Source: a phage. Taken from it: DNA of 64,000 nt. Below, in pieces: positions 1-64,000 of the stretch. Under the pieces are notes generated by a model. That model ran no database searches. It was given only the letters and a program-made list of their open reading frames with translations, and had not been told where the DNA came from. The DNA lies in the sequence record PX915677.1; one strand, written 5' to 3'. A program made the position numbers and the translations under genes. Positions within the stretch are counted from its first letter, which is position 1; each line of letters starts with the position of its first letter.

Positions 1-522
1 GTTGTTGACAAGACCAAGAATGGTCCTGCTGACCCGGATACTGGTGCAGTAACTGTTAAAGTTGCACAGAATGCTTCTAACCCGACCACTAACATTGGTT
101 TTGATGAAGCTGATATCTTTGATATGACCCTGCAACTGTATACCGCTGGTTCTGAAGCAGATATCATCATGATTAACCCAGCTCATGCTAAGATCTTCGC
201 TGGTCTGCAAGAAAATACTCAGGGTTCACGTAAGCGTATCTTTGAGAACACCAAGCAGTTCATCTACGAAGTTAACAGCATCACTGACCCGCTGGGCCAG
301 AGCTACAAAATCATCGTTAACCGTTGGATGCCTACCGATGCAGTTTACTTCTTCCGTAGCGCTGACTGGACTCAGATGGTTCTGCGTGCTCCGAAACGTA
401 CTGAACTGGCTAAAGACGGTTCTTACGAGAAGTGGATGATTGAAATGGAAGTTGGTCTGCGTCACCGCAACCCGTATGCTTCCGGCGTTCTGTTCACTGC
501 TGCGGGAAAGGTGGCGGCGTAA
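1..522 (+). CDS. major capsid protein, C-terminal part (5' partial)
   Basis: Frame-1 ORF open from base 1 to TAA 520-522 (...FTAAGKVAA*); lies directly upstream of tail genes, followed by a strong terminator and a -1 frameshift Ig-like extension as in T7 10A/10B-type capsid genes. Confidence 0.6.
   Translation, partial: VVDKTKNGPADPDTGAVTVKVAQNASNPTTNIGFDEADIFDMTLQLYTAGSEADIIMINPAHAKIFAGLQENTQGSRKRIFENTKQFIYEVNSITDPLGQSYKIIVNRWMPTDAVYFFRSADWTQMVLRAPKRTELAKDGSYEKWMIEMEVGLRHRNPYASGVLFTAAGKVAA
504..510 (+). other. -1 programmed ribosomal frameshift slippery heptamer GGGAAAG
   Basis: G_GGA_AAG in the capsid zero frame just before the capsid stop; -1 frame is open 444-1046; same heptamer class as the lambda G/GT shift site. 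Confidence 0.5.
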
Positions 523-1046
523 CAGTAGACAGTGTGACTGTTAGCCCTGCGTCTTTAGCAAGTCTAGAGACAGGGGCTACTCGGCAGTTCACTGCAAGCG
601 CGGAGAAAAGTGATGGTTCTACCGAAACAACTGGCTTTACTTGGTCAGTGACAGGAGGTGGTTCTATCACTCAGTCGGGTTTGTATACTGCTCCGAGTGC
701 GTCTCAATCCACTGATGTATCCATTACTGCAACTTTAGAAGGTGTTTCTGGTACAGCAACCATTTCTGAAATTGTTGCTCCTGCTCCTACTATTGTGAGT
801 CGTGGGCCAATTACAGGTAAAGTAGGTGGTACTACCACTAACTTCAACACCATGTTTACTGTAACTAATTCTATTGCTGATGATTACACACTTGTTGTAA
901 CTCCCGCAGAAGCTGGTACAATAAGCGCTAATAATTCGTTAAAATTAGATGCTGCTGCAAGTGGCGAAGTTACTGTTCAAGCTAGTTTGACAGCTGACCC
1001 GTCCATCAATGCAACATGCACTTTTACTGGTGTAACACCTGCTTAA
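510..1046 (+). CDS. Ig-like (Big_2-type) domain extension fused to capsid protein by -1 frameshift
   Basis: Post-slip reading GGGVTVDSVTVSPASLASLETGATRQFTASAEK...; Ig-like T/S/V-rich pattern; the listed GTG start at 534 has no Shine-Dalgarno. Confidence 0.5.
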   Translation, partial: GGGVTVDSVTVSPASLASLETGATRQFTASAEKSDGSTETTGFTWSVTGGGSITQSGLYTAPSASQSTDVSITATLEGVSGTATISEIVAPAPTIVSRGPITGKVGGTTTNFNTMFTVTNSIADDYTLVVTPAEAGTISANNSLKLDAAASGEVTVQASLTADPSINATCTFTGVTPA

Positions 1047-1052
1047 AATTAG

Positions 1053-1080
1053 ACCCTGCCTTCGGGCGGGGTTTTTTCGT
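1053..1080 (+). terminator. rho-independent terminator after capsid gene
   Basis: ccctgcc-ttcg-ggcgggg stem (UUCG loop) followed by TTTTTTCGTTTT. Confidence 0.7.
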
Positions 1081-1105
1081 TTTAAGACCTATACAAGCTA
1101 GTGTG

Positions 1106-1114
1106 TAATGTATA
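1106..1114 (+). promoter_or_regulatory. candidate phage-specific promoter element TAATGTATA
   Basis: 9-mer recurs 34-59 nt upstream of gene starts on the coding strand (1106+, 18161+, 29392-, 35956-). Confidence 0.4.
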
Positions 1115-1147
1115 TTCTTTGTCTACATATAACAAGGAGGACAACCT

Positions 1148-1660
1148 ATGGCAATGCCAGATTTCAGAGGGGCTTTTACATATAACCCAAATACAGGGCA
1201 TCTTTTCTGGTCTATGAGTAACGTATTCAATAAACAGAAAGGGAAACGTGCTGGATGTATTAATAATAAAGGATATCGTGTATTAACCTTCAAGAAGAAA
1301 TCATACCTAGAGCATAAGGTCATAGCTGAACTCTTTCTTCCTAAAGTAGAAGGGAAGGATTATGTCAACCATAAGAATGGAATAAAAGACGATAACAGGA
1401 TTGAGAATCTAGAGTGGTGTACTCAACAAGAAAACTGTACACATGCTTTTGAAACAGGCCTCTCAACACCTAGGAGTCTTGAGGATAACCCTAATTCCAA
1501 ACTCACTAAAGAGCAAGTTCTCTTTTGTTTGGAGAACTACAAACCGAGAGATAGAGAGTTTGGAGCTAGAGCCTTAGCTAGAAAGTTTGGGGTCTCTAAA
1601 AGCACAATATCTCTCATTACTAAAGGCGTAAACTGGAAGGAGGTTTATTATGATGCCTGA
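1148..1660 (+). CDS. HNH homing endonuclease
   Basis: HNH motif ...DYVNHKNGIKDDNRIENLEW...; C-terminal HTH-like region; SD aaggagg; overlaps next gene by 11 nt as expected for an inserted free-standing HEG. Confidence 0.75.
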   Translation: MAMPDFRGAFTYNPNTGHLFWSMSNVFNKQKGKRAGCINNKGYRVLTFKKKSYLEHKVIAELFLPKVEGKDYVNHKNGIKDDNRIENLEWCTQQENCTHAFETGLSTPRSLEDNPNSKLTKEQVLFCLENYKPRDREFGARALARKFGVSKSTISLITKGVNWKEVYYDA

Positions 1661-2399
1661 CGTCCAATACCCCATCAATACCTATGGGTGGCTAAAGAAG
1701 GCCGTGGCCCTCTGGGCAGATAGGGACGATGACGAATTTGTTAATCAAATTCCAAACTTTATTAACTTTGCAGAGAAAGAGATTTATCGTAACTTACGAA
1801 TCCCTCCTCTGGAAAAAGAAGTGTATTTAGATATCAAAGATGGAGTAGCTTATATTCCTCCTGATTACTTAGAAGCTCAATGGATGATGAGAGCCAAAGA
1901 TGGTACAATCTTCCAAGTAACCTCTCCTGAGGAGATTAGCTATCGTAGACAGCATGGAACAATTAATCCATCTCACTGGAATAACCAACCTGTTAACTTT
2001 GCTCGTTTCGGGAGTCGTTTCATTTTCTACCCTAGTATTGAAGCAGATACTCCTGTTTATCCTGATGATGGAAGCCCTTTAATTCCAGCAGAAAACTCAG
2101 TGATTCTTAGCTATTATGCAGACCCACCGGAATTCCACGAAGATACAGATACCAGTGCTATTCTTACTATCGCACCAGAACTTCTTCTGTACTTCACCCT
2201 ACGTCATGCTTGTCTCTTTGTTCAAGATGATAACGGTGTTCAGAAATGGTCAGCATTAGGAAAAGCTATCCTTGATGAAATGGTAGAGCAGAATAAGAAA
2301 CAAGAGTACTCAGGTTCACCTATCGCAATTCCGAATAACATGACTCGGCTTCAGAGCAGCTTGCCTGATATTTATGGTATTCGTACTTCTCGTGTATAA
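1650..2399 (+). CDS. virion structural protein (tail tubular/adaptor-like by position)
   Basis: 249-aa ORF with GGAGG SD immediately after capsid; function inferred only from synteny. Confidence 0.4.
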   Translation: MMPDVQYPINTYGWLKKAVALWADRDDDEFVNQIPNFINFAEKEIYRNLRIPPLEKEVYLDIKDGVAYIPPDYLEAQWMMRAKDGTIFQVTSPEEISYRRQHGTINPSHWNNQPVNFARFGSRFIFYPSIEADTPVYPDDGSPLIPAENSVILSYYADPPEFHEDTDTSAILTIAPELLLYFTLRHACLFVQDDNGVQKWSALGKAILDEMVEQNKKQEYSGSPIAIPNNMTRLQSSLPDIYGIRTSRV

Positions 2400-2408
2400 G
2401 GAGATAAT

Positions 2409-4685
2409 ATGATCGTTTATAATAACCAAGCACCTGATGCAGTGAATAACGTTGGGCAGTTTGGTGCTACTGAAGGCTCTATCGGAGCTTACAAGCAAGC
2501 AGCAGAATATGCAGCTGACTCCAAATATTGGGCACTGCTAGCAGAATCTAAGTTTGGTACAATTGATGATTTAACCGCTGAAGTAGAACGTCTATATCAA
2601 CAGGGTGTTCTGATGAAGCAGGATATTGAAGATCTTAAGCAGGATTTTAAGGATCAAGATGCTCGTTTGATGACTCTGATTGCCCAAACCAACGCAGCAG
2701 TATCGGATGCTAATAATGCCGTTGCTCTCATTAACCAAAAACTTATTGAAGTCCAGAATCAGCTTGATGTTCTGTTAGGAATGTCTGTTGATGTAACAAC
2801 TCTCCCTCCGGGAACTCCGGCTACTGGCTCTTTTAATCCTAACACTGGTGTAATCTCTTTAGGTATTCCAGAAGGTGATCCCGGAAAAGATGGTTCTGTT
2901 AAGGATTTGGATACAGCACCTACAGGTGTTCCAGAGCTAGGTGATTTAGGTTTCTATGTTGACAAAGATGACAATACCGTCCACAAAACTACTCTAGATA
3001 ACATTGCTAACTTAATCCCATCTGTCCGTTCTGTCTCTATTAACGGCGGTCCAGCTCTTGATGGAGAGGTTGCTCTAACGCTTAACAAAGAGACGGTAGG
3101 TTTAGGAAATGTTCTGAACGTTGCTCAGTACAGTCGTCAAGAGATTAATGACAAGTTTGATAAAACCACCAAGACATATCAATCTAAAGCAGAAGCTGAT
3201 GCTGACGCTCAATATCGTCAAGTTGGAGAGAAAGTCTTAGTTTGGGAAGCTACTAAGTATGAGTTCTACACTGTTGCTGCTAACAAAACATTAACTCCTG
3301 TTAAAACTGAAGGTAGAATTCTTACTGTTAATTCCCGTTCTCCAGACTCCAGTGGTAATATTGACATTACCATTCCAACAGGAAACCCTTCTCTATATCT
3401 TGGTGAGATGGTAATGTTCCCTTATGACCCAACAAAGAATATCTCCTATCCGGGCGTTCTTCCAGCCGATGGTCGTCTAGTGTCTAAAGAGTCTGCTTCA
3501 GATTTAGGCCCATCCCTTGTCAGTGGACAACTTCCTGTTGTTTCTGAAACTGAATGGCAAGCAGGGGCTAAACAATACTTCTCTTGGGGTAAATTGGCAG
3601 ATGGTATTACCGATGCAGATTCTACTAATTTTATCAACATTCGACTTCCTGATTGGACTGGAGGGGAGGCAATAAGAGCACCAGATTCTGATAAAGACTC
3701 TCAGTACAATGGGTCTGTACAGGCTCAGAAACCTTATGTTGTTACTGTAAATAACCAAGCTCCTGATGAGATTACTGGTAATGTGAACATCTCCAGATCA
3801 ATTTTAGGTGCTGCCGCTTCTGGTACAAACTCTGATATAACATCCCTCACGGGACTCACTACAGCACTGTCTGTCACACAAGGAGGCACTGGAGCTAAAA
3901 ATGCTGCTAGTGCTCGTTCTAATCTAGGGTTGGGAAGTGTTTCTACTCTGGATAATGTACCTATTGCTAATGGTGGGACAGGGGCTGGAGATGCTGCTGG
4001 TGCAAGGTTCAATATTGGAGCGCTAAGTAACACCCCAGCAAATTCAGGCGTAGGTGGTACTGGGGATCGTGTCCAACATGCCTCCGGGAACGGCCTGTTT
4101 ACTTTAGACTTGTTTAACTGCTACTGGTATATGCAGCCAGAGGATACTAACTTCTGGATTGCCCACGGTGTGTCATATGCAGGGTCTGGTGGCGAAGCCT
4201 CACAATACGGTCGCATATCTTACGCAATAAAGATTGCAGACGGAACAATAAAATATGTCCATTGTCTTACAAACAAAAACACCACTGTTGATGTAAACGG
4301 ATTTATCAAAGCGGCATCTCCGGTAGTTCATATTTACTCCGACGGTCGATATGAGACGAACGAGGAATCTGAGGGGGTTAATGTCATTCGGCAAGGTGTT
4401 GGTGAGTACTTGATTACCGGTTGCCTTGGCTTAAACGCAGATGCAAAATGGGGAGGCATTGACGGCGGCTTTGAAATCCCTACTGACCGCAACAAACAAC
4501 CTAGGGTTTGGCTGGACTATGAGATTAAAGAAGATGGTTCTATTTTAGTTAAAACCTATCACAGAACCCATCCAACCTCTCCGGTTTTTGCTAGAAATGA
4601 GATAGAAGGTTTTTCTGACGGTGATCCTATTGATATCCCGAGTGATGCTTTTATTTCAGTTCGTGTTGAAATGCCTTCTGAGTAA
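2409..4685 (+). CDS. tail fiber protein
   Basis: N-terminal coiled coil; repeated GGTGA..AAxARxNLGLG-type motifs (TQGGTGAKNAASARSNLGLGSV, ANGGTGAGDAAGARFNIGA) typical of phage tail fibers. Confidence 0.6.
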   Translation: MIVYNNQAPDAVNNVGQFGATEGSIGAYKQAAEYAADSKYWALLAESKFGTIDDLTAEVERLYQQGVLMKQDIEDLKQDFKDQDARLMTLIAQTNAAVSDANNAVALINQKLIEVQNQLDVLLGMSVDVTTLPPGTPATGSFNPNTGVISLGIPEGDPGKDGSVKDLDTAPTGVPELGDLGFYVDKDDNTVHKTTLDNIANLIPSVRSVSINGGPALDGEVALTLNKETVGLGNVLNVAQYSRQEINDKFDKTTKTYQSKAEADADAQYRQVGEKVLVWEATKYEFYTVAANKTLTPVKTEGRILTVNSRSPDSSGNIDITIPTGNPSLYLGEMVMFPYDPTKNISYPGVLPADGRLVSKESASDLGPSLVSGQLPVVSETEWQAGAKQYFSWGKLADGITDADSTNFINIRLPDWTGGEAIRAPDSDKDSQYNGSVQAQKPYVVTVNNQAPDEITGNVNISRSILGAAASGTNSDITSLTGLTTALSVTQGGTGAKNAASARSNLGLGSVSTLDNVPIANGGTGAGDAAGARFNIGALSNTPANSGVGGTGDRVQHASGNGLFTLDLFNCYWYMQPEDTNFWIAHGVSYAGSGGEASQYGRISYAIKIADGTIKYVHCLTNKNTTVDVNGFIKAASPVVHIYSDGRYETNEESEGVNVIRQGVGEYLITGCLGLNADAKWGGIDGGFEIPTDRNKQPRVWLDYEIKEDGSILVKTYHRTHPTSPVFARNEIEGFSDGDPIDIPSDAFISVRVEMPSE

Positions 4686-4694
4686 TTTAACAAT

Positions 4695-4713
4695 GCTCCC
4701 TTCGGGGGGCTTT
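4695..4713 (+). terminator. terminator-like hairpin
   Basis: gctccc-ttcg-gggggc stem with UUCG loop followed by TTT. Confidence 0.4.
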
Positions 4714-4725
4714 AAGGAGATTTAA

Positions 4726-6924
4726 ATGTCTAGAGAATTAATGCCCAAATCTGGTATAATGATGCCTCATGTGGTTGTAACCAGAGACGCGGCTGTTGTT
4801 GGGGTTTCTACTGTAGATGGACAGGCTGGAGCTATTAACCTCACCGGAAAATATTTACAGAAAACCGACGCAGCTGCTACCTATCAAACTAAAACAGAGG
4901 GTGCATCTAAAGATTTTGTGCTGGATTCGATTCAACCTATTATGTCTGGTGCGCTGTTCCGAGAAGACCCTTGGGTTGTTAATGATACCCCATTCCGTTC
5001 TACTGGAGCTAATGGTGTAGAATCAGTTGATATGATGAAAGTTACTACTGATAACTCAATCAAGATTGGTAGTTATGCCTCTTCAGTTCAAGGTGTAGAG
5101 ATTCATTCTGCTGGTCGTCTTCAGGTTGTTGACCAGAATGACTCTGGGGTAGAAACTAAGTATCCAGTTTATTCTAAACGTTACCGTCCTGAGATTGAGG
5201 ATTTGCCTTTTGCTGCAATTGGTTCTTATGTTAAAGACTCTAAAGGTCGTACGGTAGGTGTTACTCGTACAGGGATTAACTCTGATATCAAACAGCTCAC
5301 ACAGAAAGTTACTTTCACTCAACCAGTAACTGTCCCTGATGCAGTTGGTGATCATGATGCGGTTACTTTGAGACAGCTTCGAAACAGTGGTGGTGGCTCT
5401 GGTGGTCCTACGATGAGCGGTATCTCTAACTTTGGTATTGGTGATTTCCATTTACGTGACAGTCGAGCTTTTATTCCAGCTTTTGAGGTAACGTCAGACG
5501 GTCAGCTTCTTAATCGTTCAGAGTACCCAGATCTCTGGGCTTATGCACAGCTGTTATCCCCTATCTCAGATTCTGAATGGCTTAGTGATGCCCAAAAACG
5601 TGGACAGTACTCTACTGGTGATGGTTCTACTACTTTCCGCGTTCCAGACCGCAACGGGGTTCAGGTCGGTTCTATTAGGGAGCTATTTGGTCGCGGTGAT
5701 GGTGGTACATCATCCAACGATGGTGTTATCTATGATTCTGCTGCACCTAATATCAAAGGTAAGGTCGCTGGTGTATCAGCCGGGACTTATGCAGGGATAT
5801 TCGGGACGTCTGTGCAAGATTCATTCTATACGGATAACAGTTTGTATCCGGCTGGTGGAGGGGACACTATACCTCCGGGGTCCGGTGCAGTTGATGGACG
5901 TAATAATACTCTAGTCTTCGACGCAAGCCAGTCCAACCCAGTTTATGGTCGTTATAGTATCTCTGACAACATTATACCGAGAAACTTTGTGGGGGTTTGG
6001 ACTATTCGTGCTCATGGTGGATTTGTTGCTGCTAATACTTCTTGGTCTGTTATTAATAGTGACACCACACGACCTTCCAACGGAACGAAAGTTTCTAGTG
6101 GGTCAGTTGTCTCTGAGTATAAAATCGGTTCAGAAGTAGAAGCTTCTACTACTCTCAAAACTGATGCCTACATCAACGGAGCTTACTATGGAATCATTGA
6201 CGTCTACAATAAAACTAAAGGAGTTACCAAGCAGTTAGCTTTCGACGATTCTGGTACACTGAATTCTGATAGGTATGTTTCTAGATTTGGCACTTTGATG
6301 TCTTGGAGTGAAACAGGAGCTAGGAAAGGAACATTCTCCATGGACAACCAAGGGCTAGGGTCTAACTTCTCCTTCAATTCCATACTAAGTGCTTCTCAAT
6401 CATCTAGTGGGGGATACAAGACCACCACTCATGTTGGCATGATTCACAACGACGCCGGAACTTTTGCCGATTCTTGCTGGCACGTTGCAGGTGATGAAGA
6501 CAACAAATACGGTTGCCGTCTAACACTTCGACCAAACAGGAATGAGATTTTATATTATACTTGGCAACCCGGCTCTACTGGAACATACACTCTTGCTCTG
6601 AATCCCGTGTCAGATGAAAGATTAAAACATGATATCCAAGATATTTCCCCTGAGAAAGCTATCAAAGCTATTAAAGGTTTGGATTTCAAATCATTTGTGT
6701 ATAACAATGATGAGCAAGGAAGAACTCGTCGTGGTATTATTGCACAGCAAGCAGAAAAGGTAGAACCTCTTTATGTTAAGACTCGTAGGTTCCACGACAA
6801 TGATGGTGTAGAGCAAGAACAGAAAGAGCTAGACTCAGCTCCTATGCTCCTTGATACTATGCAGGTTGTTCAAGACCTTCTGAAGCGTATTGAAGTTCTA
6901 GAAGCAAAACTAGCAGAGAGGTAA
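4726..6924 (+). CDS. tail fiber/tailspike with C-terminal intramolecular chaperone (peptidase S74-like) domain
   Basis: C-terminus ...NPVSDERLKHDIQDISPEKAIKAIKGLDFKSFVYNND...GIIAQQ... matches the autoproteolytic chaperone domain of phage fibers and endosialidases; SD aaggag. Confidence 0.65.
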   Translation: MSRELMPKSGIMMPHVVVTRDAAVVGVSTVDGQAGAINLTGKYLQKTDAAATYQTKTEGASKDFVLDSIQPIMSGALFREDPWVVNDTPFRSTGANGVESVDMMKVTTDNSIKIGSYASSVQGVEIHSAGRLQVVDQNDSGVETKYPVYSKRYRPEIEDLPFAAIGSYVKDSKGRTVGVTRTGINSDIKQLTQKVTFTQPVTVPDAVGDHDAVTLRQLRNSGGGSGGPTMSGISNFGIGDFHLRDSRAFIPAFEVTSDGQLLNRSEYPDLWAYAQLLSPISDSEWLSDAQKRGQYSTGDGSTTFRVPDRNGVQVGSIRELFGRGDGGTSSNDGVIYDSAAPNIKGKVAGVSAGTYAGIFGTSVQDSFYTDNSLYPAGGGDTIPPGSGAVDGRNNTLVFDASQSNPVYGRYSISDNIIPRNFVGVWTIRAHGGFVAANTSWSVINSDTTRPSNGTKVSSGSVVSEYKIGSEVEASTTLKTDAYINGAYYGIIDVYNKTKGVTKQLAFDDSGTLNSDRYVSRFGTLMSWSETGARKGTFSMDNQGLGSNFSFNSILSASQSSSGGYKTTTHVGMIHNDAGTFADSCWHVAGDEDNKYGCRLTLRPNRNEILYYTWQPGSTGTYTLALNPVSDERLKHDIQDISPEKAIKAIKGLDFKSFVYNNDEQGRTRRGIIAQQAEKVEPLYVKTRRFHDNDGVEQEQKELDSAPMLLDTMQVVQDLLKRIEVLEAKLAER

Positions 6925-6928
6925 TATA

Positions 6929-6946
6929 AGCCCCTTCGGGGGCTTT
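6929..6946 (+). terminator. terminator-like hairpin
   Basis: agcccc-ttcg-ggggct stem with UUCG loop, then TT. Confidence 0.45.
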
Positions 6947-7016
6947 AGTAGTGAGTACCCTTAGTAAGTAATGAAACTAATATATCCCAAGAGGTTAATA
7001 TATAGGAGACACTCAA

Positions 7017-7235
7017 ATGAAAATGATGAAACAAGCTGCATATGGTTTAATATGTTTAGGCGCAGGTGTTGTGGTATCCACCGCAGTTCCTGTAGGCGCA
7101 GTTCATCCATTAGTAACTGTCCCTGCTCCAGTAGAGAAGCTTAGCTCTCAATGCAAGCAGAGAACAATTCAAAATAACTTAGTTGTTATTTGCCCTGATG
7201 CTGAATCTAACGCTCTGAGAAAGATACTACCTTAA
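7017..7235 (+). CDS. small membrane/secreted protein adjacent to endolysin (holin or lysis accessory candidate)
   Basis: 72 aa, N-terminal hydrophobic segment AAYGLICLGAGVVVSTAVPVGAV; SD taggag; directly upstream of the lysozyme gene. Confidence 0.35.
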   Translation: MKMMKQAAYGLICLGAGVVVSTAVPVGAVHPLVTVPAPVEKLSSQCKQRTIQNNLVVICPDAESNALRKILP

Positions 7236-7264
7236 TTTAAAGGGACTACAAAAGGAGGTTAGAA

Positions 7265-7756
7265 ATGGATAACGTCGCATTGCCACCTGTACAACTAAAC
7301 TTAAGCCCAGCTGGAATGGAATTCATCATGAAGCATGAGGGTATGAGAACAAAGGCTTATAAAGATTCCGCAGGTATCTGGACTATATGTGTAGGGGCTA
7401 CGCGCGATATGAATGGTTATCCGGTTAGACAAGGATTAACGTATTCTATAGAGGATTGTCTAGCTCTGCTAGATAGAGACACACAAGACTCTGTTCGTGC
7501 TACTCAGAAGAACATAAAGGTTCCTTTACTGGTTCATGAGTTTGATGCACTCACTTCTTTCAACTTCAATGTTGGCAGTGGGGCTTTAAGCACATCTAAG
7601 TTAAGGAAGGTAATCAATGGAGATGTTAAGGGGGATGTTTATTCCGAATTTCTTCGTTGGGATAAAATAACGGTCAAGGGAGAGAAGCAGAGAAGTCAGG
7701 GTCTTCATAATAGAAGAGTTGCAGAAGCTAATCTTTACACCGAAGGTAAATATTAA
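7265..7756 (+). CDS. endolysin, phage lysozyme (GH24-like)
   Basis: ...FIMKHEGMRTKAYKDSAGIWTICVGAT... with the Glu/Asp/Thr catalytic pattern of T4/P22-type lysozymes; SD aaaggagg. Confidence 0.8.
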   Translation: MDNVALPPVQLNLSPAGMEFIMKHEGMRTKAYKDSAGIWTICVGATRDMNGYPVRQGLTYSIEDCLALLDRDTQDSVRATQKNIKVPLLVHEFDALTSFNFNVGSGALSTSKLRKVINGDVKGDVYSEFLRWDKITVKGEKQRSQGLHNRRVAEANLYTEGKY

Positions 7757-7768
7757 TGGAGGTGCCTT

Positions 7769-8572
7769 TTGGCTATCGAAACTAATGCGGTAGTTATTAC
7801 CGACTTAAACCCACTCTATCCTAGAGACAGGGATTACATCTACGAAGGGGCGGCTCAAATCCGCCTCATTAAACAAACGTTACAGAACACATTCCCCAAT
7901 GTTACAGAGCCAGTTGATATAGATTCTGACACCTTTAAGATCATGTCAGAGAAGCTCAAATTTACTGGTGATGCAATGGATGTTGGTGGTCTTATGATCA
8001 AGAACGTTACTCCGGGAACTGGTGACAAGGACGTTGTTACTAAAGGCCAGATGGAAGCGTTCATGAAGAACTGGATGGAGAATAAAGTATTCCGTATTGG
8101 TGCTTACTATATCACTGAAGAAGACATTAACCCCGGTGATTCTATCTCCTTAGGGTTTGGTTCTTGGGCTAAAGTGACTGGTGTCATTATGGGTACTGGT
8201 GTAGTAAACCCTGATGGTTCTGTCCCTAATGCTCAGAGAGTTGAGTTCCAAGCAGGTGGTACTGGTGGTCGTGTCTTCAATACCATTCGAACAGAGAACG
8301 TACCTTTGATGACAGTTAATGGCTCCAGCTTCTCTCTGTCCAGTAATACTCATAGTCACAATATGGTGTTTGGTCGTGGAGATGCTAGTGGTCATAACAG
8401 CTCGCCAAACTGGTATAGTCCGGGTGGTGGATATAGTCAGAGAACTGATAATGACACACATACTCATACAATCTCTGGTAGTGTAAGTCTTGGTCGTGAT
8501 GATATTTCTCGTCAACCTATTAACACTTTGCCACCATTCAGAGCAGCTCACATTTGGAGACGTATTAGCTAA
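7769..8572 (+). CDS. tail fiber/collar-like structural protein
   Basis: 267 aa; TTG start 6 nt after GGAGG; Gly/Ser/Thr/His-rich C-terminus (HTHTISGSVSLG...INTLPPF) resembling fiber collar domains. Confidence 0.4.
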   Translation: MAIETNAVVITDLNPLYPRDRDYIYEGAAQIRLIKQTLQNTFPNVTEPVDIDSDTFKIMSEKLKFTGDAMDVGGLMIKNVTPGTGDKDVVTKGQMEAFMKNWMENKVFRIGAYYITEEDINPGDSISLGFGSWAKVTGVIMGTGVVNPDGSVPNAQRVEFQAGGTGGRVFNTIRTENVPLMTVNGSSFSLSSNTHSHNMVFGRGDASGHNSSPNWYSPGGGYSQRTDNDTHTHTISGSVSLGRDDISRQPINTLPPFRAAHIWRRIS

Positions 8573-8581
8573 GGAGGAATT

Positions 8582-11500
8582 ATGGCGCTGTATCCAATAA
8601 AGTCACTAGGTGCTGTAGGCGTTATCGCTGACCAAGCTCCGACAGACTTAGCTCCTAATGCTTTCACTAATGCTATAAATGCTCGATTTGTTGAGCAGAG
8701 AGTATTTAAGACGGGGGGCAATGCCCCTCTTTCTTATGTAGATGAAGATAAGGATTTAACCCCTCTGTCTTTCGTTTCTATGCCTTTCGATTATTATAGC
8801 GCAGGTAATAGCTTTCTTGTTGTAGGTACTAATAAGAAGTTATATAAACTGACAGATGAAAGCTTGACTGATATTAGCCGTAAGGTTGCTACAGTCACTA
8901 AGAAGGCTTCTGCCTCAATTAAGATTTATCCAGTTGTTTCTCAGATCGTTCCTAAAGAATCAACTATCTCAATGAACTTCAATCAGACCAAGAATCTAGA
9001 GGTTTCTCTTCTCCCTGCTGATGCTAACAATACCGATCTTATTTGGGAGGTTAGTAACTCATCCTATGGAAGTATTACGGTAGACCCTAGTGACTCTAAA
9101 CTTGCTACTCTAACATCTTTTGAGAAAGAGGGTAATCTTGTAGTAACTATCTCTACTGCCAATGAATCCGTAGTGGCTCAGATTGCTGTTAATATCATCG
9201 ATGGTGATTCAGGCATCTTCTTGAGTCAAGATACTGTTACAATTCGTAAAGGAGGGACTACTACTCTCACGGCTGTTACTGGTAAAACTCCTGTAACTTG
9301 GTCCAGCAATAATGCTTCTATTGTATCCGTAACCCCTAACGCCAACTCTTTAACTGCTGTCATCACAGCGAACGGAGAAGGTAATGTAACAATCACTGCT
9401 GATAACGGGACTAAGACTGCTTCTTGTGAGATTGTTTCTATCCCTCAGATTGATAGTATCTCTTTAAGCCAGTCAGATGTTACTGTGAGTAGAGGTTCTC
9501 AGTATATCTTAACTGCTACCCTTTCTCCTGCTAACGCCCCTAATCAAAATATTACTTGGACCTCTTCTAACCCAAATATTGCAACAGTATCAGGGACTAG
9601 CACACAAGGGACGATCAACGCTCTGCTTGCTGGTTTTACTGAGATTACAGCTACCACTGAAGAAGGTAACAGAGTTGCTGTCTGTACTGTACGTGTGGAT
9701 TTAGCTGGAAGGACAATGAGAACAAGTGCTATGGCATTTGCCGCTCCTGTGTCAGAGTCAGTAGAAACTCAAGAGGAAGAAGTAGTAACTCCTCCTGAAA
9801 GTGAAGAGACGGTTTATTTTGCTGAGCCTACATCCGGTATTGATACGTCAGGGATGTATGAAGGTAACAACTTCTATGACTACTCTAACGTGAATGATAT
9901 TGAAGGTTTTGCAAGAGCTTCTTTACTGGCAACCCCTTTGTCATCTGTAACCTTAGATATTGTCAGCGCTTCTCTTGATGTTGGTGAAGAGATTGTCATT
10001 ACAGCCACAGCTTCTCCAGAAGGTGAGTACTCTTATCAGTGGTCTGTTGATAAAACTGGTTATGTTTCTACAACTTCAGTTACTGGTAAATCTATCAAAC
10101 TGGTTGCTCTTCGTAAAGGAGAGATTAACGTAACATGTACTGTCAGTCAGATGACTCAGAAAGATTACGATGCTTTTGATGACTATCCTTGGTATCACGC
10201 TGTTATCTCTAACTGTGCAGTTGCTACAACTCACTATGAAACTCCTCAGGTAAAAGAATTCGAATCAGAATACTTTGTAGATCTTCCGGGATGGGGTGAG
10301 CAAACAGTTGTTGATAATGACGGAAACCCTTCAGTCAAGAAGTTTAACTGGAAATGTGAGAGAGTAAGATCTTTTAACAACCGTCTTTTTGCTCTGAATA
10401 TGAGAGAGGCTAATGCTTCTGGTGTTACCACTAACTACCCGCTTCGTCTTCGTTGGTCTAACTTTGCCAATGAGAACAAGGCTCCTACACTGTGGGATGA
10501 CTTTGCCTATGATCGAGTTGTGTCTTCGGACTTAGCTTCTAACATCGTAGGGCAGACTCAGGCTCTAGAGAATGGGTATGCTGGTTACATTGACTTAGCA
10601 GATTCTAATGGTAGCTTGATTGATATCCTACCTCTTAAGGATTACTTGTTCGTTTATACAGAGTTTGAAACGTATATTGGTTCTCCGACTAATAACACGT
10701 ACCAACCTCTAATGTTCAAGAAGCTCTTTAACGACTCTGGTATCCTTGCTCCCGAGTGTGTGGTTGAAGTAGAAGGTAGTCACTTCGTAGTTACTCAGAA
10801 CGATGTAATCTTACACAACGGTGCAACTAAGAAGTCAATTGCATCTAACCGTGTCAAGAACATGCTGATTAACGAGGTGTGTCTGGTTAATCCTTTAGCA
10901 ACTCGAGTACACTTGCATCAGGATAAGAAAGAAGTTTGGGTTCTCTATGTAGGACCGGGGGAGCCAAAAGAAAGCTTCGCTTGTACTAAAGCTGCTGTAT
11001 GGAATTACGAGTTTGATACTTGGTCTTTCCGTACTATCCCATATGCTCAGTGTATTGGTCTGGTTGATCCTCCTGTTTTAGAAAGAGGTCCAATCTGGTC
11101 TGACTTCCAAGAAATCACTTGGGATGACCCATCTATTAAAGAACTCGTTTGGAGAAAGGATGCAACAAACTTTAGACAGAGGGTTACGATAGTAGGTTCA
11201 TTCTTGAAGGGATTCTATCAGGTGGATGTAGGCGCTCTTGATTATTTCTATGACAGGCTAAATGATGTTGTTATAGAGAAGCCTCTGGAAATGAGGTTGG
11301 AGAGGACTGGTATAGATTTTGATAATGTGACGAATGAGTGGAATCAGAAGCATATTAATAGATTCCGACCTCAGACAACTGGTTCAGGTACTTACATATT
11401 TGAAGCTGGTGGTAGTCAATTCTCAAATGAATATGGACACCCACACACATCTAAGACATATACGATCGGTGTTGACAGGCATGTCTCGGTGAGACTGAAC

Positions 11501-11599
11501 CATCCATACCTTTTCTATAATGTTATAGATAATGATGTTAACAGTAATGCTGCTATCAATGGTTTAACGATAGAGTTTGCTGTTGGCGGGCGGAGATAA
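8582..11599 (+). CDS. large tail fiber/spike-like protein with multiple Ig-like (Big_2) repeats
   Basis: 1005 aa; at least four repeats of the pattern ...SxxxVtVxxGxtxxLTAtxxPxxAxNxxxxWxSSNxxxAtV...; SD aaggagg. Confidence 0.55.
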   Translation: MALYPIKSLGAVGVIADQAPTDLAPNAFTNAINARFVEQRVFKTGGNAPLSYVDEDKDLTPLSFVSMPFDYYSAGNSFLVVGTNKKLYKLTDESLTDISRKVATVTKKASASIKIYPVVSQIVPKESTISMNFNQTKNLEVSLLPADANNTDLIWEVSNSSYGSITVDPSDSKLATLTSFEKEGNLVVTISTANESVVAQIAVNIIDGDSGIFLSQDTVTIRKGGTTTLTAVTGKTPVTWSSNNASIVSVTPNANSLTAVITANGEGNVTITADNGTKTASCEIVSIPQIDSISLSQSDVTVSRGSQYILTATLSPANAPNQNITWTSSNPNIATVSGTSTQGTINALLAGFTEITATTEEGNRVAVCTVRVDLAGRTMRTSAMAFAAPVSESVETQEEEVVTPPESEETVYFAEPTSGIDTSGMYEGNNFYDYSNVNDIEGFARASLLATPLSSVTLDIVSASLDVGEEIVITATASPEGEYSYQWSVDKTGYVSTTSVTGKSIKLVALRKGEINVTCTVSQMTQKDYDAFDDYPWYHAVISNCAVATTHYETPQVKEFESEYFVDLPGWGEQTVVDNDGNPSVKKFNWKCERVRSFNNRLFALNMREANASGVTTNYPLRLRWSNFANENKAPTLWDDFAYDRVVSSDLASNIVGQTQALENGYAGYIDLADSNGSLIDILPLKDYLFVYTEFETYIGSPTNNTYQPLMFKKLFNDSGILAPECVVEVEGSHFVVTQNDVILHNGATKKSIASNRVKNMLINEVCLVNPLATRVHLHQDKKEVWVLYVGPGEPKESFACTKAAVWNYEFDTWSFRTIPYAQCIGLVDPPVLERGPIWSDFQEITWDDPSIKELVWRKDATNFRQRVTIVGSFLKGFYQVDVGALDYFYDRLNDVVIEKPLEMRLERTGIDFDNVTNEWNQKHINRFRPQTTGSGTYIFEAGGSQFSNEYGHPHTSKTYTIGVDRHVSVRLNHPYLFYNVIDNDVNSNAAINGLTIEFAVGGRR

Positions 11600-11605
11600 C
11601 AACAA

Positions 11606-11632
11606 GGGGCTTCGTGCCCCTTTTATTGTTTT
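11606..11632 (+). terminator. rho-independent terminator
   Basis: ggggc-ttcgt-gcccc stem followed by TTTTATTGTTTT. Confidence 0.7.
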
Positions 11633-11642
11633 GGAGGAACTT

Positions 11643-12611
11643 ATGGGTGCAGGTGGTTTTCGTAAGAACACTGGTCGCAACAACACCACACTCCCGTACA
11701 ACGTTGGGTTTCTCAATAATGTACAGGACACAGAAACATATAACGTAGCCGTATATGATGAGCTACAAAAAGTCAGTACAGCTACTAACCAAATGTTCCA
11801 AGCTATTGATGAGATTCACGATGAGATTGATGTTCGTATCAAAGCTCTCCATGCGATGAACTTACAATTTGATGAGCTTGAGAATAGAATTACTACAGAG
11901 ATAGAGACAGCTATTGCCGATATCCAAACACAGATGGGGAATCTCTCCACTGAAGATATTTGGGATAATTCTGTTCAACCTCCTGTGAAATTAGAAAGCA
12001 CTGTATCTGGTTTTAAAACAAGTATTGAAGGTAACACAACCAAGATTCAAACGGTAGAAGGTATTGTCAACGATCAAGGTCAAGAGATTGCTTTTGTTCA
12101 GACAGAGATTCAAAATATTAATGGAAGCCTATCTCAGTATATGAAGCTCTCTGAGTATGAAGCTACGTGGGGTGTTAACTCTACAGTCAACGGAAGATAT
12201 GCTGGGGTCAAGTTAACTAACAACGGAACAAACAGCCAATTCCAAGTAACAGCTAACAAATTTATTGTTGGTGATGGCAACTCTGGTAATACTCCCTTCG
12301 TGTTTGAAGGTGGGCGAGCTAGGATGGAATTCGCTGATATAAAGAACGTCAATATCACAACAGCTCAGATTGCTAACGCTAGAATCCAATGGGCACAGAT
12401 TGATAACGTATCCATCTCCAACGCCCAGATTCAGAACTTATCAGCGGATAAAATCACTGCTGGTTCTATGTGGGGTTCTAACTGGAGACTAACTGTTGGT
12501 GGTGACTTTGTTATGGGTGGTACAGGTGGGGCGCAGTTGTGGATGAATGGTAACAGAATCGACTTCTACGATGGAAGTGGTGCTCTGAGAATTAGAATAG
12601 GGAGTTGGTAA
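11643..12611 (+). CDS. virion structural protein (coiled-coil, fiber-like)
   Basis: ATG 11643 with GGAGG SD preferred over the listed 11577 start, which overlaps the terminator; coiled-coil N-half, NISNAQIQN-type repeats. Confidence 0.5.
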   Translation: MGAGGFRKNTGRNNTTLPYNVGFLNNVQDTETYNVAVYDELQKVSTATNQMFQAIDEIHDEIDVRIKALHAMNLQFDELENRITTEIETAIADIQTQMGNLSTEDIWDNSVQPPVKLESTVSGFKTSIEGNTTKIQTVEGIVNDQGQEIAFVQTEIQNINGSLSQYMKLSEYEATWGVNSTVNGRYAGVKLTNNGTNSQFQVTANKFIVGDGNSGNTPFVFEGGRARMEFADIKNVNITTAQIANARIQWAQIDNVSISNAQIQNLSADKITAGSMWGSNWRLTVGGDFVMGGTGGAQLWMNGNRIDFYDGSGALRIRIGSW

Positions 12612-12612
12612 T

Positions 12613-13632
12613 ATGGCATATGGAATATGGTGTCAACCTGTAGGTCCGGGGCCAGCTGCCCCTGCCCCTCTTTTTATTGACAGTAATCTAACATTTCCAC
12701 AATACCTAGGGGCATACAGCATATCCCCTTCGTGGAGTGCTAGAAACGCTTCATTTAATGTCGGCTCTTTTGATGGTCAAGGAGAGTTATTAATTGTCCC
12801 AACTAGTAGACTTATTCAAGACTATTACGTAGGGACGGATTTAATGCCTAGTTTTAGCTATGTAACAGGTATAGGGACTTCTGGACAAACAGTAAATATT
12901 AACATAGAGCCTGCTGGAGCTAGCGGTAATAACAATAGAAGCTTCCCAATGTCTTTCCAAGCATATAAACTATGGCCTAGAGGTAATAGAAGTTATGGAA
13001 TAACTTTCTCCAACTCAGCAGATTTCTTCTCTATCTCTGATAGTGGGGTTGTTGGTCAATGTGTTTGGGCGTACAGAGGGGCTGTAGGAGATGGTTTTAC
13101 TGTTCCTAATGCTGGTCCTAACGCTCTTGTGTTTGCTAATTGGAATCAGGGTGGGGTGTGTGCTTCTTACAATGCAAGCAATGGTCAAATGATCATAACC
13201 CACAACAGATCAAACCAGTCCGGAAGTAACAGGGGTGCAGTAATAAATGATATGAGGATCGCTGTTTTTGCCAGTGGAGTGGGTGTGCCAGAACATAATG
13301 GGGGTTTGAATATTTATTCTCCCGGAACTACTGCTTGCGTATTCTCTACTTACAGGACTCCTTTTGCTATTAGCAGGTTCTTCCCATCTAGTGGGGGTGA
13401 TACAGGTCTAGGTATTCCTATGATGTGTATGAACGTTACCAATGGAGCTATAACAGCGCAAGGGGGTGGGTGGATGTGGGTTCATGAAAGATCCCATACA
13501 ATGAGTGGTACATCGGTAGGAACAGGATTTGGACCACTTGTGGCTAACTGGACTGATCAATACCCAATCAATGTTAACATAAACCTAGGATTCAATTACC
13601 CAATGTTGGAAGGTTCTTTAATTTATGCATAA
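12613..13632 (+). CDS. virion structural protein
   Basis: 339-aa ORF, SD ggag, inside the structural operon. Confidence 0.4.
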   Translation: MAYGIWCQPVGPGPAAPAPLFIDSNLTFPQYLGAYSISPSWSARNASFNVGSFDGQGELLIVPTSRLIQDYYVGTDLMPSFSYVTGIGTSGQTVNINIEPAGASGNNNRSFPMSFQAYKLWPRGNRSYGITFSNSADFFSISDSGVVGQCVWAYRGAVGDGFTVPNAGPNALVFANWNQGGVCASYNASNGQMIITHNRSNQSGSNRGAVINDMRIAVFASGVGVPEHNGGLNIYSPGTTACVFSTYRTPFAISRFFPSSGGDTGLGIPMMCMNVTNGAITAQGGGWMWVHERSHTMSGTSVGTGFGPLVANWTDQYPINVNINLGFNYPMLEGSLIYA

Positions 13633-13641
13633 GGAGATATT

Positions 13642-14424
13642 ATGGCAATCAGAATGGGTATCGAAGAACTAGACCCAATGGTTCAACAGGCTTCAAAGAA
13701 GTATGGGATTCCTGCTGCTTTAATTCATGCTGTCATCCAAAGAGAGTCCAGTGGTCGTCCTACAGTGGCCTCTGGAACTGGTCCTGTAGGTTTAATGCAG
13801 ATCAGTAAAGGGTTGGCTAAAGATTACGGTTACAAACTAGAAGATAGACTTGACCCAGCAAAGAATATTGATATGGGCGCTCGTTACATAAGAGATAACT
13901 TAAAAGCTTTTAATGGTGATGTTAAGAAAGCAATGGTTGGTTATTCAGAAGGTATCGGTGGAGCTAAGCAAATGTTCGCTGGTAAAAAGGGGTTTACTCC
14001 ACAAGCTCTTGACTCCATGAACAATAAACACTTTCTTCCTTTCTATGGTGATGCAGCCTCTCAGATTGCTAACCCTGTTGGAGCTTTGCAAGCTGTTCAA
14101 CCAGTCAATCAGTTTAGTCCTGACTTGTTAGATAGAGAGAAGGCCGCACAAGCTCCAACTCAGGCAGAGATTGCTGCTTCTAAGACAGGTGCTTTAGGTG
14201 GAAATCCAGTAGAGTTTTACTCTGATGAAGTGCAGGAAGGCGAAAATCAGAAACCTCAACAGAACTTTGGTAATGCAGTATTAGGGGTAGCTGCTATGCT
14301 TGCTGGTAAACCTCCCACTTCTCAAACAGTTCAGAGGGCAAGTGCACCACATGCAGCAGGTTCTCAGTACAGTCCACAAACACAAGCAGTGCTCAGACGT
14401 CTGGCTAGCATTGGTGTAAAGTAA
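13642..14424 (+). CDS. virion-associated lytic transglycosylase (SLT domain protein)
   Basis: ...ALIHAVIQRESSGRPTVASGTGPVGLMQISKGLAKDYGY... matches the SLT catalytic core (E-S ... GLMQ); SD taaggag. Confidence 0.7.
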   Translation: MAIRMGIEELDPMVQQASKKYGIPAALIHAVIQRESSGRPTVASGTGPVGLMQISKGLAKDYGYKLEDRLDPAKNIDMGARYIRDNLKAFNGDVKKAMVGYSEGIGGAKQMFAGKKGFTPQALDSMNNKHFLPFYGDAASQIANPVGALQAVQPVNQFSPDLLDREKAAQAPTQAEIAASKTGALGGNPVEFYSDEVQEGENQKPQQNFGNAVLGVAAMLAGKPPTSQTVQRASAPHAAGSQYSPQTQAVLRRLASIGVK

Positions 14425-14443
14425 TAATCTTTAAGGAGGACTT

Positions 14444-15496
14444 ATGTCTTTATTTGGAAAATCAGCTTCTAGCAAAACCACAGTGGCCCCTTCCTCTCAG
14501 GTTGATGCCCTGCTGAAGCAGATTGTTGCTAATGCTCAGAATATGCAGAACAACGATCCGGGATTCATCTCCCAACAACTGGCTGGGTTTAATGGCAACC
14601 AACAGGGTGCTCTGAACAACTTAGCAGCTTCTACTACTCAGAAGAAACTAGCTGATATGTATACACCACGTACACAGCAAGGGTTGGACCAATTAAACTC
14701 TCTTGCACAGCAGTATCAGAATATTGTCAATGGTGGTGGTCTAACTGCTGATGGTGTTAATAACTTCAGTAAAGGACTAAACAGCTCAGCTCTTGCTCAA
14801 GCGACTAGTAAGGCAGCTTCCAATGTATCTCTCGGAAATGGTTCTGATTCAGGTTCTCTCCGTAGAGCTGCTGCTCAAGGTGCTGCTCTGAACAGTGCTA
14901 ATACAAACTTAGCTCGTACTATCAGTGGCAAGAATATGGGAATCAGTGCTCTTCAACAAGACCAAAACTTCCAGAGGGGGTTACTTGGTGCTCAGTCAGG
15001 ATTGGCTGGACAGAATCTCAATCTTGGTGCTCAAGGTGTTCAGGCAACTCAACAAGCTATCCAGAATCAACTCATGGCTGGTAATCTACAACAGCAACAA
15101 GCCCAAGCTCAAGCTGATATTAATTGGCAGAACGCTATTGGCTCTCAACAGTATGGGTGGAATCAGCTTAACAACCAACTTAATGTATTAAATAGTGTAA
15201 GCCCAATGGCTGGGTACACGATTAAGAATGCTGCTCCGGGGGTTAATACTGGACAACAGCTCCTAGGTGCTGGTATCACTGGATTAGGTATTGCAGGTCG
15301 TATGGGTGCTTTCTCTCCTAATCAACAGACTCAGAATGCTTGGAGTTCCTATAACAACTCAGGTGGGCAATCTGGAATGGCTGGTCCTATGATTGGTGGT
15401 TCTAATCTTTCTCAACAGAAAGGTCAGTCTAACTGGTTATCCACAGCAGGTAGTAATATCTTAGGTGGTGTCTTAGGGGCATTTGGAGCAAACTAA
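14444..15496 (+). CDS. Gln/Asn/Gly-rich internal virion (ejection) protein, paralog A
   Basis: 350 aa low-complexity Q/N-rich with C-terminal Gly-zipper hydrophobic segment; shares FNxNQxxALNNLA with 15509..16477. Confidence 0.4.
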   Translation: MSLFGKSASSKTTVAPSSQVDALLKQIVANAQNMQNNDPGFISQQLAGFNGNQQGALNNLAASTTQKKLADMYTPRTQQGLDQLNSLAQQYQNIVNGGGLTADGVNNFSKGLNSSALAQATSKAASNVSLGNGSDSGSLRRAAAQGAALNSANTNLARTISGKNMGISALQQDQNFQRGLLGAQSGLAGQNLNLGAQGVQATQQAIQNQLMAGNLQQQQAQAQADINWQNAIGSQQYGWNQLNNQLNVLNSVSPMAGYTIKNAAPGVNTGQQLLGAGITGLGIAGRMGAFSPNQQTQNAWSSYNNSGGQSGMAGPMIGGSNLSQQKGQSNWLSTAGSNILGGVLGAFGAN

Positions 15497-15508
15497 AGGA
15501 GATTTGAT

Positions 15509-16477
15509 ATGGGACTTTTCGGAGGCGGGGGTAGTAAAACTACTTCCCAAATGATTCGCCCTGAATACATTCAACAGTATATTGACCAGCTTAACCAACA
15601 GATTGGTAATACTAGTTCAGGGGATTATGTTTATCGTGACAGTGTAGGGTTTAATAACAATCAGACAGAGGCACTTAACAACCTAGCACAATCTGGCGCT
15701 CTAGGTACTCTCTCACAGCAGTATATGGATGCAGCAGGTCAAGGCTTGGGTTATCTAGATAATGCCTATAAAGGTTATCAGAGCCTCTCTGGACAAGGTG
15801 GGATTACTGGAGAGCAGATTGGTGCTCTCGCTGGTCAACTGTATGATGATGACGCTGTGCAAGCAGCCATTACAGCTAATAATGAACAGGTTCAACAGAA
15901 CTTGGCACGTAATGCTCTTCCTCAGTTGGCTCAACAGTTTGCCGGTCAACAAGGTTCAGGTGCTCGTATGGCTAAGTCTTTTGCCCAAGGTGATGCTCTG
16001 AATCAGATGCAAGGGCAAGCAACAGATATTACCAATAGTGCATATAACTCGGCTATCAGCCAAGCTGAAAGCATCCTCTCTGGTAATAGACAGAATCAGG
16101 CAGCTGCTCTCTCTGGTCTTTCTAATATTGGTTCTAACCTTTCTAACCTAGGTCAGCAGGGTGCTAATTTGTCTCAACAGCAAATAATGAATCAATGGAA
16201 TGCAGGGTTGCAGCAACAACAGCAACAACAGAATGAATATGATAATGCCTACCAGAATGCTCAGAACGCAGCTAATTGGGGATGGCAAGATATCAATAAC
16301 CAACTCGGTGCAGCAGGTGTACTTAACGGTGCTCTCGGACAAACTACAACTACTAAAACATCTGGTGGCAAAGGTGGTTTCCTTGGTGGAGCTATGAGTG
16401 GTGCAGCAGCTGGCTCTTCCTTTGGACCTTGGGGTGCATTAGCTGGGGGTGTAATCGGTGGGTTGGCTAGTACTTAA
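15509..16477 (+). CDS. Gln/Asn/Gly-rich internal virion (ejection) protein, paralog B
   Basis: 322 aa; same architecture as 14444..15496; C-terminal GGFLGGAMSGAAAGSSFGPWGALAGGVIGGLAST. Confidence 0.4.
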   Translation: MGLFGGGGSKTTSQMIRPEYIQQYIDQLNQQIGNTSSGDYVYRDSVGFNNNQTEALNNLAQSGALGTLSQQYMDAAGQGLGYLDNAYKGYQSLSGQGGITGEQIGALAGQLYDDDAVQAAITANNEQVQQNLARNALPQLAQQFAGQQGSGARMAKSFAQGDALNQMQGQATDITNSAYNSAISQAESILSGNRQNQAAALSGLSNIGSNLSNLGQQGANLSQQQIMNQWNAGLQQQQQQQNEYDNAYQNAQNAANWGWQDINNQLGAAGVLNGALGQTTTTKTSGGKGGFLGGAMSGAAAGSSFGPWGALAGGVIGGLAST

Positions 16478-16490
16478 TTAGGAGATAAAT

Positions 16491-18140
16491 ATGCAACAGA
16501 CAACTTACGCTCAGGTCAGAAGTCGTGACCCGAGAAATACTTTCTATGGTGTTAATCCGGGAGCGGCTTCGGCCTCTCCTTATATGGCTAGACCAACTCA
16601 GACAGCAGATATTTCTATGTATCAACGTCCTGCTATACCTGCTGGGCTTTCCTCTCTTGTAGGTCAAACTTCAGTAGATTATCAGAATATGTTGAATCCT
16701 GTTCAGAGTAATGGTCTTCCTTCTGATATCCCAAATGATGTACAACCTCAAGCACAACAGGCTGTAACTCTTCCTGAGTTTGAGAATCAAGAAACCATGC
16801 AAACTGCTGGACTTTCCCCTTCTTCTATTCCTCCAGAATCAGAACCTCTTCCGGTAACACCTCCTACTAAACCGTTAGAAGCTGGTCCTATGGAGTTTAC
16901 TCCTTCTCAGGTGGAACAGGCACAAGGTGTGATTAATACTCTTGCTCAAGGACAAGACGCTGGTGATGGAATGACTGCTGCTACTCGTGCTAAAGATCAG
17001 GAACGTGTTAACAACGATATCTTGCAAGTTGCGAAAGCTAAAGACCCTTCGGAAGCTTGGAACAAACTACAGAAAGAACCATTCTATCAGAACTCTAGTT
17101 TCTACACAGGTTTGATGGGTGTAGGTCTTTCCATTATGTCAGGTAAGTCTCCTATTGAAGCTTTCCAGATTGGTCAGGGAATGGCTAATCAAGATGAGAC
17201 TAAGAAGCAACTGGAAGCTAACCGTGATGCTCTGATTGAACAAGGCTTCTCTCAAGACTCGATCGCAGCTGCTATTGCTAACGGAGATCCATCTCTACTG
17301 AAGATGAGAGCTGTAGACCCTGCTCAGAAAGAAGCGCTGTATGCTGCTCGTGAAGAACGACAAAATGCTGAATGGGATAGACGTCAACAGATTCAAGAGC
17401 AAACTATGCGTGAGCGTGCTGATGAAACTCGTCGTGCCGCTGAAGAAAGGGCTAACATGAACTTTGAACGTCAGAAAGAGTTGATTGGTTATCGTGATAA
17501 GGTTAAGGCTGAACGTGCTGAACAAGCTGCTCAGAGTTTTAACTTTAACCCGAAAGAAGTTCGTCTTGCTCAGAATACAGCTGAAGGTACGGTTGCTAAG
17601 CAGTGGGCAGAGAAAGGTGGCCTGTTTAACCAGTCTAACAAAGACTTGGATTTGGCTGATAAGGCTGTTAAGGATAAAGACTATCAGACAGCTCGTTCTG
17701 CTTACATGCAGGCTATCATGAACTCCGCAAGGGCTGAAATCGGTGCTACTCGTTCTCTTACCGAAGAAGACTTGGGGCACTTTGCAGAAGACCCATCAAT
17801 CTTCGTTCGTGTTGGCAACAAGTTTGCACTGAAATCTGGATGGCGTCCTACTGATTCTGCTCTTGCTTATGCTCGTAAGCAAGCTAACGTTGGTCACACC
17901 TCTGCAATGAAAGGTGTTGCTGATGCTAAGAGAGCTACGATTGAAGCTTACATCGGTTCTGGTATGGATAAGAAGAGAGCTACTGCATTGGTTAACCGTG
18001 CAATCCCTTCTGGTGGTTTCTATGACCCTCTAGGTGTTTTCTCTGAACAAGCAGAAGAAGCAGTTGGTGGTGCAGCAACCAATCCTAAGCTTAATGGTGC
18101 TTTATCAGCTGTCGAAGACACTAGCTGGTTTACTCAATAA
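16491..18140 (+). CDS. internal virion protein (putative)
   Basis: 549-aa ORF with SD, Pro/Gln-rich N-part and charged coiled-coil centre; structural operon context. Confidence 0.4.
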   Translation: MQQTTYAQVRSRDPRNTFYGVNPGAASASPYMARPTQTADISMYQRPAIPAGLSSLVGQTSVDYQNMLNPVQSNGLPSDIPNDVQPQAQQAVTLPEFENQETMQTAGLSPSSIPPESEPLPVTPPTKPLEAGPMEFTPSQVEQAQGVINTLAQGQDAGDGMTAATRAKDQERVNNDILQVAKAKDPSEAWNKLQKEPFYQNSSFYTGLMGVGLSIMSGKSPIEAFQIGQGMANQDETKKQLEANRDALIEQGFSQDSIAAAIANGDPSLLKMRAVDPAQKEALYAAREERQNAEWDRRQQIQEQTMRERADETRRAAEERANMNFERQKELIGYRDKVKAERAEQAAQSFNFNPKEVRLAQNTAEGTVAKQWAEKGGLFNQSNKDLDLADKAVKDKDYQTARSAYMQAIMNSARAEIGATRSLTEEDLGHFAEDPSIFVRVGNKFALKSGWRPTDSALAYARKQANVGHTSAMKGVADAKRATIEAYIGSGMDKKRATALVNRAIPSGGFYDPLGVFSEQAEEAVGGAATNPKLNGALSAVEDTSWFTQ

Positions 18141-18160
18141 GACCTAAGTCCTGCCTTCTA

Positions 18161-18169
18161 TAATGTATA
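18161..18169 (+). promoter_or_regulatory. candidate phage-specific promoter element TAATGTATA
   Basis: ctaTAATGTATAtag 39 nt upstream of ATG 18208. Confidence 0.4.
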
Positions 18170-18207
18170 TAGGGGGTAGGACATTTTTATTTATAAAAGG
18201 AGACGTT

Positions 18208-21200
18208 ATGGCTAACATTAAACCGTGGGAAGAAGCTTCCAAAGCTCCTGCGTATCTGAATGCCTCTCCGGAGCAACAAGCTCAAATGAGAGAACAATAT
18301 AAGGCAGCAGGTGGCTCTATTCCTGAGGAACAACCAGTAGCACAACCACAACAAGAAGAACGTGGTGCTATAGGTGAGTTTGCTCAAGGTGTGTCAAATG
18401 CTCTTCAATCTGGTGGTGCAAATATTGCAGCTAGTGCTGCTAAAGGTATTGGTGGTTTAGTTGAGATTGGTGAGAATCTAGCTGGAGCACAAACTAGTTA
18501 TGGTAAGCGTATCCAAGAGAACTCTCAGAACCTTCTGAAAGAACGTATGGATAAGATTGAGGATGGGATTGGTAAAACTGTCGGTCAGTATGCTGGCGTT
18601 GCTGGTGATATCGGTTTGACAGTTGCTAACCCATTGGCTGCTGCTGCTATCATCGCAGGTCGTGAGACAGGTCGTGCATATGCAGACCAAACCCCTGAAG
18701 AGGGAGAGGATAAGTCTATTCTAGATGCAGCCTTAGTTGGTGGTGCTAACTATGCAGCTCAGAGAATCCTTCCGGGTGCTGTTGGTACAGCTGAGTCCAC
18801 ACTTGGACGTATTGGTCAGAACGTTGCTAGTAACGCAGTGGCTGGTGCTAAAGGTGGTGCTCTTGTGGGTGCTGCTGAAGTTCAGAACAAGTATGGCGAC
18901 GACAACGATCTAGCTAAGACATTGGAAGGTGTTATCGAAGAAGGGGCTATGGGTGCTGCATTTGGTGGCGCAGTTGGTGGGGTTCATGGTTTGATTAGCC
19001 GTCCAGATTCTGCTGTCTTCAAGAACACTCCAGAGTATGCGAAGACTGATATTGCTGCTGATGATGAACTGATTCGTAGTGCTAAGAATATTGATGAACT
19101 GAAAGAAGCTTATTCTAAAGCTGAAACTGCTAATGCTGCTTCTGCTCTGAACCTTCTGGATGAGAATGGATTCCGTATTACAGATGCTGTTGCTGTAGAC
19201 TCCCCTGCTGCTCAGCGTATTCTTAATACTGACCAAGCTCGTGCTGAGAAAGCTGCTTCCGTTCAGAAAGAACATTCCAACATTCCGGGCCTCAACCCTT
19301 TAGCTTCTCCTGCTAAGACTCGTGGTAAAGCATTCGCTGACAACGAGCACAACCAGAAGCAGGCTGTTGCTATGAAGGATGCAATGGCTGATTACACCAA
19401 AGACAATACGAAAGCTCTTACAGATGTTCTAGATAACCTAGACCGTGAATTAACTTCTCTCCGAGCTTCTGGTGATTTTACTGGTAGTCCGATTGATATT
19501 AAGAACCGTACACAAGCCGACCGTGATTTCATTGATGCTTACAAGACTTTCTACAATGAAGCAAATCGATTCAAAGCTCGTGATGGTGAAGACTTTAATA
19601 ACTTTGTAGAGAAAGCTGCTGAACTACAGAAGATGGCTGATAATGTTTCTCCAGAGATGAAGAAAGCTATCGGTGGGTTGAAGAAACTGAAAGGTATGCC
19701 TGAAGGTTTTAATCCTATCCAAGATGCTTACACTCTGAACAATACAGCTAAGTTCATGAGCAATCAAGACCGTGGTTGGACTTCCCTGACTGATGATGGA
19801 TTCCGTGAGGCTTCTTCACCTAGTCTGGTAATGAACACTCTCGGTGCTGCTAAGTATGCTCTGAATCGCTTCTCTTCTCAGCGTGCTCGCTCTCAACGTG
19901 TTAAGCAACAAGAATCTAACAGTGAAGCTATCCGCTCTCTAGCTCGCGGTGATTTGGAAGTTGCTCGTGCTAAGTCTACTGCTGATGAAGCTCGTGCTAA
20001 AATGGAAGAAGAACCAGTTGTTGATGACATTAAATTTAAGACGCAAAATGACGTGGAAACCGAACCGGTTCGGGAGTCTTCTTCTAGTACTGTGACGGAA
20101 GAAAATCTTCCTTCTTCTGCTCCTCAAGAAGCCCCTCTTACAGCTCGTGATTTAGTTGCGCAAAGACGTGCTATCCGTCAGGCTGAACAGCGTCGCGCTG
20201 AAGAAGAGGCATTGGCTGCTCAAGAAGCTCCGGTCGAACAAGCTCCACAGGCTGAACCTCTCCCTGCTCGTAACCCTTTAGAGGAACGTCGTGCAATGGA
20301 ACAGCAACGTGCTCAAGAAGAGGCCGCACAGGCTCCAGAACCAACCGTAGAGGAACCAACAGTCAAAGCTGAGCCATTACCTGCCCGTGCTCCTAAAGCT
20401 CCTAAGGAAGCTGTACAGGACGTTAAACCGGCAAGTGGTGTAGAACGTTTAGCTGCTATGTCTAGTGCTGCTCGTCAGGCTACTAAAGATCGTGCAGAAC
20501 GTTTTGCTCGTTCTCTGTACTCTAAGGCTGCTAAAGCTAAAGCTACTGCTGAAAACTTCTTGGCCTATAAAGGTGATCCTAAGGAACTGATGCGTCGTAT
20601 TCGTCAGGAAGATAATGCTATCAACACTGAACGTCATGAAGAAATGGCTCGTAACCAGCTGGCCTCTCAGCAAGGTATTGCTACTGCTAAGAACAACACT
20701 GTACGAACTAATTTTGCTGAATGGGTTAAAGAACGTGGTCTGCCAGAAGACATTGCTACTAAGGCATTACGTGCTGAAGAGAAAGGTTTAGGTGGGAACG
20801 TAACTAACTTGGATAGTCTGAAACGTCGTGCTGAAAGGTTGTATCAGAAGCAGCGTGAGGATGAGTTTGATAGGCTGTACCAACAGGCTCTAGAAGAGAA
20901 CAAAGCTTTCGATAATAAGAATGCTCCTAAACTGGTTGACCAGAAGAAAGAGCTTCAGTCTGAGATTGATGCTTTGATTGATTCAGAACCTTTACGTCCT
21001 GCTCAGAAAGATGCTATGCGTAAGCTGATGAATGACTTTGTAGATGGGAAGTTTAAATCTTCAGAGAAGGCTGGTAGGGAAGAGGCTTTGGAAGTTGGTC
21101 AGATGAAGGATATTTGGGATGGGTTTATTAACACCTATAACAGAGAAGTGAATGCCTTCAACAAAGCTAACAAGAACTCTCAGTACGAAGCTGCTGCTAA

Positions 21201-22629
21201 GCATTTACAGGCTCGTGAAGAACGTCTTGCTACACTCAGGAAAAAGGCTCAGGCTCGTTCGGATGCTAAAGCTGCTGTTGAGAATGAACGTAAAACTCTA
21301 GAGGCTATTGCAGCTCAGAAGAGTGAGATTGAGAAGATGATGGAAGGTTTACCTAAACCTGTTCGTGAGGCTCAGGAATCTCGTACATTGAAACAGTTGG
21401 CTGCTCACCACGATAAGAACTCTCCAGTTCCTCCAGAGAAGTTCCGTAGTTACATTGAACGTATCCATAACGCCGAGTCAGACTACCTTGATCGTCAGCG
21501 TCGTTTAACTGATGCAGAGGAAGATGCTCGTCAGGCTAAGTGGAACAAGATGTATGAGCAAGCGGAAGAGATGAACCGTAAGTTTGATGTGGACAAGAGA
21601 GTTAAGCGCAGTGAAGAGCTTAAAGCGGCCCAAGAGCGTGAGAATGACCTTATGGCAGTACAACGTCAACGTGATGACATTCATCGCCGCCTGATGCGTA
21701 CTATGGAAGATAAGGGCATATCTAGAGAGGATGCTGAAGCATTTGCTGGTTCCTATATGGATAACCGTTATGCACTTCTTGAGAAGCCTATGACTCCTAC
21801 TGAACATCAGAATGCTCGTTCTCGTATCGAAGCTGATGTTGAGAAGTTTGCTAAGAAGTACGAATCAATGACTCCTATCGAGAAAGAGATTGTTAAGGTT
21901 ACTGGAGATACTGAAGGTAAGCTTGATAACTTGGATGCGGATACTAGGAAGGCTATTGAGGAGGCTCAGAAGGTTGACTCTGATATTAAGAAACTGCAAG
22001 AGGAAGAGTTGGAGATGGAGAAGATTCGTTCTGCTCTGCCTGATGATGAAAGATCTCAAGCAAATTCTGATATCTTGGAAAGCATTAAACAACAGGAAGA
22101 GGTCTTTGCTGATAAAGTAGAGAAAGCTTTCTTGAGTGGGAAGAGCTTGGATGAGTTGGCTAGTGTGGCTGAAGTTTTAGACAGGGTTCATGGTGCAGAT
22201 AAGGCTGGTAACAACCGTCGCTTTGTACGTGCATTGCAGACTGCTGCTAAAAACAAGAAGAAGTATGGTGATAATCCAGTAGCTTGGTTTAGTGCTGATG
22301 ATTACTCTGCCATTGCTAAACTTGGTGCTTCTTCCGCAGGTGGTAACAAATCCAGAGCACTGGAGAAGATCTTTGGTTCTACAGCTGAACAGGCTAAGAG
22401 TAAGTTGCTTGGTAGGGATGATGTAGCGAAGATGAGACGTGTGATTGAAGAGAACCCTGATATCAAGATTCCTTCTTACAAGACAACAAATCGTACTGAG
22501 TACTTGCAGTTCTTGGAGAAGTTTAATGACGAAGGGAAGCCTAAGATTAAACGTGGCTCATTGTCAGAGAAGCTTGAACGCAGTAAGCGTCAATCGAGAC
22601 TCCGTGTAAGAGTTCGACCTAAGGAGTGA
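18208..22629 (+). CDS. large internal virion/ejection protein (1474 aa)
   Basis: ATG 18208 with SD aaaggag (in frame with the listed 18163 start); highly charged Ala/Glu/Lys/Arg-rich coiled-coil; last gene of the structural operon. Confidence 0.5.
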   Translation: MANIKPWEEASKAPAYLNASPEQQAQMREQYKAAGGSIPEEQPVAQPQQEERGAIGEFAQGVSNALQSGGANIAASAAKGIGGLVEIGENLAGAQTSYGKRIQENSQNLLKERMDKIEDGIGKTVGQYAGVAGDIGLTVANPLAAAAIIAGRETGRAYADQTPEEGEDKSILDAALVGGANYAAQRILPGAVGTAESTLGRIGQNVASNAVAGAKGGALVGAAEVQNKYGDDNDLAKTLEGVIEEGAMGAAFGGAVGGVHGLISRPDSAVFKNTPEYAKTDIAADDELIRSAKNIDELKEAYSKAETANAASALNLLDENGFRITDAVAVDSPAAQRILNTDQARAEKAASVQKEHSNIPGLNPLASPAKTRGKAFADNEHNQKQAVAMKDAMADYTKDNTKALTDVLDNLDRELTSLRASGDFTGSPIDIKNRTQADRDFIDAYKTFYNEANRFKARDGEDFNNFVEKAAELQKMADNVSPEMKKAIGGLKKLKGMPEGFNPIQDAYTLNNTAKFMSNQDRGWTSLTDDGFREASSPSLVMNTLGAAKYALNRFSSQRARSQRVKQQESNSEAIRSLARGDLEVARAKSTADEARAKMEEEPVVDDIKFKTQNDVETEPVRESSSSTVTEENLPSSAPQEAPLTARDLVAQRRAIRQAEQRRAEEEALAAQEAPVEQAPQAEPLPARNPLEERRAMEQQRAQEEAAQAPEPTVEEPTVKAEPLPARAPKAPKEAVQDVKPASGVERLAAMSSAARQATKDRAERFARSLYSKAAKAKATAENFLAYKGDPKELMRRIRQEDNAINTERHEEMARNQLASQQGIATAKNNTVRTNFAEWVKERGLPEDIATKALRAEEKGLGGNVTNLDSLKRRAERLYQKQREDEFDRLYQQALEENKAFDNKNAPKLVDQKKELQSEIDALIDSEPLRPAQKDAMRKLMNDFVDGKFKSSEKAGREEALEVGQMKDIWDGFINTYNREVNAFNKANKNSQYEAAAKHLQAREERLATLRKKAQARSDAKAAVENERKTLEAIAAQKSEIEKMMEGLPKPVREAQESRTLKQLAAHHDKNSPVPPEKFRSYIERIHNAESDYLDRQRRLTDAEEDARQAKWNKMYEQAEEMNRKFDVDKRVKRSEELKAAQERENDLMAVQRQRDDIHRRLMRTMEDKGISREDAEAFAGSYMDNRYALLEKPMTPTEHQNARSRIEADVEKFAKKYESMTPIEKEIVKVTGDTEGKLDNLDADTRKAIEEAQKVDSDIKKLQEEELEMEKIRSALPDDERSQANSDILESIKQQEEVFADKVEKAFLSGKSLDELASVAEVLDRVHGADKAGNNRRFVRALQTAAKNKKKYGDNPVAWFSADDYSAIAKLGASSAGGNKSRALEKIFGSTAEQAKSKLLGRDDVAKMRRVIEENPDIKIPSYKTTNRTEYLQFLEKFNDEGKPKIKRGSLSEKLERSKRQSRLRVRVRPKE

Positions 22630-22638
22630 TAAAAGAAA

Positions 22639-22677
22639 AGCCCTCAAGGAGAAATCCAAGAGGGCTTTATTTGTTTC
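22639..22677. terminator. bidirectional terminator-like hairpin at convergence of the two strand blocks
   Basis: agccctc/gagggct 7-bp stem flanked by T-rich runs on both strands (ttatttgtttc on +, cttttctttt on -). Confidence 0.4.
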
Positions 22678-22721
22678 TAAGTTTTAAAAACCATCAAATT
22701 CGTCATACATCCCAATTCTCT

Positions 22722-22814
22722 TCAGAAGTCTGGATGTTCATCTTCAAAGCATCCTGAGATGCCTCCATAGAACCAATCCGATTTACTTCCAAGGATAACA
22801 ACTTCTTCATTCAT
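22722..22814 (-). CDS. hypothetical small protein (30 aa)
   Basis: MNEEVVILGSKSDWFYGG...; strong SD aggaggg 3 nt upstream; not in ORF track (under 60 aa). Confidence 0.25.
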   Translation of the reverse strand: MNEEVVILGSKSDWFYGGISGCFEDEHPDF

Positions 22815-22822
22815 ATACCCTC

Positions 22823-22984
22823 CTAGATTGTGTTTATAAAATTAGTAAGTTTCTCTTCACTTTCATCAAAAGCTTTTCCAGCTGCTTCCATCTCCCAAGT
22901 ATCGGCATTATCAATAAAGCTCTGAGCTTCTAGTAGGTCATGGATTAAGTCGAAGAGCTTGTTTTTATCTGCTTGTGTGATCAT
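22823..22984 (-). CDS. hypothetical small acidic protein (53 aa)
   Basis: MITQADKNKLFDLIHDLLEAQSFIDNADTWEMEAAGKAFDESEEKLTNFINTI; SD aggaa; hand-derived coordinates. Confidence 0.3.
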   Translation of the reverse strand: MITQADKNKLFDLIHDLLEAQSFIDNADTWEMEAAGKAFDESEEKLTNFINTI

Positions 22985-22992
22985 GTCAGTTC

Positions 22993-23220
22993 CTAGATTA
23001 AATCGTAATACTGAATAATGTCAGAGAGTTTGAACTCTCGAATCTCATCTTTCTCTACATCTATCGCTGTCATAATCCAACAAGGTTTGCCACCGTTATG
23101 AAAACGGGAGCTAGCAACGGAGGTTCGGAGTGGAATAACGGACCGGTCAGCAACCTCGCCTCTCCAATTGCGATAGCGAAAGCGAAGCACTTGTTGCGTA
23201 GATTTTTGATCATCACTCAT
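22993..23220 (-). CDS. small WYL-like domain protein
   Basis: FRYRNWRGEVADRSVIPL...GKPCWIMTAIDVEKDEIREFKLSDI resembles WYL-domain signature; start set at internal ATG abutting the HNH stop. Confidence 0.35.
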   Translation of the reverse strand: MSDDQKSTQQVLRFRYRNWRGEVADRSVIPLRTSVASSRFHNGGKPCWIMTAIDVEKDEIREFKLSDIIQYYDLI

Positions 23221-23614
23221 TTCCTTTTTTGAATTGTTTTCTTGCATCATTCTCTTCTTTTGTTTTAATCTTATGACAAGGGTCTTTACACAGAACTTGA
23301 AATCCCTCTTTCTCACACAGAGCACGAGAGATGATTTCATCCCAAGTTGCTTCATGATCTAAGGGAACTATAGGTTCTATGTGGTCAATAGCCATATCCT
23401 TTACAGGGTGGTCAGAACCACACATGGCACACTTAAAGTGCATTGCCAATCTACCTGTCTTTGGATTAATCTTCTGCTCTGTCTTGGCGTCTGCTAGTGC
23501 ATCGAACATGGGCTTCCACTTTCTAGTCAGAGAACGAATCCCTGACTTGATGAAAGAGTTATAACGAGCTTCAGTCCACATTCCACTACAGCGTATCTTC
23601 TCAGACTTCGCCAT
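23213..23614 (-). CDS. HNH endonuclease
   Basis: HFKCAMCGSDHPVKDMAIDHIEPIVPLDHEATWDE...LCKDPCH HNH zinc-finger nuclease motif. Confidence 0.7.
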   Translation of the reverse strand: MAKSEKIRCSGMWTEARYNSFIKSGIRSLTRKWKPMFDALADAKTEQKINPKTGRLAMHFKCAMCGSDHPVKDMAIDHIEPIVPLDHEATWDEIISRALCEKEGFQVLCKDPCHKIKTKEENDARKQFKKGNE

Positions 23615-23780
23615 AATCAGCTTCTTCCCAAACTCGTTTGTTTACACGATGACTTACTTTGCCCTCACGAGGAATACGACCAGTCCGCTGATCAAACAGT
23701 TGGTGCTTAATCTTTTGGTCTTTACGAGATTCACGATTAGAGGAGTTTTCATCATATGAACGATAATCAAATTTACCCAT
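23601..23780 (-). CDS. hypothetical protein (59 aa)
   Basis: MGKFDYRSYDENSSNRESRKDQ...; SD aagga; stop overlaps HNH start; not in ORF track. Confidence 0.35.
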   Translation of the reverse strand: MGKFDYRSYDENSSNRESRKDQKIKHQLFDQRTGRIPREGKVSHRVNKRVWEEADYGEV

Positions 23781-23790
23781 TATAATATCC

Positions 23791-24303
23791 TTATTTTATC
23801 CAGTCTCTTTCTATATAGGAGGTTGTGAGCTTACGTCTCTCTGCTTCAGTGGAGAAGATGACTACTACACTTCCTTTAGTGTTACCACTAACACTTTGCT
23901 GTGTATCTGCTCTTGTGAAACTCACACGACCACCTGTTATGAAAACAATCTCATCAGCATGGTTTATACACTTAGTAAACCACTTAACAGAAGTATCAGC
24001 TGGTAGCAATAAAACTGTACCAACTTTAAGTTTCTTGTTTTTGATTGCCAAGTCAACCCAAGGAGTTATGTCTGAATATGGAGGATTACACCAAGTGTAA
24101 GTGTTTCTGAACTCAGAGAAATCATAGGTTAGAGAATCCATTTCCTCTGTTATATATTTTTCTAGTAGATGATTCTTGTCACTAGATGCTATATCACAGG
24201 AGAATTCAAACCTTGTGTTAAAGAAATCAAACAGCCATTTAGGGGTTTGCCATAAATCTCTAATGTCTTCTGGGGTATTACTAGATCTATAATCTGTTAC
24301 CAT
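23791..24303 (-). CDS. DNA N6-adenine methyltransferase (phage Dam-like)
   Basis: WQTPKWLFDFFNTRFEFSCDIAS and catalytic NPPY motif (TWCNPPYSDITPW). Confidence 0.75.
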   Translation of the reverse strand: MVTDYRSSNTPEDIRDLWQTPKWLFDFFNTRFEFSCDIASSDKNHLLEKYITEEMDSLTYDFSEFRNTYTWCNPPYSDITPWVDLAIKNKKLKVGTVLLLPADTSVKWFTKCINHADEIVFITGGRVSFTRADTQQSVSGNTKGSVVVIFSTEAERRKLTTSYIERDWIK

Positions 24304-25115
24304 TCTCTATCCAACCATGTCCAATCAAATAAATCTTCCGGAGTTTGACCAACAAAGAGCAGCCGAGCATTCTCAAGCATCTTCTCTTCATCTTCAGTAT
24401 CGAACTTCTTATAATATTCCATTCGTACTATATGATACATGGTCCACTTATCTGTAACATCAGCTAGTAATTTAGCTGCTGCCTTCTTCCCTATACCTTG
24501 ACGTCGAAGCTGAAGCTTACCACCCCACATAACCTCTTTACGTTCCCCACATCCGGGGATATTATCCGTACCGTCTCCAATCAACATTTGATAGAAGAAG
24601 TTTTGCCATGAGATTAAATCAGATACGTAGTGAGGGGGAACCTCTTTCTGCCTTTCTCCACAAGCCCAGCGATAATGCCATCCGGGAGTTATCAACAAAT
24701 CCTTGTCTCTAGTACAGATGATAGTATTCTTATCCCTACGTTGTCTTTCAGCTAGTGCATCATCAGCTTCTCTCCCAAAGACCTCAATGTATTCGTACTT
24801 GGCTTTAATGTAATCACCAACGTTTTGCCAGTGAAAAGGTCTTTCTCCGGGAGGTCTGTTTGCCTTGTAATCTTGCTGCTTAGCAACATCAAAACGGAAG
24901 TTACCACCTTCGCTGAAGTAGAACACAACCTTACTGCAACCTGAGCGAGCAATGATTGTATCTATCTTGTACTGAAGTCGTTCAATCATGAAATTGTAAT
25001 CAACTGGAACACGTCCTGTGTCAAGAAAGGGATGCTCCTGAGTAAGAGCACCCACTTCATATCGAAGAACGTCAGCATCCACTATAGCAACTTCAGGGAG
25101 CTTAACTTCTTCCAT
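24297..25115 (-). CDS. 5'-3' exonuclease / flap endonuclease
   Basis: GREADDALA and IGDGTDNIPG motifs of the FEN/Pol I 5' nuclease family; start at MEEVKL with SD aggatga. Confidence 0.7.
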   Translation of the reverse strand: MEEVKLPEVAIVDADVLRYEVGALTQEHPFLDTGRVPVDYNFMIERLQYKIDTIIARSGCSKVVFYFSEGGNFRFDVAKQQDYKANRPPGERPFHWQNVGDYIKAKYEYIEVFGREADDALAERQRRDKNTIICTRDKDLLITPGWHYRWACGERQKEVPPHYVSDLISWQNFFYQMLIGDGTDNIPGCGERKEVMWGGKLQLRRQGIGKKAAAKLLADVTDKWTMYHIVRMEYYKKFDTEDEEKMLENARLLFVGQTPEDLFDWTWLDREW

Positions 25116-25991
25116 AAATATCATCCTGAGCTTGAGCAATAATCCAATCTAGATCTGAGACTGCTGATTCGATGGTTGAGTCATTAAACAGTAGATATGT
25201 TTTTCTCTGTTCGCCTTCAATATATGAACGAGAGTCTCCATCAAAAGAGCAACCATCTCTAAGAACTTGGACAACTTGGACATGGAAATTCTTTTCTAGT
25301 TCTCGTACCTCTGCATCAAAACCTCCGTCAGTAAACACGACAATATCATCCTGACCTAGCCCTTCTTGTTTGATACTTTTTACAGCAAGATTCCCCATAT
25401 GATTGTTGCCAAACATAGGTTTTAAGAAGTCTTCACTTGTAGAAATCATCAAATCTCTTACAGACTTCCCTCCCCATTCTGGTCTAGGTTTTTCTTTCCA
25501 TTCACGATCTTCATAGCGTGCTAGAAAATTTTCTAGAGGTATTCCTAGTGCAGCAGCAGCTACTCTGTACATTGGCTCCTTGAAGGATTTGGTTGAATAT
25601 CCGTGGTGGTATGAATGGGCATTGACCCAAGCATTGGCTATCGTATCTTTACCACAACCCGGAGGCCCATTAAGAATTACTACTAAAGGCTTATAGTGGG
25701 AATCTCCCACCATATTGGTCAGTGTTGGATTGCCTTGAGATTCCATTTCTAATTGCTCCGTGTGGTCATGTGAGTAATCTACTGGAGAAGTTTTGTTACC
25801 AGTAACTTTAGGTAAAATCGCTCTAGTTGTTTCTACGTACCTACCGCCATCAACATTGATTTGAAACTCTACAAGTTCATTCTGTAATTCATACCCTGAT
25901 AAGTTGGATAGCTCCTCCAACTCATCTCTGACGAAATTTAAATGTTTGATTTTAATTGCAAGAGCTTTCTTTAAAGCTTTTACCTCTTCAT

Positions 25992-25995
<4 letters not shown>
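25102..25995 (-). CDS. P-loop kinase (putative dNMP or polynucleotide kinase)
   Basis: Walker A LNGPPGCGKDT; ATG overlaps upstream stop (ATGA coupling). Confidence 0.4.
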
Positions 25996-27487
<1,492 letters not shown>

Positions 27488-27488
<1 letters not shown>

Positions 27489-27787
27489 TATTCTATTCCA
27501 CGCTCTTTAAGAGCTTCTAACAATCCGTTGTGATTAGCAGCACATTCTGTGTACTGGTCCTGATACCACTCCAACGTAGTGGCTAGTGCTTTTCCTTGAG
27601 CACTCTCTAAAAGAGGTAGGTCAACCCTACATTCAGCTTTTAGGTTTGTTGGTAAGGGCATTGATTGCCTGCTGTTGTCGCTCGTTGAACAAGCTGATAA
27701 ACTAAAAGCTAGCAAAATCCCCGTACAACTCAATAGCTTTTTCTTTATATGCACACCTAGCTCCTTCCAGTGTATCATGAAAACCAA
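27488..27787 (-). CDS. lipoprotein (o-spanin candidate)
   Basis: Signal peptide KKKLLSCTGILLAFSLSAC with lipobox LSAC; short Cys/Pro-containing mature part. Confidence 0.4.
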
Positions 27788-28160
27788 GCCAAATAACCTT
27801 ATCCTCGAATCCTATTCGAGCAGTCCATTTGTTAACATCCTTCCTATACCCGACACCTTTTATGCCTGTTATAGAATTCTTCTGAGCAGATGTATTCATC
27901 TGATTCTGCGCATTGGTTGCTTTTCTTAGGTTAGTCCAAGAGTTGTTAGATTTAATCTGATCTTTGTGGTCAATATCAGTATCAGGGATTTCCCCTGTTT
28001 TTAAATACCAAGCCACTCTGTGCGCTTTATGCGCTTTTCCATTAAATCTAATAATAATGTATCCAGCATCTATCAAACAACCGGCTTCTTTTCCAGCAAA
28101 CCTAGAGTTCCATTGATTGCTCTTCTTTTCAGAGCTTCTCCATGTTAGCTTTCCTGACAC
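27702..28160 (-). CDS. HNH homing endonuclease with AP2-type DNA-binding domain
   Basis: HRVAWYLKTGEIPDTDIDHKDQIKSNNSWTNLR HNH_3-like motif plus GVGYRKDVNKWTARIGFEDKVIWLGFHDTLEGARCAYKEKA AP2-like domain. Confidence 0.7.
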   Translation of the reverse strand: MSGKLTWRSSEKKSNQWNSRFAGKEAGCLIDAGYIIIRFNGKAHKAHRVAWYLKTGEIPDTDIDHKDQIKSNNSWTNLRKATNAQNQMNTSAQKNSITGIKGVGYRKDVNKWTARIGFEDKVIWLGFHDTLEGARCAYKEKAIELYGDFASF

Positions 28161-28183
28161 TTCATCATAGGATAAAAACTCTT

Positions 28184-28528
28184 CTATTCCTTCGATTTTA
28201 AAACCCTCTCAGCTTCTTTCTGTCTCTGGTTAAATAGAGAGACATACTCATCACTAGCGCAGACATTATAAAAAACTGGTTTAGTTTTCTCATAATGCAT
28301 CTCTTTATAAATGGTTTCCGTGTTCTTCTTCCAGTTAGATAAACCGGTAAGAACCCTCTGAGCAACTTCATCAGCTGCTCTATTTCTTTCAATCTCTAAC
28401 TCTTGTTGATGTTTCTCTTTGTCCAGATTACTGCTGTCTGTTTGATATTCGTTAAACTTCATACCACCAAAGAATACAAGAGCTGAGAAAACGATAAACC
28501 CTAAGTTATCACTTAATGTGTTTTGCAT
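28184..28528 (-). CDS. membrane-anchored coiled-coil protein (i-spanin candidate)
   Basis: N-terminal TM LGFIVFSALVFFGG then charged helical domain; start moved to ATG 28528 because the listed start lies inside the upstream terminator. Confidence 0.35.
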   Translation of the reverse strand: MQNTLSDNLGFIVFSALVFFGGMKFNEYQTDSSNLDKEKHQQELEIERNRAADEVAQRVLTGLSNWKKNTETIYKEMHYEKTKPVFYNVCASDEYVSLFNQRQKEAERVLKSKE

Positions 28529-28540
28529 GTTGTCTCCAAC

Positions 28541-28564
28541 GAAAAAAGCCACCCGGAGGTGGCT
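28541..28564 (-). terminator. rho-independent terminator (minus strand)
   Basis: agccacc-loop-ggtggct stem with U-tract on the minus strand (A6 on plus 28541-46). Confidence 0.6.
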
Positions 28565-28585
28565 AAGCTATAACAAGGAGAGTTA

Positions 28586-29332
28586 TTAGAATGGGCTATC
28601 GTTGTCGTCTTCGTAAGTAGAAGCAGGCTCTTTATCAATCGTAGGGATTGAAGGAGTAGCTTCTTTCTGCTCTGTTTCAGAAGCACGAGTAATTTCACGA
28701 CCAGCCAGAGGCATGTTCTTAGCGTCATTAGCTTGAGTAAGCAGGTTGCGCTGGAACGGGAACATCAGTTGATAGGATGCTACGTTCTCATCGGTTTCCG
28801 CATACGGTTCGAAGAATACCAGAGGACTACGAGCTTCACCAACTGCTGCACGATATTTGGTTGGGATTGGAGAAATGGTCTTGATGGAGTTTTTAACTTC
28901 ACCAGCTTTGTTAGTGTAAGAGTTAACCAGAATGTTAACAGGCTGACCTAACAGAACATCCTTGAACCAAGACAGATCACCTTTCAGTGCTTGAATGCTT
29001 GGGTCAATCATCTTGCAAAGATCAAGAATACCAGAGTTCTTAGCTCGTGGGTTTACATCATAGCTCTTGAACTGGCAAGCCGGACGTGGTTCTAATGCCT
29101 TACCATCGGAATCTTTACCAGTAGCATCAACACCAATCAGCTCGAAAGCCAAATCCATACGGAAAGCCGGATTCTTAGGAGTTACTGCTTTGGTCTTCGG
29201 GTCAATCCAAGGGTCACGATTGTGAACACCCAAACCTACTACACGAACGATACGAGCTTCGTATTCACCATCAGGGATTACATCGTAGTTGGATTTACGA
29301 GAAGAAGTTGCGATAGTTGGAATCATAGACAT
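28586..29332 (-). CDS. putative ssDNA-binding protein
   Basis: 248 aa with acidic C-terminal tail ...YEDDNDSPF ending in Phe as in SSB/gp2.5-type proteins; promoter motif upstream and terminator downstream. Confidence 0.45.
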   Translation of the reverse strand: MSMIPTIATSSRKSNYDVIPDGEYEARIVRVVGLGVHNRDPWIDPKTKAVTPKNPAFRMDLAFELIGVDATGKDSDGKALEPRPACQFKSYDVNPRAKNSGILDLCKMIDPSIQALKGDLSWFKDVLLGQPVNILVNSYTNKAGEVKNSIKTISPIPTKYRAAVGEARSPLVFFEPYAETDENVASYQLMFPFQRNLLTQANDAKNMPLAGREITRASETEQKEATPSIPTIDKEPASTYEDDNDSPF

Positions 29333-29391
29333 ATTTTAATTTCCTTATTTAATTTGAAAGATTGTTGCTCTCTTTGAGCGGTTATGTATAG

Positions 29392-29400
29392 TATACATTA
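29392..29400 (-). promoter_or_regulatory. candidate phage-specific promoter element TAATGTATA (minus strand)
   Basis: 59 nt upstream of SSB-like gene start 29332. Confidence 0.4.
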
Positions 29401-29463
29401 CGCTTATACCGATAAGAGTACTATATAATATAAGTATCTTTGGTAGTAGATATAACACACTAA

Positions 29464-29472
29464 TAATGTATA
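29464..29472 (+). promoter_or_regulatory. candidate promoter element TAATGTATA (plus strand, orphan)
   Basis: Same 9-mer on the opposite strand inside the 415-bp ORF-free region 29333-29748. Confidence 0.25.
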
Positions 29473-29748
29473 TATTGTATAGCTGATAAAGTTATTGCAG
29501 GCTTGTATATTGGGCAATTCACAGAATCCCTTGCAAGTACCGAAGGGCAGGAGCCACCTGCGAGATAAAAATAGAGAATTAAGGAATCCTTGATTTAGGT
29601 TGTAGGGACTCCTAGGGACTTTGATTCTCTATTTAAAAGAATATTAATTACTTATTACCTAAATAATTAACTAACTTACTTAAACCAAATTCAAGAATAA
29701 TAGATAAAAAGATTATTCCTAAGAAAGCTAAAAAGTAAAGGATATAAG

Positions 29749-29913
29749 TTACCATTCAAGTAAACCTTTAAAGTTAGATTGTTCTACTATCCTCTGATAA
29801 CGAAGATTAGAGTCAGCTTGTTTCTTTAACATCTCATTATATTTATCTCTGATAGAGTCTTTATATACTACAGGTTCTTTAAATAACGAGATCTTGTTCT
29901 TTTCTTCTTTCAT
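29749..29913 (-). CDS. hypothetical small protein
   Basis: Internal ATG of listed ORF 29749..29997, chosen to limit overlap with the phosphoesterase gene. Confidence 0.2.
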   Translation of the reverse strand: MKEEKNKISLFKEPVVYKDSIRDKYNEMLKKQADSNLRYQRIVEQSNFKGLLEW

Positions 29914-30382
29914 CGAAAACCTTCCTAATCTCTTGCAGAGAAACAGCTTTATAATTAATTTGCTCCATTGATGTACAGAAATATCTCCAATCATCAATTA
30001 CATGATTATGGGTATGAGCATAAATATTAAACCTTCCTCTCATTTCATCAGCGTGGATAGGAATATGAGTTACCCAAAACTCTTTATATTTATAATCACC
30101 AGAGATTCTACGGAAGACTTTCATCATATCAGGGAGAAGTTCTAACCTGTCATGGTTTCCTAAGACTAGATGCTTCTCTCCTTTTACTTCAGCGATGATA
30201 TCAAGGGCATACTTTTCAAACACCCAATCACCGGTAAAGAAGATTTTATCTCGCTTAGTTACATGATCAAATGCAGCTAGGATTGCTTTGTCATGTTCTT
30301 CGATGGTTTTAAATTGCTTACGAAAACTACAGATGTTGCGATGACCTAAGTGACCATCTCCTGCAAAATAAACTTCAGCCAT
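29879..30382 (-). CDS. calcineurin-like metallophosphoesterase
   Basis: GDGHLGH, GDWVF, GNHD and HTHNH motifs. Confidence 0.6.
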   Translation of the reverse strand: MAEVYFAGDGHLGHRNICSFRKQFKTIEEHDKAILAAFDHVTKRDKIFFTGDWVFEKYALDIIAEVKGEKHLVLGNHDRLELLPDMMKVFRRISGDYKYKEFWVTHIPIHADEMRGRFNIYAHTHNHVIDDWRYFCTSMEQINYKAVSLQEIRKVFDERRKEQDLVI

Positions 30383-30391
30383 AAAGACCTC

Positions 30392-30607
30392 TTAGATAGT
30401 GCACCCATCGCAAGTTAAATCACCTAGAAGGGATAGAGAAAGTAATCTGGATTGCTCATCACTATATAATTGATCAATCTCTTCTTTAAGTTTTGCCAAC
30501 TCTATGAAATTGATAAGTTGACCATGTTCAAGACAGTCTGTTTTTAGTATAAATAAAACTTCAGCGTCTGTTGAATCTTCACTTGAATATTTATCAATGT
30601 ATTCCAT
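30392..30607 (-). CDS. hypothetical small acidic protein
   Basis: 71 aa, about 22 percent Asp/Glu. Confidence 0.35.
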   Translation of the reverse strand: MEYIDKYSSEDSTDAEVLFILKTDCLEHGQLINFIELAKLKEEIDQLYSDEQSRLLSLSLLGDLTCDGCTI

Positions 30608-30609
30608 TT

Positions 30610-30831
30610 TTATGCCACATCTCCTTGTTTGTTGTTAATAACATCCAGTGCTGTATAAGCTTTACCTGTTCCTAAGTATTCCAAAACTGGAGGACTCTTC
30701 TTTTCTTCAGCGACTACATAAGGTGTGATCTTCCCTTTCAGTACAGCCTGAGATGCTTTAGCACTGTCTTCAGAGGTATGAATAGTGGTAAGCTCTTTCT
30801 TTCCAATCTTATAAGTGTGAATCCAAATCAT
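30610..30831 (-). CDS. hypothetical protein
   Basis: 73-aa ORF in tightly packed operon. Confidence 0.35.
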   Translation of the reverse strand: MIWIHTYKIGKKELTTIHTSEDSAKASQAVLKGKITPYVVAEEKKSPPVLEYLGTGKAYTALDVINNKQGDVA

Positions 30832-30995
30832 ACTTCTTCCTTATATTCCCAATTTCTTTCATAATACCCAGAGTTGTAGTTTAGGGCGCACTTCTCGGCC
30901 TCTTCTATATCATCAGTGTTTAGAATATTCACCCATCCTCCGGCTTCATCAAAACCTTCTTCTTCCTCATTAATCCATACACTATATTTCTTCAT
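30828..30995 (-). CDS. hypothetical small acidic protein
   Basis: Start at MKKYSVW (ATGA overlap with upstream stop). Confidence 0.3.
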   Translation of the reverse strand: MKKYSVWINEEEEGFDEAGGWVNILNTDDIEEAEKCALNYNSGYYERNWEYKEEV

Positions 30996-31168
30996 CGAGA
31001 AGTTCTTCCCCAATCTTTTACATAGCATCGACCGTTAACCCACTTTGTCTCTGACTTAAATTCCTGAGACAATCTCACCTCACAGTCTTCTCTACTGGCA
31101 TCTCCTCCGATATCAATCAGATACAGGAATAGAGCTATACCTAAAGCCCAAAGAATTATCTTCTTCAT
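30992..31168 (-). CDS. small membrane protein (58 aa)
   Basis: MKKIILWALGIALFLYLIDIGG... N-terminal TM; ATGA coupling to upstream gene; not in ORF track. Confidence 0.35.
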   Translation of the reverse strand: MKKIILWALGIALFLYLIDIGGDASREDCEVRLSQEFKSETKWVNGRCYVKDWGRTSR

Positions 31169-31557
31169 CGAATCACCAAAGGCTCTTCAGAGTACACAGG
31201 AGCGGCTATTTCTACAGGAGGTGCTGCCCTAAGGTCATTAAGTCTTACGCCCTTCAGCATGCCGTCTAGGTGGTCCTTTTTGGGGATTCCAACAGGGAAG
31301 TCGTCAATCCAGATATCGACGAAGAAACCTAGCTGTCGACAGACCTCATCCTTCTGCACACCATTACAAAAGATAATAGGAATCTGCAAACACTCTGCAT
31401 CAATCTTAATGTCGTGGTTATCGTACCCATTAGGCTCTGCAAAGCGATAAGTTACAAAGCGTACATCGTAGCCCTTTTCTTGCATTAATGCCACCACAGA
31501 GCGCCACAGCTTTTTATCTGAGGTGTAAGTGTCATCGTAATCTAAACCAATATTCAT
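31165..31557 (-). CDS. HAD-superfamily phosphatase (5'-nucleotidase-like)
   Basis: N-terminal DxDxT motif in MNIGLDYDDTYT; start at ATG 31557 with SD aagga. Confidence 0.4.
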   Translation of the reverse strand: MNIGLDYDDTYTSDKKLWRSVVALMQEKGYDVRFVTYRFAEPNGYDNHDIKIDAECLQIPIIFCNGVQKDEVCRQLGFFVDIWIDDFPVGIPKKDHLDGMLKGVRLNDLRAAPPVEIAAPVYSEEPLVIR

Positions 31558-31573
31558 GTCAAATCCTTTAGAC

Positions 31574-31596
31574 AAGAAAAGCCGCCCGAAGGCAGC
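31574..31596 (-). terminator. rho-independent terminator (minus strand)
   Basis: gctgcc-uucg-ggcggc stem (G-U pair valid only on minus strand) followed by UUUUCUUGU. Confidence 0.55.
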
Positions 31597-31603
31597 TTCT
31601 TAT

Positions 31604-31780
31604 TTAACTGTTCACTTTAGCTTCAAGTGTTTCGTTTTCAATACTCAAGTCAATCACTACACCAGTAAGCTCAACGACTGCTTGGCGAAGGGCATCTTTA
31701 CCCATAGAGTGTACTTGAGATAAGAAGAAAGCTTTACCTTCTTCAGTGGATAGGGTTTCTTTTAATTCAGAAGCAGTCAT
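31604..31780 (-). CDS. hypothetical small protein (58 aa)
   Basis: MTASELKETLSTEEGKAFFLSQVHSMGKDALRQAVVELTG...; SD aggaa; terminator immediately downstream. Confidence 0.4.
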   Translation of the reverse strand: MTASELKETLSTEEGKAFFLSQVHSMGKDALRQAVVELTGVVIDLSIENETLEAKVNS

Positions 31781-31789
31781 TGATATTCC

Positions 31790-31957
31790 TTATGTTATGT
31801 TATAAATTCGCATGATTGTACCACCATTGGCTTCAATAGCAGCAACCATTTGGTTTCGTTCTTCATCCGTGTAAACTAACACACTTCTAAACTCGCCTGT
31901 TGCATCAGTATAAAGGATGTTATATTTTGGAGGCGGTTTACGGTAAATACCTTCCAT
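31790..31957 (-). CDS. hypothetical protein
   Basis: Start at MEGIYRKPP, overlapping upstream stop (TGATG). Confidence 0.3.
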   Translation of the reverse strand: MEGIYRKPPPKYNILYTDATGEFRSVLVYTDEERNQMVAAIEANGGTIMRIYNIT

Positions 31958-32085
31958 CACTCTTTCTCCTCTCGTTCTTTCCACAGTTCGGCTAGCTCTA
32001 GATAGAACTCAGCCTCATCAAGACGACCTTGTTCATTACAGATGGCGCTCTGACGATAACACCAATCCGATGGCATCTCTTCCAC
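31957..32085 (-). CDS. hypothetical small protein (42 aa, GTG start)
   Basis: SD aaggag 6 nt before GTG; MEEMPSDWCYRQSAICNEQG... Confidence 0.25.
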   Translation of the reverse strand: MEEMPSDWCYRQSAICNEQGRLDEAEFYLELAELWKEREEKE

Positions 32086-32140
32086 TTCAATCTCCTTGTT
32101 ACGAACCAATCAATAAGAATAGTTCATTCGTCTTATTTAT

Positions 32141-32335
32141 TCACTCTACCAATGCAGGTACTTCTATCCTTTTAACTGTGAATGTCTTGTTTGGAAACTT
32201 TCGAACTAGCTCTGCTGCTTTGGTTATTGCTAAGTTCTCTGTCTCAAAGATACACAGTTGACCATTTAATGCTACGAGAGTGGAGCCACCACTGAAGACG
32301 GCCCAAGATTCATAATAACCACGAACACTCATCAC
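32141..32335 (-). CDS. hypothetical protein
   Basis: 64-aa ORF abutting downstream of 32332..32700. Confidence 0.35.
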   Translation of the reverse strand: MMSVRGYYESWAVFSGGSTLVALNGQLCIFETENLAITKAAELVRKFPNKTFTVKRIEVPALVE

Positions 32336-32700
32336 TCAACCTCAATATTATATAGAGTTTTCAGTGTATCTTTAATCCAAGCACGTCGTTTTGGATTCTT
32401 ATGATGTGCCCCGTTTTCCCTATCTCTAAAATATTGATCACATCCGAATGGGTATGTTGGGTCAAAAAACTTTTCTTGATTAAACATATTCTTCATGTCG
32501 TCAATATCTAAATGCTTTGTGAAATAGTAATACCTCTTATAACAGCGAAAGTTGAAGCATAATCCTTGATCTTCACTAAACCATTTTGGATAAATTCCAG
32601 TCTTAGCTATTTCATAATATTGGAGGAGGAAATCCTCCATCCCCCTCTCTTTAGCTAAACATCTCAATGTTCTGTAGATGATATTGGTTTCTTTCATCAC
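32332..32700 (-). CDS. hypothetical protein
   Basis: 122-aa ORF immediately downstream of the polymerase gene. Confidence 0.4.
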   Translation of the reverse strand: MMKETNIIYRTLRCLAKERGMEDFLLQYYEIAKTGIYPKWFSEDQGLCFNFRCYKRYYYFTKHLDIDDMKNMFNQEKFFDPTYPFGCDQYFRDRENGAHHKNPKRRAWIKDTLKTLYNIEVE

Positions 32701-32705
32701 TCACC

Positions 32706-34550
32706 TTAGTGTGTATGCATCCAGTTAAGTCCAATCTGACAATCAGATGCCAGAGGACATTCCATATTCAGATACTCGCCAGCTTTCTTAACACAAAGCT
32801 CGGTGTGCTCTTTGAGTTTCTGTACATCATTACGGTTTACTGAGAATTGACCTTCATCGTGCATATCAATTACCTTAGCACAACGAACCTTATCTTTCTC
32901 AATCCACTTGTTAAGGAACATCATAGCATATTTCATAACAACAGCACCAGCACATTGCAGGAGTGTGTTAAGGGCTTTATGAACCATAACCTTACCAGTG
33001 GCATCCCGTCTCATTGTAATCTTACGACCATCAACTCCAATCAAGTATCCTTGAGCAGCTTTCTCTGTCATACGATCAATGAGGATTGCAATACATGGGT
33101 TCTCTGCTAAGAAACGTGCTCGCATCACTGAACCTTCGTCAGCCCCACCACCTACAATTGAACCAAGCTTAGCATCACCAGCACCATAGTTGAATGCGTA
33201 GATAAACGTCTTAGCGTTGTCACGAGTAGGAAGACCAGCAAGTTTCTGGTTGTGGGAGTGGATATCACCTTCAAGGAGAATATCACGATACATAATAGCA
33301 GAAGCTAAACCACGTTCTGCCAGAGCTTTCTTAGCTGGGTTGTTCTCTTCAATTGCCTCAGCAAGCATATCCCTACACTCTTTAATGAGGTAGTGAGCGA
33401 GCATACGAAGTTCAAGTCCAGAACCATCATACCCTAAGAATACTTCTTTACCAGCGGGTATGTAATATTTGTAAGCACCTATAGGTTTATCTTTCTTCCC
33501 CGGCTTACCTTTCTCGTAAATTACGTTAGTACCTTTTCGTATATAACAACCATCAGGAACAACGTTAGTAATAACGAAAGGACGAGAGTGATCACTGTCT
33601 GAGTTATAGTCAGACTCAAACAAACTGCGACACTCGTGACCAAACAGACCACGGGAGGGAATATTAACCACGATACGATGTTTGAATCGAAAAGTCGGCG
33701 TAGCGCAGCTGTTAGCTTCTGCCGAAAGTTTACCATCTTCGCGTTCCTTTGCTATGAGTCCACTGATAAGACCTAGCCTGTGAGCCGCTACAACGCGTCT
33801 CTTAAGCAAACTTCCGACACTCCCTAGCTCACCCCCTAACCCTTCTTCAAGAGTCTCCTCGAGGTTTGTAGGAGCTGTAGGCCACTTGTTTGATGTGGCT
33901 AGTGCTTTCTTAATCTCATCAAACGTTACAGGATTACGGCGATTAGGGTTCAACCCCAAACCAAATACGTAAGCCTTCATGTAATTCTTAGTCTTAAACC
34001 TGAAATGCTTTTCTAAGAACTTCTTAATATCAGCGTCAACCATCTCGGCTGTCTGCTTCTGCTTAGCATTGCCTCGCATCCAAGCAGTATACCATGCTTG
34101 GTATGTTCCATACTTTCTCATATCTTTCTTAATTTCGAAAGTATTCCAAGGCTTCTTAGATACGTTAAACTCTGGAGGAAGGAAGCCCTCATCCATAAGA
34201 GCTTCTTTAACTCGTGCATCTTTAGATGGGTCAAAGTCTACATATTCGACACAGGTGAAAGCTCCACCAATATCTTCTCTCTTCAGCCCAACCCTATCAC
34301 AATAGGCTTGAGGCCACTTCTGTAAAGCTCCAGACTTCTTAAACGGCTTCATATAAGTAGAGCCATCTAATCTCATCTTAGGTAAGAGAGGAATCAACTC
34401 TCTGTCAATATTAACAATAATCTCTTTAAGGAGGTGAACATACCACCGAGCATTTCTTCGGTTGAAACTCACTCCGTGCTTTGCTTGCTTAGAGATTATA
34501 TCAGCGACAGTCATCTCTGTCAAAAATGGAAGAGCGTCCGGGTTGCTCAC
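32706..34550 (-). CDS. DNA polymerase, family A, polymerase domain only (no 3'-5' exonuclease domain)
   Basis: Motif A DGSGLELRMLAHY, motif B RDNAKTFIYAFNYGAG, motif C VIDMHDEGQF. Confidence 0.85.
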   Translation of the reverse strand: MSNPDALPFLTEMTVADIISKQAKHGVSFNRRNARWYVHLLKEIIVNIDRELIPLLPKMRLDGSTYMKPFKKSGALQKWPQAYCDRVGLKREDIGGAFTCVEYVDFDPSKDARVKEALMDEGFLPPEFNVSKKPWNTFEIKKDMRKYGTYQAWYTAWMRGNAKQKQTAEMVDADIKKFLEKHFRFKTKNYMKAYVFGLGLNPNRRNPVTFDEIKKALATSNKWPTAPTNLEETLEEGLGGELGSVGSLLKRRVVAAHRLGLISGLIAKEREDGKLSAEANSCATPTFRFKHRIVVNIPSRGLFGHECRSLFESDYNSDSDHSRPFVITNVVPDGCYIRKGTNVIYEKGKPGKKDKPIGAYKYYIPAGKEVFLGYDGSGLELRMLAHYLIKECRDMLAEAIEENNPAKKALAERGLASAIMYRDILLEGDIHSHNQKLAGLPTRDNAKTFIYAFNYGAGDAKLGSIVGGGADEGSVMRARFLAENPCIAILIDRMTEKAAQGYLIGVDGRKITMRRDATGKVMVHKALNTLLQCAGAVVMKYAMMFLNKWIEKDKVRCAKVIDMHDEGQFSVNRNDVQKLKEHTELCVKKAGEYLNMECPLASDCQIGLNWMHTH

Positions 34551-34566
34551 TTTATACTCCTTTAAA

Positions 34567-34989
34567 TTATTGGTAAAGTAAATCTGTAAATGCTTGATTA
34601 TCTTCTACTACATTCAGCATAGTTGCTTCATCACTATAAGCCCTAACCGTCCCATTGACAACTGTCCAAGGAGGGGGCGGAGGGGGTGTATGTGTAGCTC
34701 TGGCTTCACGAGGTTGTTCTCGTACCAGATGAGCCACTACTCTCTGATTAGCAACCTCTTCCCTTTCTCGAATAGCTCTTTGAATGTAAGCCAGCTTCAT
34801 ACCCCAAGCTTCTTCAAACTCCTGAGGGTGCTTATCACTGATAACCACATACTGACGTTCAGGAATACCAGAGCGAATCTCTGATAATAATTCATGAAAC
34901 AAATCCAGTTCATGCTCAGTGAGATTCATTTCAATATCATCCCACTTTAGAACTAGGAAACGGTTTTGGTGTCTAGCTGGTAATGGCAT
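34567..34989 (-). CDS. hypothetical protein (Pro-rich segment)
   Basis: 140 aa, contains a PPPPPP stretch. Confidence 0.4.
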   Translation of the reverse strand: MPLPARHQNRFLVLKWDDIEMNLTEHELDLFHELLSEIRSGIPERQYVVISDKHPQEFEEAWGMKLAYIQRAIREREEVANQRVVAHLVREQPREARATHTPPPPPPWTVVNGTVRAYSDEATMLNVVEDNQAFTDLLYQ

Positions 34990-34992
34990 AAC

Positions 34993-35277
34993 TCAACCTC
35001 TTGGGAATGGCATCAAAAATTCCACAGCAGATTTAATTTCATTATTGATTCTTGAATCACGATAAGAGATAAACTTACCTTTACTATCACGTAACATTAC
35101 ATGGGTTCTGGCTGTTTTGTGAGGGAGCAATGTGATACTAGTTGGAATGGCATCAATCCCTACAGCGTATTTGTCAATAGTCTTACTTTCAGCCAACAGA
35201 TAAGACCAAGTACGCGGTTTCTGCTCCGGGCGGTTAGGGTATGTGTCCCGAATCTGAACCATAGCTAATTTATTCAT
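34993..35277 (-). CDS. hypothetical protein, tandem paralog 1
   Basis: Shares KTARTxVxLR..GKFISY...A.E.L.PFP.G with 35279..35533. Confidence 0.45.
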   Translation of the reverse strand: MNKLAMVQIRDTYPNRPEQKPRTWSYLLAESKTIDKYAVGIDAIPTSITLLPHKTARTHVMLRDSKGKFISYRDSRINNEIKSAVEFLMPFPRG

Positions 35278-35278
35278 A

Positions 35279-35533
35279 TTAAACTCCTTTAGGGAATGGG
35301 ATGAGATTTTCTACTGCAACACGGAAAGATTTTTCTACGTTCTTATTCTTATAAGAAATGAATTTACCATCAGCACCACGAAGGATTACATTAGTGCGAG
35401 CTGTTTTTGGGTTAATCCCAATCATCCGTTCGATGATCTTGTTTGATTTGTTGTGGTGGTTAGTGAAAGTCCACTTAACAATCTTGCCATCTCTGGTTAC
35501 ATCAAAAATATTTACGATTTTTACAATAGACAT
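35279..35533 (-). CDS. hypothetical protein, tandem paralog 2
   Basis: See 34993..35277. Confidence 0.45.
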   Translation of the reverse strand: MSIVKIVNIFDVTRDGKIVKWTFTNHHNKSNKIIERMIGINPKTARTNVILRGADGKFISYKNKNVEKSFRVAVENLIPFPKGV

Positions 35534-35567
35534 ATTTATTACCTAAGAAGTTTATTTTGGTTTATAT

Positions 35568-35596
35568 AAAAGAAAAGGCCACCCATTTGGGTAGCC
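35568..35596 (-). terminator. rho-independent terminator (minus strand)
   Basis: ggcuaccc-aaau-gggugguc-type stem perfect only with G-U on minus-strand RNA, followed by UUUUCUUUU. Confidence 0.6.
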
Positions 35597-35601
35597 TCAT
35601 A

Positions 35602-35919
35602 TTACGATGAGCTTAAAGCTCCTTTGCGTGCTCCAGCTGCTTTTCCAGCTCGATCACCACTTTTGCCGCCGTTTGAACGGTTTGAGCTGACTGATTCAAC
35701 ACGTAAGTTGCTTGACGCATTAGAGCCTCCAGACTTGACAGCTCGTTTGTGTCCAACGTCTTTACCTCTGACAGCAGCTTTTCCATCGCGCTTTTCAACG
35801 ATGCGACGTGCACGGTGGCGCTGAGCATCTCCGCTCTTGCTCCCAACGCCTGTTTCACCACGGGCAATTGCGGTACGTCTTTCTTGTGCATAATCTCTCT
35901 TTCCTACATGATCTGCCAT
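35602..35919 (-). CDS. basic Lys/Arg/Gly/Ser-rich low-complexity protein
   Basis: SD aaggag; TAATGTATA element 36 nt upstream and terminator downstream; A/T-rich third codon positions match the genome, unlike the overlapping frame 35613..35891. Confidence 0.5.
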   Translation of the reverse strand: MADHVGKRDYAQERRTAIARGETGVGSKSGDAQRHRARRIVEKRDGKAAVRGKDVGHKRAVKSGGSNASSNLRVESVSSNRSNGGKSGDRAGKAAGARKGALSSS

Positions 35920-35955
35920 TTAAAACTCCTTAATATATCAGTGTACACTAAGGAG

Positions 35956-35964
35956 TATACATTA
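35956..35964 (-). promoter_or_regulatory. candidate phage-specific promoter element TAATGTATA (minus strand)
   Basis: 36 nt upstream of ATG 35919. Confidence 0.4.
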
Positions 35965-35975
35965 TAAGTTACTGT

Positions 35976-36713
35976 TTAAGCTTTCTTTTCCATTGCTTTA
36001 ACAATCGCCTTACAGAAACCAGAACGAACAATATCATCTGATTCACCATCTACAATCTCAGCAAACTCATACAGATCGTGTTCATCAATAAAGTTAGTAG
36101 CCCAAGTTAGACCACTCTCGCGACCACGCATATCATGCTGGTTTGTATCACCCATACAGAACAATTGAGAGGTTTCTCCCAATCGAGTCATGATGGAGAA
36201 GGCTTCATCCTTAGTTGTGTTCTGGAACTCATCAACAATAACAATAGCATCATTGAAAGAACGACCACGGAGATATTCCAGAGGTACAAACTCAATGTTA
36301 CCATTTCCGATTTGGCATTCATAGAATCCCTTACCATATCGCTGAGTAATAACATCAATGATAGGCATCAGGTAAGGCTCAAACTTCTCACGCATTCCTC
36401 CCGGAAGTAACCCAAGAGAGTTTCCCATGCCAACCGAAGGGCGACTCAGAATGATCTTCTGAATCTTACCACTCTTCAGTGCATCGATAACCGTGGAAGT
36501 GATTACAAAGGTCTTACCACAGCCCGCAGGAGCGTCTGTGAACACAACTTGTTTAGTCTTAATAGCATTGAGTAGCTCAGACTGAAACTGGTTCTGAGGG
36601 ACTACAGGCTTTGCTAAAACCACCTCTTCATACTCTCGCTTACCTTTACGAGTAACAAGTGCTTCCCGACGAAGGTCTTTCCGTGATTCTTTCCGTGATT
36701 GACGACGACTCAT
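35976..36713 (-). CDS. PhoH-like ATPase
   Basis: Walker A VFTDAPAGCGKTF, Walker B-like IVIVDEFQN; PhoH family size. Confidence 0.7.
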   Translation of the reverse strand: MSRRQSRKESRKDLRREALVTRKGKREYEEVVLAKPVVPQNQFQSELLNAIKTKQVVFTDAPAGCGKTFVITSTVIDALKSGKIQKIILSRPSVGMGNSLGLLPGGMREKFEPYLMPIIDVITQRYGKGFYECQIGNGNIEFVPLEYLRGRSFNDAIVIVDEFQNTTKDEAFSIMTRLGETSQLFCMGDTNQHDMRGRESGLTWATNFIDEHDLYEFAEIVDGESDDIVRSGFCKAIVKAMEKKA

Positions 36714-36895
36714 TTACGCTCTCCAATTTCTTCGTAATGACACTCAGTAGTTAAGCAGTCTTTACAGATTGCTGTATAAACCCTGACGTTAGTAAATCGT
36801 TTGTTCTTCCCTTTGGTTGGAGAGCCTTTGGCAAGCTCTCTGATAACCTTGTTACTTAAGTGAAGGTTTGTTCCTTCACATTTAGAGCACTTCAT
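36710..36895 (-). CDS. small zinc-ribbon protein
   Basis: CSKC ... CKDC cysteine pairs in 61 aa. Confidence 0.4.
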   Translation of the reverse strand: MKCSKCEGTNLHLSNKVIRELAKGSPTKGKNKRFTNVRVYTAICKDCLTTECHYEEIGERK

Positions 36896-37211
36896 GGTTC
36901 ATATCTTTATGAATCCTGTAAACAGCTGTCGCCATACAAGCAACAGCCTCGTTGTGTGGGAGGTGCATCCCTGTAGAACCATCCCAATCTTTGAACTCAT
37001 TGTCAAAGACTCCGGTAGGCTCTGGATATAGAGCTTGCAGCTCCACTAGATCATTAGCAACTTGTTGCCATTTATCATCAGACCAGATAGGGTCATCCAA
37101 CCAGTAATACAAATAGGAATGGATGATCAATTGCCTTCTATGCCGATTTATTACTTCAGCGGGACTTATCTCACTTCCATTTGAAGTCCTAAATGTATTA
37201 CTGTCAATCAT
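36882..37211 (-). CDS. hypothetical protein
   Basis: 109-aa ORF; HSYLYYWLDDPIWSDD segment of unclear affinity. Confidence 0.35.
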   Translation of the reverse strand: MIDSNTFRTSNGSEISPAEVINRHRRQLIIHSYLYYWLDDPIWSDDKWQQVANDLVELQALYPEPTGVFDNEFKDWDGSTGMHLPHNEAVACMATAVYRIHKDMNHEVL

Positions 37212-37393
37212 TTTACAACCTTAAATTTGAATGTTGTTGGGTGGTAATAGTGCAATCTATTGATAGTGTGCTTTGTTTCAAGGTATATCCTGCAAGAGTG
37301 GCACATGACATGGGTCAGACCAGTTACAGGGTTAGGTTTGAAGTTGGCGACAGGCTTCTCTTTCTTACAGAAGCTACAGACTTTCTTTTCCAT
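37208..37393 (-). CDS. small zinc-ribbon protein
   Basis: Start at MEKKVCSFCKK with SD ggag; CxxC...CxxC. Confidence 0.35.
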   Translation of the reverse strand: MEKKVCSFCKKEKPVANFKPNPVTGLTHVMCHSCRIYLETKHTINRLHYYHPTTFKFKVVK

Positions 37394-37607
37394 CTTTTCT
37401 CCAGTGGTCAACGAATTGCTGAAACACTTTATGGTCGAATGTGAAACCGCGAGCAATCCCACATTCTACGAAAGTAGAAGGCATATAGTCTACATCATCT
37501 TTAGATGTATGACCATAAACTTGAATAAGCTTTTTAATCTTATCCTTCTCTCTTCGAGGAAGCATCCTAAATGCCTCCTGAATATCTGTAATATGTTTGA
37601 TTTTCAT
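37374..37607 (-). CDS. hypothetical protein
   Basis: 77-aa ORF. Confidence 0.35.
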   Translation of the reverse strand: MKIKHITDIQEAFRMLPRREKDKIKKLIQVYGHTSKDDVDYMPSTFVECGIARGFTFDHKVFQQFVDHWRKDGKESL

Positions 37608-37619
37608 CAGAAATTCCTG

Positions 37620-37754
37620 CTAATCCTCTGGATTATGAGAACAGCAATACTCACATACCCCGCAACATGGACAAATTTCTACACTTGGGTCATATGCATC
37701 ATCCACTGTCATTCCGCACTTGGTACAGAACACGTCGTCATCTTCTTCCAACAT
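37620..37754 (-). CDS. small Cys-rich protein (44 aa)
   Basis: MLEEDDDVFCTKCGMTVDDAYDPSVEICPCCGVCEYCCSHNPED; SD ggag; TAATG coupling; not in ORF track. Confidence 0.35.
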   Translation of the reverse strand: MLEEDDDVFCTKCGMTVDDAYDPSVEICPCCGVCEYCCSHNPED

Positions 37755-38002
37755 TAATTCTCCAAACAAGAATCATTCATCAGTAGCTCCAAACTATCAA
37801 GTGTGTAGTAATAACCAAAGAATGGGGCTGTTGACTTGGAAACCTTTTTATCAAAAAGAGATTGAGAAAGATTTATTTCTACTCCAGCATCTTCAAGCTG
37901 TTGTTTTGTAGGGTAGTCAGTGAAAGAGCAAAGTACTTCTCTGTCCTCCCCTCTGTCCGTTTCTTCGACACGACTCAGAATCCAAATACTTTTACTAGCC
38001 AT
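37754..38002 (-). CDS. hypothetical protein
   Basis: Start at MASKSIWIL with SD ggag immediately after the ThyX stop. Confidence 0.35.
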   Translation of the reverse strand: MASKSIWILSRVEETDRGEDREVLCSFTDYPTKQQLEDAGVEINLSQSLFDKKVSKSTAPFFGYYYTLDSLELLMNDSCLEN

Positions 38003-38004
38003 TT

Positions 38005-38661
38005 TTAACTCTCCACAGTTTTCTTCAGAGCTGCCCATGAGATTGGGTAGAGTTTAGCCATCTCTTCATCCAGAGATTTAGCAAACACTCGAACTTCATA
38101 TTGAGCGTGAGATGAGAGTCGCTGACGACACAACTCAAACCAGCCATACAAAGAACCAGTCCACACCCACTCAGTGATCATCCCCTGAGGAAGAACAAAT
38201 CGAGCTTGCTCTGGTGCAATAAATTCAATCAACTTGTCATATGCTGCTAGAGAAGCTTCATATGCATCGTTAATCAGCATTAATGCTTCAGCTCGCTCTC
38301 CGTTGATGAGTTGAATCCCTGAACCTGCATGGAGGTCCGAAGGTCTCGCAAAAATCTCTTTAGGGATGAAGACTTCAACTGCTCCATCTTTATACCGCCG
38401 GGACATTTCGTTCCACGAGAATCCAACCTGATGCTTCTGTAGTTGACGAGCGATTGCAATTGGAGCCTTACAACGAAAGGACACTTGTGGGTGACGGAAC
38501 GGAGTGCAGTGTTTCTCTCTAGCCAAGAAGTTAATCAGCCTAGTATCACGATCATTCAAATCACCCTCTCGTACAACACCAAAAGAAACTCTTGCAGCAT
38601 TAACAACAGTTTTATCACTGCCCATAGCTTCAATCAATGTTGCTTGCAATTGTTCATTCAT
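38005..38661 (-). CDS. thyX: flavin-dependent thymidylate synthase (ThyX-like), variant signature
   Basis: ThyX-like ...KHQVGFSWNEMSRRY tail (canonical RHR appears as KHQ) and overall size. Confidence 0.55.
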   Translation of the reverse strand: MNEQLQATLIEAMGSDKTVVNAARVSFGVVREGDLNDRDTRLINFLAREKHCTPFRHPQVSFRCKAPIAIARQLQKHQVGFSWNEMSRRYKDGAVEVFIPKEIFARPSDLHAGSGIQLINGERAEALMLINDAYEASLAAYDKLIEFIAPEQARFVLPQGMITEWVWTGSLYGWFELCRQRLSSHAQYEVRVFAKSLDEEMAKLYPISWAALKKTVES

Positions 38662-39133
38662 ACTTCAACTTCTCCTTGTTATAAGCAATCTCTGCTTCCT
38701 CTGGAGTATGGAAAGTTCCTAAATGCTTAGTCTTTCCGTTAACTCCGATTATAGCTCTGAATTTTGTACCACTAGCCGTCTCTCTGATGTAAACACCCAT
38801 TGGAAGTTTTCCAGCTTTTCCGGCTCTATTGTATTGTTTTCTGTTATGACAGTTTGTAGATGGGTCAACATCTCTTAGGTTTTTAAGAGAGTCATCCAGT
38901 TTAATCTGGTTGATGTGATCAATCTCAAACTCAGGCATCTTTCCATAAGAGAAAAACCAAGCTAATCGACATGCTCTGTAAGATTTCCCTTCATAATAGA
39001 TGTACCTGTAACCTAATGTTGAGACACACCCAGCAATGTTCCCTGATACTCTCCTACCTTTGGTATTCTTCCACCTAAAGATTCCAGTATCAGGGTCATA
39101 TGCTAAGTCTTCTTTTATCTTATCAGTTAACAC
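38654..39133 (-). CDS. HNH homing endonuclease with AP2-type DNA-binding domain
   Basis: YRACRLAWFFSYGKMPEFEIDHINQIKLDDSLKNLR plus AP2-like GVYIRETASGTKFRAIIGVNGKTKHLGTFHTPEEAEIAY. Confidence 0.7.
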   Translation of the reverse strand: MLTDKIKEDLAYDPDTGIFRWKNTKGRRVSGNIAGCVSTLGYRYIYYEGKSYRACRLAWFFSYGKMPEFEIDHINQIKLDDSLKNLRDVDPSTNCHNRKQYNRAGKAGKLPMGVYIRETASGTKFRAIIGVNGKTKHLGTFHTPEEAEIAYNKEKLKYE

Positions 39134-39398
39134 CTAAAGCTGTATCCAAAAATGCTTTCAGGTTTGCTTCAGTCTGCATACCAGAGAGGCTGTAATGTGT
39201 TCCACTGTTACGGTCAGGTACAACAAAAGCAGGGATGCTTCGTACACCATACTTAACAGCTTGTTCACGACCATCACCTTCAAGGATGTTAATCTCTTCC
39301 ACTTCTACATCAAACTCCTTAACAACCTTCTCAAAGGTAGGAGCCATTGCTTTACATGGAGCACACTGATCACTATAAAACTTAATTACTTTAGGCAT
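39123..39398 (-). CDS. thioredoxin-like protein
   Basis: CxxC active site in FYSDQCAPCKAMAP, about 90 aa, SD aagga. Confidence 0.65.
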   Translation of the reverse strand: MPKVIKFYSDQCAPCKAMAPTFEKVVKEFDVEVEEINILEGDGREQAVKYGVRSIPAFVVPDRNSGTHYSLSGMQTEANLKAFLDTALGVN

Positions 39399-39407
39399 GT
39401 AAATCCT

Positions 39408-39586
39408 TATGCAGTCAGGAGGTGAAGCAGGAATGGGATAACAACAGCTACGATAACCATGATAGTTGATGCTGTTTGAATCTCACCTTTCTTATCAGGA
39501 GTTTCTTCAATAAGCTTACCAGAAGCCCAATAAATACCACCACCAATAAAGATAGCCCAAATACCCCATACGATTGCTGATAACAT
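39408..39586 (-). CDS. small two-TM membrane protein (59 aa)
   Basis: MLSAIVWGIWAIFIGGGIYWASGKLIEETPDKKGEIQTASTIMVIVAVVIPFLLHLLTA; SD aagga; preferred over listed ORF 39448..39720. Confidence 0.4.
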
Positions 39587-39646
39587 ATATCTATATCCTT
39601 ATAAATAAGTTCGCCCCACCTCGGGTTAGGAGACAGGGCGGAGGTT

Positions 39647-40210
39647 TTAGTAAGACACGTCACCACTTGAATGGGACATGTTGCTCTTGACGAAGTAGCA
39701 ATACTTGCCAAGACCTTCATTAATTTCTTGAAGCATACTCTGATCGACAGGGTAAGTGGCTAAATCGCCATCAAACTCATCCATCTTCTCAATAATACAC
39801 ATCAAGGTCATGCACATATCAGAGAGCATACCGTCCATGTCTAGATCAGCATTACCCTCTGAGAACCAAGCGTGGGATAGGTAGTTAGCTGCTGTAGCAT
39901 CCACTTTAACACAGTGGTATCGCATACGTTCAGCAATACGATCTCCTACTTGTCGTGCGTAATCTTCCAGCTCATCAAACATACCATGAACACCCTGAAA
40001 TCCTGCACCAGAAACGTTCCAGTGGTAGTTCTTAGCTTTGATATGCAAGAGTTCCATGTTAGCTTGTAAGCAGCTCAGGATGTGTTCTAGGCTGTTTGCA
40101 CTAATCATGCCTTGCATTGTTTCAAGGCGAGAGATTGAAAGCTCAGACCGGTCTAACATACTATAACTGTCACGACCAATCTCAGGTAAATCAAAGACAT
40201 TCTTATGCAT
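39647..40210 (-). CDS. Dps/ferritin-like protein
   Basis: NYHWNVSGAGFQGVHGMFDELEDYARQVGDRIAERM matches the Dps ferroxidase-centre region; start at MHKNVFD with SD ggag. Confidence 0.55.
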   Translation of the reverse strand: MHKNVFDLPEIGRDSYSMLDRSELSISRLETMQGMISANSLEHILSCLQANMELLHIKAKNYHWNVSGAGFQGVHGMFDELEDYARQVGDRIAERMRYHCVKVDATAANYLSHAWFSEGNADLDMDGMLSDMCMTLMCIIEKMDEFDGDLATYPVDQSMLQEINEGLGKYCYFVKSNMSHSSGDVSY

Positions 40211-40532
40211 TTGGGTTTTCTCCATCAAGTTCAACTGAGTTAGCAACATTACGTGCAATATTATCCATTACCTGCTGGGTAATTACGATGCAGTTCTGTG
40301 GGTCTACTGACTTAGAACGCCCCATTTCAGGGTCATACACCTTAACTCGCTTAGCAGTTGAACCTGTGACCTGAAGAACCTTCAACAGATATCCCTGATT
40401 ACCAATAGACCAAGCAACAACATCACGATTCTTGATAAAGCGACCAAGCATATCACGATGATAAAACTGTTGCATCACCTTGGATTTTGTAATCTCTTCA
40501 GTGGGCGGGGCCACTTTACTCAAATCTAACAT
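40203..40532 (-). CDS. hypothetical protein
   Basis: 109-aa ORF. Confidence 0.4.
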   Translation of the reverse strand: MLDLSKVAPPTEEITKSKVMQQFYHRDMLGRFIKNRDVVAWSIGNQGYLLKVLQVTGSTAKRVKVYDPEMGRSKSVDPQNCIVITQQVMDNIARNVANSVELDGENPNA

Positions 40533-40604
40533 AACTCTCTCCTGTAAAATACAAATTCTTATTGTACTCTATATACATTTGAGAGTTATCATATCTACTA
40601 CCAA

Positions 40605-40814
40605 TCAGTAGTAAATTACTTTAGACATAAAAGAACCAGTGTTAGGGTCTTCATACCAGCGATGTATGTCAGCGCTTTTTACTATTGTGCCCAGAGTCTT
40701 CAACTGTTTCTTAGCAATACGAGCCTCTTTGCGAGTGTCAAACAATTTGATGTTATCTTTTCTCATGTGTTGCTCAAGATTCCAAACAACATGAATAGCC
40801 CACATCTTTTTCAT
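40605..40814 (-). CDS. small protein, tandem triplet family member 1
   Basis: 69 aa ending ...VIYY; family shares W...R.EAR..KKQ...YY. Confidence 0.4.
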   Translation of the reverse strand: MKKMWAIHVVWNLEQHMRKDNIKLFDTRKEARIAKKQLKTLGTIVKSADIHRWYEDPNTGSFMSKVIYY

Positions 40815-41023
40815 TAGTAATGTACCTTTCCGCTAATATAAACACGACCAGAGGAATACTCTCTGGCCTTATGAATACTGATGCTCTTGATCATATCCAT
40901 ATTAAACATAGATTTTTTAAAATCTCGAGCTTGTTGGCGAGTGGGTAGTGCAGTCATAGTCATGCCACCTGATGCCCACTTAATCTTTGCTAACCAAAAT
41001 TGTCTCATGGTGATTGGTCTCAT
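40814..41023 (-). CDS. small protein, tandem triplet family member 2
   Basis: 69 aa ending ...KVHY. Confidence 0.4.
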   Translation of the reverse strand: MRPITMRQFWLAKIKWASGGMTMTALPTRQQARDFKKSMFNMDMIKSISIHKAREYSSGRVYISGKVHY

Positions 41024-41220
41024 TAATAATAAACCTTACTGTTAACACAAAAAGCACCTTCACTATTCACGATAGCTTTTCCTAGTGTAACCTTATTAAG
41101 TCTAAAAGTAGATTTGTATTGATTTTTGACCCTACGTGCGTGCTCTCGAGTCTTAACAAAATCTACAGCTACTAACTCTCCAGTCGTGTTGTCATGTACA
41201 CGAACAATCCACTTTTTCAT
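41023..41220 (-). CDS. small protein, tandem triplet family member 3
   Basis: 65 aa ending ...KVYY. Confidence 0.4.
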   Translation of the reverse strand: MKKWIVRVHDNTTGELVAVDFVKTREHARRVKNQYKSTFRLNKVTLGKAIVNSEGAFCVNSKVYY

Positions 41221-41754
41221 TTACACACCTTTAGATGCAACCACACCTTCAGAGTTATTATAACGACCCTTCACTGCGTAGGAATGTTCCCCTGCATGAG
41301 AGTGCTCAAACATAACCATTTGACCAACACGCATACCAGCACGAACTCGTAAGCTGTGGTGCTTGGTTACGTTATGGAATTCAAATGTCAGCTTACTGCT
41401 ATTAAATCCTGCATCTGCCCAACCGGCGTGAAGGTGGTTCAAACCACAACGAGCCATAGACGAACGCAAAACAAACAGGCTTGAGATGTTATCTGGAAGG
41501 TTAAACTCCTCCATAGAGTGAGCCAAGAAGAACTGACCCGGAGTGATAACCAAACCCTCTTCAGGAATCTTTACTTCCTTCCACTGAAGATTCTCTTTCG
41601 CATCAATATCAACGATGCCATCAGCCTGTTCTTCAACAAGGATAGTATCACCAATACGGATATCCACACTAGCAGCGTTAACATATTTATGCTCCGCATC
41701 CAGATAACCATTGTCAATTACATCGTGCAGTTCAATACTTCCTAGTAAACCCAT
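41221..41754 (-). CDS. dCTP deaminase (dUTPase-fold)
   Basis: LHAGWADAGFNSSKLTFEFHN...RVGQMVMFE pattern of the Dcd/dUTPase family. Confidence 0.55.
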   Translation of the reverse strand: MGLLGSIELHDVIDNGYLDAEHKYVNAASVDIRIGDTILVEEQADGIVDIDAKENLQWKEVKIPEEGLVITPGQFFLAHSMEEFNLPDNISSLFVLRSSMARCGLNHLHAGWADAGFNSSKLTFEFHNVTKHHSLRVRAGMRVGQMVMFEHSHAGEHSYAVKGRYNNSEGVVASKGV

Positions 41755-41763
41755 TCTTATTCC

Positions 41764-43077
41764 TTAGTTATTTTCGTCTATTTCAAAAGAGATTCCACGA
41801 CCCGCTTCATCGGCAAACCGAACTGTACGGGTTTGAGGCTGCAACACTTCAGGGTTGTTGGCAACAAATTGATCAGCGAGACTATCTCCCAAATCCTGTT
41901 CCATATCTTCATCAGTCCACACAGCCCTAACAGGTGCGTTGATATCACCAACAGCGAAACCCTGACCAGAGAACTGACGTGCGCTAACAGTTAAGCCGTT
42001 TGGTCGACCACGAGAGGGTCTAGCCATCCATCGCTCCATAGAATCACTTGTAATACCAAGAGCTTCTTCAAAAGATGTTCTACGAGTAGGGCTTTCTCTT
42101 CGTGACTCTTGTGCTCGACGCATTGCAGGGGCTACAAACACCCCTTCAATTGCATTGTGTCGGTTAGGTTCCTCTTCTCGACCAAGCAGATCACCACCCG
42201 TGTTAGTCGTTAAATTTGTCAACCCCTCAGACCAATACGCATGAATCTGACCAGAACCGTGAAGACTAGACATAATCTGAATCTCTTCATAAGGGATTCC
42301 AAAGAATCGACTCATGTCTCGGTTAACACAATATAGAGCACTTGTTGTATCTTCAATAAGAGAAACCTGACCTAATCCATTGACTAGATGACTAACTGGC
42401 TGAGGTGTGGGAAGATATCGAGTTTGGGCCATGTATTGATGCGCAACTGCTGGAGAGGAAAATCTCAACACTTGTGAGTTAGGCCACTTCTTGTGAACAT
42501 ACCTGATTTCACGACTAGAAACAACCACTGGACAAGGGGAAGTCATAGCCAAATATCCGTGAGAAGTCATGAATAAGTTGTCAAGAGTCATCGCACCACG
42601 GCACATCATAGGAAAATTATCCAATACCTCTTCAATAGAAGTAGGATAATTAAACATGAATTGGATACGAACCCCATTCCACTGAAACTCAATAATATCA
42701 GTGAATGTTAATTGAGAACCCCCAGCATAGGATTCGTTTGTAGCTTCAGCAAGAAGTGATGCATATTCAATATCTTGTGACTCTAGCCATTCCTTCACAT
42801 TACTTTCAATCTCCCGTCCAAGCTCTTGCCAACGATCAGTTGGGATGAAAGTGTTTTGAGTTCTTGGTGTTTGTCCTCTGACAATAAAGATATCAATGTC
42901 ATGTGGAGCTATGTTATTAAGGACAGCATCACGAACAGCCCCACCAGTAATGATGGGACAGATACCATCTGGAATCAAGTTGTTGTTAATCAACTGTTCA
43001 ATGAAGTGACGACCAACAGTGATATCAGGTTGTTGAGCAACCTTATCTTCAATTTGGTTAATCGGGATAACAATCAT
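41764..43077 (-). CDS. nucleotidyltransferase with CCA-adding/poly(A) polymerase-type head domain
   Basis: PIITGGAVRDAVLNNIAPHDIDIFIV closely matches the GGxVRD...DxD class-II tRNA nucleotidyltransferase motif; start at MIVIPINQ one nt after the exonuclease stop. Confidence 0.55.
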   Translation of the reverse strand: MIVIPINQIEDKVAQQPDITVGRHFIEQLINNNLIPDGICPIITGGAVRDAVLNNIAPHDIDIFIVRGQTPRTQNTFIPTDRWQELGREIESNVKEWLESQDIEYASLLAEATNESYAGGSQLTFTDIIEFQWNGVRIQFMFNYPTSIEEVLDNFPMMCRGAMTLDNLFMTSHGYLAMTSPCPVVVSSREIRYVHKKWPNSQVLRFSSPAVAHQYMAQTRYLPTPQPVSHLVNGLGQVSLIEDTTSALYCVNRDMSRFFGIPYEEIQIMSSLHGSGQIHAYWSEGLTNLTTNTGGDLLGREEEPNRHNAIEGVFVAPAMRRAQESRRESPTRRTSFEEALGITSDSMERWMARPSRGRPNGLTVSARQFSGQGFAVGDINAPVRAVWTDEDMEQDLGDSLADQFVANNPEVLQPQTRTVRFADEAGRGISFEIDENN

Positions 43078-43078
43078 T

Positions 43079-43636
43079 TTACATTTTCCAATATAATGAA
43101 GGTGGGTCGTAAGGGTCAAATCCCGTGAGTTCACACAAGAAAAGATAAACCTTAACAGTCAAGTTAACGTCCTGTTCACAATAAGTAAACATATCTTCAG
43201 TGAAAGCATCCCATGCTTCCTCTTGCTCACCGTAGTCACCTTTAAGTTCCTCTAAGAACTCACCCCATTGCTTCAAGCCGTGACCTCTTGGGCCACGTCT
43301 AGGGTCGCCTTTCGGATACTCAGGACTGTCGCCAATACGGTCAGGTTTAAGATATCGACTAAGACATAAAGTGTCAAAGACGTTAAAATTATATTTAATC
43401 AAAGAGGGATACATCTTCTTCAGAGCAGGTAAGTCGAAGTCAATAATATTATGACCCACTAGTACATCTGCTTCTGTCAGTTTACGAATCCCGTCTTCAA
43501 TTTGGTGAGGCCGATAGCCCCACCTTTCACCAGTTTCAACATCGAAGATATAAATACACCATACTTTAGTTATGTCATCGTACAGTGCATTACTCTCGAT
43601 ATCGAATGCAAACACTTTCTTCTTTTTCTTTACCAC
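43079..43636 (-). CDS. DnaQ-like 3'-5' exonuclease (stand-alone proofreading domain)
   Basis: Exo I FAFDIES, Exo [13 protein letters not shown], Exo III YCEQDV. Confidence 0.7.
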
Positions 43637-45420
43637 GGTGAAGCTCCATCTGCTTGGTTGACGAGAGAAGCTGCATCCTCTCCGTTAGTTAAAACGAATG
43701 GATTATCTTCATCAACTTCAAAGTCTTCCCTTTCTACAAGTCTACCGGTTTCGCTGATATACTTAGTATAACAGACACCTGTCTGACCGTAGTTACGTTC
43801 TTTCAGTAATCGAATGACTGAGAGGTTCTTAGCTAAGCCGTCAGCTTGCTTATCACGCTCAAAGCCAATGATACACTGACACCAACGCATAAGAGAACGA
43901 GAGCCAGTGAACTGTACTTCACGTACCTGTCCACCTTCTTCATGAGGAGCACCACCTGCCGGAGCATTAAGGTGAGATAACACGAAAGCGGTAAAGTCTA
44001 ATTCTTTACACATACCAGCAAGCTCGGAAGCAATCTTACTGATTTCAGTGTTAATCTCTGAAGGTGTTAAATGAGATACCAGAGCGGTAATGTTATCAAG
44101 GATGATGAACTTACACTGGTTTTCAACTACCCAGAAACGGATACACTGTTTAATGTCTTCCCATTCATTCTGTCCGAAGTTGTCATACAAGAAGAATTTG
44201 TCTGCATAACGAAGTGCTTCATTACGCAAATCTTCCTCGTCATATTCAACATCAGGTCGGTGGAAAGGAATTGATGCTGACTTACCAGCAATGTTCTTAA
44301 CAGACATGCCTACCTTCTCTTCCAAGAAGAAGCCACCTCCATTAAAACCATGCTCTAAGCACAGATGAGCAACCAGCTCGTGAGCAATGAGTGTTTTACC
44401 ACTCCCTACTCCACCACCAATTGCTACCACCTCTCCCCATCGAATACCGAAGGTCATCTCATTCAGAGTCTTCCACGGATACGGGATACCCCACTCCGCT
44501 TTCTTCAGAGCATCATCAAGACAATCAAAGATTGTTACAGCACCAGCAGGAGATTCCCGCTTTGCTGAATACTTGAGAATGTTGAATAACTCTTGACCAC
44601 GACCAGACAGAAGCATGTCATTCGCATCCTTAATCTCTTTCTCCACACCGTTGTATGGGAAGGTTCCTTTAGGAATACGAGCAAACTTGACATGAGGGAA
44701 TAAAGAACGACCTTTTGTTAAAGCTATCTCACCTGCATCATCGTTGTCCATGCAGAGCACAACCTCCTCAAAACCATTTACGAAGTCTCGGTTACGAGAC
44801 AACACAGAAGAGATTGAACCTGCACCGAACGGTAAAGAAACACATGCTGGTTTAATGTTTGTTGCATTTGTAAAAGCTGTAAGGACATGGAAACCTGACA
44901 TACAGGATAGCGGGTCTTCAAAAATGAAGAGCTTCTTGTTGTACACATCTCCACGTTGAGCTTGTGCCATACCAAACAAATCTGCTTCTTTCACACTGCC
45001 GACGTAATAGAACTTCTTACTATCTAGCAGCTTAACCTCGTACCCGACAATGTTTCCATCACGTTCACGAGGAAAGAAGTAACTGTCTGGTGTCTGACCA
45101 TCAGTTTGACTCAGACCAATGCGACACTCAAACCGCTCTGATACAGCTTTAGGGATTAAACGGCGAGTGAGTTCACCCTGAGGAAGCTCTAAGCAATCAT
45201 CTAAGACTTCTCTCAACTCTTCAGGGGATAACTCTTTCTTCTCGTTTGGAGTAGGTGTAGTGCCCTTTTCGAACACTTCGTAATTCCCACAACGGTTACA
45301 ACTTCCCCACTCCTCACCAGTCTCTTCGTTACGGAAGAGAATCATGTGGTTGTGGGTTTTATCACGACCATGAGAGATACATTCCTTACAACCTGTGTCT
45401 CCCAAAATGATCTTTGACAT
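43630..45420 (-). CDS. DNA primase/helicase (T7 gp4-like)
   Basis: N-terminal Cys4 zinc-binding domain, TOPRIM (LCMDNDDAG), DnaB-type Walker [10 protein letters not shown] and Walker B FIILDN. Confidence 0.85.
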
Positions 45421-45446
45421 GCTCTTCCTCCTTGGAATCCTTGAGC

Positions 45447-45650
45447 TTAGTAGAACGAACGAATTTCATCCCACACTTGTTCCTGTTCTTTCCTATAAAA
45501 AGAAAGTTGGGTCTTGAACATCTCCACTGATGATTCAAAGTTTTTGGTTTGTGCAGCTTCAACGAAACGTTCATGTCGGTTGATTTTGCACCGTAGCATT
45601 AAATACTTGGCTTCAAGTCTCCGAAGAGCCTGCCTTTTCTCAAGATTCAC
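45447..45650 (-). CDS. hypothetical protein
   Basis: 67-aa ORF. Confidence 0.35.
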   Translation of the reverse strand: MNLEKRQALRRLEAKYLMLRCKINRHERFVEAAQTKNFESSVEMFKTQLSFYRKEQEQVWDEIRSFY

Positions 45651-46059
45651 TTTTCAGATACTCTGACCAGTCGCCAGATTCAACCAGAACATCTTGTTCT
45701 TCGTCGATGTGATAAATCCAAGCGATAACAGTTTCACCTGAGTCCATCTTAACAGCAATCTGAGTACGCTGATAGAAGCTGTCTTCAGGGCTACGTTTGT
45801 TGTAACCTTCCAGACGGTCATACGGACCTTCCAGACCTGCTTTGTCAGTAGCAAACACTTCTACACGAACAGGCTTATTGTTATTGCTGTGTGCGAGAGA
45901 GATGCTCGGGAAGTAGGAACCACCATAACGGAACAGATCAAAGTTGTCTTCAGTCCAACCTTCACCAATCGACTTAGCACCAGCTCGGTCATTAACTAAA
46001 TAGTTAGCTTGACCACGACGAAGAGAACCATAAGTTGCTACGTAAATTACTTCTGACAT
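45640..46059 (-). CDS. gamma-glutamyl cyclotransferase-like (AIG2/GGCT fold) protein
   Basis: N-terminal YVATYGSLRRG motif. Confidence 0.5.
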   Translation of the reverse strand: MSEVIYVATYGSLRRGQANYLVNDRAGAKSIGEGWTEDNFDLFRYGGSYFPSISLAHSNNNKPVRVEVFATDKAGLEGPYDRLEGYNKRSPEDSFYQRTQIAVKMDSGETVIAWIYHIDEEQDVLVESGDWSEYLKSES

Positions 46060-46060
46060 T

Positions 46061-46270
46061 TTAAATACCTTTCCAGTCTTTCATGATGTTTTCAATGTAA
46101 GCACACTGCTGATCAGTGGCTCCTGTTACAAACACTTCTAACCCCAACTGCTCACAGAAGGGATTAAGAATCAATATTCTGGTTTGCCCATACGAGTGAT
46201 GCTCTCGGTAGATAACACACCCAGCATCCCATACAGAATCAATGGCTTTACTCAATCTTTCATGTTTCAT
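46061..46270 (-). CDS. hypothetical protein
   Basis: 69-aa ORF in ligase operon. Confidence 0.35.
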   Translation of the reverse strand: MKHERLSKAIDSVWDAGCVIYREHHSYGQTRILILNPFCEQLGLEVFVTGATDQQCAYIENIMKDWKGI

Positions 46271-46323
46271 AAAACCTCCAGCTTATCCGAACTAGCCTCC
46301 TCTTTCGAAGAGGCTAAAGCAGA

Positions 46324-46509
46324 TTACTCTGTAATAAAGATTTTGATTACACCACAGATTGCTGCACTCTCAAATACTGCAACAGCTTCACTCCCCTGAA
46401 AGAAGGCCACTTTGCCGTCAGAGAAGTTAAACATGTCAGCATCTAGGTCCATAGCTCGCATATCACCAGCGTCGTTAGTATCTTTAAACAGAACTTTATA
46501 CTTATTCAC
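46324..46509 (-). CDS. hypothetical protein
   Basis: 61-aa ORF in ligase operon. Confidence 0.3.
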   Translation of the reverse strand: MNKYKVLFKDTNDAGDMRAMDLDADMFNFSDGKVAFFQGSEAVAVFESAAICGVIKIFITE

Positions 46510-46754
46510 AGATAGGTCACTCCTTTGTCTTGTTGTGCTTCAGAGATGATACGTTCTACACATTCCATAGAATACTTATCACCACGTTTCAGGAAAGTTA
46601 CAATTGCAGAGAATTGATTACCAATCATTCGCTGATTAGTAATACCCCACTCCTCACACAACTTACGCAACTCTTTACGAGAGCCTACAATCAGAGGCTC
46701 TTTTTGTTCCATCATTCCATTTTGTACTAGATCTTCCAATGAAAACATATCCAT
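46506..46754 (-). CDS. hypothetical protein
   Basis: 82-aa ORF in ligase operon. Confidence 0.35.
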   Translation of the reverse strand: MDMFSLEDLVQNGMMEQKEPLIVGSRKELRKLCEEWGITNQRMIGNQFSAIVTFLKRGDKYSMECVERIISEAQQDKGVTYL

Positions 46755-46760
46755 ATATCC

Positions 46761-47963
46761 TTAGTAGTTTACAACAGTGCCATCGTTCAGGGTAAGGCTA
46801 TTAATCTGCAACACACGACCAAGCTGACGATCACTAATTGGTGCGTTCCATCCAGAGCGGTAGAAGTTACGACCACAGAAGAACAAGATCACATTACTTG
46901 CTACAGTCGAACCGTTTTCAGGATGCTTGATGTTAGCGATATAATAACCACGACGCAGATTACGACGGGTTACTGGGTTGATCTCTAACCCTTGCTCTTC
47001 AACTTGCATTGTTTCAGGAACAGGTTCCGAAGATTCTTCAGCAACTGGCTCGGAGCTTTCCCCTGATAGTGCGTAATCCTCATCACCTGCTGGTGAAAAT
47101 GTTTCTTCTACTTCTTCCACAGGAAGTTCGTATGCAACACGATAGTCAGGCTCAACACCAGAGAAGCTCTTAACAAACTCAACGATGTTGTGAGTGTAAG
47201 TTTCCAGAGTTGTTCCAGTCAGTCCCGGAGCTGTGTTAACTTCCAGAACCCAAGCGTTAGTATTTTTACTAATCAGGTCAACAGCACCAAAGTTCAAACC
47301 CAGAGCAGATACAGCTTTGTGAGCTTGAATCAGAACTTGATCAGGAGGCGCGTCAGTGAAGGCGTTAGAATAAACCCAACCAGTATGATGGTTACGAATA
47401 TCTTCACGATAGGTTGACAGATCGCGGTAACCGTTACGACGAATCTTCTTCTGAACGTAAGTGATAACACCTTCGAACACATGAACACGCCATTCACGAC
47501 GTGGGCCTTGGATGCCTTTGGTGTACAGAGGAGCATCCGCAACACCTTCTCGCGCAAGACGAACAGTAATACCTTCTCCAGAGTGACCAGTTAAGGTTCC
47601 ACGTTCATAAACAATTTCATTCCGGTTCCAGTTCTGAGCTACTTCACGATCGACGGTGTATTCAACAGTTTTGACTTCAGCTAAACGCAGTGCGTTAAAT
47701 GCTGCAACTTTGTTAGCCGCTCGGTTCAAGGCAACCACAGAGTTCAACACAGTTGCGCCACCGAAGAAAGCATCATTGTATCGACGGTTTCCGTAGTTGA
47801 CAACAATATCACCAACACGAGAACGGTAACGAGAACCCTCTGATACCAGAGACATTACGTTAGCATTTAAGCGAAGTTCCTGAATCTTAGTGTTAATTGC
47901 AGAAGTAAGTTCACGAACTGAATCAGAAGGGCCATAAGGAAGAACACGGATACGAGTAGTCAT
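46761..47963 (-). CDS. ATP-grasp family ligase
   Basis: C-terminal AVDLISKNTNAWVLEVNTAPGL typical of ATP-grasp (RimK-like) enzymes; acidic Glu/Ser-rich C-terminal tail. Confidence 0.6.
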   Translation of the reverse strand: MTTRIRVLPYGPSDSVRELTSAINTKIQELRLNANVMSLVSEGSRYRSRVGDIVVNYGNRRYNDAFFGGATVLNSVVALNRAANKVAAFNALRLAEVKTVEYTVDREVAQNWNRNEIVYERGTLTGHSGEGITVRLAREGVADAPLYTKGIQGPRREWRVHVFEGVITYVQKKIRRNGYRDLSTYREDIRNHHTGWVYSNAFTDAPPDQVLIQAHKAVSALGLNFGAVDLISKNTNAWVLEVNTAPGLTGTTLETYTHNIVEFVKSFSGVEPDYRVAYELPVEEVEETFSPAGDEDYALSGESSEPVAEESSEPVPETMQVEEQGLEINPVTRRNLRRGYYIANIKHPENGSTVASNVILFFCGRNFYRSGWNAPISDRQLGRVLQINSLTLNDGTVVNY

Positions 47964-47965
47964 TG

Positions 47966-48190
47966 TTAGATACCTTTAAGTTTAAGAATTTCGTTACGAG
48001 TTTTTTGAATCTGAGCTTCAATTTCGAAGTAGTCATTGAACGCATCGTTCTCTACTTCATCGGATGGTGCATCAATCAGACCGAAAGCGAACGGATACAG
48101 CTTTCGCTGCTCCGTTACTAATTCGATATGAACTCCTATGTAATACTGTAGGAGAGTAATCTTCGGTTTCTTAGGAACCAGATTTGACAT
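47966..48190 (-). CDS. hypothetical protein
   Basis: 74-aa ORF. Confidence 0.3.
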   Translation of the reverse strand: MSNLVPKKPKITLLQYYIGVHIELVTEQRKLYPFAFGLIDAPSDEVENDAFNDYFEIEAQIQKTRNEILKLKGI

Positions 48191-48404
48191 GAGGTTCTAC
48201 CTTAATGCCTTTGATTTTTACATAATCAGCAAGCACGTTGTTGATCACTGTTGGGAAAGGAACCTCAACCTGTGTTTCAAGTACTTGACCAATACCAGCT
48301 TGCATCCACTTTTGGATTGCACGAAGGTTATCACATCCTGTGCTCGTCATCGGGATACGTCGAGTAGTTACAACGTTATCCAGCATCATCTTACGAATTT
48401 CCAT
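48171..48404 (-). CDS. hypothetical protein
   Basis: 77-aa ORF. Confidence 0.3.
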   Translation of the reverse strand: MEIRKMMLDNVVTTRRIPMTSTGCDNLRAIQKWMQAGIGQVLETQVEVPFPTVINNVLADYVKIKGIKVEPHVKSGS

Positions 48405-48406
48405 AC

Positions 48407-50437
48407 TTAACCTCTATTCAATGAACATTTAGGAGAATTACAATAAACTTGATTCATAGAACCAAGCGTACAACTTTCAGCATCGCGCCACGGAATCTGC
48501 TTAAAACACTCTGAGCAGTATCCGAGGGTTGACCACATGGCTTTGGTGAAGTCAGTGCTTCGGTTTCCGTCGAAGCTGACAACAGTTTTTCGGAGAGCTG
48601 TTCGTGATTCAGGAAACACACCTGCTTTCTCAGCAGGTTCCTCCTTTTTTGGCTTAGTTGAGATTGCAAAAATACTGTTGCTACGTTTCTCAACATAAGC
48701 ATCAACAACATCCTCCAGAGTGATGCCTGTCTGTTTCGCTGATGAAGGTAATATAGTCATACGACCAATCATTTCTTCAGTTACACGTAAAGCAAACTCG
48801 GGACGACGGGCGTTTGTTGTATCTGTTGCTTTAATCCATACATAACCATCTTTGATCGTAGCATTAGATACTTTCTTCTTTACTTCTACAGCGCAGACTT
48901 TACAGATATCTTCACCACGAAGACGACTAAGTTCATCATCGAACTCATTCTCTGTTTTAACTTCACCACAGATTTCACAAACACCAATAGGAGTTTCCTC
49001 CTCTTCTTCCTCTTTAGGTTTAGTCAAACCTTCCAGACATTCAGGATGCCAATAGCACTGATATGCGAAGACTGCTTTAGGTGCATCCTTCCAATCAATG
49101 TGTTTGTCACAACCACCACAATCACCATGAGAGTGTGCTTCCCAGAATTTACGAGTGATAGTAACGCCGTTCTTGTTGACGAAACTATCATTCATATCAA
49201 AAGGGATATCATCATCGAAGTCAGCAGTAGTTGACTCAGGCTCCTTTTTCTCCAGAGATGGGTCAACAAAACGACCTGCTGTGATCACTAAGCGAACCAT
49301 AGCATTAACTTCGGAGATGCAGGATACTGTCCCACGGTAAACAATTTTAGGGTCTTTCAGGGCATCCTGATAAGCCTTAATGTCTACGTTATGAACATCA
49401 CCTTCGATGTACTCTTGAGACTTCTCATCGTAGATATAACCAATCATCTTACCACGAGAAGGAACAGCACCAGCAGTTGCATAAGGAACAAACTCATGTG
49501 GTGTGATTTCCACAGTCATATCGCGGCGAATATCAATGTTTCGATCGCTTGCGATTTTGTTTTGACTTACCACTGCGTTTCTTCGACGAACGTCTGCCGC
49601 TGTCACTCCTGGCTTCGTGTCGTAAGGATTGCTTGTACTGCTTTTTGAGGAACTTTGATAGTTGCTTTGGCTGTAGTTGTTCGAGTAGTAACTGGCCCAA
49701 CGATTGACTACCGTAAAAACCGGAAGCTCGTGGGCGACCTCTTCAACCAGAGTCATACTGTTGTTTGACATATCAAAGATATATTCTGTACCAACTTTAC
49801 ATTCAAAATGCTCGTCAATACGATTCTTATGAGACTTAGAACGCTTCAGAATCCACATCAACATATCTTCTTCAGAAGCACCAAACCAATCTCTGTTACA
49901 ACGTGCGAGGTGGAATGGACGCTCTTCGTTACGGATGATATGAAGACGGTTATCAGAAGCATCATGCCAGATTAAAGTGAAAGCACCATCCAGCTTTTGA
50001 ATAGTCTCTGCTGCACCAATAGTGTTAATAGAGTGGCAGATGTTCTCACTGTCTACCTCGAAGTTTTTGCTGTCAGGTAACAGATCTTGGTCCATCAAGG
50101 TTCCGTTATGAACCAGAGTGATGTTACCATGTTGGAAAGGATGGGCGTTCTTGGCGTTAACTGCACCTTTCGTTGCATGACGGCTGTGACCAACAATCCA
50201 TGAAGGTGCTACAGTGTAAGCTGTTTCACCAGTGGTGTGCTTCTTGTACTCATCTTGTAGGATGAATGCGAAAGAAGGAAGAGCTTCTTTATAAGTGAAG
50301 ACTTCCTTAGTGCTTTTACGCTGACCAAAGATACCGGAGGAATGTTGTCCTCGGAATACTCCAGCATAAAAGAGTTGGTTAAATACGTCTAAATCAGTGC
50401 TTGACAGATTACCGCCAGCTAATACGATGCCACAAAT
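48407..50437 (-). CDS. class-II (Ntn) glutamine amidotransferase domain protein with Cys-rich C-terminal region; apparent ATT start
   Basis: Frame open from stop 50441-43; N-terminus ?CGIVLAGG, HSRHATKG and LVHNGTL motifs; no ATG/GTG/TTG before codon 114; SD aggtgg 8 nt upstream of ATT-TGT; multiple CxxC pairs C-terminally. Confidence 0.6.
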   Translation of the reverse strand: MCGIVLAGGNLSSTDLDVFNQLFYAGVFRGQHSSGIFGQRKSTKEVFTYKEALPSFAFILQDEYKKHTTGETAYTVAPSWIVGHSRHATKGAVNAKNAHPFQHGNITLVHNGTLMDQDLLPDSKNFEVDSENICHSINTIGAAETIQKLDGAFTLIWHDASDNRLHIIRNEERPFHLARCNRDWFGASEEDMLMWILKRSKSHKNRIDEHFECKVGTEYIFDMSNNSMTLVEEVAHELPVFTVVNRWASYYSNNYSQSNYQSSSKSSTSNPYDTKPGVTAADVRRRNAVVSQNKIASDRNIDIRRDMTVEITPHEFVPYATAGAVPSRGKMIGYIYDEKSQEYIEGDVHNVDIKAYQDALKDPKIVYRGTVSCISEVNAMVRLVITAGRFVDPSLEKKEPESTTADFDDDIPFDMNDSFVNKNGVTITRKFWEAHSHGDCGGCDKHIDWKDAPKAVFAYQCYWHPECLEGLTKPKEEEEEETPIGVCEICGEVKTENEFDDELSRLRGEDICKVCAVEVKKKVSNATIKDGYVWIKATDTTNARRPEFALRVTEEMIGRMTILPSSAKQTGITLEDVVDAYVEKRSNSIFAISTKPKKEEPAEKAGVFPESRTALRKTVVSFDGNRSTDFTKAMWSTLGYCSECFKQIPWRDAESCTLGSMNQVYCNSPKCSLNRG

Positions 50438-50516
50438 TTTCTAATCCACCTGAAGGGTAAACCCTTTCATCTAATTAACCTTTAAATTGTGCCCCTTTAT
50501 CAGAGGCACCCATTGA

Positions 50517-51620
50517 TTACAGCGCTTGCTCTAACTGATTTTCCAGATGGTCTGGAATGTACCCTGTGATATTGCTATCACTGTGACCTGACTCACGTAG
50601 TAAGTCAAAAATAGCACGGATACGCTGTTCTGGAGCGTGTCTTACTTGAGATAGGTCTGCTGTACGAAGCATAACCAGAATCTCTTGGTACAAATTGTTA
50701 GCGTTCCCTCGGACATATCCAAGGAATCCGTAGAAGTCTGACATATGACGTAAGTCAACAAGAACATCTCCGTTGGAGTTAGTTCTACGTAAACGAATAC
50801 GACCAGACTGTTCTACTTCATGAGAACGGCAATACAAAACATCACGGGCCATACAATACCCTGAATGCAAATCAGATTCATCCAGATTGTAATCCAGAGG
50901 AAGATAAGGAAGCATTGGGGCGAATCGTACAGTATTTAAATGCTCAACAAACTGATCGTTGCTCATATCTGCGTTATCTAAAGCCAGCTTCTTCAACATC
51001 AAGAAGCGGTTAACCAGATTGAGAAGTTGACCACGTTTCCACTTAGGCTCGCTGATACGGAACTCAATCGAACCGTATTGGGCAAGTGGCAGAAGGTTCA
51101 GGGATGTATACTTATCCCATGAACGAACCAGACGGTTGAAGAACTCTTCACCATCGTAGTTAAATGCGTCAGAGGCATTCATTACCTGTGCTTGTACCAC
51201 TGCAAACGCAGGGCAGAAATTGCTACGGTAACGATGGTAGCCTGAGCACTTGAACAACATCTTTTCGTAGAAGGTCCAAGCGAGAATGGTTTTCTTGAGG
51301 ATATTACTATCAGCATCCCTCATATCCATATGAACGTGAGTAGAGCAACGCCAAGTCCCCTCGGCGTGCGATTCAGCTACTGCTTCACTCAGGTTGTTGA
51401 TAGCGTCTAACAACTCCTGTCCGTTGTAAGGTCGTGAACATACCATTTCACAACCGTTACGCAGGGAACCATCCTCTGTACAATCCCACATATCTGCTTC
51501 GATATGATCGGAACCTTCGAGTTCAAGTTCAATACCGACACCGCACTGAAGTGCAATTGAACTATGCGCCTCAGTTAAACGACCTTCTCGATATCCAAAA
51601 GTTTGCGCTACAGTTGTCAT
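50517..51620 (-). CDS. glutamine-synthetase-like amidoligase (carboxylate-amine ligase)
   Basis: GIELELEG, GSLRNG and GSIEFR motifs. Confidence 0.5.
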   Translation of the reverse strand: MTTVAQTFGYREGRLTEAHSSIALQCGVGIELELEGSDHIEADMWDCTEDGSLRNGCEMVCSRPYNGQELLDAINNLSEAVAESHAEGTWRCSTHVHMDMRDADSNILKKTILAWTFYEKMLFKCSGYHRYRSNFCPAFAVVQAQVMNASDAFNYDGEEFFNRLVRSWDKYTSLNLLPLAQYGSIEFRISEPKWKRGQLLNLVNRFLMLKKLALDNADMSNDQFVEHLNTVRFAPMLPYLPLDYNLDESDLHSGYCMARDVLYCRSHEVEQSGRIRLRRTNSNGDVLVDLRHMSDFYGFLGYVRGNANNLYQEILVMLRTADLSQVRHAPEQRIRAIFDLLRESGHSDSNITGYIPDHLENQLEQAL

Positions 51621-52234
51621 AACGAATCCACCAACGTAATATTATAATTGCTAAGGTTTTCAGAGATGTGATGAAAATGCTCCAGAAGTCGCATCGGTTG
51701 TTGACCGTAAGAGTCACGAGGTGCTTCCAGATCTACTTGTCCCACCAGTGCACCTTTATAATGCACTTTACCATCTGTAGGATTGATGTAAATATAACGA
51801 GTAACCAATCCATCAAATTCAGGATTGAACAGACTGTAAACCATTTCACCAGAGATCGAACGACCAATTCCCGGAGCGTTTCGAATCTTGTTACCCATCA
51901 AACCCTTCGCTCTCTGACGAACAGGGTTGATATGAGTCCAGCTTACAGTGTTACCGTTATGGAACAGATAACCAACATCAGGTGATTCGAGAATCAAGGT
52001 TGGGTCGAACACTGGAATATTCATCGTAGTGTTTCGGAGATTCCCATGCTCGTTCTTGTACCACTGCTCTACAACAAAATACAGAGCCTGTTCTGCTTCA
52101 TGCGAGAAGTCATCGCTGCGGAAGTTACCGCTCTGCTCAACACCAATCACAAAACACGGAAGGTTGATATTGCCTGCTCGTTTAGCAATCCATGTACCAT
52201 TATAGTAATGAGAAAAATCAGCTACTAAGCTCAC
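51617..52234 (-). CDS. hypothetical protein (ligase operon)
   Basis: 205-aa ORF coupled to flanking genes. Confidence 0.4.
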   Translation of the reverse strand: MSLVADFSHYYNGTWIAKRAGNINLPCFVIGVEQSGNFRSDDFSHEAEQALYFVVEQWYKNEHGNLRNTTMNIPVFDPTLILESPDVGYLFHNGNTVSWTHINPVRQRAKGLMGNKIRNAPGIGRSISGEMVYSLFNPEFDGLVTRYIYINPTDGKVHYKGALVGQVDLEAPRDSYGQQPMRLLEHFHHISENLSNYNITLVDSL

Positions 52235-52243
52235 GATAACCTC

Positions 52244-53050
52244 TTATGCTACCTGAAGGAGTTTGATCTGCTGGTCAGCTTCTTTAACGTTGTTCCCGTT
52301 AATGATTTCATGAAGCTTCTCAATCGGAAGGCGAGAGTGCAATGCCATCAGGGTGGACATATCACACTGCTGAACAACCTTGTCAACCTGATCGTAAACA
52401 AACTTACGGTTTTCACGATCACTAATCCAGAAGTTAGACAGAGAACGGTATTCAATACCATAGTCTTTATAACGGATTGCAGATGCTTTACCGTAGAGTT
52501 CTTTACGGCGAGTATCTTTGTCCATAATTACTGCTGGGAGAGACAGGAAGTAGTCACACAACACACCCAGCATCATCTGAGTTTGCAGAGTGATATCCAA
52601 AGCACCAACTACGCCAAGATGTACGTGACCACCGGCAGTACGAAGTCCCTTATTCTGAGAAGTCGGGGATGGGTTTTTCTGACCAGTGAAGGCGTTGAAA
52701 TCAGGAGTGCACCCGAAGATGAACGCTGATTCGTTAAAGGTCTTCATCTCTTCTTCAGTGAAGATGTGAGAGCTAACACCCGGAGCTGTTTCCATGTCCA
52801 GTTTGTTCAGGACATTATTGGTGAGATCAATACCACGTTGCATGTTATCGTTAAACGCTTCAAAACCGCTCTGTGGGTCAATATCAAACTCAGCCAGTAC
52901 GTTGTCCTCTTGGAGACGAACATCCTTAGCCAGAGCGATCTTATCGTCCTTAGAGCAGCCTAATAAACCGGCTACAGAAGTGATGATACCATTGCTAGTA
53001 CGAACGAACATTTCAGGGTCAGAGCCGATGAGGAATTTGCGCTTAGTCAT
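52244..53050 (-). CDS. amidoligase-like protein, paralog
   Basis: IGSDPE, GGHVHLG and GIEYR motifs parallel to 50517..51620. Confidence 0.4.
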   Translation of the reverse strand: MTKRKFLIGSDPEMFVRTSNGIITSVAGLLGCSKDDKIALAKDVRLQEDNVLAEFDIDPQSGFEAFNDNMQRGIDLTNNVLNKLDMETAPGVSSHIFTEEEMKTFNESAFIFGCTPDFNAFTGQKNPSPTSQNKGLRTAGGHVHLGVVGALDITLQTQMMLGVLCDYFLSLPAVIMDKDTRRKELYGKASAIRYKDYGIEYRSLSNFWISDRENRKFVYDQVDKVVQQCDMSTLMALHSRLPIEKLHEIINGNNVKEADQQIKLLQVA

Positions 53051-54014
53051 TGTAATACTCCACTAGTTCAGAAAAGAGAGATGAGATTGTGTTACCAACT
53101 TCTTCAAGAGTAAGACCGGAATCTGCTCCAGTTCTTTGAATCAGTCGGGATGTAAAGTTTTGTACTGTAATGTTTCCCAACTTGTCGTCTATTGATTCAC
53201 GTTTGTGACCATAGCAGTTGGACCAGAGTCTTAACCACTCTGACATTGTTTCATACTCGTCCGGGTCTTGATCTTTAGCACGAGCAAATCTTCGTAAGGC
53301 ATCTTGGTTATGGTTACGAACATAACCATTCTCGTTGTCGCCAACACCGAAGGGGTTTTGAACCCATACTTGCTTCGTATATTCATCAGAGTCTACAACC
53401 AAAGGAAGGAAAGCTGCTGCTGACATATTGTTGTTAATAACAATAGAGGTGCTCTCGCTACTCCCATTGGCTCTTCCTCGTTGAGACCACCCACCGAAGA
53501 AGTCACGACCCAACCCAGCTAACACTAGAGCGATGCCGATGCGTTTACGCTTCAGCCACTCTTCCCTGTCTTCAATTCCTTCTGCTAGGAAATCCATTCC
53601 ACGATATTGCCCTTCCAGAATACTACGGAAGAGCATAAGTCCTGTGAAGATCTGATCTGCTGGATGCTCACGAAGATTGACAGCAACACTGTTCGCTGAA
53701 GTGATAGTAAATACATCACGATAGCAAGACATAGAATTCATAATGTCTGCTGTTTCAATCAAGTTCTTTTCAATATCAGATGGAACATGACCATGAAAAG
53801 AGTGGGTCCAGTAATTCAACATCTCCAATTGCAAGTTAATGTCACGGTTGAAGCGTTTATGGCGCCCATCTTCCATTACACATTCGTCATTAACATCATA
53901 TACGACTTGACCTTGCATGTAGTTGTGGATACCGAAGCACCCACGACCTAAGAACTTCTGTTCCCCTAAATCCTGTTGAAGATTAAGAGGTACGATCGTT
54001 GTGGAGATTGACAT
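53043..54014 (-). CDS. hypothetical protein (ligase operon)
   Basis: 323-aa ORF. Confidence 0.4.
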   Translation of the reverse strand: MSISTTIVPLNLQQDLGEQKFLGRGCFGIHNYMQGQVVYDVNDECVMEDGRHKRFNRDINLQLEMLNYWTHSFHGHVPSDIEKNLIETADIMNSMSCYRDVFTITSANSVAVNLREHPADQIFTGLMLFRSILEGQYRGMDFLAEGIEDREEWLKRKRIGIALVLAGLGRDFFGGWSQRGRANGSSESTSIVINNNMSAAAFLPLVVDSDEYTKQVWVQNPFGVGDNENGYVRNHNQDALRRFARAKDQDPDEYETMSEWLRLWSNCYGHKRESIDDKLGNITVQNFTSRLIQRTGADSGLTLEEVGNTISSLFSELVEYYND

Positions 54015-54024
54015 AACTAACCTT

Positions 54025-55224
54025 TTATTTTCCTAAAAATAATCCGCTCATAATACCATCCCACTCAGAGGACGGAATCACTGAATACTCCGAACTTTGG
54101 TCCAGAGTTCCACTACTAAATCGCTGAATGATGTTGTAGATGTTGAACAGGTCTTTAGCCTCGGCACGAATGCCGTAGATTAACCTGTTAGCTGTTTTCT
54201 CATTTTTAGACACGCGACGGGTAAAGTTAACCAAAAGATTATCACCTTTAAGTGTCTCTGACCCGTCTTTTACTAGATCGGGGTGCATCACTGGCAAGAA
54301 CATTGAGTTGTTAACTCGCAATTCTGCTGTTTCGTCGTTCTCATAATGAATCCACTTAAAGTCTTCATCACGGAAGTGACCGCATCCATCTCTGTATGAC
54401 TGTTGACGCCAAGGAACTTGAAATGCTTCAGCGTATTTATCAGCCATGCCGACTGTAAACAACGACGCTGGGAAGATACAAGCATCCCAATCATTACCAA
54501 CCAGAGTTGCTTTCGTTTCACCTAAGAGGTTAGTGTAAGTGCTAACCATTCGGGAATAAACGTAAGCCTGAAGGATTGTCCAGCCTTCAACCAACCATTT
54601 ATGGAGGAAGGTTTCAACTTGACTCTCTTCATCTTCACAATAGAAGGTTCGGTCTAACATCAAATAGAACAGACAACGATCAGCAGGGATGTTCTCAGTT
54701 GCTACCCCCATAAAACCTTTATCGTGCCAGCGTAAACAGGAGGGACGATCTTTGTCCACAAATGCTTCCATAGCTTCCAGTACAGCACGAGGTGTGGTTC
54801 GATGTTCAGGGTTTTTGTCGTTCCAACGTTCGATGTTATTCTTGGGAGGTGTGTCTTCATCTTCATACGAACACCAACTTAAAGCTTCAGCTACATGCTT
54901 TTCATCACGCCAACGTCTAAAACCTAACATCTTCATATGAGTTCCAGAGTTCCAGATATGCTTGATTTTACACATATCCATCTCTCGGCTTAACAAGAAC
55001 TCTTCTCCGTCAGCGCTACGAACGTTGGCTTCTTCATGCCACACTCGAACGTGCATATTCCATCCATGAGTTGCCTCATACATGTTAGGGTCGAAGTAGT
55101 CATCATCTTCGTCATCGTTTTCATCAACGCCACCATTATAGTTGCGAAGTTGAAGGAATCCATAACAAGGAGGACTAACCGTTAAAACATTACCTTCAGT
55201 ATCTTCTAATGTTACTGGAAACAT
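54025..55224 (-). CDS. hypothetical protein (ligase operon)
   Basis: 399-aa ORF, acidic DENDDEDDD segment. Confidence 0.4.
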   Translation of the reverse strand: MFPVTLEDTEGNVLTVSPPCYGFLQLRNYNGGVDENDDEDDDYFDPNMYEATHGWNMHVRVWHEEANVRSADGEEFLLSREMDMCKIKHIWNSGTHMKMLGFRRWRDEKHVAEALSWCSYEDEDTPPKNNIERWNDKNPEHRTTPRAVLEAMEAFVDKDRPSCLRWHDKGFMGVATENIPADRCLFYLMLDRTFYCEDEESQVETFLHKWLVEGWTILQAYVYSRMVSTYTNLLGETKATLVGNDWDACIFPASLFTVGMADKYAEAFQVPWRQQSYRDGCGHFRDEDFKWIHYENDETAELRVNNSMFLPVMHPDLVKDGSETLKGDNLLVNFTRRVSKNEKTANRLIYGIRAEAKDLFNIYNIIQRFSSGTLDQSSEYSVIPSSEWDGIMSGLFLGK

Positions 55225-55235
55225 TATACCAACCT

Positions 55236-55598
55236 CTATTGGTTTTTAATCAACTCGATCGATTTACGGATATAAAGAATATCTCGGAAGTTTCGATAGT
55301 TGTTCATAAATTGATGCTTCTGGAAAGTAGCTTCTTCCAGAGCTTTCTTTGCGTCTGCGTAGCTTTTACGGGCAAGATGTACAACCCGTTCTGGTAACAT
55401 GTTTGCATGACGGATGACATACTTGTGAGCTTTCATGTTGCTTTGCTCACGAGCAATCTTACTTTTAGCAACTTTGATACCATTTGCAATCCAAGCAAGT
55501 TCTTGCTCAAGCTCATCGTTGGACATTCCACCGAGGTTTGATGCAACCTTGTTCAGAGTTTCAATATTAACGTTGCCCTTGATGGGACGTGTATTCAT
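55236..55598 (-). CDS. hypothetical protein
   Basis: 120-aa ORF. Confidence 0.4.
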   Translation of the reverse strand: MNTRPIKGNVNIETLNKVASNLGGMSNDELEQELAWIANGIKVAKSKIAREQSNMKAHKYVIRHANMLPERVVHLARKSYADAKKALEEATFQKHQFMNNYRNFRDILYIRKSIELIKNQ

Positions 55599-55600
55599 AC

Positions 55601-55753
55601 TTACTCCTGTTGTTTACACTCGTCAATAACCCACTGATAAGTGGATTGCCCAGAAAAGAAACACTGAATAAATCCAGATGTTCTCTGCGTTACCAGTGCT
55701 AGTGCACAAATCACTACCGCTGCTGCTAGCAGTTTTAAATCTAATTTAGACAT
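55601..55753 (-). CDS. small membrane protein (50 aa)
   Basis: MSKLDLKLLAAAVVICALALV...; SD gagg; not in ORF track. Confidence 0.3.
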   Translation of the reverse strand: MSKLDLKLLAAAVVICALALVTQRTSGFIQCFFSGQSTYQWVIDECKQQE

Positions 55754-55772
55754 ATTTCCTCTCGTTGAATTT

Positions 55773-55797
55773 AAAAAAGGACTCTCCGAAAAGAGTC
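55773..55797 (-). terminator. terminator-like hairpin (minus strand)
   Basis: gactct/agagtc stem followed by U6 on minus strand. Confidence 0.3.
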
Positions 55798-55952
55798 AAG
55801 CTTTAAATACAAAAAGATATTACCCAATATCTGTGGATAACCTGCTCTTAAAATATCTATCCGACGGATGTTCGAGGAATGTTCCTCTCCCTAGCATCGG
55901 CCCCATACGGGAAATATATTAAGATTAGGTTAGTTGAGTCAGAATAACTCAC

Positions 55953-55974
55953 ATAGCCCTCCGAAGAAGGCTAT
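55953..55974 (-). other. conserved stable hairpin element (copy 1)
   Basis: Minus-strand RNA AUAGCCUUC-UUCG-GAGGGCUAU just after a stop codon; shares the 13-mer CTCACATAGCCCT (plus) with 61132-61144. Confidence 0.4.
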
Positions 55975-55988
55975 AGGCGTTACTACAA

Positions 55989-56204
55989 CTAAAAGTCACT
56001 TGATTCTACAAAAGCATCACTAAGGATTTCGTCAATTTCTTTGTTAGTCAAATCTTTCCTGAACCAACAACAAGGTACATCCACCCATTGACCAGAGTTG
56101 TTTTCTACAGAGCATCTATTGCCTGTCTTACTCTTGCACTTATAGGTTTTACCTTTGTCTAGACGATAATGTATTCTGTGAACGATCGACACAAGCGTTA
56201 TCAT
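55989..56204 (-). CDS. hypothetical protein
   Basis: 71-aa ORF. Confidence 0.35.
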   Translation of the reverse strand: MITLVSIVHRIHYRLDKGKTYKCKSKTGNRCSVENNSGQWVDVPCCWFRKDLTNKEIDEILSDAFVESSDF

Positions 56205-56437
56205 TACTCGCCTTTCTTAGCACGATCTTTGGCAGTTTTGCCAGTGCGGATGCGATGAGAAACGTTAACCAGAGTGCCACCATCAACTACGGTAACGCTC
56301 TTGTTTTTAGCCAGATCGAACACAGTTTTCTCTGTGCCACCCAAGCGAATTTGCTTAGGCTCACTGAAGGTTTGGGTTGATTTGGATTGGAACTGGAACG
56401 GTTGACGGATTGCATCGATTGCGCTTACTTTAGACAT
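56204..56437 (-). CDS. hypothetical protein
   Basis: 77-aa ORF. Confidence 0.35.
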   Translation of the reverse strand: MSKVSAIDAIRQPFQFQSKSTQTFSEPKQIRLGGTEKTVFDLAKNKSVTVVDGGTLVNVSHRIRTGKTAKDRAKKGE

Positions 56438-56669
56438 AGGGGAAATTCCTTAAAAAGTCATGGCTGCGTAGAGGGAATTCCCTACGCAAATTGGGCCGCC
56501 CACAGAGAGGCGTCATAGTACTAAAAGGAGGAGAGAAGAGGGCTTATTTAGCTACCTTTTTCTGTCCGTTTACGAACCAGATAATCGAACCATCAGGCTG
56601 TCGTTGACCGAAGCCTTTCTGGTTAATCATATCGTCATAAGAATATGCTTTACGTCTCATTTGTTTTAC

Positions 56670-56918
56670 CTACGAAGTTAAGATGATTTCAGCCTTAACA
56701 TATTTCTCACCAACAACCATATCACCAGAGATGACACGTAGTTCTCCAGTGCCTAGGTTAACAGCTCCAGCAGGTTGGCAACCTCTGCTCTTAGCTGTCA
56801 GCATATAAATCTTTTGAAGATGGCACTCTTGGAGAGTGAACACATCTGACATGTTTAGATCTTTAACACGGAGGACTGTTTCCTCTTTGCTCTTAACTTT
56901 AATATGTATTGTGCTCAT
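56670..56918 (-). CDS. small protein, expanded paralog family
   Basis: Family pattern L..L..G.vF...Y.....NL..G. Confidence 0.4.
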   Translation of the reverse strand: MSTIHIKVKSKEETVLRVKDLNMSDVFTLQECHLQKIYMLTAKSRGCQPAGAVNLGTGELRVISGDMVVGEKYVKAEIILTS

Positions 56919-56920
56919 GC

Positions 56921-57166
56921 CTACTCCTGAACCACTGACATACGAATCATTTCTACCTGATCATCAAGACCTTTAACAGATAGCACACCTGTGGAAAGGT
57001 TTACCACAGGAACCCAACCACTGGCTATACGGATGTTACCAGAAGCATTTTCAACCCTCATATAATATTGAGGAGAAGCACTTCCGTTCTGAACTACGAA
57101 TGGGTTTCCGGGAATGATTGTTTCCAATCGAACCGTATTATCCTTTTTCTTTGGGATGATTTTCAT
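56921..57166 (-). CDS. small protein, expanded paralog family
   Basis: MKIIPKKKDNTVRLETIIPGNPFVV... Confidence 0.4.
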   Translation of the reverse strand: MKIIPKKKDNTVRLETIIPGNPFVVQNGSASPQYYMRVENASGNIRIASGWVPVVNLSTGVLSVKGLDDQVEMIRMSVVQE

Positions 57167-57414
57167 TATGTATTATCCACCAAAAGTTCTGCCGATACAG
57201 GGACAACTCGGCACCAGATAGAAGGGGCTGTTACGTTACCATCAGATAGACGAAGAGTGATTGCTCGATCGGAGTTAACGGTTACATTAGGACTTTCAGA
57301 CACAGACCCTTTGACATAGAGAGTAGAACTCTCAGGGAATTTAAATACTGCTCCACTAGGAAGAGAGTTGATATCAACCGTGGACACTTCTTCTTTCTTG
57401 TGAGTAATCTTCAT
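57166..57414 (-). CDS. small protein, expanded paralog family
   Basis: MKITHKKEEVSTVDINSLPSGAVFKF... Confidence 0.4.
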   Translation of the reverse strand: MKITHKKEEVSTVDINSLPSGAVFKFPESSTLYVKGSVSESPNVTVNSDRAITLRLSDGNVTAPSIWCRVVPVSAELLVDNT

Positions 57415-57422
57415 ATTGATTC

Positions 57423-57734
57423 CTATTTAAGTTTGAGGCTAATATTAAGGTGCATACATGCCCTGTTCTGTACAGCAGCATAACTTCTACCAAGCATGTC
57501 AGCCATTCTCTGAATAGACATAAACCCGGCATTACGGATAAGGAACTGATCTTCTTCTTTAGACCACTTGACTCGGATTGAAGCTCTTGATATTCCGAAT
57601 TTAGTGCAAGCTGTGTTAACAGCATTCTCCGTTACATTCATAATCTGAGCAACTTCTTGAACCGAGTACTCTTTGATCAGTCTCCGAAGATTTTCAATCT
57701 GCATCGGAGTCCATATAGTTCTTCGTGCTTTCAT
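57423..57734 (-). CDS. HTH DNA-binding protein (putative transcription regulator)
   Basis: Two helix-turn-helix-like repeats (QIENLRRLIKEYSVQEVAQIMNVTENAV / EEDQFLIRNAGFMSIQRMADMLGRSYAAV). Confidence 0.4.
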   Translation of the reverse strand: MKARRTIWTPMQIENLRRLIKEYSVQEVAQIMNVTENAVNTACTKFGISRASIRVKWSKEEDQFLIRNAGFMSIQRMADMLGRSYAAVQNRACMHLNISLKLK

Positions 57735-58024
57735 ACATCCTCCAATTAAACGTTTATATAAGACTTGCTTAGATAAAGATTCAATAAAATAGGGGGAGGG
57801 GACGAATCCTCCCTTATCCTATTAGTTAATATTGCATGTAAGATCTAACAATCGGTTGCCTTTGTAGGAATAAGCGTTATGCTAATCCAGCACTAAACTC
57901 CCGCCCCCTTAGTGGGCTGGGTTATTAAAGGGTAACGCCCTTATGGGCTAGTTACATGAATGTTAGTTTGATAGGAGATCTGAAGTCCTATCTCAAAGGA
58001 CTCTCGTAAGAATCCTTCACGATA

Positions 58025-58282
58025 TTACTTAAAGATAAAATGAATAACTGCATCATATGCTTTAAACAGAAGCCAACCTATTGGATAAAAAACTCCTGAC
58101 AGTATTGAGATAGGCCACAACACAATTAAGAGAACAACCATCATCTCATCAGGTTCAGAGCTGGTAGACCCTGTTGTAATGACCCCTTTTAGTAGACCTT
58201 TCTTGTATAGCAGTTTCATCACTAAGACAGAAAGGAATACTCCAATAAAGTAAACTGAGATAAAAATATCAAGTAAACCCAT
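58025..58282 (-). CDS. small multi-TM membrane protein
   Basis: 85 aa with hydrophobic segments FISVYFIGVFLSVLV and VVLLIVLWPISILSGVF. Confidence 0.4.
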   Translation of the reverse strand: MGLLDIFISVYFIGVFLSVLVMKLLYKKGLLKGVITTGSTSSEPDEMMVVLLIVLWPISILSGVFYPIGWLLFKAYDAVIHFIFK

Positions 58283-58434
58283 TTAATCGTCTCTTACTTG
58301 TTCAACTTTCGTCGGCTATCTCTCCAAGCCAACCAAGTGTAGGTTTTCAGTTCTTCAAAGTCTTCTGGAGAGAATAGATAATCTTTGAAGGTGTTCCCAA
58401 ACCACTCTAAAAATTCTTCAGTCATAAGATTCTC

Positions 58435-58608
58435 TTAACAAGATTGGTCACACGGCTGATCACCACATGTTTTACAGATCACTGGTGAGTAACTACAGGC
58501 AGGATAAACAGACACCCCATCAAACGTCTCACATCCACAATCAGGACATGTACCGTTGGATTCCATGTCATCATCGTCATCTACTTCACCGCCACCAAAA
58601 CAACTCAT
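58435..58608 (-). CDS. small Cys-rich protein (57 aa)
   Basis: MSCFGGGEVDDDDDMESNGTCPDCGCETFDG...CKTCGDQPCDQSC; SD aaggag; not in ORF track. Confidence 0.35.
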   Translation of the reverse strand: MSCFGGGEVDDDDDMESNGTCPDCGCETFDGVSVYPACSYSPVICKTCGDQPCDQSC

Positions 58609-58617
58609 ACAGGCTCC

Positions 58618-58839
58618 TTAGTAAACTAAACCTGTAGCCTTTGCATCAGGCTGAGGGACTACTTTTGCACTAGGGCGATAGCCATCCACTGAGCCGTTCC
58701 AAAGATTGACACAGGTGATATATCCATCGTCTATGATGTCTGTTTTAATCCAGAAGTGTTTATCATGACCAAAAATACTTCCGTTTGGCAGCGTGGACAA
58801 TTCAACAGTTTTAAGTGACTGCTTAGAGTCTAGTTTCAT
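58618..58839 (-). CDS. small protein, expanded paralog family
   Basis: LKTVELSTLPNGSIFGHDKHFWIKTD...CVNLWNGSV. Confidence 0.4.
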   Translation of the reverse strand: MKLDSKQSLKTVELSTLPNGSIFGHDKHFWIKTDIIDDGYITCVNLWNGSVDGYRPSAKVVPQPDAKATGLVY

Positions 58840-58848
58840 ATAAGTTCC

Positions 58849-59046
58849 TTAATATACCAAACCATGTAAAAGAAACATCCTCTTTGTAAGCTCTGCTTTA
58901 GCTCTGTAATAAGCCTTAGAACCTAACAGGCGGCTCTTAACAAAGAACTTAATGTCATTGCTAACATCTTGTATTAAACGCTCCTGTACAGTTTCTGAGG
59001 AGTTATTAATCGAATCAATTAACACCTTTGTAGATGTGTAATTCAT
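58849..59046 (-). CDS. hypothetical small protein
   Basis: Start at MNYTSTK, 1 nt after lipoprotein stop. Confidence 0.3.
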   Translation of the reverse strand: MNYTSTKVLIDSINNSSETVQERLIQDVSNDIKFFVKSRLLGSKAYYRAKAELTKRMFLLHGLVY

Positions 59047-59047
59047 A

Positions 59048-59347
59048 TCACCACTCCTTACCGGTTGTAATCGTAGAGCCACCACACCACAATGCTGTAT
59101 CAATAACAACATTATCCGGTGTAGACTTCTCTTCGTTGATAGAAGGGTTAGCATTAGAACAGGTTGCTCCGTTCCATCGCATATCAATTTCACCAGAAGG
59201 AATCTTCTCACCCTTATGCCAGCGAGAAACACAAACACCTTCCACTGCTACTGCACACCATCCATCAGGACGGCTCTGTACGCAGCCTGTAAGGGCTATG
59301 CAGACAAGGAAGATACAGATTAAGGATATTACACCACCCCAACTCAT
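59048..59347 (-). CDS. lipoprotein (Cys-rich)
   Basis: Signal peptide ISLICIFLVCIALTGC with lipobox LTGC. Confidence 0.5.
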   Translation of the reverse strand: MSWGGVISLICIFLVCIALTGCVQSRPDGWCAVAVEGVCVSRWHKGEKIPSGEIDMRWNGATCSNANPSINEEKSTPDNVVIDTALWCGGSTITTGKEW

Positions 59348-59366
59348 AATTACCTCCTATTAGATT

Positions 59367-59400
59367 TGGTGGACTATCTGGAATCGAACCAGAAGCTCAC
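59367..59400 (-). other. tRNA-like 3' fragment (T-arm plus acceptor-CCA), degenerate
   Basis: Minus-strand ...TCTGG-TTCGATT-CCAGA-TAGTCC-ACCA; no pairing 5' acceptor strand found by eye. Confidence 0.3.
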
Positions 59401-59487
59401 TAAGAAAGTAATTCCCACTGTTATAAAAGCACTTGCCTCAACAGGGATACACTAACTCTGGTGCCGCACCCATACTAGCCCTAAATG

Positions 59488-59563
59488 TGGTGCGCCCTAC
59501 AGGACTCGAACCTGTAACCAATAGCTTAGAAGGCTACTGCTCTATCCATTGAGCTAAGAGCGC
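59488..59563 (-). tRNA. tRNA-Arg (anticodon TCT)
   Basis: Hand-folded cloverleaf: acceptor GCGCTCT/AGGGCGC, D-arm GCTC-AATGGAT-AGAGC, anticodon loop CTTCTAA, T-arm ACAGG-TTCGAGT-CCTGT, encoded CCA. Confidence 0.8.
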
Positions 59564-59571
59564 AGAATTAT

Positions 59572-59736
59572 TTAGATCATATCTCGCTTGGTGATATGAC
59601 CACATGTTTTACATCGAAGTATATAACGAGTACCTGTGTCTTCTATTTGACCAATCTCATTATATATGTGTAAACGAATTTCTTTTATTGTCTCCCAATC
59701 ATGGAGATGGAAGAAACGTTTAAACCACTTGAACAT
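59572..59736 (-). CDS. hypothetical small CxxC protein
   Basis: Internal start MFKWFKRFFHLHDWE...; ends ..RCKTCGHITKRDMI. Confidence 0.25.
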   Translation of the reverse strand: MFKWFKRFFHLHDWETIKEIRLHIYNEIGQIEDTGTRYILRCKTCGHITKRDMI

Positions 59737-59743
59737 AATAACC

Positions 59744-59995
59744 TCAAGCACAAGCAGGGAGAGTGATGATTTTATGCTTACCGTCAAACTCTCCAAACAA
59801 ACCCAAGAATGTAGGACTGTAAGTTCCAGTGCAAACAAACTCATCAAACAATGCGTTATAGCTAGGCTTAATCTTCCAAGCCCATACATAACCCATCTTA
59901 TCGATTGCAATGTAACGAGTGTTCAGAGGAACAGTCATCATCACATCGTCAACTTCGATCACTTTAGTTATTGGTGCAGCTTGAAAGTTTTTCAT
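59744..59995 (-). CDS. hypothetical protein
   Basis: 83-aa ORF. Confidence 0.35.
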   Translation of the reverse strand: MKNFQAAPITKVIEVDDVMMTVPLNTRYIAIDKMGYVWAWKIKPSYNALFDEFVCTGTYSPTFLGLFGEFDGKHKIITLPACA

Positions 59996-60225
59996 TACAT
60001 TTCCTCTAATTTAAGAGTTGCTTTATACTCTGTAACTGGAACGTGCCCAGCGAATGAAAGCTTATGGGCAGGATGTGATAAATTTACAGAAAAACCTCCC
60101 CCAATCTTCATGTAGAACTTCTTTTTGTCCCAAGATGGGCACTCATCAAGTGAGAAGATTGATCCAACGCTCAAACCTCGGAAAGTCTTTTGGTCTGTTT
60201 TAGTTGAGCCTAGAATGATATTCAT
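59995..60225 (-). CDS. small protein, expanded paralog family
   Basis: FRGLSVGSIFSLDE...FSVNLSH; ATGA coupling with upstream small ORF. Confidence 0.4.
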   Translation of the reverse strand: MNIILGSTKTDQKTFRGLSVGSIFSLDECPSWDKKKFYMKIGGGFSVNLSHPAHKLSFAGHVPVTEYKATLKLEEM

Positions 60226-60398
60226 ACTTTACCTTTAATGAAAATGTCATTACCACAGACACAGCATGAACGAACAACAGTAGCGCCACGCTGAACGATA
60301 CGAACCTCTTCCTTAACCAGATTGACACGAGCGCCGCAGCAAGGAGAGTTGACATAAGAGTAACCAGCTTGAGTATTCTTGATTGTTTGATTAGACAT
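60222..60398 (-). CDS. small Cys-rich zinc-ribbon protein (58 aa)
   Basis: MSNQTIKNTQAGYSYVNSPCCGARVNLV...RSCCVCGNDIF; SD gaggaag; not in ORF track. Confidence 0.35.
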   Translation of the reverse strand: MSNQTIKNTQAGYSYVNSPCCGARVNLVKEEVRIVQRGATVVRSCCVCGNDIFIKGKV

Positions 60399-60442
60399 TT
60401 TAGCTTCCTCTTGTTAGTTTAAGTAAGAGTTGTCCCTTAATT

Positions 60443-60471
60443 AAAACAACAAAGGCCGCCTTCGGGCAGCC
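60443..60471 (-). terminator. rho-independent terminator (minus strand)
   Basis: ggcugcc-cgaa-ggcggcc stem (G-U pair valid on minus strand only) followed by UUUGUUGUUUU. Confidence 0.6.
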
Positions 60472-60476
60472 TCTCT

Positions 60477-60728
60477 TTATTGACTCACACCACGAATCAG
60501 ATGATTCTGTAGCGTCCCGTCTTCTGCATTATACAGGAATGCAAACATCAATTCTTTAGCCACATCTCTTGAACAATTAAGACACTTAGAGATTTGCGTT
60601 AGTTGCATGTTGCGTTCTGTGTGTTCCATCAAGGCAATGCGAATGATTTCTCGCATACCTATTACATGAACTGTTTTAACCGGCATAGGTCCAATTGCCT
60701 TGCTTGTTACGAATGGCTGACATTGCAT
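60477..60728 (-). CDS. hypothetical protein
   Basis: 83-aa ORF; start ambiguous (alternative ATG at 60686); overlapping 45-aa ORF 60676..60816 also possible. Confidence 0.3.
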   Translation of the reverse strand: MQCQPFVTSKAIGPMPVKTVHVIGMREIIRIALMEHTERNMQLTQISKCLNCSRDVAKELMFAFLYNAEDGTLQNHLIRGVSQ

Positions 60729-61136
60729 GAATCCAGAAGCCTTCCAGTTTCAGAGCACCATTAGCTACTGCATCCATACGTTCAGGGCGGTTCATACGTT
60801 TGGTTGATACTTTCATACCTATCTCTCTTTGTTAGTGGAGGCATTATTGCCAGTTGATATAAGGGATAGCCCTAGTCAGTAGACTAATCCTGACCGCGTA
60901 CTCATTGCCGACCTTCTCTGCCTAAGAGTTCAGGTTCTAGAGCTATCTCTTATCCCAACTGGTGAAGACTCCCTACCCCTAGGAAGTCTCCTGAATCCCA
61001 AACCAATACGTACCCCTACATATCAGAAAGTCTTTCGAAAATTAACAGGTTTTAGTCTAACACCGGATGTTCGAGCAAGCTCTCCCTAGCGGTGTGGCAT
61101 ATGCCTGAATTAATAAGTTAATGAGGAACACCCTCA

Positions 61137-61164
61137 CATAGCCCTCTGATAAACACAAGGGCTA
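61137..61164 (-). other. conserved stable hairpin element (copy 2)
   Basis: atagccct/agggctat 8-bp perfect stem with 12-nt loop just after stop of 61175..61393; preceded by the shared 13-mer. Confidence 0.4.
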
Positions 61165-61174
61165 TAAGTCGGTG

Positions 61175-61393
61175 TTACTTTTGGGATAAACACAGATCAG
61201 GTCGTGGCATAACAGTGGTTGATAGACCGAAGACTTCAACAGAACCACTGCTCAAGTTAGCAGCCTTACACAAACCATCAGGGGTTTTATCTTCTAGCAT
61301 CAGCCAGAAACGTTTATCATAAGAGAAAACATCACCACCTTTAACGTCCTCTGCATTTGCATATTTAGGATAATCAACTACTTTAATTTCCAT
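61175..61393 (-). CDS. small protein, expanded paralog family
   Basis: KGGDVFSYDKRFWLMLED...ANLSSGSV. Confidence 0.4.
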   Translation of the reverse strand: MEIKVVDYPKYANAEDVKGGDVFSYDKRFWLMLEDKTPDGLCKAANLSSGSVEVFGLSTTVMPRPDLCLSQK

Positions 61394-61403
61394 CTAATTG
61401 CCC

Positions 61404-61622
61404 TTATTGATATATAGAAAGGTGGATAAGTTTATTAACATGAGCGAAGTTAGGAAGGATTTGCATCTCATTGTTGAAGATATTAAAACAACGAACCCCG
61501 CCCTCTACAGCATAAGCAGATTTCTGAAACAGACTGCCTCCCCACACAAATACATCATGTGTTTCAAGAGATCGTAACTGAACAGCTTCGTCAACAATCT
61601 TCTTTTCAATGTTCATATTCAC
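61404..61622 (-). CDS. small protein, expanded paralog family (divergent)
   Basis: LRSLETHDVFVWGG... Confidence 0.35.
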   Translation of the reverse strand: MNMNIEKKIVDEAVQLRSLETHDVFVWGGSLFQKSAYAVEGGVRCFNIFNNEMQILPNFAHVNKLIHLSIYQ

Positions 61623-61870
61623 TTCCGATTGGTAATTACTGCATCATGGATAACTGAAACAGGTAAGTTTGAATCTAGCTTCATTACTTGATTGGTGCTT
61701 AAACTGAGCACTACACAACCATTCCGAAGATCAGTCTCTGACACATGTGGTGTATATAACTGAACGATCATGTAATAATCAATACATGTTGCCTTAACTT
61801 GGAATACATCACCAAGTTTCAAATCACCCACACACAATTCTTTAGCTTTCATCTCAAGATCAATCTTCAT
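61619..61870 (-). CDS. small protein, expanded paralog family
   Basis: LCVGDLKLGDVFQVKATCIDYYMI. Confidence 0.4.
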   Translation of the reverse strand: MKIDLEMKAKELCVGDLKLGDVFQVKATCIDYYMIVQLYTPHVSETDLRNGCVVLSLSTNQVMKLDSNLPVSVIHDAVITNRK

Positions 61871-62096
61871 CTTTAGCCTCTATGTTGGTTATGTGAAGAT
61901 CACTACGTACTTGGCAGACTTCATCCCGTTTAAAAGGCATGAGCTTTCCAGTTACCACATCAACACAGTTCACATAGTTATCTGCGTATAGTGTGTCGGT
62001 TCTAATATAAAGAGAGTCTTTACGCTCAAACAGAACCCCCGGCTTCATGTTATTTAAGCGAAGCATTGTACGATCGGATTTAATATTAACTTTCAT
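61860..62096 (-). CDS. small protein, expanded paralog family
   Basis: LRLNNMKPGVLFERKDSLYIRTD...CVDVVTGKL. Confidence 0.4.
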   Translation of the reverse strand: MKVNIKSDRTMLRLNNMKPGVLFERKDSLYIRTDTLYADNYVNCVDVVTGKLMPFKRDEVCQVRSDLHITNIEAKDED

Positions 62097-62098
62097 CT

Positions 62099-62356
62099 TT
62101 AATCCACCTTATTGGTAAGTCGAGCATTATCAACTACCTGAACAACAGTATCTTTTCTCAACATTGTTATTCTATCCGAAGTGAGATCTACTACTACTCT
62201 TTCGTCAGGCTTCCAACTAGCTGAATAAACGGTTGAGGAATCTAGCTTTACTGTAAGATATATTTTATTTTTAGGTGGAACAGTTTCAAAAACACTCCCC
62301 ACCTTCAGGTCTTTCAGTTGCTTGACTACAGGGGCTGTATTAATATCATGCTTCAT
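62099..62356 (-). CDS. small protein, expanded paralog family
   Basis: Start at MKHDINTAPVV with SD aggag; VKQLKDLKVGSVFETV... Confidence 0.4.
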   Translation of the reverse strand: MKHDINTAPVVKQLKDLKVGSVFETVPPKNKIYLTVKLDSSTVYSASWKPDERVVVDLTSDRITMLRKDTVVQVVDNARLTNKVD

Positions 62357-62642
62357 TGTTAATCTCCTGCTGCTTAGCAATAGCCACTCGTAAGTCTTCA
62401 TTAGCACGAGCAAGGCGCAACACTTCATGATTGAGGTTCTGAAGACGTTTGTTTCTGTCTTCAACTTGCATAATAAGATCGTTGAGTGTTACTTTAACTT
62501 TCTCGTTATACATCTCATCCACTCGAACTAGTGATTTATACATTCTCTCCCAGCTTGCTGCTTTGTTTCTGAGAACAATAAACCCTATAACGCTGATAGT
62601 TAAACAGCTTACAAAAAGGAATTTATATACTTCTAAAGTCAT
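62346..62642 (-). CDS. membrane-anchored coiled-coil protein
   Basis: N-terminal TM FLFVSCLTISVIGFIVL followed by heptad-rich helical region. Confidence 0.4.
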   Translation of the reverse strand: MTLEVYKFLFVSCLTISVIGFIVLRNKAASWERMYKSLVRVDEMYNEKVKVTLNDLIMQVEDRNKRLQNLNHEVLRLARANEDLRVAIAKQQEINNEA

Positions 62643-62841
62643 ATCATTTACCCTTTATCAGAGATTAAAAGTAATATTATTTAAGTAAGTTATATTTAGT
62701 AAACTTATTTTCTAAGAAATTTTCAAAGGGTCTATATACAGAGCATTACCCATAGTCCCAGAATACTGCCATCTTTTTCAATAAATTTACTAAGTGGTTG
62801 GTTTATAAAGGAATTTAGTTTGTCAAATCTGGCACTAGTGA

Positions 62842-63231
62842 TTATTCCCTAGAGCTATTATCGAACACTAAATCACCACAATACATAGGATTGGCATACC
62901 ATTTTGGCACCCCTTCGCTCTTACTCTGAAAGTAAGTCCCACTGTACAGCGGAACATAATTCTTCTTAAGGGCACGTTTAGCAAGTCGCTCGCTTTCTCC
63001 AATGGCTTGCTTAGTCATCGGATTTTTATCACGAATCAGCTTTACATAACGTTTATAAGGTTTCTCCTGTTTTAATAGTACCGGAATCCACTCAAACTGG
63101 TTCTTCTGTCTTATCACCTGTTCAGCGGTCAGTTTTCGTTGGGCCATTCTATTTATCACGGTATCCGCAACTAAAGCCTTACATGCGGTTGGCTGATTCC
63201 CTGCCTCATAATAAATAGTCAATGTCAACAT
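62842..63231 (-). CDS. SleB/CwlJ-like cell wall hydrolase domain protein
   Basis: TIYYEAGNQPTACKALVADTVINRM...EQVIRQKNQFEWI matches Hydrolase_2 (SleB) core pattern. Confidence 0.5.
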   Translation of the reverse strand: MLTLTIYYEAGNQPTACKALVADTVINRMAQRKLTAEQVIRQKNQFEWIPVLLKQEKPYKRYVKLIRDKNPMTKQAIGESERLAKRALKKNYVPLYSGTYFQSKSEGVPKWYANPMYCGDLVFDNSSRE

Positions 63232-63304
63232 TAGCTGTGCCGTTGTTATCAGAACTTGCTACCTCCTGTTTTGTTGTTTCAATAAACACCCTCGAAAAGA
63301 TGCT

Positions 63305-63334
63305 TATAGAAACACCCCTCCCTTTCGGGAGAGG
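63305..63334 (-). terminator. rho-independent terminator (minus strand)
   Basis: ccucuccc-gaaa-gggagggg stem (GNRA loop, one G-U) followed by U-rich GUGUUUCUAU. Confidence 0.55.
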
Positions 63335-63341
63335 CACTATC

Positions 63342-64000
63342 TTACCACTCGTAACTTACACCAGCGCCCAGAACAGCGTCACTCTCTGAAGTCATTGCCA
63401 CTGATGCTTTAGTTACTACGTTTTCATTGAAACGAGCACTAACACCAATAGCAAGAGCAGATTCACCATCGTAAGCACCTACCCCAGCACCAACAGAGAA
63501 AGCAGATCCTTGACTTACTTGCGGGATGTTAGCCATTGCAGCCACGCCAGAAATACCAGCAGAGGCATGATCACGGTTACGGTCTACTTGTTTTTGCAAA
63601 GAAGCAAAACGTTTATTGGTGGATTGTTCCAGAGCTTTGATGGATTTGGCGTTAGCATTAACGGCAGACATATCTGCATCTTTACCATTTTTGCCATTTA
63701 ATCCGTCAACGCCATTCAAACCTGCTGCACCAGTTAGGCCAGTTTCGCCTCTCTTACCATCTGCACCAGAATCACCTTTTTCACCTTGAGCGCCTTGTTC
63801 TCCATCAATGCCATCTTTACCATCAATGCCATCTTTACCATCAATGCCATCTTTACCATCAATGCCATCTTTACCATCAATGCCATCTTTACCATCAATG
63901 CCATCTTTACCATCAATGCCATCTTTACCATCAATGCCATCTTTACCATCAATGCCATCTTTACCATCAATGCCATCTTTACCATCAATGCCATCTTTAC
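63342..64000 (-). CDS. collagen-like repeat protein with YadA-anchor-like C-terminal domain (5' partial, continues beyond window)
   Basis: Frame of listed ORF 63342..63719 stays open upstream through uninterrupted Gly-X-Y triplets (GET GLT GAA ... then (GKDGID)n); C-terminus GVAAMANIPQ...GAGVSYEW resembles trimeric autotransporter anchor. Confidence 0.55.
   Translation of the reverse strand, partial: KDGIDGKDGIDGKDGIDGKDGIDGKDGIDGKDGIDGKDGIDGKDGIDGKDGIDGKDGIDGKDGIDGEQGAQGEKGDSGADGKRGETGLTGAAGLNGVDGLNGKNGKDADMSAVNANAKSIKALEQSTNKRFASLQKQVDRNRDHASAGISGVAAMANIPQVSQGSAFSVGAGVGAYDGESALAIGVSARFNENVVTKASVAMTSESDAVLGAGVSYEW
63802..64000. repeat. perfect 18-bp tandem repeat array, at least 10 copies, truncated by window end
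   Basis: Unit ccatctttaccatcaatg repeated head-to-tail from 63811; encodes (GKDGID)n on the minus strand. Confidence 0.9.

Follow-up and report, generated by a model that had tools for sequence, protein, structure and literature searches.

The catalytic glutamate of SleB has been reported to be essential for lytic transglycosylase activity (PMC12331253). The equivalent glutamate of a SleB-like T6SS effector is needed for toxicity in the E. coli periplasm (PMC11148199). Both the SleB and the SLT domain are assigned to the lytic transglycosylases, and GH24 enzymes to the muramidases (PMC6403190). SleB-like proteins also serve lysis in Gram-negative phages, as described for CB7_83 and CR3_087, the Certrevirus/rV5-type homologues in which signal peptides have been reported (PMC7344957). 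In T5-like phages, a SleB-like gene co-exists with an M15 Lys-holin pair, a situation that has been remarked upon without resolution (PMC3326045, PMC11180984). More distant genomes, those of Salmonella phage 7-11 and of GAP52, are without the holin-GH24 cassette, as noted in the description of SU10 (PMC4281155). A tblastn search with the 7-11 protein returned more than 1000 phage records, mainly T5-like phages, rV5-like phages and Klebsiella/Salmonella relatives. The T5-like, 7-11 and phiEco32-like genomes examined carry the SleB-type gene beside another endolysin. In 7-11, the other gene is a Peptidase_M15_4 'endolysin', which makes the SleB-like protein an additional enzyme in that phage as well. 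Carrying a SleB-type gene on top of the main endolysin is thus a common and known pattern.

The DNA analyzed here, called the window, is a stretch of 64,000 nucleotides (PX915677.1). Over the 4 kb around the SleB-like gene, identity is 98% with Escherichia phages SkaterBoy_Bas90 and MN03 and 95% with phiEco32, which identifies the window as a Kuravirus (phiEco32-like podophage). Its features are collected in Table 1. The 129-aa protein has 100% amino acid identity to phiEco32 gp117 (phi32_117), SU10 CDS116 and the Bas90 protein, and is called gp117 below. With this protein as query, tblastn found 63 phage records at 99% protein identity or more and a second homologue group of 85–93% identity in the genera Suseptimavirus and Nieuwekanaalvirus. 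gp117 belongs to the core genes of Kuravirus. Its labels differ between records: 'hypothetical protein' for phi32_117, 'cell wall hydrolase' in ShigP1 (ShigP1_00028), Paul and EcP-vB, 'hydrolase' in Ptacy1532, and 'Cell wall hydrolase SleB domain-containing protein' for the SU10 orthologue in UniProt. The window protein is assigned to PHROG 12974, of unknown function, with a weak second match to the endolysin PHROG 938. As an annotation, the finding is already known, because the identical protein was deposited in 2008 as phiEco32 gp117 and the SleB hydrolase label exists in UniProt and several GenBank records.

Table 1. Coordinates of gp117, its surroundings and the other peptidoglycan-active genes in the window.
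Feature	Position	Strand	Remarks
Holin gene	7017..7235	+	One TM; adjoins the GH24 gene; phrog_11161
GH24 phage lysozyme	7265..7756	+	Soluble endolysin without SAR domain; PF00959 E=3.7e-32
SLT-domain lytic transglycosylase	13642..14424	+	Internal virion protein; PF01464 E=1.2e-23
gp116 homologue, downstream neighbour	62346..62642	-	98 aa; N-terminal TM helix and coiled coil
gp117 orthologue ORF	62842..63231	-	129 aa; single SleB/CwlJ-type (Hydrolase_2) domain
Glu9 codon (GAG), motif YYEA	63205..63207	-	Counterpart of the SleB catalytic Glu (VYGES)
ORF annotated gp118 in phiEco32 and Bas90	63206..63337	-	43 aa; spans terminator, RBS and gp117 5' end
Probable N-terminal extension of gp117	63232..63252	-	7 codons (ITTAQL and start); CTG start at 63252..63250 gives 136 aa
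Shine-Dalgarno AGGAGGT	63261..63267	-	8 nt upstream of CTG; 29 nt upstream of annotated ATG
Terminator-type GC-rich hairpin and U-rich tract	63317..63334	-	After the adhesin stop, just before the gp117 RBS
Collagen-like/YadA-anchor adhesin, 3' part	63342..64000	-	phiEco32 gp119 homologue; runs off the window end

The window protein matches PF07486 Hydrolase_2 (IPR011105; 'Cell Wall Hydrolase') with 32.2 bits (E=1.7e-7), above the curated gathering cut-off (GA) of 27 bits, and the alignment covers profile positions 2–85 of 100. A Kuravirus clade profile searched against 1.8 billion representative proteins recovered 76 relatives at E<1e-3, and PF07486 was present in all 30 of the diverse homologues recovered in this way that were inspected. 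With a family profile of 58 sequences headed by the window protein, 4f55 and 4fet, two structures of the SleB catalytic domain, were matched at E=1e-19. A single-sequence phmmer search of the PDB sequences gave nothing relevant, a narrow clade profile of 10 sequences missed SleB in the PDB, and, when this narrow profile was compared with the SleB sequence by hhalign, the catalytic motifs were aligned at a probability of just 3.5%. The link to SleB therefore needed the broader profile. The AlphaFold2 model built from the 58-sequence alignment reached a pLDDT of 89.4 and a pTM of 0.85; an earlier AlphaFold model on a shallow alignment had a pLDDT of only 45. In a Foldseek search of the PDB, the sole matches with a probability of 1.00 were 4f55 and 4fet, and all others stood at or below 0.11. 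The SleB match had a TM-score of just 0.56–0.59 and a Foldseek E-value of about 0.02, values that count against an auxiliary endolysin model. In BFVD, Foldseek found the SU10 orthologue and dozens of models of phage SleB-type hydrolases at TM 0.6–0.75.

The SleB/CwlJ-like (Hydrolase_2) domain call is correct, far beyond chance. The original prediction had placed such a hydrolase at 62842..63231 from the sequence alone, and a 129-aa ORF has exactly these coordinates on the minus strand. The collagen-like gene that it had put next to the hydrolase is also there, with perfect GKDGID Gly-X-Y repeats (an 18-bp unit, 11.1 copies) and a YadA_anchor match at E=4.7e-20. gp117 is not SleB proper, which has an N-terminal PG-binding domain and a signal peptide; it is a single domain of 129/136 aa. 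An NCBIfam search with the window protein gave no meaningful match. The model of SleB proper, TIGR02869, was not matched by the window protein and gave 23.7 bits with the 7-11 protein against a cut-off of 236.5. The window protein is basic, with a net charge of +10 and a mass of roughly 15 kDa.

Glu9 is invariant in 58 of 58 family members, aligns with the glutamate of SleB VYGESRGE and sits just N-terminal of the PF07486 model boundary. The other family motifs kept in gp117 are N27-R28, Q45-F46-x-W48 and P109-x-W111. The C-terminal G-x-H-x-F-Y strand of the family is replaced in the window by C-G-D-L-V-F-D. His121, which is His in SleB and in 50 of the 51 other members, is Leu in the Kuravirus clade, and further replacements at near-invariant positions in the clade and its nearest metagenomic relatives are R11G, G17C, A20L, W77I, H103S and Y124D/N. 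The His to Leu and Tyr to Asp/Asn changes run throughout the Kuravirus clade and its nearest relatives (P0016–P0019). The usual Cys pair of the family (alignment positions 1 and 37) is missing, and a different pair, C17 and C118, is invariant within the clade. The end of the Pfam alignment at position 85 of 100 is consistent with these replacements, and, because near-invariant residues have been replaced in the clade, the activity or specificity of gp117 may be altered or lost. That this clade in particular has lost the His and further well-conserved residues would also suit a moonlighting or neofunctionalized protein, in which the SleB fold is kept, the selected role is cytoplasmic and early (for example, binding of a host or phage factor), and muralytic activity is secondary or gone. 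Such a change of role, the main rival reading, is rather improbable, as Glu9 and the motifs NR, QF and P-x-W are invariant, which is expected of an enzyme.

The gp117 product is probably a protein of 136 aa that would begin at a weak non-ATG codon, CTG here and TTG in relatives, because the annotated ATG (63231) is not conserved (CTT in 4E8, ECBP2 and SU7), the seven codons upstream of it encode the same protein with all three inter-genus nucleotide differences at synonymous third positions, and the CTG is invariant and corresponds in the alignment to the TTG with which four metagenomic relatives of 136 aa begin. In all four of these, AGGAGGT lies 3–4 nt upstream of the TTG. GGAGG or GGGGG is kept at the Shine-Dalgarno position in 7 of 7 aligned cultured relatives. 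The ECBP2, SU7 and KBNP1711 records start the gene at the internal Met29, which would delete the catalytic Glu. The overlapping gp118 is probably spurious and not a gene, because the inter-genus substitutions are all non-synonymous in its frame and synonymous in that of gp117; the upstream half of gp118 is not conserved.

A terminator-like hairpin lies directly upstream of gp117 in every relative examined. In the window, it was found by a terminator scan, has an RNA fold z of -3.7 and reads CCTCTCCC-GAAA-GGGAGGGG, with the stem also written CCTCTCCC-GAAA-GGGAGG(GG), followed by a U-rich tail. At the corresponding place, 4E8, ECBP2, SU7, KBNP1711, SU10, 7-11 and two of the metagenomic loci (L015 and L017) have a different hairpin, with a T-run, and a third locus, L016, has a hairpin without the T-run. 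The hairpin of the genomes that are without the adhesin gene is GCCCCGGCTACGGCTGGGGCTTTTTT. The search for a sigma-70-like promoter in the stretch from the hairpin to the gp117 RBS was negative. The phiEco32 gp36 middle/late promoter motif TAATGTATA was not found upstream of gp117, and its overall number of occurrences is that expected by chance; the occurrence nearest to the gene carries one mismatch and lies at 62537..62545 (- strand), inside gp116 and downstream of gp117. In the published gene classes of phiEco32 and SU10, the leftward block of SU10 CDS 69–125 is early and sigma-70-dependent, with its promoters further upstream, between CDS120 and CDS121 (PMC4281155, PMC8948821). gp117 is called early because it lies inside this block, in agreement with the early-region placement of the original prediction. 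The simplest reading of these signals is that gp117 expression would be low, through terminator read-through combined with weak initiation.

The codon alignment of gp117 from the window, 4E8, ECBP2, SU7, KBNP1711, phiEco32 and SU10, which spans three genera, gave dN/dS values of 0.07–0.19, with dS reaching about 1. The four metagenomic relatives (P0009, P0010, P0012 and P0014; loci L011 and L015–L017) are 69–74% identical in gp117. The other early genes that they share with the window are 27–60% identical over partial lengths, which makes gp117 the best-conserved gene of the early block in this comparison. About 100 Kuravirus-like records and the four divergent metagenomic relatives have an uninterrupted reading frame. 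These results showed that gp117 is a real gene under purifying selection. A non-ATG start, a terminator directly upstream, start annotations that are inconsistent among records and the loss of conserved family residues could all be read as marks of a decaying relic or a mis-called ORF without function, and this explanation is effectively refuted by the low dN/dS at such dS, by the intact frame and by the position of gp117 as the most conserved gene of the early block. The very strong conservation relative to the neighbouring early genes is also what a selected early role in the cytoplasm would produce.

Two other muralytic genes had been named in the original prediction, a GH24-type endolysin and a virion SLT transglycosylase, and both assignments hold. 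The GH24 protein carries the E25-x8-D34-x5-T40 motif and no hydrophobic N-terminus. Together with the adjoining holin gene, it forms a canonical holin-endolysin pair, so that holin lesions would release gp117 too. The SLT gene has 95.9% nucleotide identity to that of the SU10 'internal virion protein' gp20, a protein that MS identified in a PEG-concentrated preparation of SU10. By family assignment, the GH24, SLT and SleB enzymes all attack the MurNAc-beta-1,4-GlcNAc bond, because GH24 is a muramidase and SLT and SleB are lytic transglycosylases. The claim of three distinct muralytic enzymes thus stands as regards three peptidoglycan-active domain proteins, and is overstated as regards distinct types. 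The proposal that they act on different cell-wall chemistries found no support, as all three families target the same bond. It can also be observed that a second glycan cleaver beside GH24 brings no obvious advantage, which counts against an auxiliary endolysin model. The combination is not special to this phage either, since gp117 is shared across Kuravirus, and a SleB-like gene accompanies another endolysin in 7-11 and in T5-like phages as well.

The specialized role in entry that had been suggested is unlikely to belong to gp117. Many podoviruses package muralytic domains, and gp117 adjoins a gene annotated as tail protein or adhesin, so a virion-associated lysin used at entry was considered. 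This is very improbable, because SU10 CDS116, which is 100% identical to gp117, was absent from the 34 proteins that MS detected in the PEG-concentrated SU10 preparation, a non-exhaustive survey in which the SLT protein was detected. In addition, gp117 is an early-class gene on the strand opposite to the structural module. The adhesin neighbour is missing at this position in most relatives (SU10, 4E8, ECBP2, SU7 and KBNP1711) while gp117 persists.

The most hydrophobic 19-residue window of gp117 has a mean KD of 0.61, and sequence analysis found no signal peptide, TM, Tat or SAR segment. A SAR segment, which would be a weakly hydrophobic N-terminal TM stretch of about 18–20 residues with basic residues before it, was specifically considered and rejected: the first helix has only about 15 residues before Glu9/Glu16, reaches a mean KD of 0.61 and is without N-terminal Lys/Arg. 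As gp117 has neither a signal peptide nor a TM segment, any muralytic role must await permeabilization of the membrane. The MurNAc-GlcNAc bond is missing from cytoplasmic murein precursors and recycled muropeptides, and cytoplasmic gp117 would therefore be without substrate until the membrane is breached. Like a holin-dependent endolysin, gp117 is soluble and without an export signal. Holin-dependent endolysins belong to a late lysis cassette together with the holin; gp117 lies at 62.8 kb on the - strand in the early cluster. Its early rather than late class and its distance of about 55 kb from the holin/lysis cassette count against an auxiliary endolysin model. The early-class position and the missing export signal are also in keeping with a cytoplasmic function beside which muralytic activity would be secondary or lost.

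Another explanation is that gp117 is exported ahead of lysis, either non-classically or via gp116, and remodels murein locally in the periplasm. Possible uses would be finishing genome entry, superinfection exclusion or pre-weakening of the wall. The comparison with relatives lends this some appeal: the T5-like early-region homologue FFH1 ORF81 has a clear N-terminal classical Sec signal, MKAALLLVAALTFSFSSQA, the rV5-like/Certrevirus homologues have signal peptides, and a gp116-type gene with TM and coiled coil is syntenic downstream in all four metagenomic relatives (L011, L015, L016 and L017). The TM helix of the gp116 homologue has a KD of 2.15 over residues 5–23. The 'DNA helicase' label of gp116 in relatives has a PHROG name as its sole basis, and there is no Pfam match. 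Early export is nevertheless quite unlikely, since neither a signal peptide nor a Tat or SAR segment is present in gp117, and gp116 is separated from it by a spacer of about 200 bp, in which a promoter is annotated in the 4E8 and SU7 records, and is poorly conserved at 23–30% identity.

The preferred reading, at a probability of roughly one half, is that gp117 would be a low-abundance, holin-dependent auxiliary lytic transglycosylase acting beside the GH24 endolysin. According to this model, which is built on sequence comparison, gp117 would be transcribed with the early sigma-70 leftward operon solely via read-through of the preceding hairpin, and weak CTG/TTG initiation would let little of it accumulate in the cytoplasm. 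It would be harmless there, the cytoplasm being without the MurNAc-GlcNAc glycan bond. When the late holin permeabilizes the inner membrane, gp117 would reach the murein and cleave glycan strands beside GH24, with Glu9 as the general acid and 1,6-anhydro-MurNAc ends left behind. The entry enzyme would be the virion SLT protein and not gp117. The 'endolysin' labels on SleB-like genes in the 7-11 and rV5 groups support an auxiliary role in lysis.

The presence of a fully competent GH24 endolysin and holin elsewhere in the genome can also be read the other way, as leaving gp117 free for a moonlighting function, and 7-11 likewise has another endolysin, the M15_4 peptidase. T7 lysozyme gp3.5, which regulates T7 RNA polymerase, is a precedent for such moonlighting. 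By analogy, an under-expressed, cytoplasmic and early gp117 with the SleB fold might serve takeover of host or phage functions rather than lysis, in the way that T7 lysozyme acts on RNA polymerase, with the loss of the His and the C17/C118 swap marking the change; in this specific form, the idea is unlikely. A weak start and an upstream terminator suit a toxic enzyme better than a stoichiometric regulator, and there is no known partner for gp117.

The correct domain annotation of a publicly recorded gene adds little as such. What is newly added here is the corrected start and gene model, the conserved terminator with the weak start, the lost His and the swapped Cys pair, together with the presence of a second endolysin in 7-11-like phages as well. 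The corrected gene model matters for cloning, because of the CTG start and 136-aa product, the spurious gp118 and the internal-Met annotations that lose the catalytic Glu. SleB-type genes occur in more than 1000 phage genomes (T5-like, rV5-like, phiEco32-like and 7-11-like), and the finding would carry modest weight if their division of labour with the other endolysin were resolved. For this purpose, Kuravirus gp117 is a clean case: it is without a signal peptide, is extremely conserved and is present in a genetically tractable BASEL phage (Bas90). It would gain weight if a non-lytic reading were true.

Among the known systems, the Bacillus SleB catalytic domain and CwlJ (PDB 4F55 and 4FET) belong to the same family and fold as gp117, with the catalytic Glu ending the first helix. 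SleB and gp117 share the NR, QF and P-x-W motifs after this Glu (PMC12331253). gp117 is CwlJ-like in being a single domain without an N-terminal PG-binding domain. It differs from SleB in its identity of only about 15%, its TM of about 0.57, its missing signal peptide and the Leu in place of the His of G-x-H-x-F-Y. The context also differs, as SleB and CwlJ are spore cortex-lytic enzymes whereas gp117 belongs to a phage. SleB recognizes muramic-delta-lactam, and the murein of the gp117 host is without it. The SleB-like T6SS effector T6EC3 has a SleB fold with a catalytic Glu and damages E. coli murein from the periplasm, causing rounding and lysis (PMC11148199). Unlike gp117, it depends on the T6SS for delivery, comes with an immunity protein and is found in an unrelated context. 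The SleB-like proteins of T5-like, rV5-like and Certrevirus phages have the same domain, are small and are often far from the holin, as is gp117, but they reach the periplasm themselves via a Sec signal, which gp117 does not have.

The closest systems are the orthologues in Kuravirus, Suseptimavirus and Nieuwekanaalvirus, which occupy the same genomic position, where just the adjacent adhesin gene varies; the phiEco32, SU10 and Bas90 proteins are identical. More distant homologues, labelled 'putative endolysin', lie in the leftward region of Salmonella phage 7-11, Cronobacter A24/GAP52-like phages and Proteus Privateer-like phages. Around the homologues of 7-11 and A24, neither a holin nor a spanin recurs consistently as a neighbour. 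An origin of gp117 as an ancestral sole endolysin displaced by the GH24 cassette is made less likely by the M15_4 'endolysin' of 7-11. The 7-11 protein and its Cronobacter and Proteus relatives (Grimontviridae) are single-domain proteins of 141 aa without a signal, at about 32–36% identity to gp117. Like gp117, the 7-11 gene lies in a leftward, non-structural region with a terminator-like hairpin before it. In contrast, the 7-11 type still has the His of the family (GNHYF) together with the C..C pair, starts with ATG and scores 62 bits against Pfam, compared with 32 for gp117.

Public records, among them loci L008, L009 and L010, differ in where they begin gp117, the gene whose homologue here encodes the SleB-like protein. 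An ATG is used in phiEco32 and a TTG in 4E8, whereas the records of ECBP2, SU7 and KBNP1711 start at an internal Met29, and a gp117 begun at this residue would yield a product that has lost the catalytic Glu. Judged from sequence comparison, an invariant CTG preceded by a good SD is favoured as the better start of gp117, and it matches the TTG starts of the metagenomic relatives. The short gp118 ORF runs across the terminator hairpin and the RBS into the 5' end of gp117. Substitutions between genera are all non-synonymous in the gp118 frame and synonymous in the gp117 frame, and gp118 is probably not a gene.

The usual conserved Cys pair of the SleB-like family occupies alignment positions 1 and 37. 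The Kuravirus clade carries the invariant pair C17 and C118 instead (window codons within 62842..63231), and this swap accompanies the loss of the conserved His121.

Features in and around the SleB-like locus and in related phages (coordinates refer to the window unless a locus is named)
Feature	Coordinates	Strand	Remark
gp117 start region	63232..63267	(-)	invariant CTG, good SD
gp118 ORF, 43 aa	63206..63337	(-)	annotated in phiEco32 and Bas90
gp116 homologue, 98 aa, downstream of gp117	62346..62642	(-)	'DNA helicase' label from PHROG name
Collagen-like adhesin with YadA anchor	63342..64000	(-)	repeat at 63802..64000
Phage 7-11 'putative endolysin', Peptidase_M15_4	L013 39019..39411	(-)	middle region
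Phage 7-11 'putative endolysin', SleB-like	L004 3974..4399		early region
FFH1 ORF81, T5-like SleB homologue	L014 2420..2869		

The adhesin repeat consists of an 18-bp unit in 11.1 copies, 100% identical, which encodes GKDGID. SU10, 4E8, ECBP2, SU7 and KBNP1711 lack the adhesin gene at the corresponding position, and it is therefore a variable insert that separates gene 120 from gp117. The insertion carries its own terminator hairpin. A tRNA-Arg(TCT) gene lies within the early gene block (59488..59563, minus strand), as it does in phiEco32, ShigP1 and Bas90.

The gp116 homologue has a single N-terminal TM helix and a coiled coil, with no Pfam match. Its synteny with the SleB-like gene extends to the four metagenomic relatives that keep that gene (L011, L015, L016 and L017), at an identity of only 23–30%; to assign it a spanin- or holin-like role would be pure speculation. 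All four relatives encode a TerB-domain protein a few genes downstream of the SleB-like gene, and three of them (L011, L015 and L017) also have a KilA-N-domain gene. None of the window ORFs located between position 50000 and the end of the window, used as tblastn queries, matched the TerB/KilA-N stretch of these loci (8025..9311 in L011). The contigs, which reach 96 kb, may belong to a sister group of Kuravirus that has yet to be described.

In Salmonella phage 7-11, the two genes annotated as putative endolysins belong to different families, and this two-enzyme set parallels the pattern of Kuravirus and T5-like phages. The T5-like homologue, ORF81 of FFH1, begins with a Sec signal peptide of the classical type (MKAALLLVAALTFSFSSQA), whereas the Kuravirus and 7-11 proteins have none. 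Therefore, one domain is used with differing topologies across phage groups.

Follow-up and report, generated by a model that had tools for sequence, protein, structure and literature searches.

A moron-like Kuravirus gene that probably encodes a minimal trimeric autotransporter with a collagen-like rod of variable length

The window analysed here, a stretch of 64,000 nt of phage DNA (PX915677.1), comes from a Kuravirus (a phiEco32-like podophage) and ends, on its minus strand, in the 3' two-thirds (218 codons and a stop; 63342-64000) of a gene for a collagen-like protein with a YadA-type anchor. We consider it likely that this is a moron-like gene encoding a type Vc autotransporter, and that its product is a collagen-like rod of variable length carried by the infected cell and not a fibre of the virion. 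Judged by its identity to 13 Kuravirus genomes (99.1-99.6% over 459 non-repeat bases), it is the orthologue of phiEco32 gp119 and Bas90_0117, as well as of the EcM-vB1 'YadA-like protein' and MN03 gp111. The original prediction treated the gene as a novel discovery, which it is not: gp119 has been in GenBank as an 'agglutinating adhesin' since 2008 (ABY52920.1; EU330206 69718-70515), and the gene and its similarity to YadA have already been remarked on in print (PMC3728262). The orthologues share the insertion site, between homologues of phi32_120 and phi32_117, and the order of domains. The window allele differs by one private K-to-R change and by the number of its KDGIDG repeat units, at least 11 as against 1 in phiEco32 and 7 in Bas90.

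The minus-strand frame runs from 63998 to the stop codon at 63342-63344 without an internal stop, and reads (KDGIDG)x11, then 13 further Gly-X-Y triplets, a helical segment and a C-terminal region, GVAAMANIPQ...GAGVSYEW. The 35 Gly-X-Y triplets in the window are consecutive, with none interrupted. At 63802-64000, Tandem Repeats Finder reports a period of 18 with 11.1 copies and 100% matches (score 398), and an exact-match scan finds 11 identical 18-bp units, each encoding KDGIDG, or two Gly-X-Y triplets; the array leaves the window at 64000, so that 11 units is a lower bound. This agrees with the original prediction of at least 10 perfect copies running off the window in a frame that continues upstream through Gly-X-Y triplets, and in complete orthologues that frame is open up to a signal peptide. 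The 5' end of the gene, beyond the window, holds the signal peptide, a tip with a pair of cysteines, about six initial Gly-X-Y triplets and perhaps further repeat units. The other two frames of the array are closed or meaningless, and readings such as MALMVK... are artefacts of the repeat. The listed 125-aa ORF (63342-63719, TTG start) was also rejected as the real extent of the gene; it is an artefact of the ORF caller, and MN03 and ShigP1 are annotated with this same truncated ORF.

Pfam, phmmer, AlphaFold2 and Foldseek all agree with the predicted architecture of a collagen-like protein with a YadA-anchor-like C-terminus. A Pfam search of the protein matched only Collagen (PF01391, E 3.9e-19) and YadA_anchor (PF03895, E 1.6e-19; 70.2 bits, cutoff 22.7; all 60 model positions covered), and gave no head or neck like those of YadA and no further domain known to bind. 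With phmmer, the protein aligned to the solved anchors of YadA (2lme, 2e-8, query residues 129-218) and Hia (2gr7, 4e-5, query residues 115-218), and BclA (1wck) was among the sequence matches. The AlphaFold2 model of the 125-aa fragment, predicted as a single chain only, consists of a 57-residue helix (residues 7-63, pLDDT 70-86) and four strands, and its top five PDB matches in Foldseek are all trimeric autotransporter translocators (Hia, AtaA, YadA; probability 1.00, TM 0.53-0.81). Downstream of the array, the minus strand would encode a non-repetitive collagen-like segment of 13 proline-free triplets rich in Lys, Asp and Glu (63678-63801), which ends in a junction, GKDADM(S/T)xV, that is kept in homologues; a long alpha-helix (63531-63701), predicted to form a coiled-coil stalk and the anchor helix that traverses the pore; and a YadA-like membrane anchor with four beta-strands per chain (63345-63524), whose C-terminus ends in an aromatic residue (SYEW). 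The collagen region contains no proline and is rich in Lys and Asp, and its triple helix is putative; the trimerising coiled coil and the anchor adjoin it.

The N-terminus can be read from the orthologues, whose resolved proteins are 196-262 aa long. By inspection, all nine that are fully resolved begin with M-K, followed by a 14-residue hydrophobic core and an A-x-A-like site (VIA/K, VFA/K or SFA/H, with the slash at the cleavage position); the signal peptide reads MKAIVLSSILALSVMASPVIA before K or MKAFALSAILVLSAISAPSFA before H. In kuraviruses, the distal tip comprises only about 25-30 residues with two cysteines, and exists as two unrelated variants, a KSGNNGNGNGGCG... type and a HSDKCSHSKQCE... 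type. Because the full-length orthologues begin with a Sec signal peptide, the gene product is best read as a type Vc (trimeric) autotransporter in minimal form whose passenger is collagen-like, and we would predict a homotrimer with a 12-strand outer-membrane barrel and a surface-exposed passenger. The four-strand anchor, the helix that precedes it and, in the orthologues, the signal peptide that mark type Vc proteins are all present; head and neck domains, which are typical of the family though not strictly defining, are absent.

The gene is carried by an indel cassette, whose in-window part (63273-64000, no strand assigned) includes the gene and a hairpin; homology to gene-less kuraviruses ends at 63272. 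The cassette amounts to 881 bp in phage Bas90 (L001 5274-6154) and is replaced by 5 bp in gene-less kuraviruses such as ES17 (L071 4274-4278), with clean junctions and flanks that are 97.5-98.5% identical; Paul and SU10 have the same empty site. It occurs in 15 records (13 phages) of the about 100 that match the flank and is absent from about 85, and is an accessory, moron-like insertion between conserved genes. Its base composition bears no clear foreign signature, with a GC content of 0.42-0.455 in the gene and 0.32-0.455 in the preceding 5 kb. As predicted, the gene lies away from the tail gene cluster: the tail fibre genes are at 2409-12611 on the plus strand, about 50 kb away and on the opposite strand. 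The minus-strand cluster to which the gene belongs has been classed as early in phiEco32 (PMC8948821) and in SU10 (PMC4281155). Secondary sources and the case of SU10 suggest that gp119 itself is early and is absent from virions; the SU10 proteome does not bear on this, since that phage lacks the gene.

A terminator of its own had been predicted, and there is indeed a stable terminator-like hairpin within the cassette, 7 nt past the stop (63314-63335, minus strand; 9-bp GC-rich stem, GAAA loop, dG -18.7 kcal/mol, z -3.9, a stability that none of 200 shuffles reached), but the U-tract (GUUUCUAU) is weak, which leaves this part of the prediction weakly supported. Directly upstream of the gene are two strong backbone terminator hairpins. 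A scan of 1 kb upstream in Bas90 gave no sigma-70-like site on the coding strand, and no convincing promoter was found between the backbone hairpins and the start codon; expression may therefore be low or dependent on read-through. The element of the phage sigma factor gp36, TAATGTATA, occurs five times without mismatch in the window, where 0.67 copies would be expected. As a promoter of this gene it was rejected, since the upstream region has only matches with one or two mismatches (47 found, 50 expected), and the one-mismatch match 13 nt before the ATG, TACTGTATA, is at chance level and badly placed with respect to the ribosome-binding site.

The 18-bp array varies widely among genes that are 99% identical in their non-repeat part. 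Resolved orthologues have 0, 1, 1, 3, 3, 4, 5 and 7 units, and unresolved genes at least 6, at least 9, at least 11 and at least 12, which bears out the expectation of length-variable fibres as far as repeat number is concerned. The zero-repeat alleles were found by a word-indexed protein search, whose 17 hits, often cut off by the end of a contig, were used for alignment and not as a measure of family size. A single shared SNP haplotype occurs with different arrays (at least 12 units in MN03, 4 in phiEc_1 and 1 in EK5). The genes differ in length only by multiples of 18 bp, and no fully assembled copy has a broken ORF. Since the unit equals six codons, or two Gly-X-Y triplets, changes in copy number affect nothing but length; every allele stays in frame, and there is no frame-shifting ON/OFF switching among them. 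Copy numbers above about 7 from short reads are unreliable, because the array is where 4 of the 13 published Kuravirus assemblies end or have a gap. The array appears to expand and contract fast, presumably by replication slippage or unequal recombination. Collagen rises by 0.286 nm per residue, so that each unit of six residues corresponds to about 1.7 nm of rod, and the predicted rod would measure from about 10 nm with no units to at least 35 nm in the window allele. Between 0 and at least 12 units, the genes thus hold a real polymorphism in predicted rod length, and one that seems to change quickly.

These features can be combined into a rough proposal for the protein. The Sec signal peptide, the beta-barrel anchor, the early cluster and the absence of the gene from most kuraviruses, including SU10, make display on the infected cell, and not on the virion, the most likely location. 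YadA, Hia and other trimeric autotransporters follow an established export route, which we take as our model. Sec would export the precursor, the BAM machinery would build an outer-membrane barrel of 12 strands from three chains, and the passenger would be threaded outward with its C-terminus first. Collagen helices normally fold from the C- to the N-terminus. The coiled coil could then set the register of the three chains, from which the collagen triple helix would zip up in that direction, giving the infected cell a thin, rigid surface rod whose length is set by the in-frame 18-bp array.

What such a rod would do is a more tentative matter, and the literature that we searched contains no functional study of this gene or of its YadA-anchor counterparts in virulent phages. 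Infection by kuraviruses requires O-antigen (PMC11990801), so a rod would probably need to span the O-antigen layer or extend past it, a point that we make with low confidence. With equally little confidence, we suggest that it modifies the surface that the infected cell offers for adsorption; our first choice of function is that it sterically keeps further phages from adsorbing, and our second that it makes infected cells stick to their neighbours. A more specific version, which strikes us as decidedly unlikely, is an early surface 'spacer' whose length is tuned to O-antigen thickness through 18-bp changes, and which acts as a steric shield against superinfection or prevents the loss of progeny on infected cells and debris. 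If true, it would add a new class to the phage exclusion factors, and the YadA-anchor genes found in virulent phages of enterobacteria and Aeromonas (79 records) would have their first function.

The rod could instead be displayed as described and be adhesive, agglutinating infected cells with neighbouring ones or holding them on surfaces or mucosa, where progeny would emerge beside new hosts. We regard this as somewhat unlikely. PMC7568254 describes autoaggregation as a common activity of trimeric autotransporters, and two unrelated distal tips are what one would expect of a part that contacts a ligand; in the Ithacavirus homologues discussed below, the tip is a conserved domain of ~55 residues, and the historical annotation reads 'agglutinating adhesin'. 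That annotation, however, was carried over from YadA with the anchor as its sole basis, and the small size of the Kuravirus tip, together with the lack of a YadA-like head, neck or known binding domain in the Pfam search, argues against an adhesive role.

It seems to us quite improbable that the gene is a passenger moron, acquired from an enterobacterial chromosome or prophage, drifting, and without a role in the lytic cycle, its long perfect array being in part an assembly artefact. A patchy distribution among kuraviruses, a position behind backbone terminators with no clear promoter, the 4 of 13 assemblies that fail in the array with the attendant doubt about short-read counts above ~7, and closest cellular relatives in environmental Enterobacteriaceae would all fit such a history. 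Drift sits poorly, however, with an ORF that is intact in every resolved genome despite its indels, which are always in frame, and with the 148 non-repeat codons, of which 12 vary synonymously and 5 by conservative non-synonymous changes. Taken together, the intact copies, in-frame indels and codon changes suggest that the gene is functional. The same architecture, including the conserved junction of collagen and coiled coil, is moreover found in an unrelated virulent phage lineage, and the presence of the array independently in many genomes speaks against an artefact.

A tail fibre or whisker of the virion with a collagen-like shaft, a possibility left open by the original prediction, in which the C-terminal domain would be only a trimerisation module, would suit the best PHROG matches (tail protein, adhesin or tail fibre), the RefSeq name 'tail protein' (phiEco32, Bas90 and FSL SP-058) and the frequency of collagen-like shafts in phage fibres, but is highly improbable: the orthologues start with a cleavable Sec signal peptide in place of a virion-attachment domain, the C-terminus is a complete membrane beta-barrel anchor, and the gene, in the early cluster and far from the tail module on the other strand, neither belongs to the structural module nor occurs in all members sharing the virion architecture, as a virion protein should, being missing from about 85% of related records including ES17, Paul and SU10, whose virion structure has been solved according to the BASEL paper (PMC11990801).

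Some of these results bear on curation. With about 50 kb between the tail fibre genes and this gene of the early cluster, RefSeq and PHROGs are probably mistaken in naming its product a 'tail protein'; the PHROG names were probably prompted by the collagen repeats. Several deposited starts are over-extended: those of phiEco32 and Bas90 lie too far upstream, in backbone sequence that spans a terminator hairpin and also occurs in gene-less phages. The MN03, FS2B and ShigP1 entries are truncated, and the four Kuravirus assemblies that are broken or gapped in the array have given rise to truncated 'adhesin' ORFs. Kuraviruses also serve as therapeutic candidates, for which it would matter if the infected cells came to display a protein that is adhesin-like and perhaps immunogenic.

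Outside the kuraviruses, the same order of signal peptide, Cys-pair tip, collagen-like rod, coiled coil and anchor is found in Ithacavirus (the N4-like Salmonella phages FSL SP-058 and SP-076), and the architecture recurs in chromosomal proteins of Ewingella americana and Yersinia artesiana/proxima. The Ithacavirus stalk and anchor are 66-67% identical to those of the Kuravirus protein, and the GKDADM(S/T)xV junction is common to the Kuravirus and Ithacavirus proteins, contig L012 and Ewingella. In FSL SP-058, which is unrelated to kuraviruses, the homologue lies among non-structural genes (PMC3728262). The Ithacavirus, Ewingella and Yersinia proteins differ in having a larger N-terminal domain or additional coiled-coil segments, and their collagen regions, of 33-49 triplets, have diverged in DNA sequence and contain no perfect array. 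With tblastn, homologues of the stalk plus anchor were found in 79 phage records, from virulent enterobacterial and Aeromonas phages. The closest cellular anchors are 55-69% identical (Leclercia, Scandinavium, Cedecea, Citrobacter and others), and their passengers are mostly coiled-coil and not collagen. A search of 5,426 complete E. coli genomes gave no DNA match, and no host donor emerged.

Among known systems, YadA, Hia, AtaA and the prophage-encoded Eib proteins have the same four-strand C-terminal anchor behind a coiled-coil helix and an N-terminal signal peptide, as seen in the Kuravirus orthologues. For an origin in phages there is a precedent, in that PMC7247746 lists the EibD structure 2xqh with the source 'Enterobacteria phage P'. 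The Kuravirus protein differs from these in being very small, in having as its passenger a Gly-X-Y rod without head or neck, and in belonging to an early-gene region of strictly virulent phages. Neither the daTAA domain catalogue nor a 2019 review mentions collagen-like domains in trimeric autotransporters. Scl1/Scl2, BclA and the collagen-like tail fibres of phages likewise join uninterrupted Gly-X-Y tracts to a trimerisation domain and vary in length through repeat number. Their attachment, by contrast, is to the cell wall, exosporium or virion and not through an outer-membrane beta-barrel, and the tract of the window allele is free of proline.

The 18-bp repeat had been read correctly. An exact-match scan found 11 identical units extending as far as the window edge, and Tandem Repeats Finder reported a single array within the minus-strand gene (63802-64000; period 18, 11.1 copies, 100% matches, score 398). 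The minus-strand frame is open from 63998 to the stop at 63342-63344, and the resulting 218-residue fragment contains, in order, (KDGIDG)x11, EQGAQGEKGDSGADGKRGETGLTGAAGLNGVDGLNGKNGKD, ADMSAVNANAKSIKALEQSTNKRFASLQKQVDRNRDHASAGISGVAAMANIPQ... and a C-terminal end GAGVSYEW, with 35 uninterrupted, proline-free Gly-X-Y triplets. The two other frames of the array are either closed or read as a meaningless MALMVK repeat. The array reaches the window edge without ending, which makes 11 units a lower bound for this allele.

About 100 phage records match the final 2 kb of the window, and nearly all come from kuraviruses of Escherichia or Shigella; the genus Kuravirus comprises phiEco32-like podophages with prolate heads and belongs to the Gordonclarkvirinae. 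The gene is already known and annotated, and its novelty is low: its phiEco32 orthologue, gp119, was submitted in 2008 under the name ‘agglutinating adhesin’ (relabelled ‘tail protein’ by RefSeq), and phage SkaterBoy (Bas90_0117, ‘tail protein’) and EcM-vB1 (‘YadA-like protein’) have orthologues too. Identity is 98.4-99.6% over 459 non-repeat bases in 15 records (13 different phages). Interest now centres on what the YadA-anchor genes of virulent phages do, on a length polymorphism driven by the repeat, and on the mistakes in annotation and assembly that this polymorphism brings about.

In complete orthologues the frame continues upstream, and they carry both the N-terminus and the array. They begin with a typical Sec signal peptide (MKAIVLSSILALSVMASPVIA followed by KSG..., or a second variant, MKAFALSAILVLSAISAPSFA followed by HSD...), after which come a short tip containing a cysteine pair (C-x9-C or C-x5-C) and, between tip and array, about six more Gly-X-Y triplets. 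The annotated starts in phiEco32 and Bas90 are TTG codons lying 40-43 codons upstream of the signal-peptide start; they are almost certainly wrong, since the extension would span a strong terminator hairpin (dG -18.6 kcal/mol, then six U) and consists of backbone sequence also found in phages without the gene.

Pfam identified YadA_anchor (PF03895, E 1.6e-19, residues 159-218, 60/60 model positions) and Collagen (PF01391, E 3.9e-19) in the 218-residue fragment, and a sequence search of solved structures returned, ranked below the expected collagen matches, the YadA anchor 2lme (2e-8) and the Hia translocators 3emo, 2gr7 and 2gr8 (about 4e-5). For the C-terminal 125 residues, AlphaFold2 with a 15-sequence alignment predicted a single helix (residues 7-63) and, after it, four beta-strands (mean pLDDT 75). 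In a Foldseek comparison of this model with the PDB, the top five matches were without exception translocator domains of trimeric autotransporters, from Hia (three entries), AtaA and YadA, with probability 1.00 and TM-scores of 0.53-0.81, and the sixth falls to E 0.04. The proposed YadA-type anchor thus survives the check set for it, the lack of an anchor or trimerisation fold in the C-terminal domain. The original prediction was largely right on both domain architecture and length variability.

The variability is a real and fast polymorphism, ranging from 0 to at least 12 units. Among fully resolved genes, KM01 has 0 units (precursor of 196 aa), phiEco32 and EK5 have 1 (226 aa each), EcM-vB1 and EcK-vB 3 (258 aa each), phiEc_1 4 (244 aa), Ec3-ASingh 5 (250 aa) and Bas90 7 (262 aa); zero-unit alleles also occur in two metagenomic proteins. 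The records of FS2B (L074) and PGN6866 (L077) end within the array, at no fewer than 6 and 9 units, respectively, and in ShigP1 (L075) the array is a run of N. MN03 (NC_070990.1) is split within the array, with 6 units at each record end (L067 1-108, L068 2562-2669), giving at least 12, although the two ends may overlap, in which case ‘6+6’ double-counts some units; an odd unit, GIDGIDGKD, from which one GKD triplet is missing, is present at both. Short-read assembly evidently fails for arrays above roughly 130-150 bp, and high copy numbers are therefore lower bounds. In these four published assemblies, which end in, are split at or carry N in the array, the gene appears as truncated ORFs (109-125 aa) called ‘adhesin’ or ‘hypothetical’.

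Every length difference is a multiple of 18 bp, which leaves reading frame and Gly-X-Y register alike intact, and changes in the array produce length variation, not ON/OFF switching. MN03, phiEc_1 and EK5 share one SNP haplotype outside the array yet have at least 12, 4 and 1 units, meaning that copy number changes faster than point substitutions accumulate. Outside the array, the variable codons (12 synonymous versus 5 conservative non-synonymous, in 148 codons from 13 genomes) fit purifying selection on a working gene. At the textbook collagen rise of 0.286 nm per residue, one unit would correspond to about 1.7 nm of rod; the predicted rod would measure about 10 nm in the shortest allele (KM01, 12 triplets) and at least 35 nm in the window allele (35 triplets plus about 6 expected upstream).

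Alignment shows that the gene sits in an accessory cassette, which occupies 881 bp in Bas90 (L001 5274-6154) versus 5 bp in ES17, with flanks that are 97.5-98.5% identical. The cassette comprises the gene, a 23 bp leader and a downstream hairpin, and its window equivalent runs from 63273 onward. The site is empty in Paul and SU10 just as in ES17, and in about 85 of 100 related records the flank match ends at window position 63272. The insertion point is directly after two terminator-like hairpins 3’ of the phi32_120 homologue and before a SleB-like cell-wall hydrolase gene. The tail fibre genes of the window lie at 2409-12611 on the plus strand, and the gene, at 63342-64000 on the minus strand, is indeed located away from them, outside the structural region.

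The protein is most likely a surface protein of the infected cell and not a virion fibre, a point that the original prediction missed. Five features argue for this: a signal peptide; a complete outer-membrane beta-barrel anchor; a position in the minus-strand cluster at this genome end, whose genes are assigned to the early class in phiEco32 and SU10 (PMC8948821; PMC4281155); absence from most kuraviruses, including SU10, for which the BASEL paper reports a solved virion structure; and the location outside the structural genes of a homologue in unrelated N4-like Salmonella phages. This homologue, in Ithacavirus FSL SP-058/076, is 66-67% identical and lies between the dUTPase and RNA polymerase genes, a non-structural placement also remarked on previously (PMC3728262). 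By analogy with type Vc secretion, the precursor would be exported by Sec, assembled by BAM into a 12-strand trimeric barrel, and its passenger extruded C-terminus first; as in collagen folding, the coiled coil would align the three chains and the triple helix would then close up from the C- towards the N-terminus, and the two N-terminal cysteines may pin the far end of the rod together. Kuraviruses need O-antigen for infection (PMC11990801) and the passenger has no head domain, which leads us to favour, speculatively, a rod that spans the O-antigen layer and alters adsorption to the infected cell, excluding further phage. Cell-to-cell adhesion, an equally speculative role, comes a close second. 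The ‘tail protein’ labels of PHROG and RefSeq most likely derive from the collagen repeats.

Related proteins are found well beyond the kuraviruses. By tblastn, stalk plus anchor occurs in 79 of 50,697 phage records, among them kuraviruses and N4-like, T4-like and jumbo phages that infect Salmonella, Yersinia, Erwinia, Pantoea, Cronobacter and Aeromonas, and homologues are present on 63 IMG/VR contigs. The signal peptide-collagen-anchor architecture recurs in Ithacavirus-like contigs, which have 33-46 triplets and, unlike the Kuravirus window allele, no perfect array, and in contigs L012 and L013. It is also encoded in bacterial chromosomes: that of Ewingella americana (49 triplets), and those of Yersinia artesiana and Y. 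proxima, where the Gly-X-Y runs are shorter (13 and 9 triplets). The closest cellular anchors, 55-69% identical, come from environmental Enterobacteriaceae, most with ordinary coiled-coil passengers; there was no match among 5,426 complete E. coli genomes, and collagen-like domains are unmentioned in the daTAA domain catalogue and a 2019 trimeric autotransporter review. A motif at the collagen-to-coiled-coil junction, GKDADM(S/T)xV (window 63678-63701, minus strand; also in L005-L008, L012 and L095), is common to the Kuravirus, Ithacavirus, L012 (an unclassified viral contig) and Ewingella americana proteins, which suggests one coherent family rather than repeated independent fusions. It may be a dedicated connector from triple helix to three-stranded coiled coil.

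The ‘own terminator’ ascribed to the gene was only partly borne out: a stable hairpin with a poor U-tract is present at 63314-63335 on the minus strand (9-bp GC-rich stem, GAAA loop, dG -18.7, z -3.9). Upstream, no credible promoter belonging to the gene was found, and expression is predicted to occur probably by read-through; sigma-70 promoters lie ~2 kb upstream, in the spacer preceding a 900-bp gene (PMC8948821; PMC4281155). The two backbone hairpins (Bas90 L001 6164-6183 and 6251-6268, minus strand; dG -18.6 and -15.4 kcal/mol, both with U-tracts), found also in ES17 at L071 ~4285-4400, fall within a stretch described as a single early transcription unit, and beyond them lie the adhesin, the hydrolase and about 50 small ORFs.

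Several neighbours deserve comment. The SleB-like hydrolase (62842-63231, minus strand; Pfam Hydrolase_2, E 1.7e-7; phrog_12974; without signal peptide) is immediately 3’ of the insertion site in the early cluster, away from late and structural genes, and is conserved in kuraviruses regardless of whether they carry the adhesin. Overlapping its start, a 43-aa GTG ORF (phi32_118, Bas90_0116; 63206-63337, minus strand) begins inside the cassette hairpin; it is probably not a gene, since half of its length comes from the cassette and it matches no known family. The 98-aa ORF at 62346-62642 (minus strand) is labelled ‘DNA helicase’ in Bas90, ES17, EcM-vB1 and EK5, probably a propagated error; Pfam gave no helicase domain, only DUF matches below threshold, and the product resembles a small protein that has a hydrophobic stretch near its N-terminus and a coiled coil. 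A tRNA-Arg (anticodon TCT; 59488-59563, minus strand) in the early cluster is conserved in phiEco32, Bas90 and Paul. Finally, TAATGTATA, the published consensus of promoters for the phiEco32 phage-encoded sigma factor (gp36), has five exact copies in the window (1106, 18161 and 29464 on the plus strand; 29392 and 35956 on the minus strand) versus 0.67 expected by chance, a count reached in 0 of 100 shuffles, and these sites are probably this phage's middle and late promoters.
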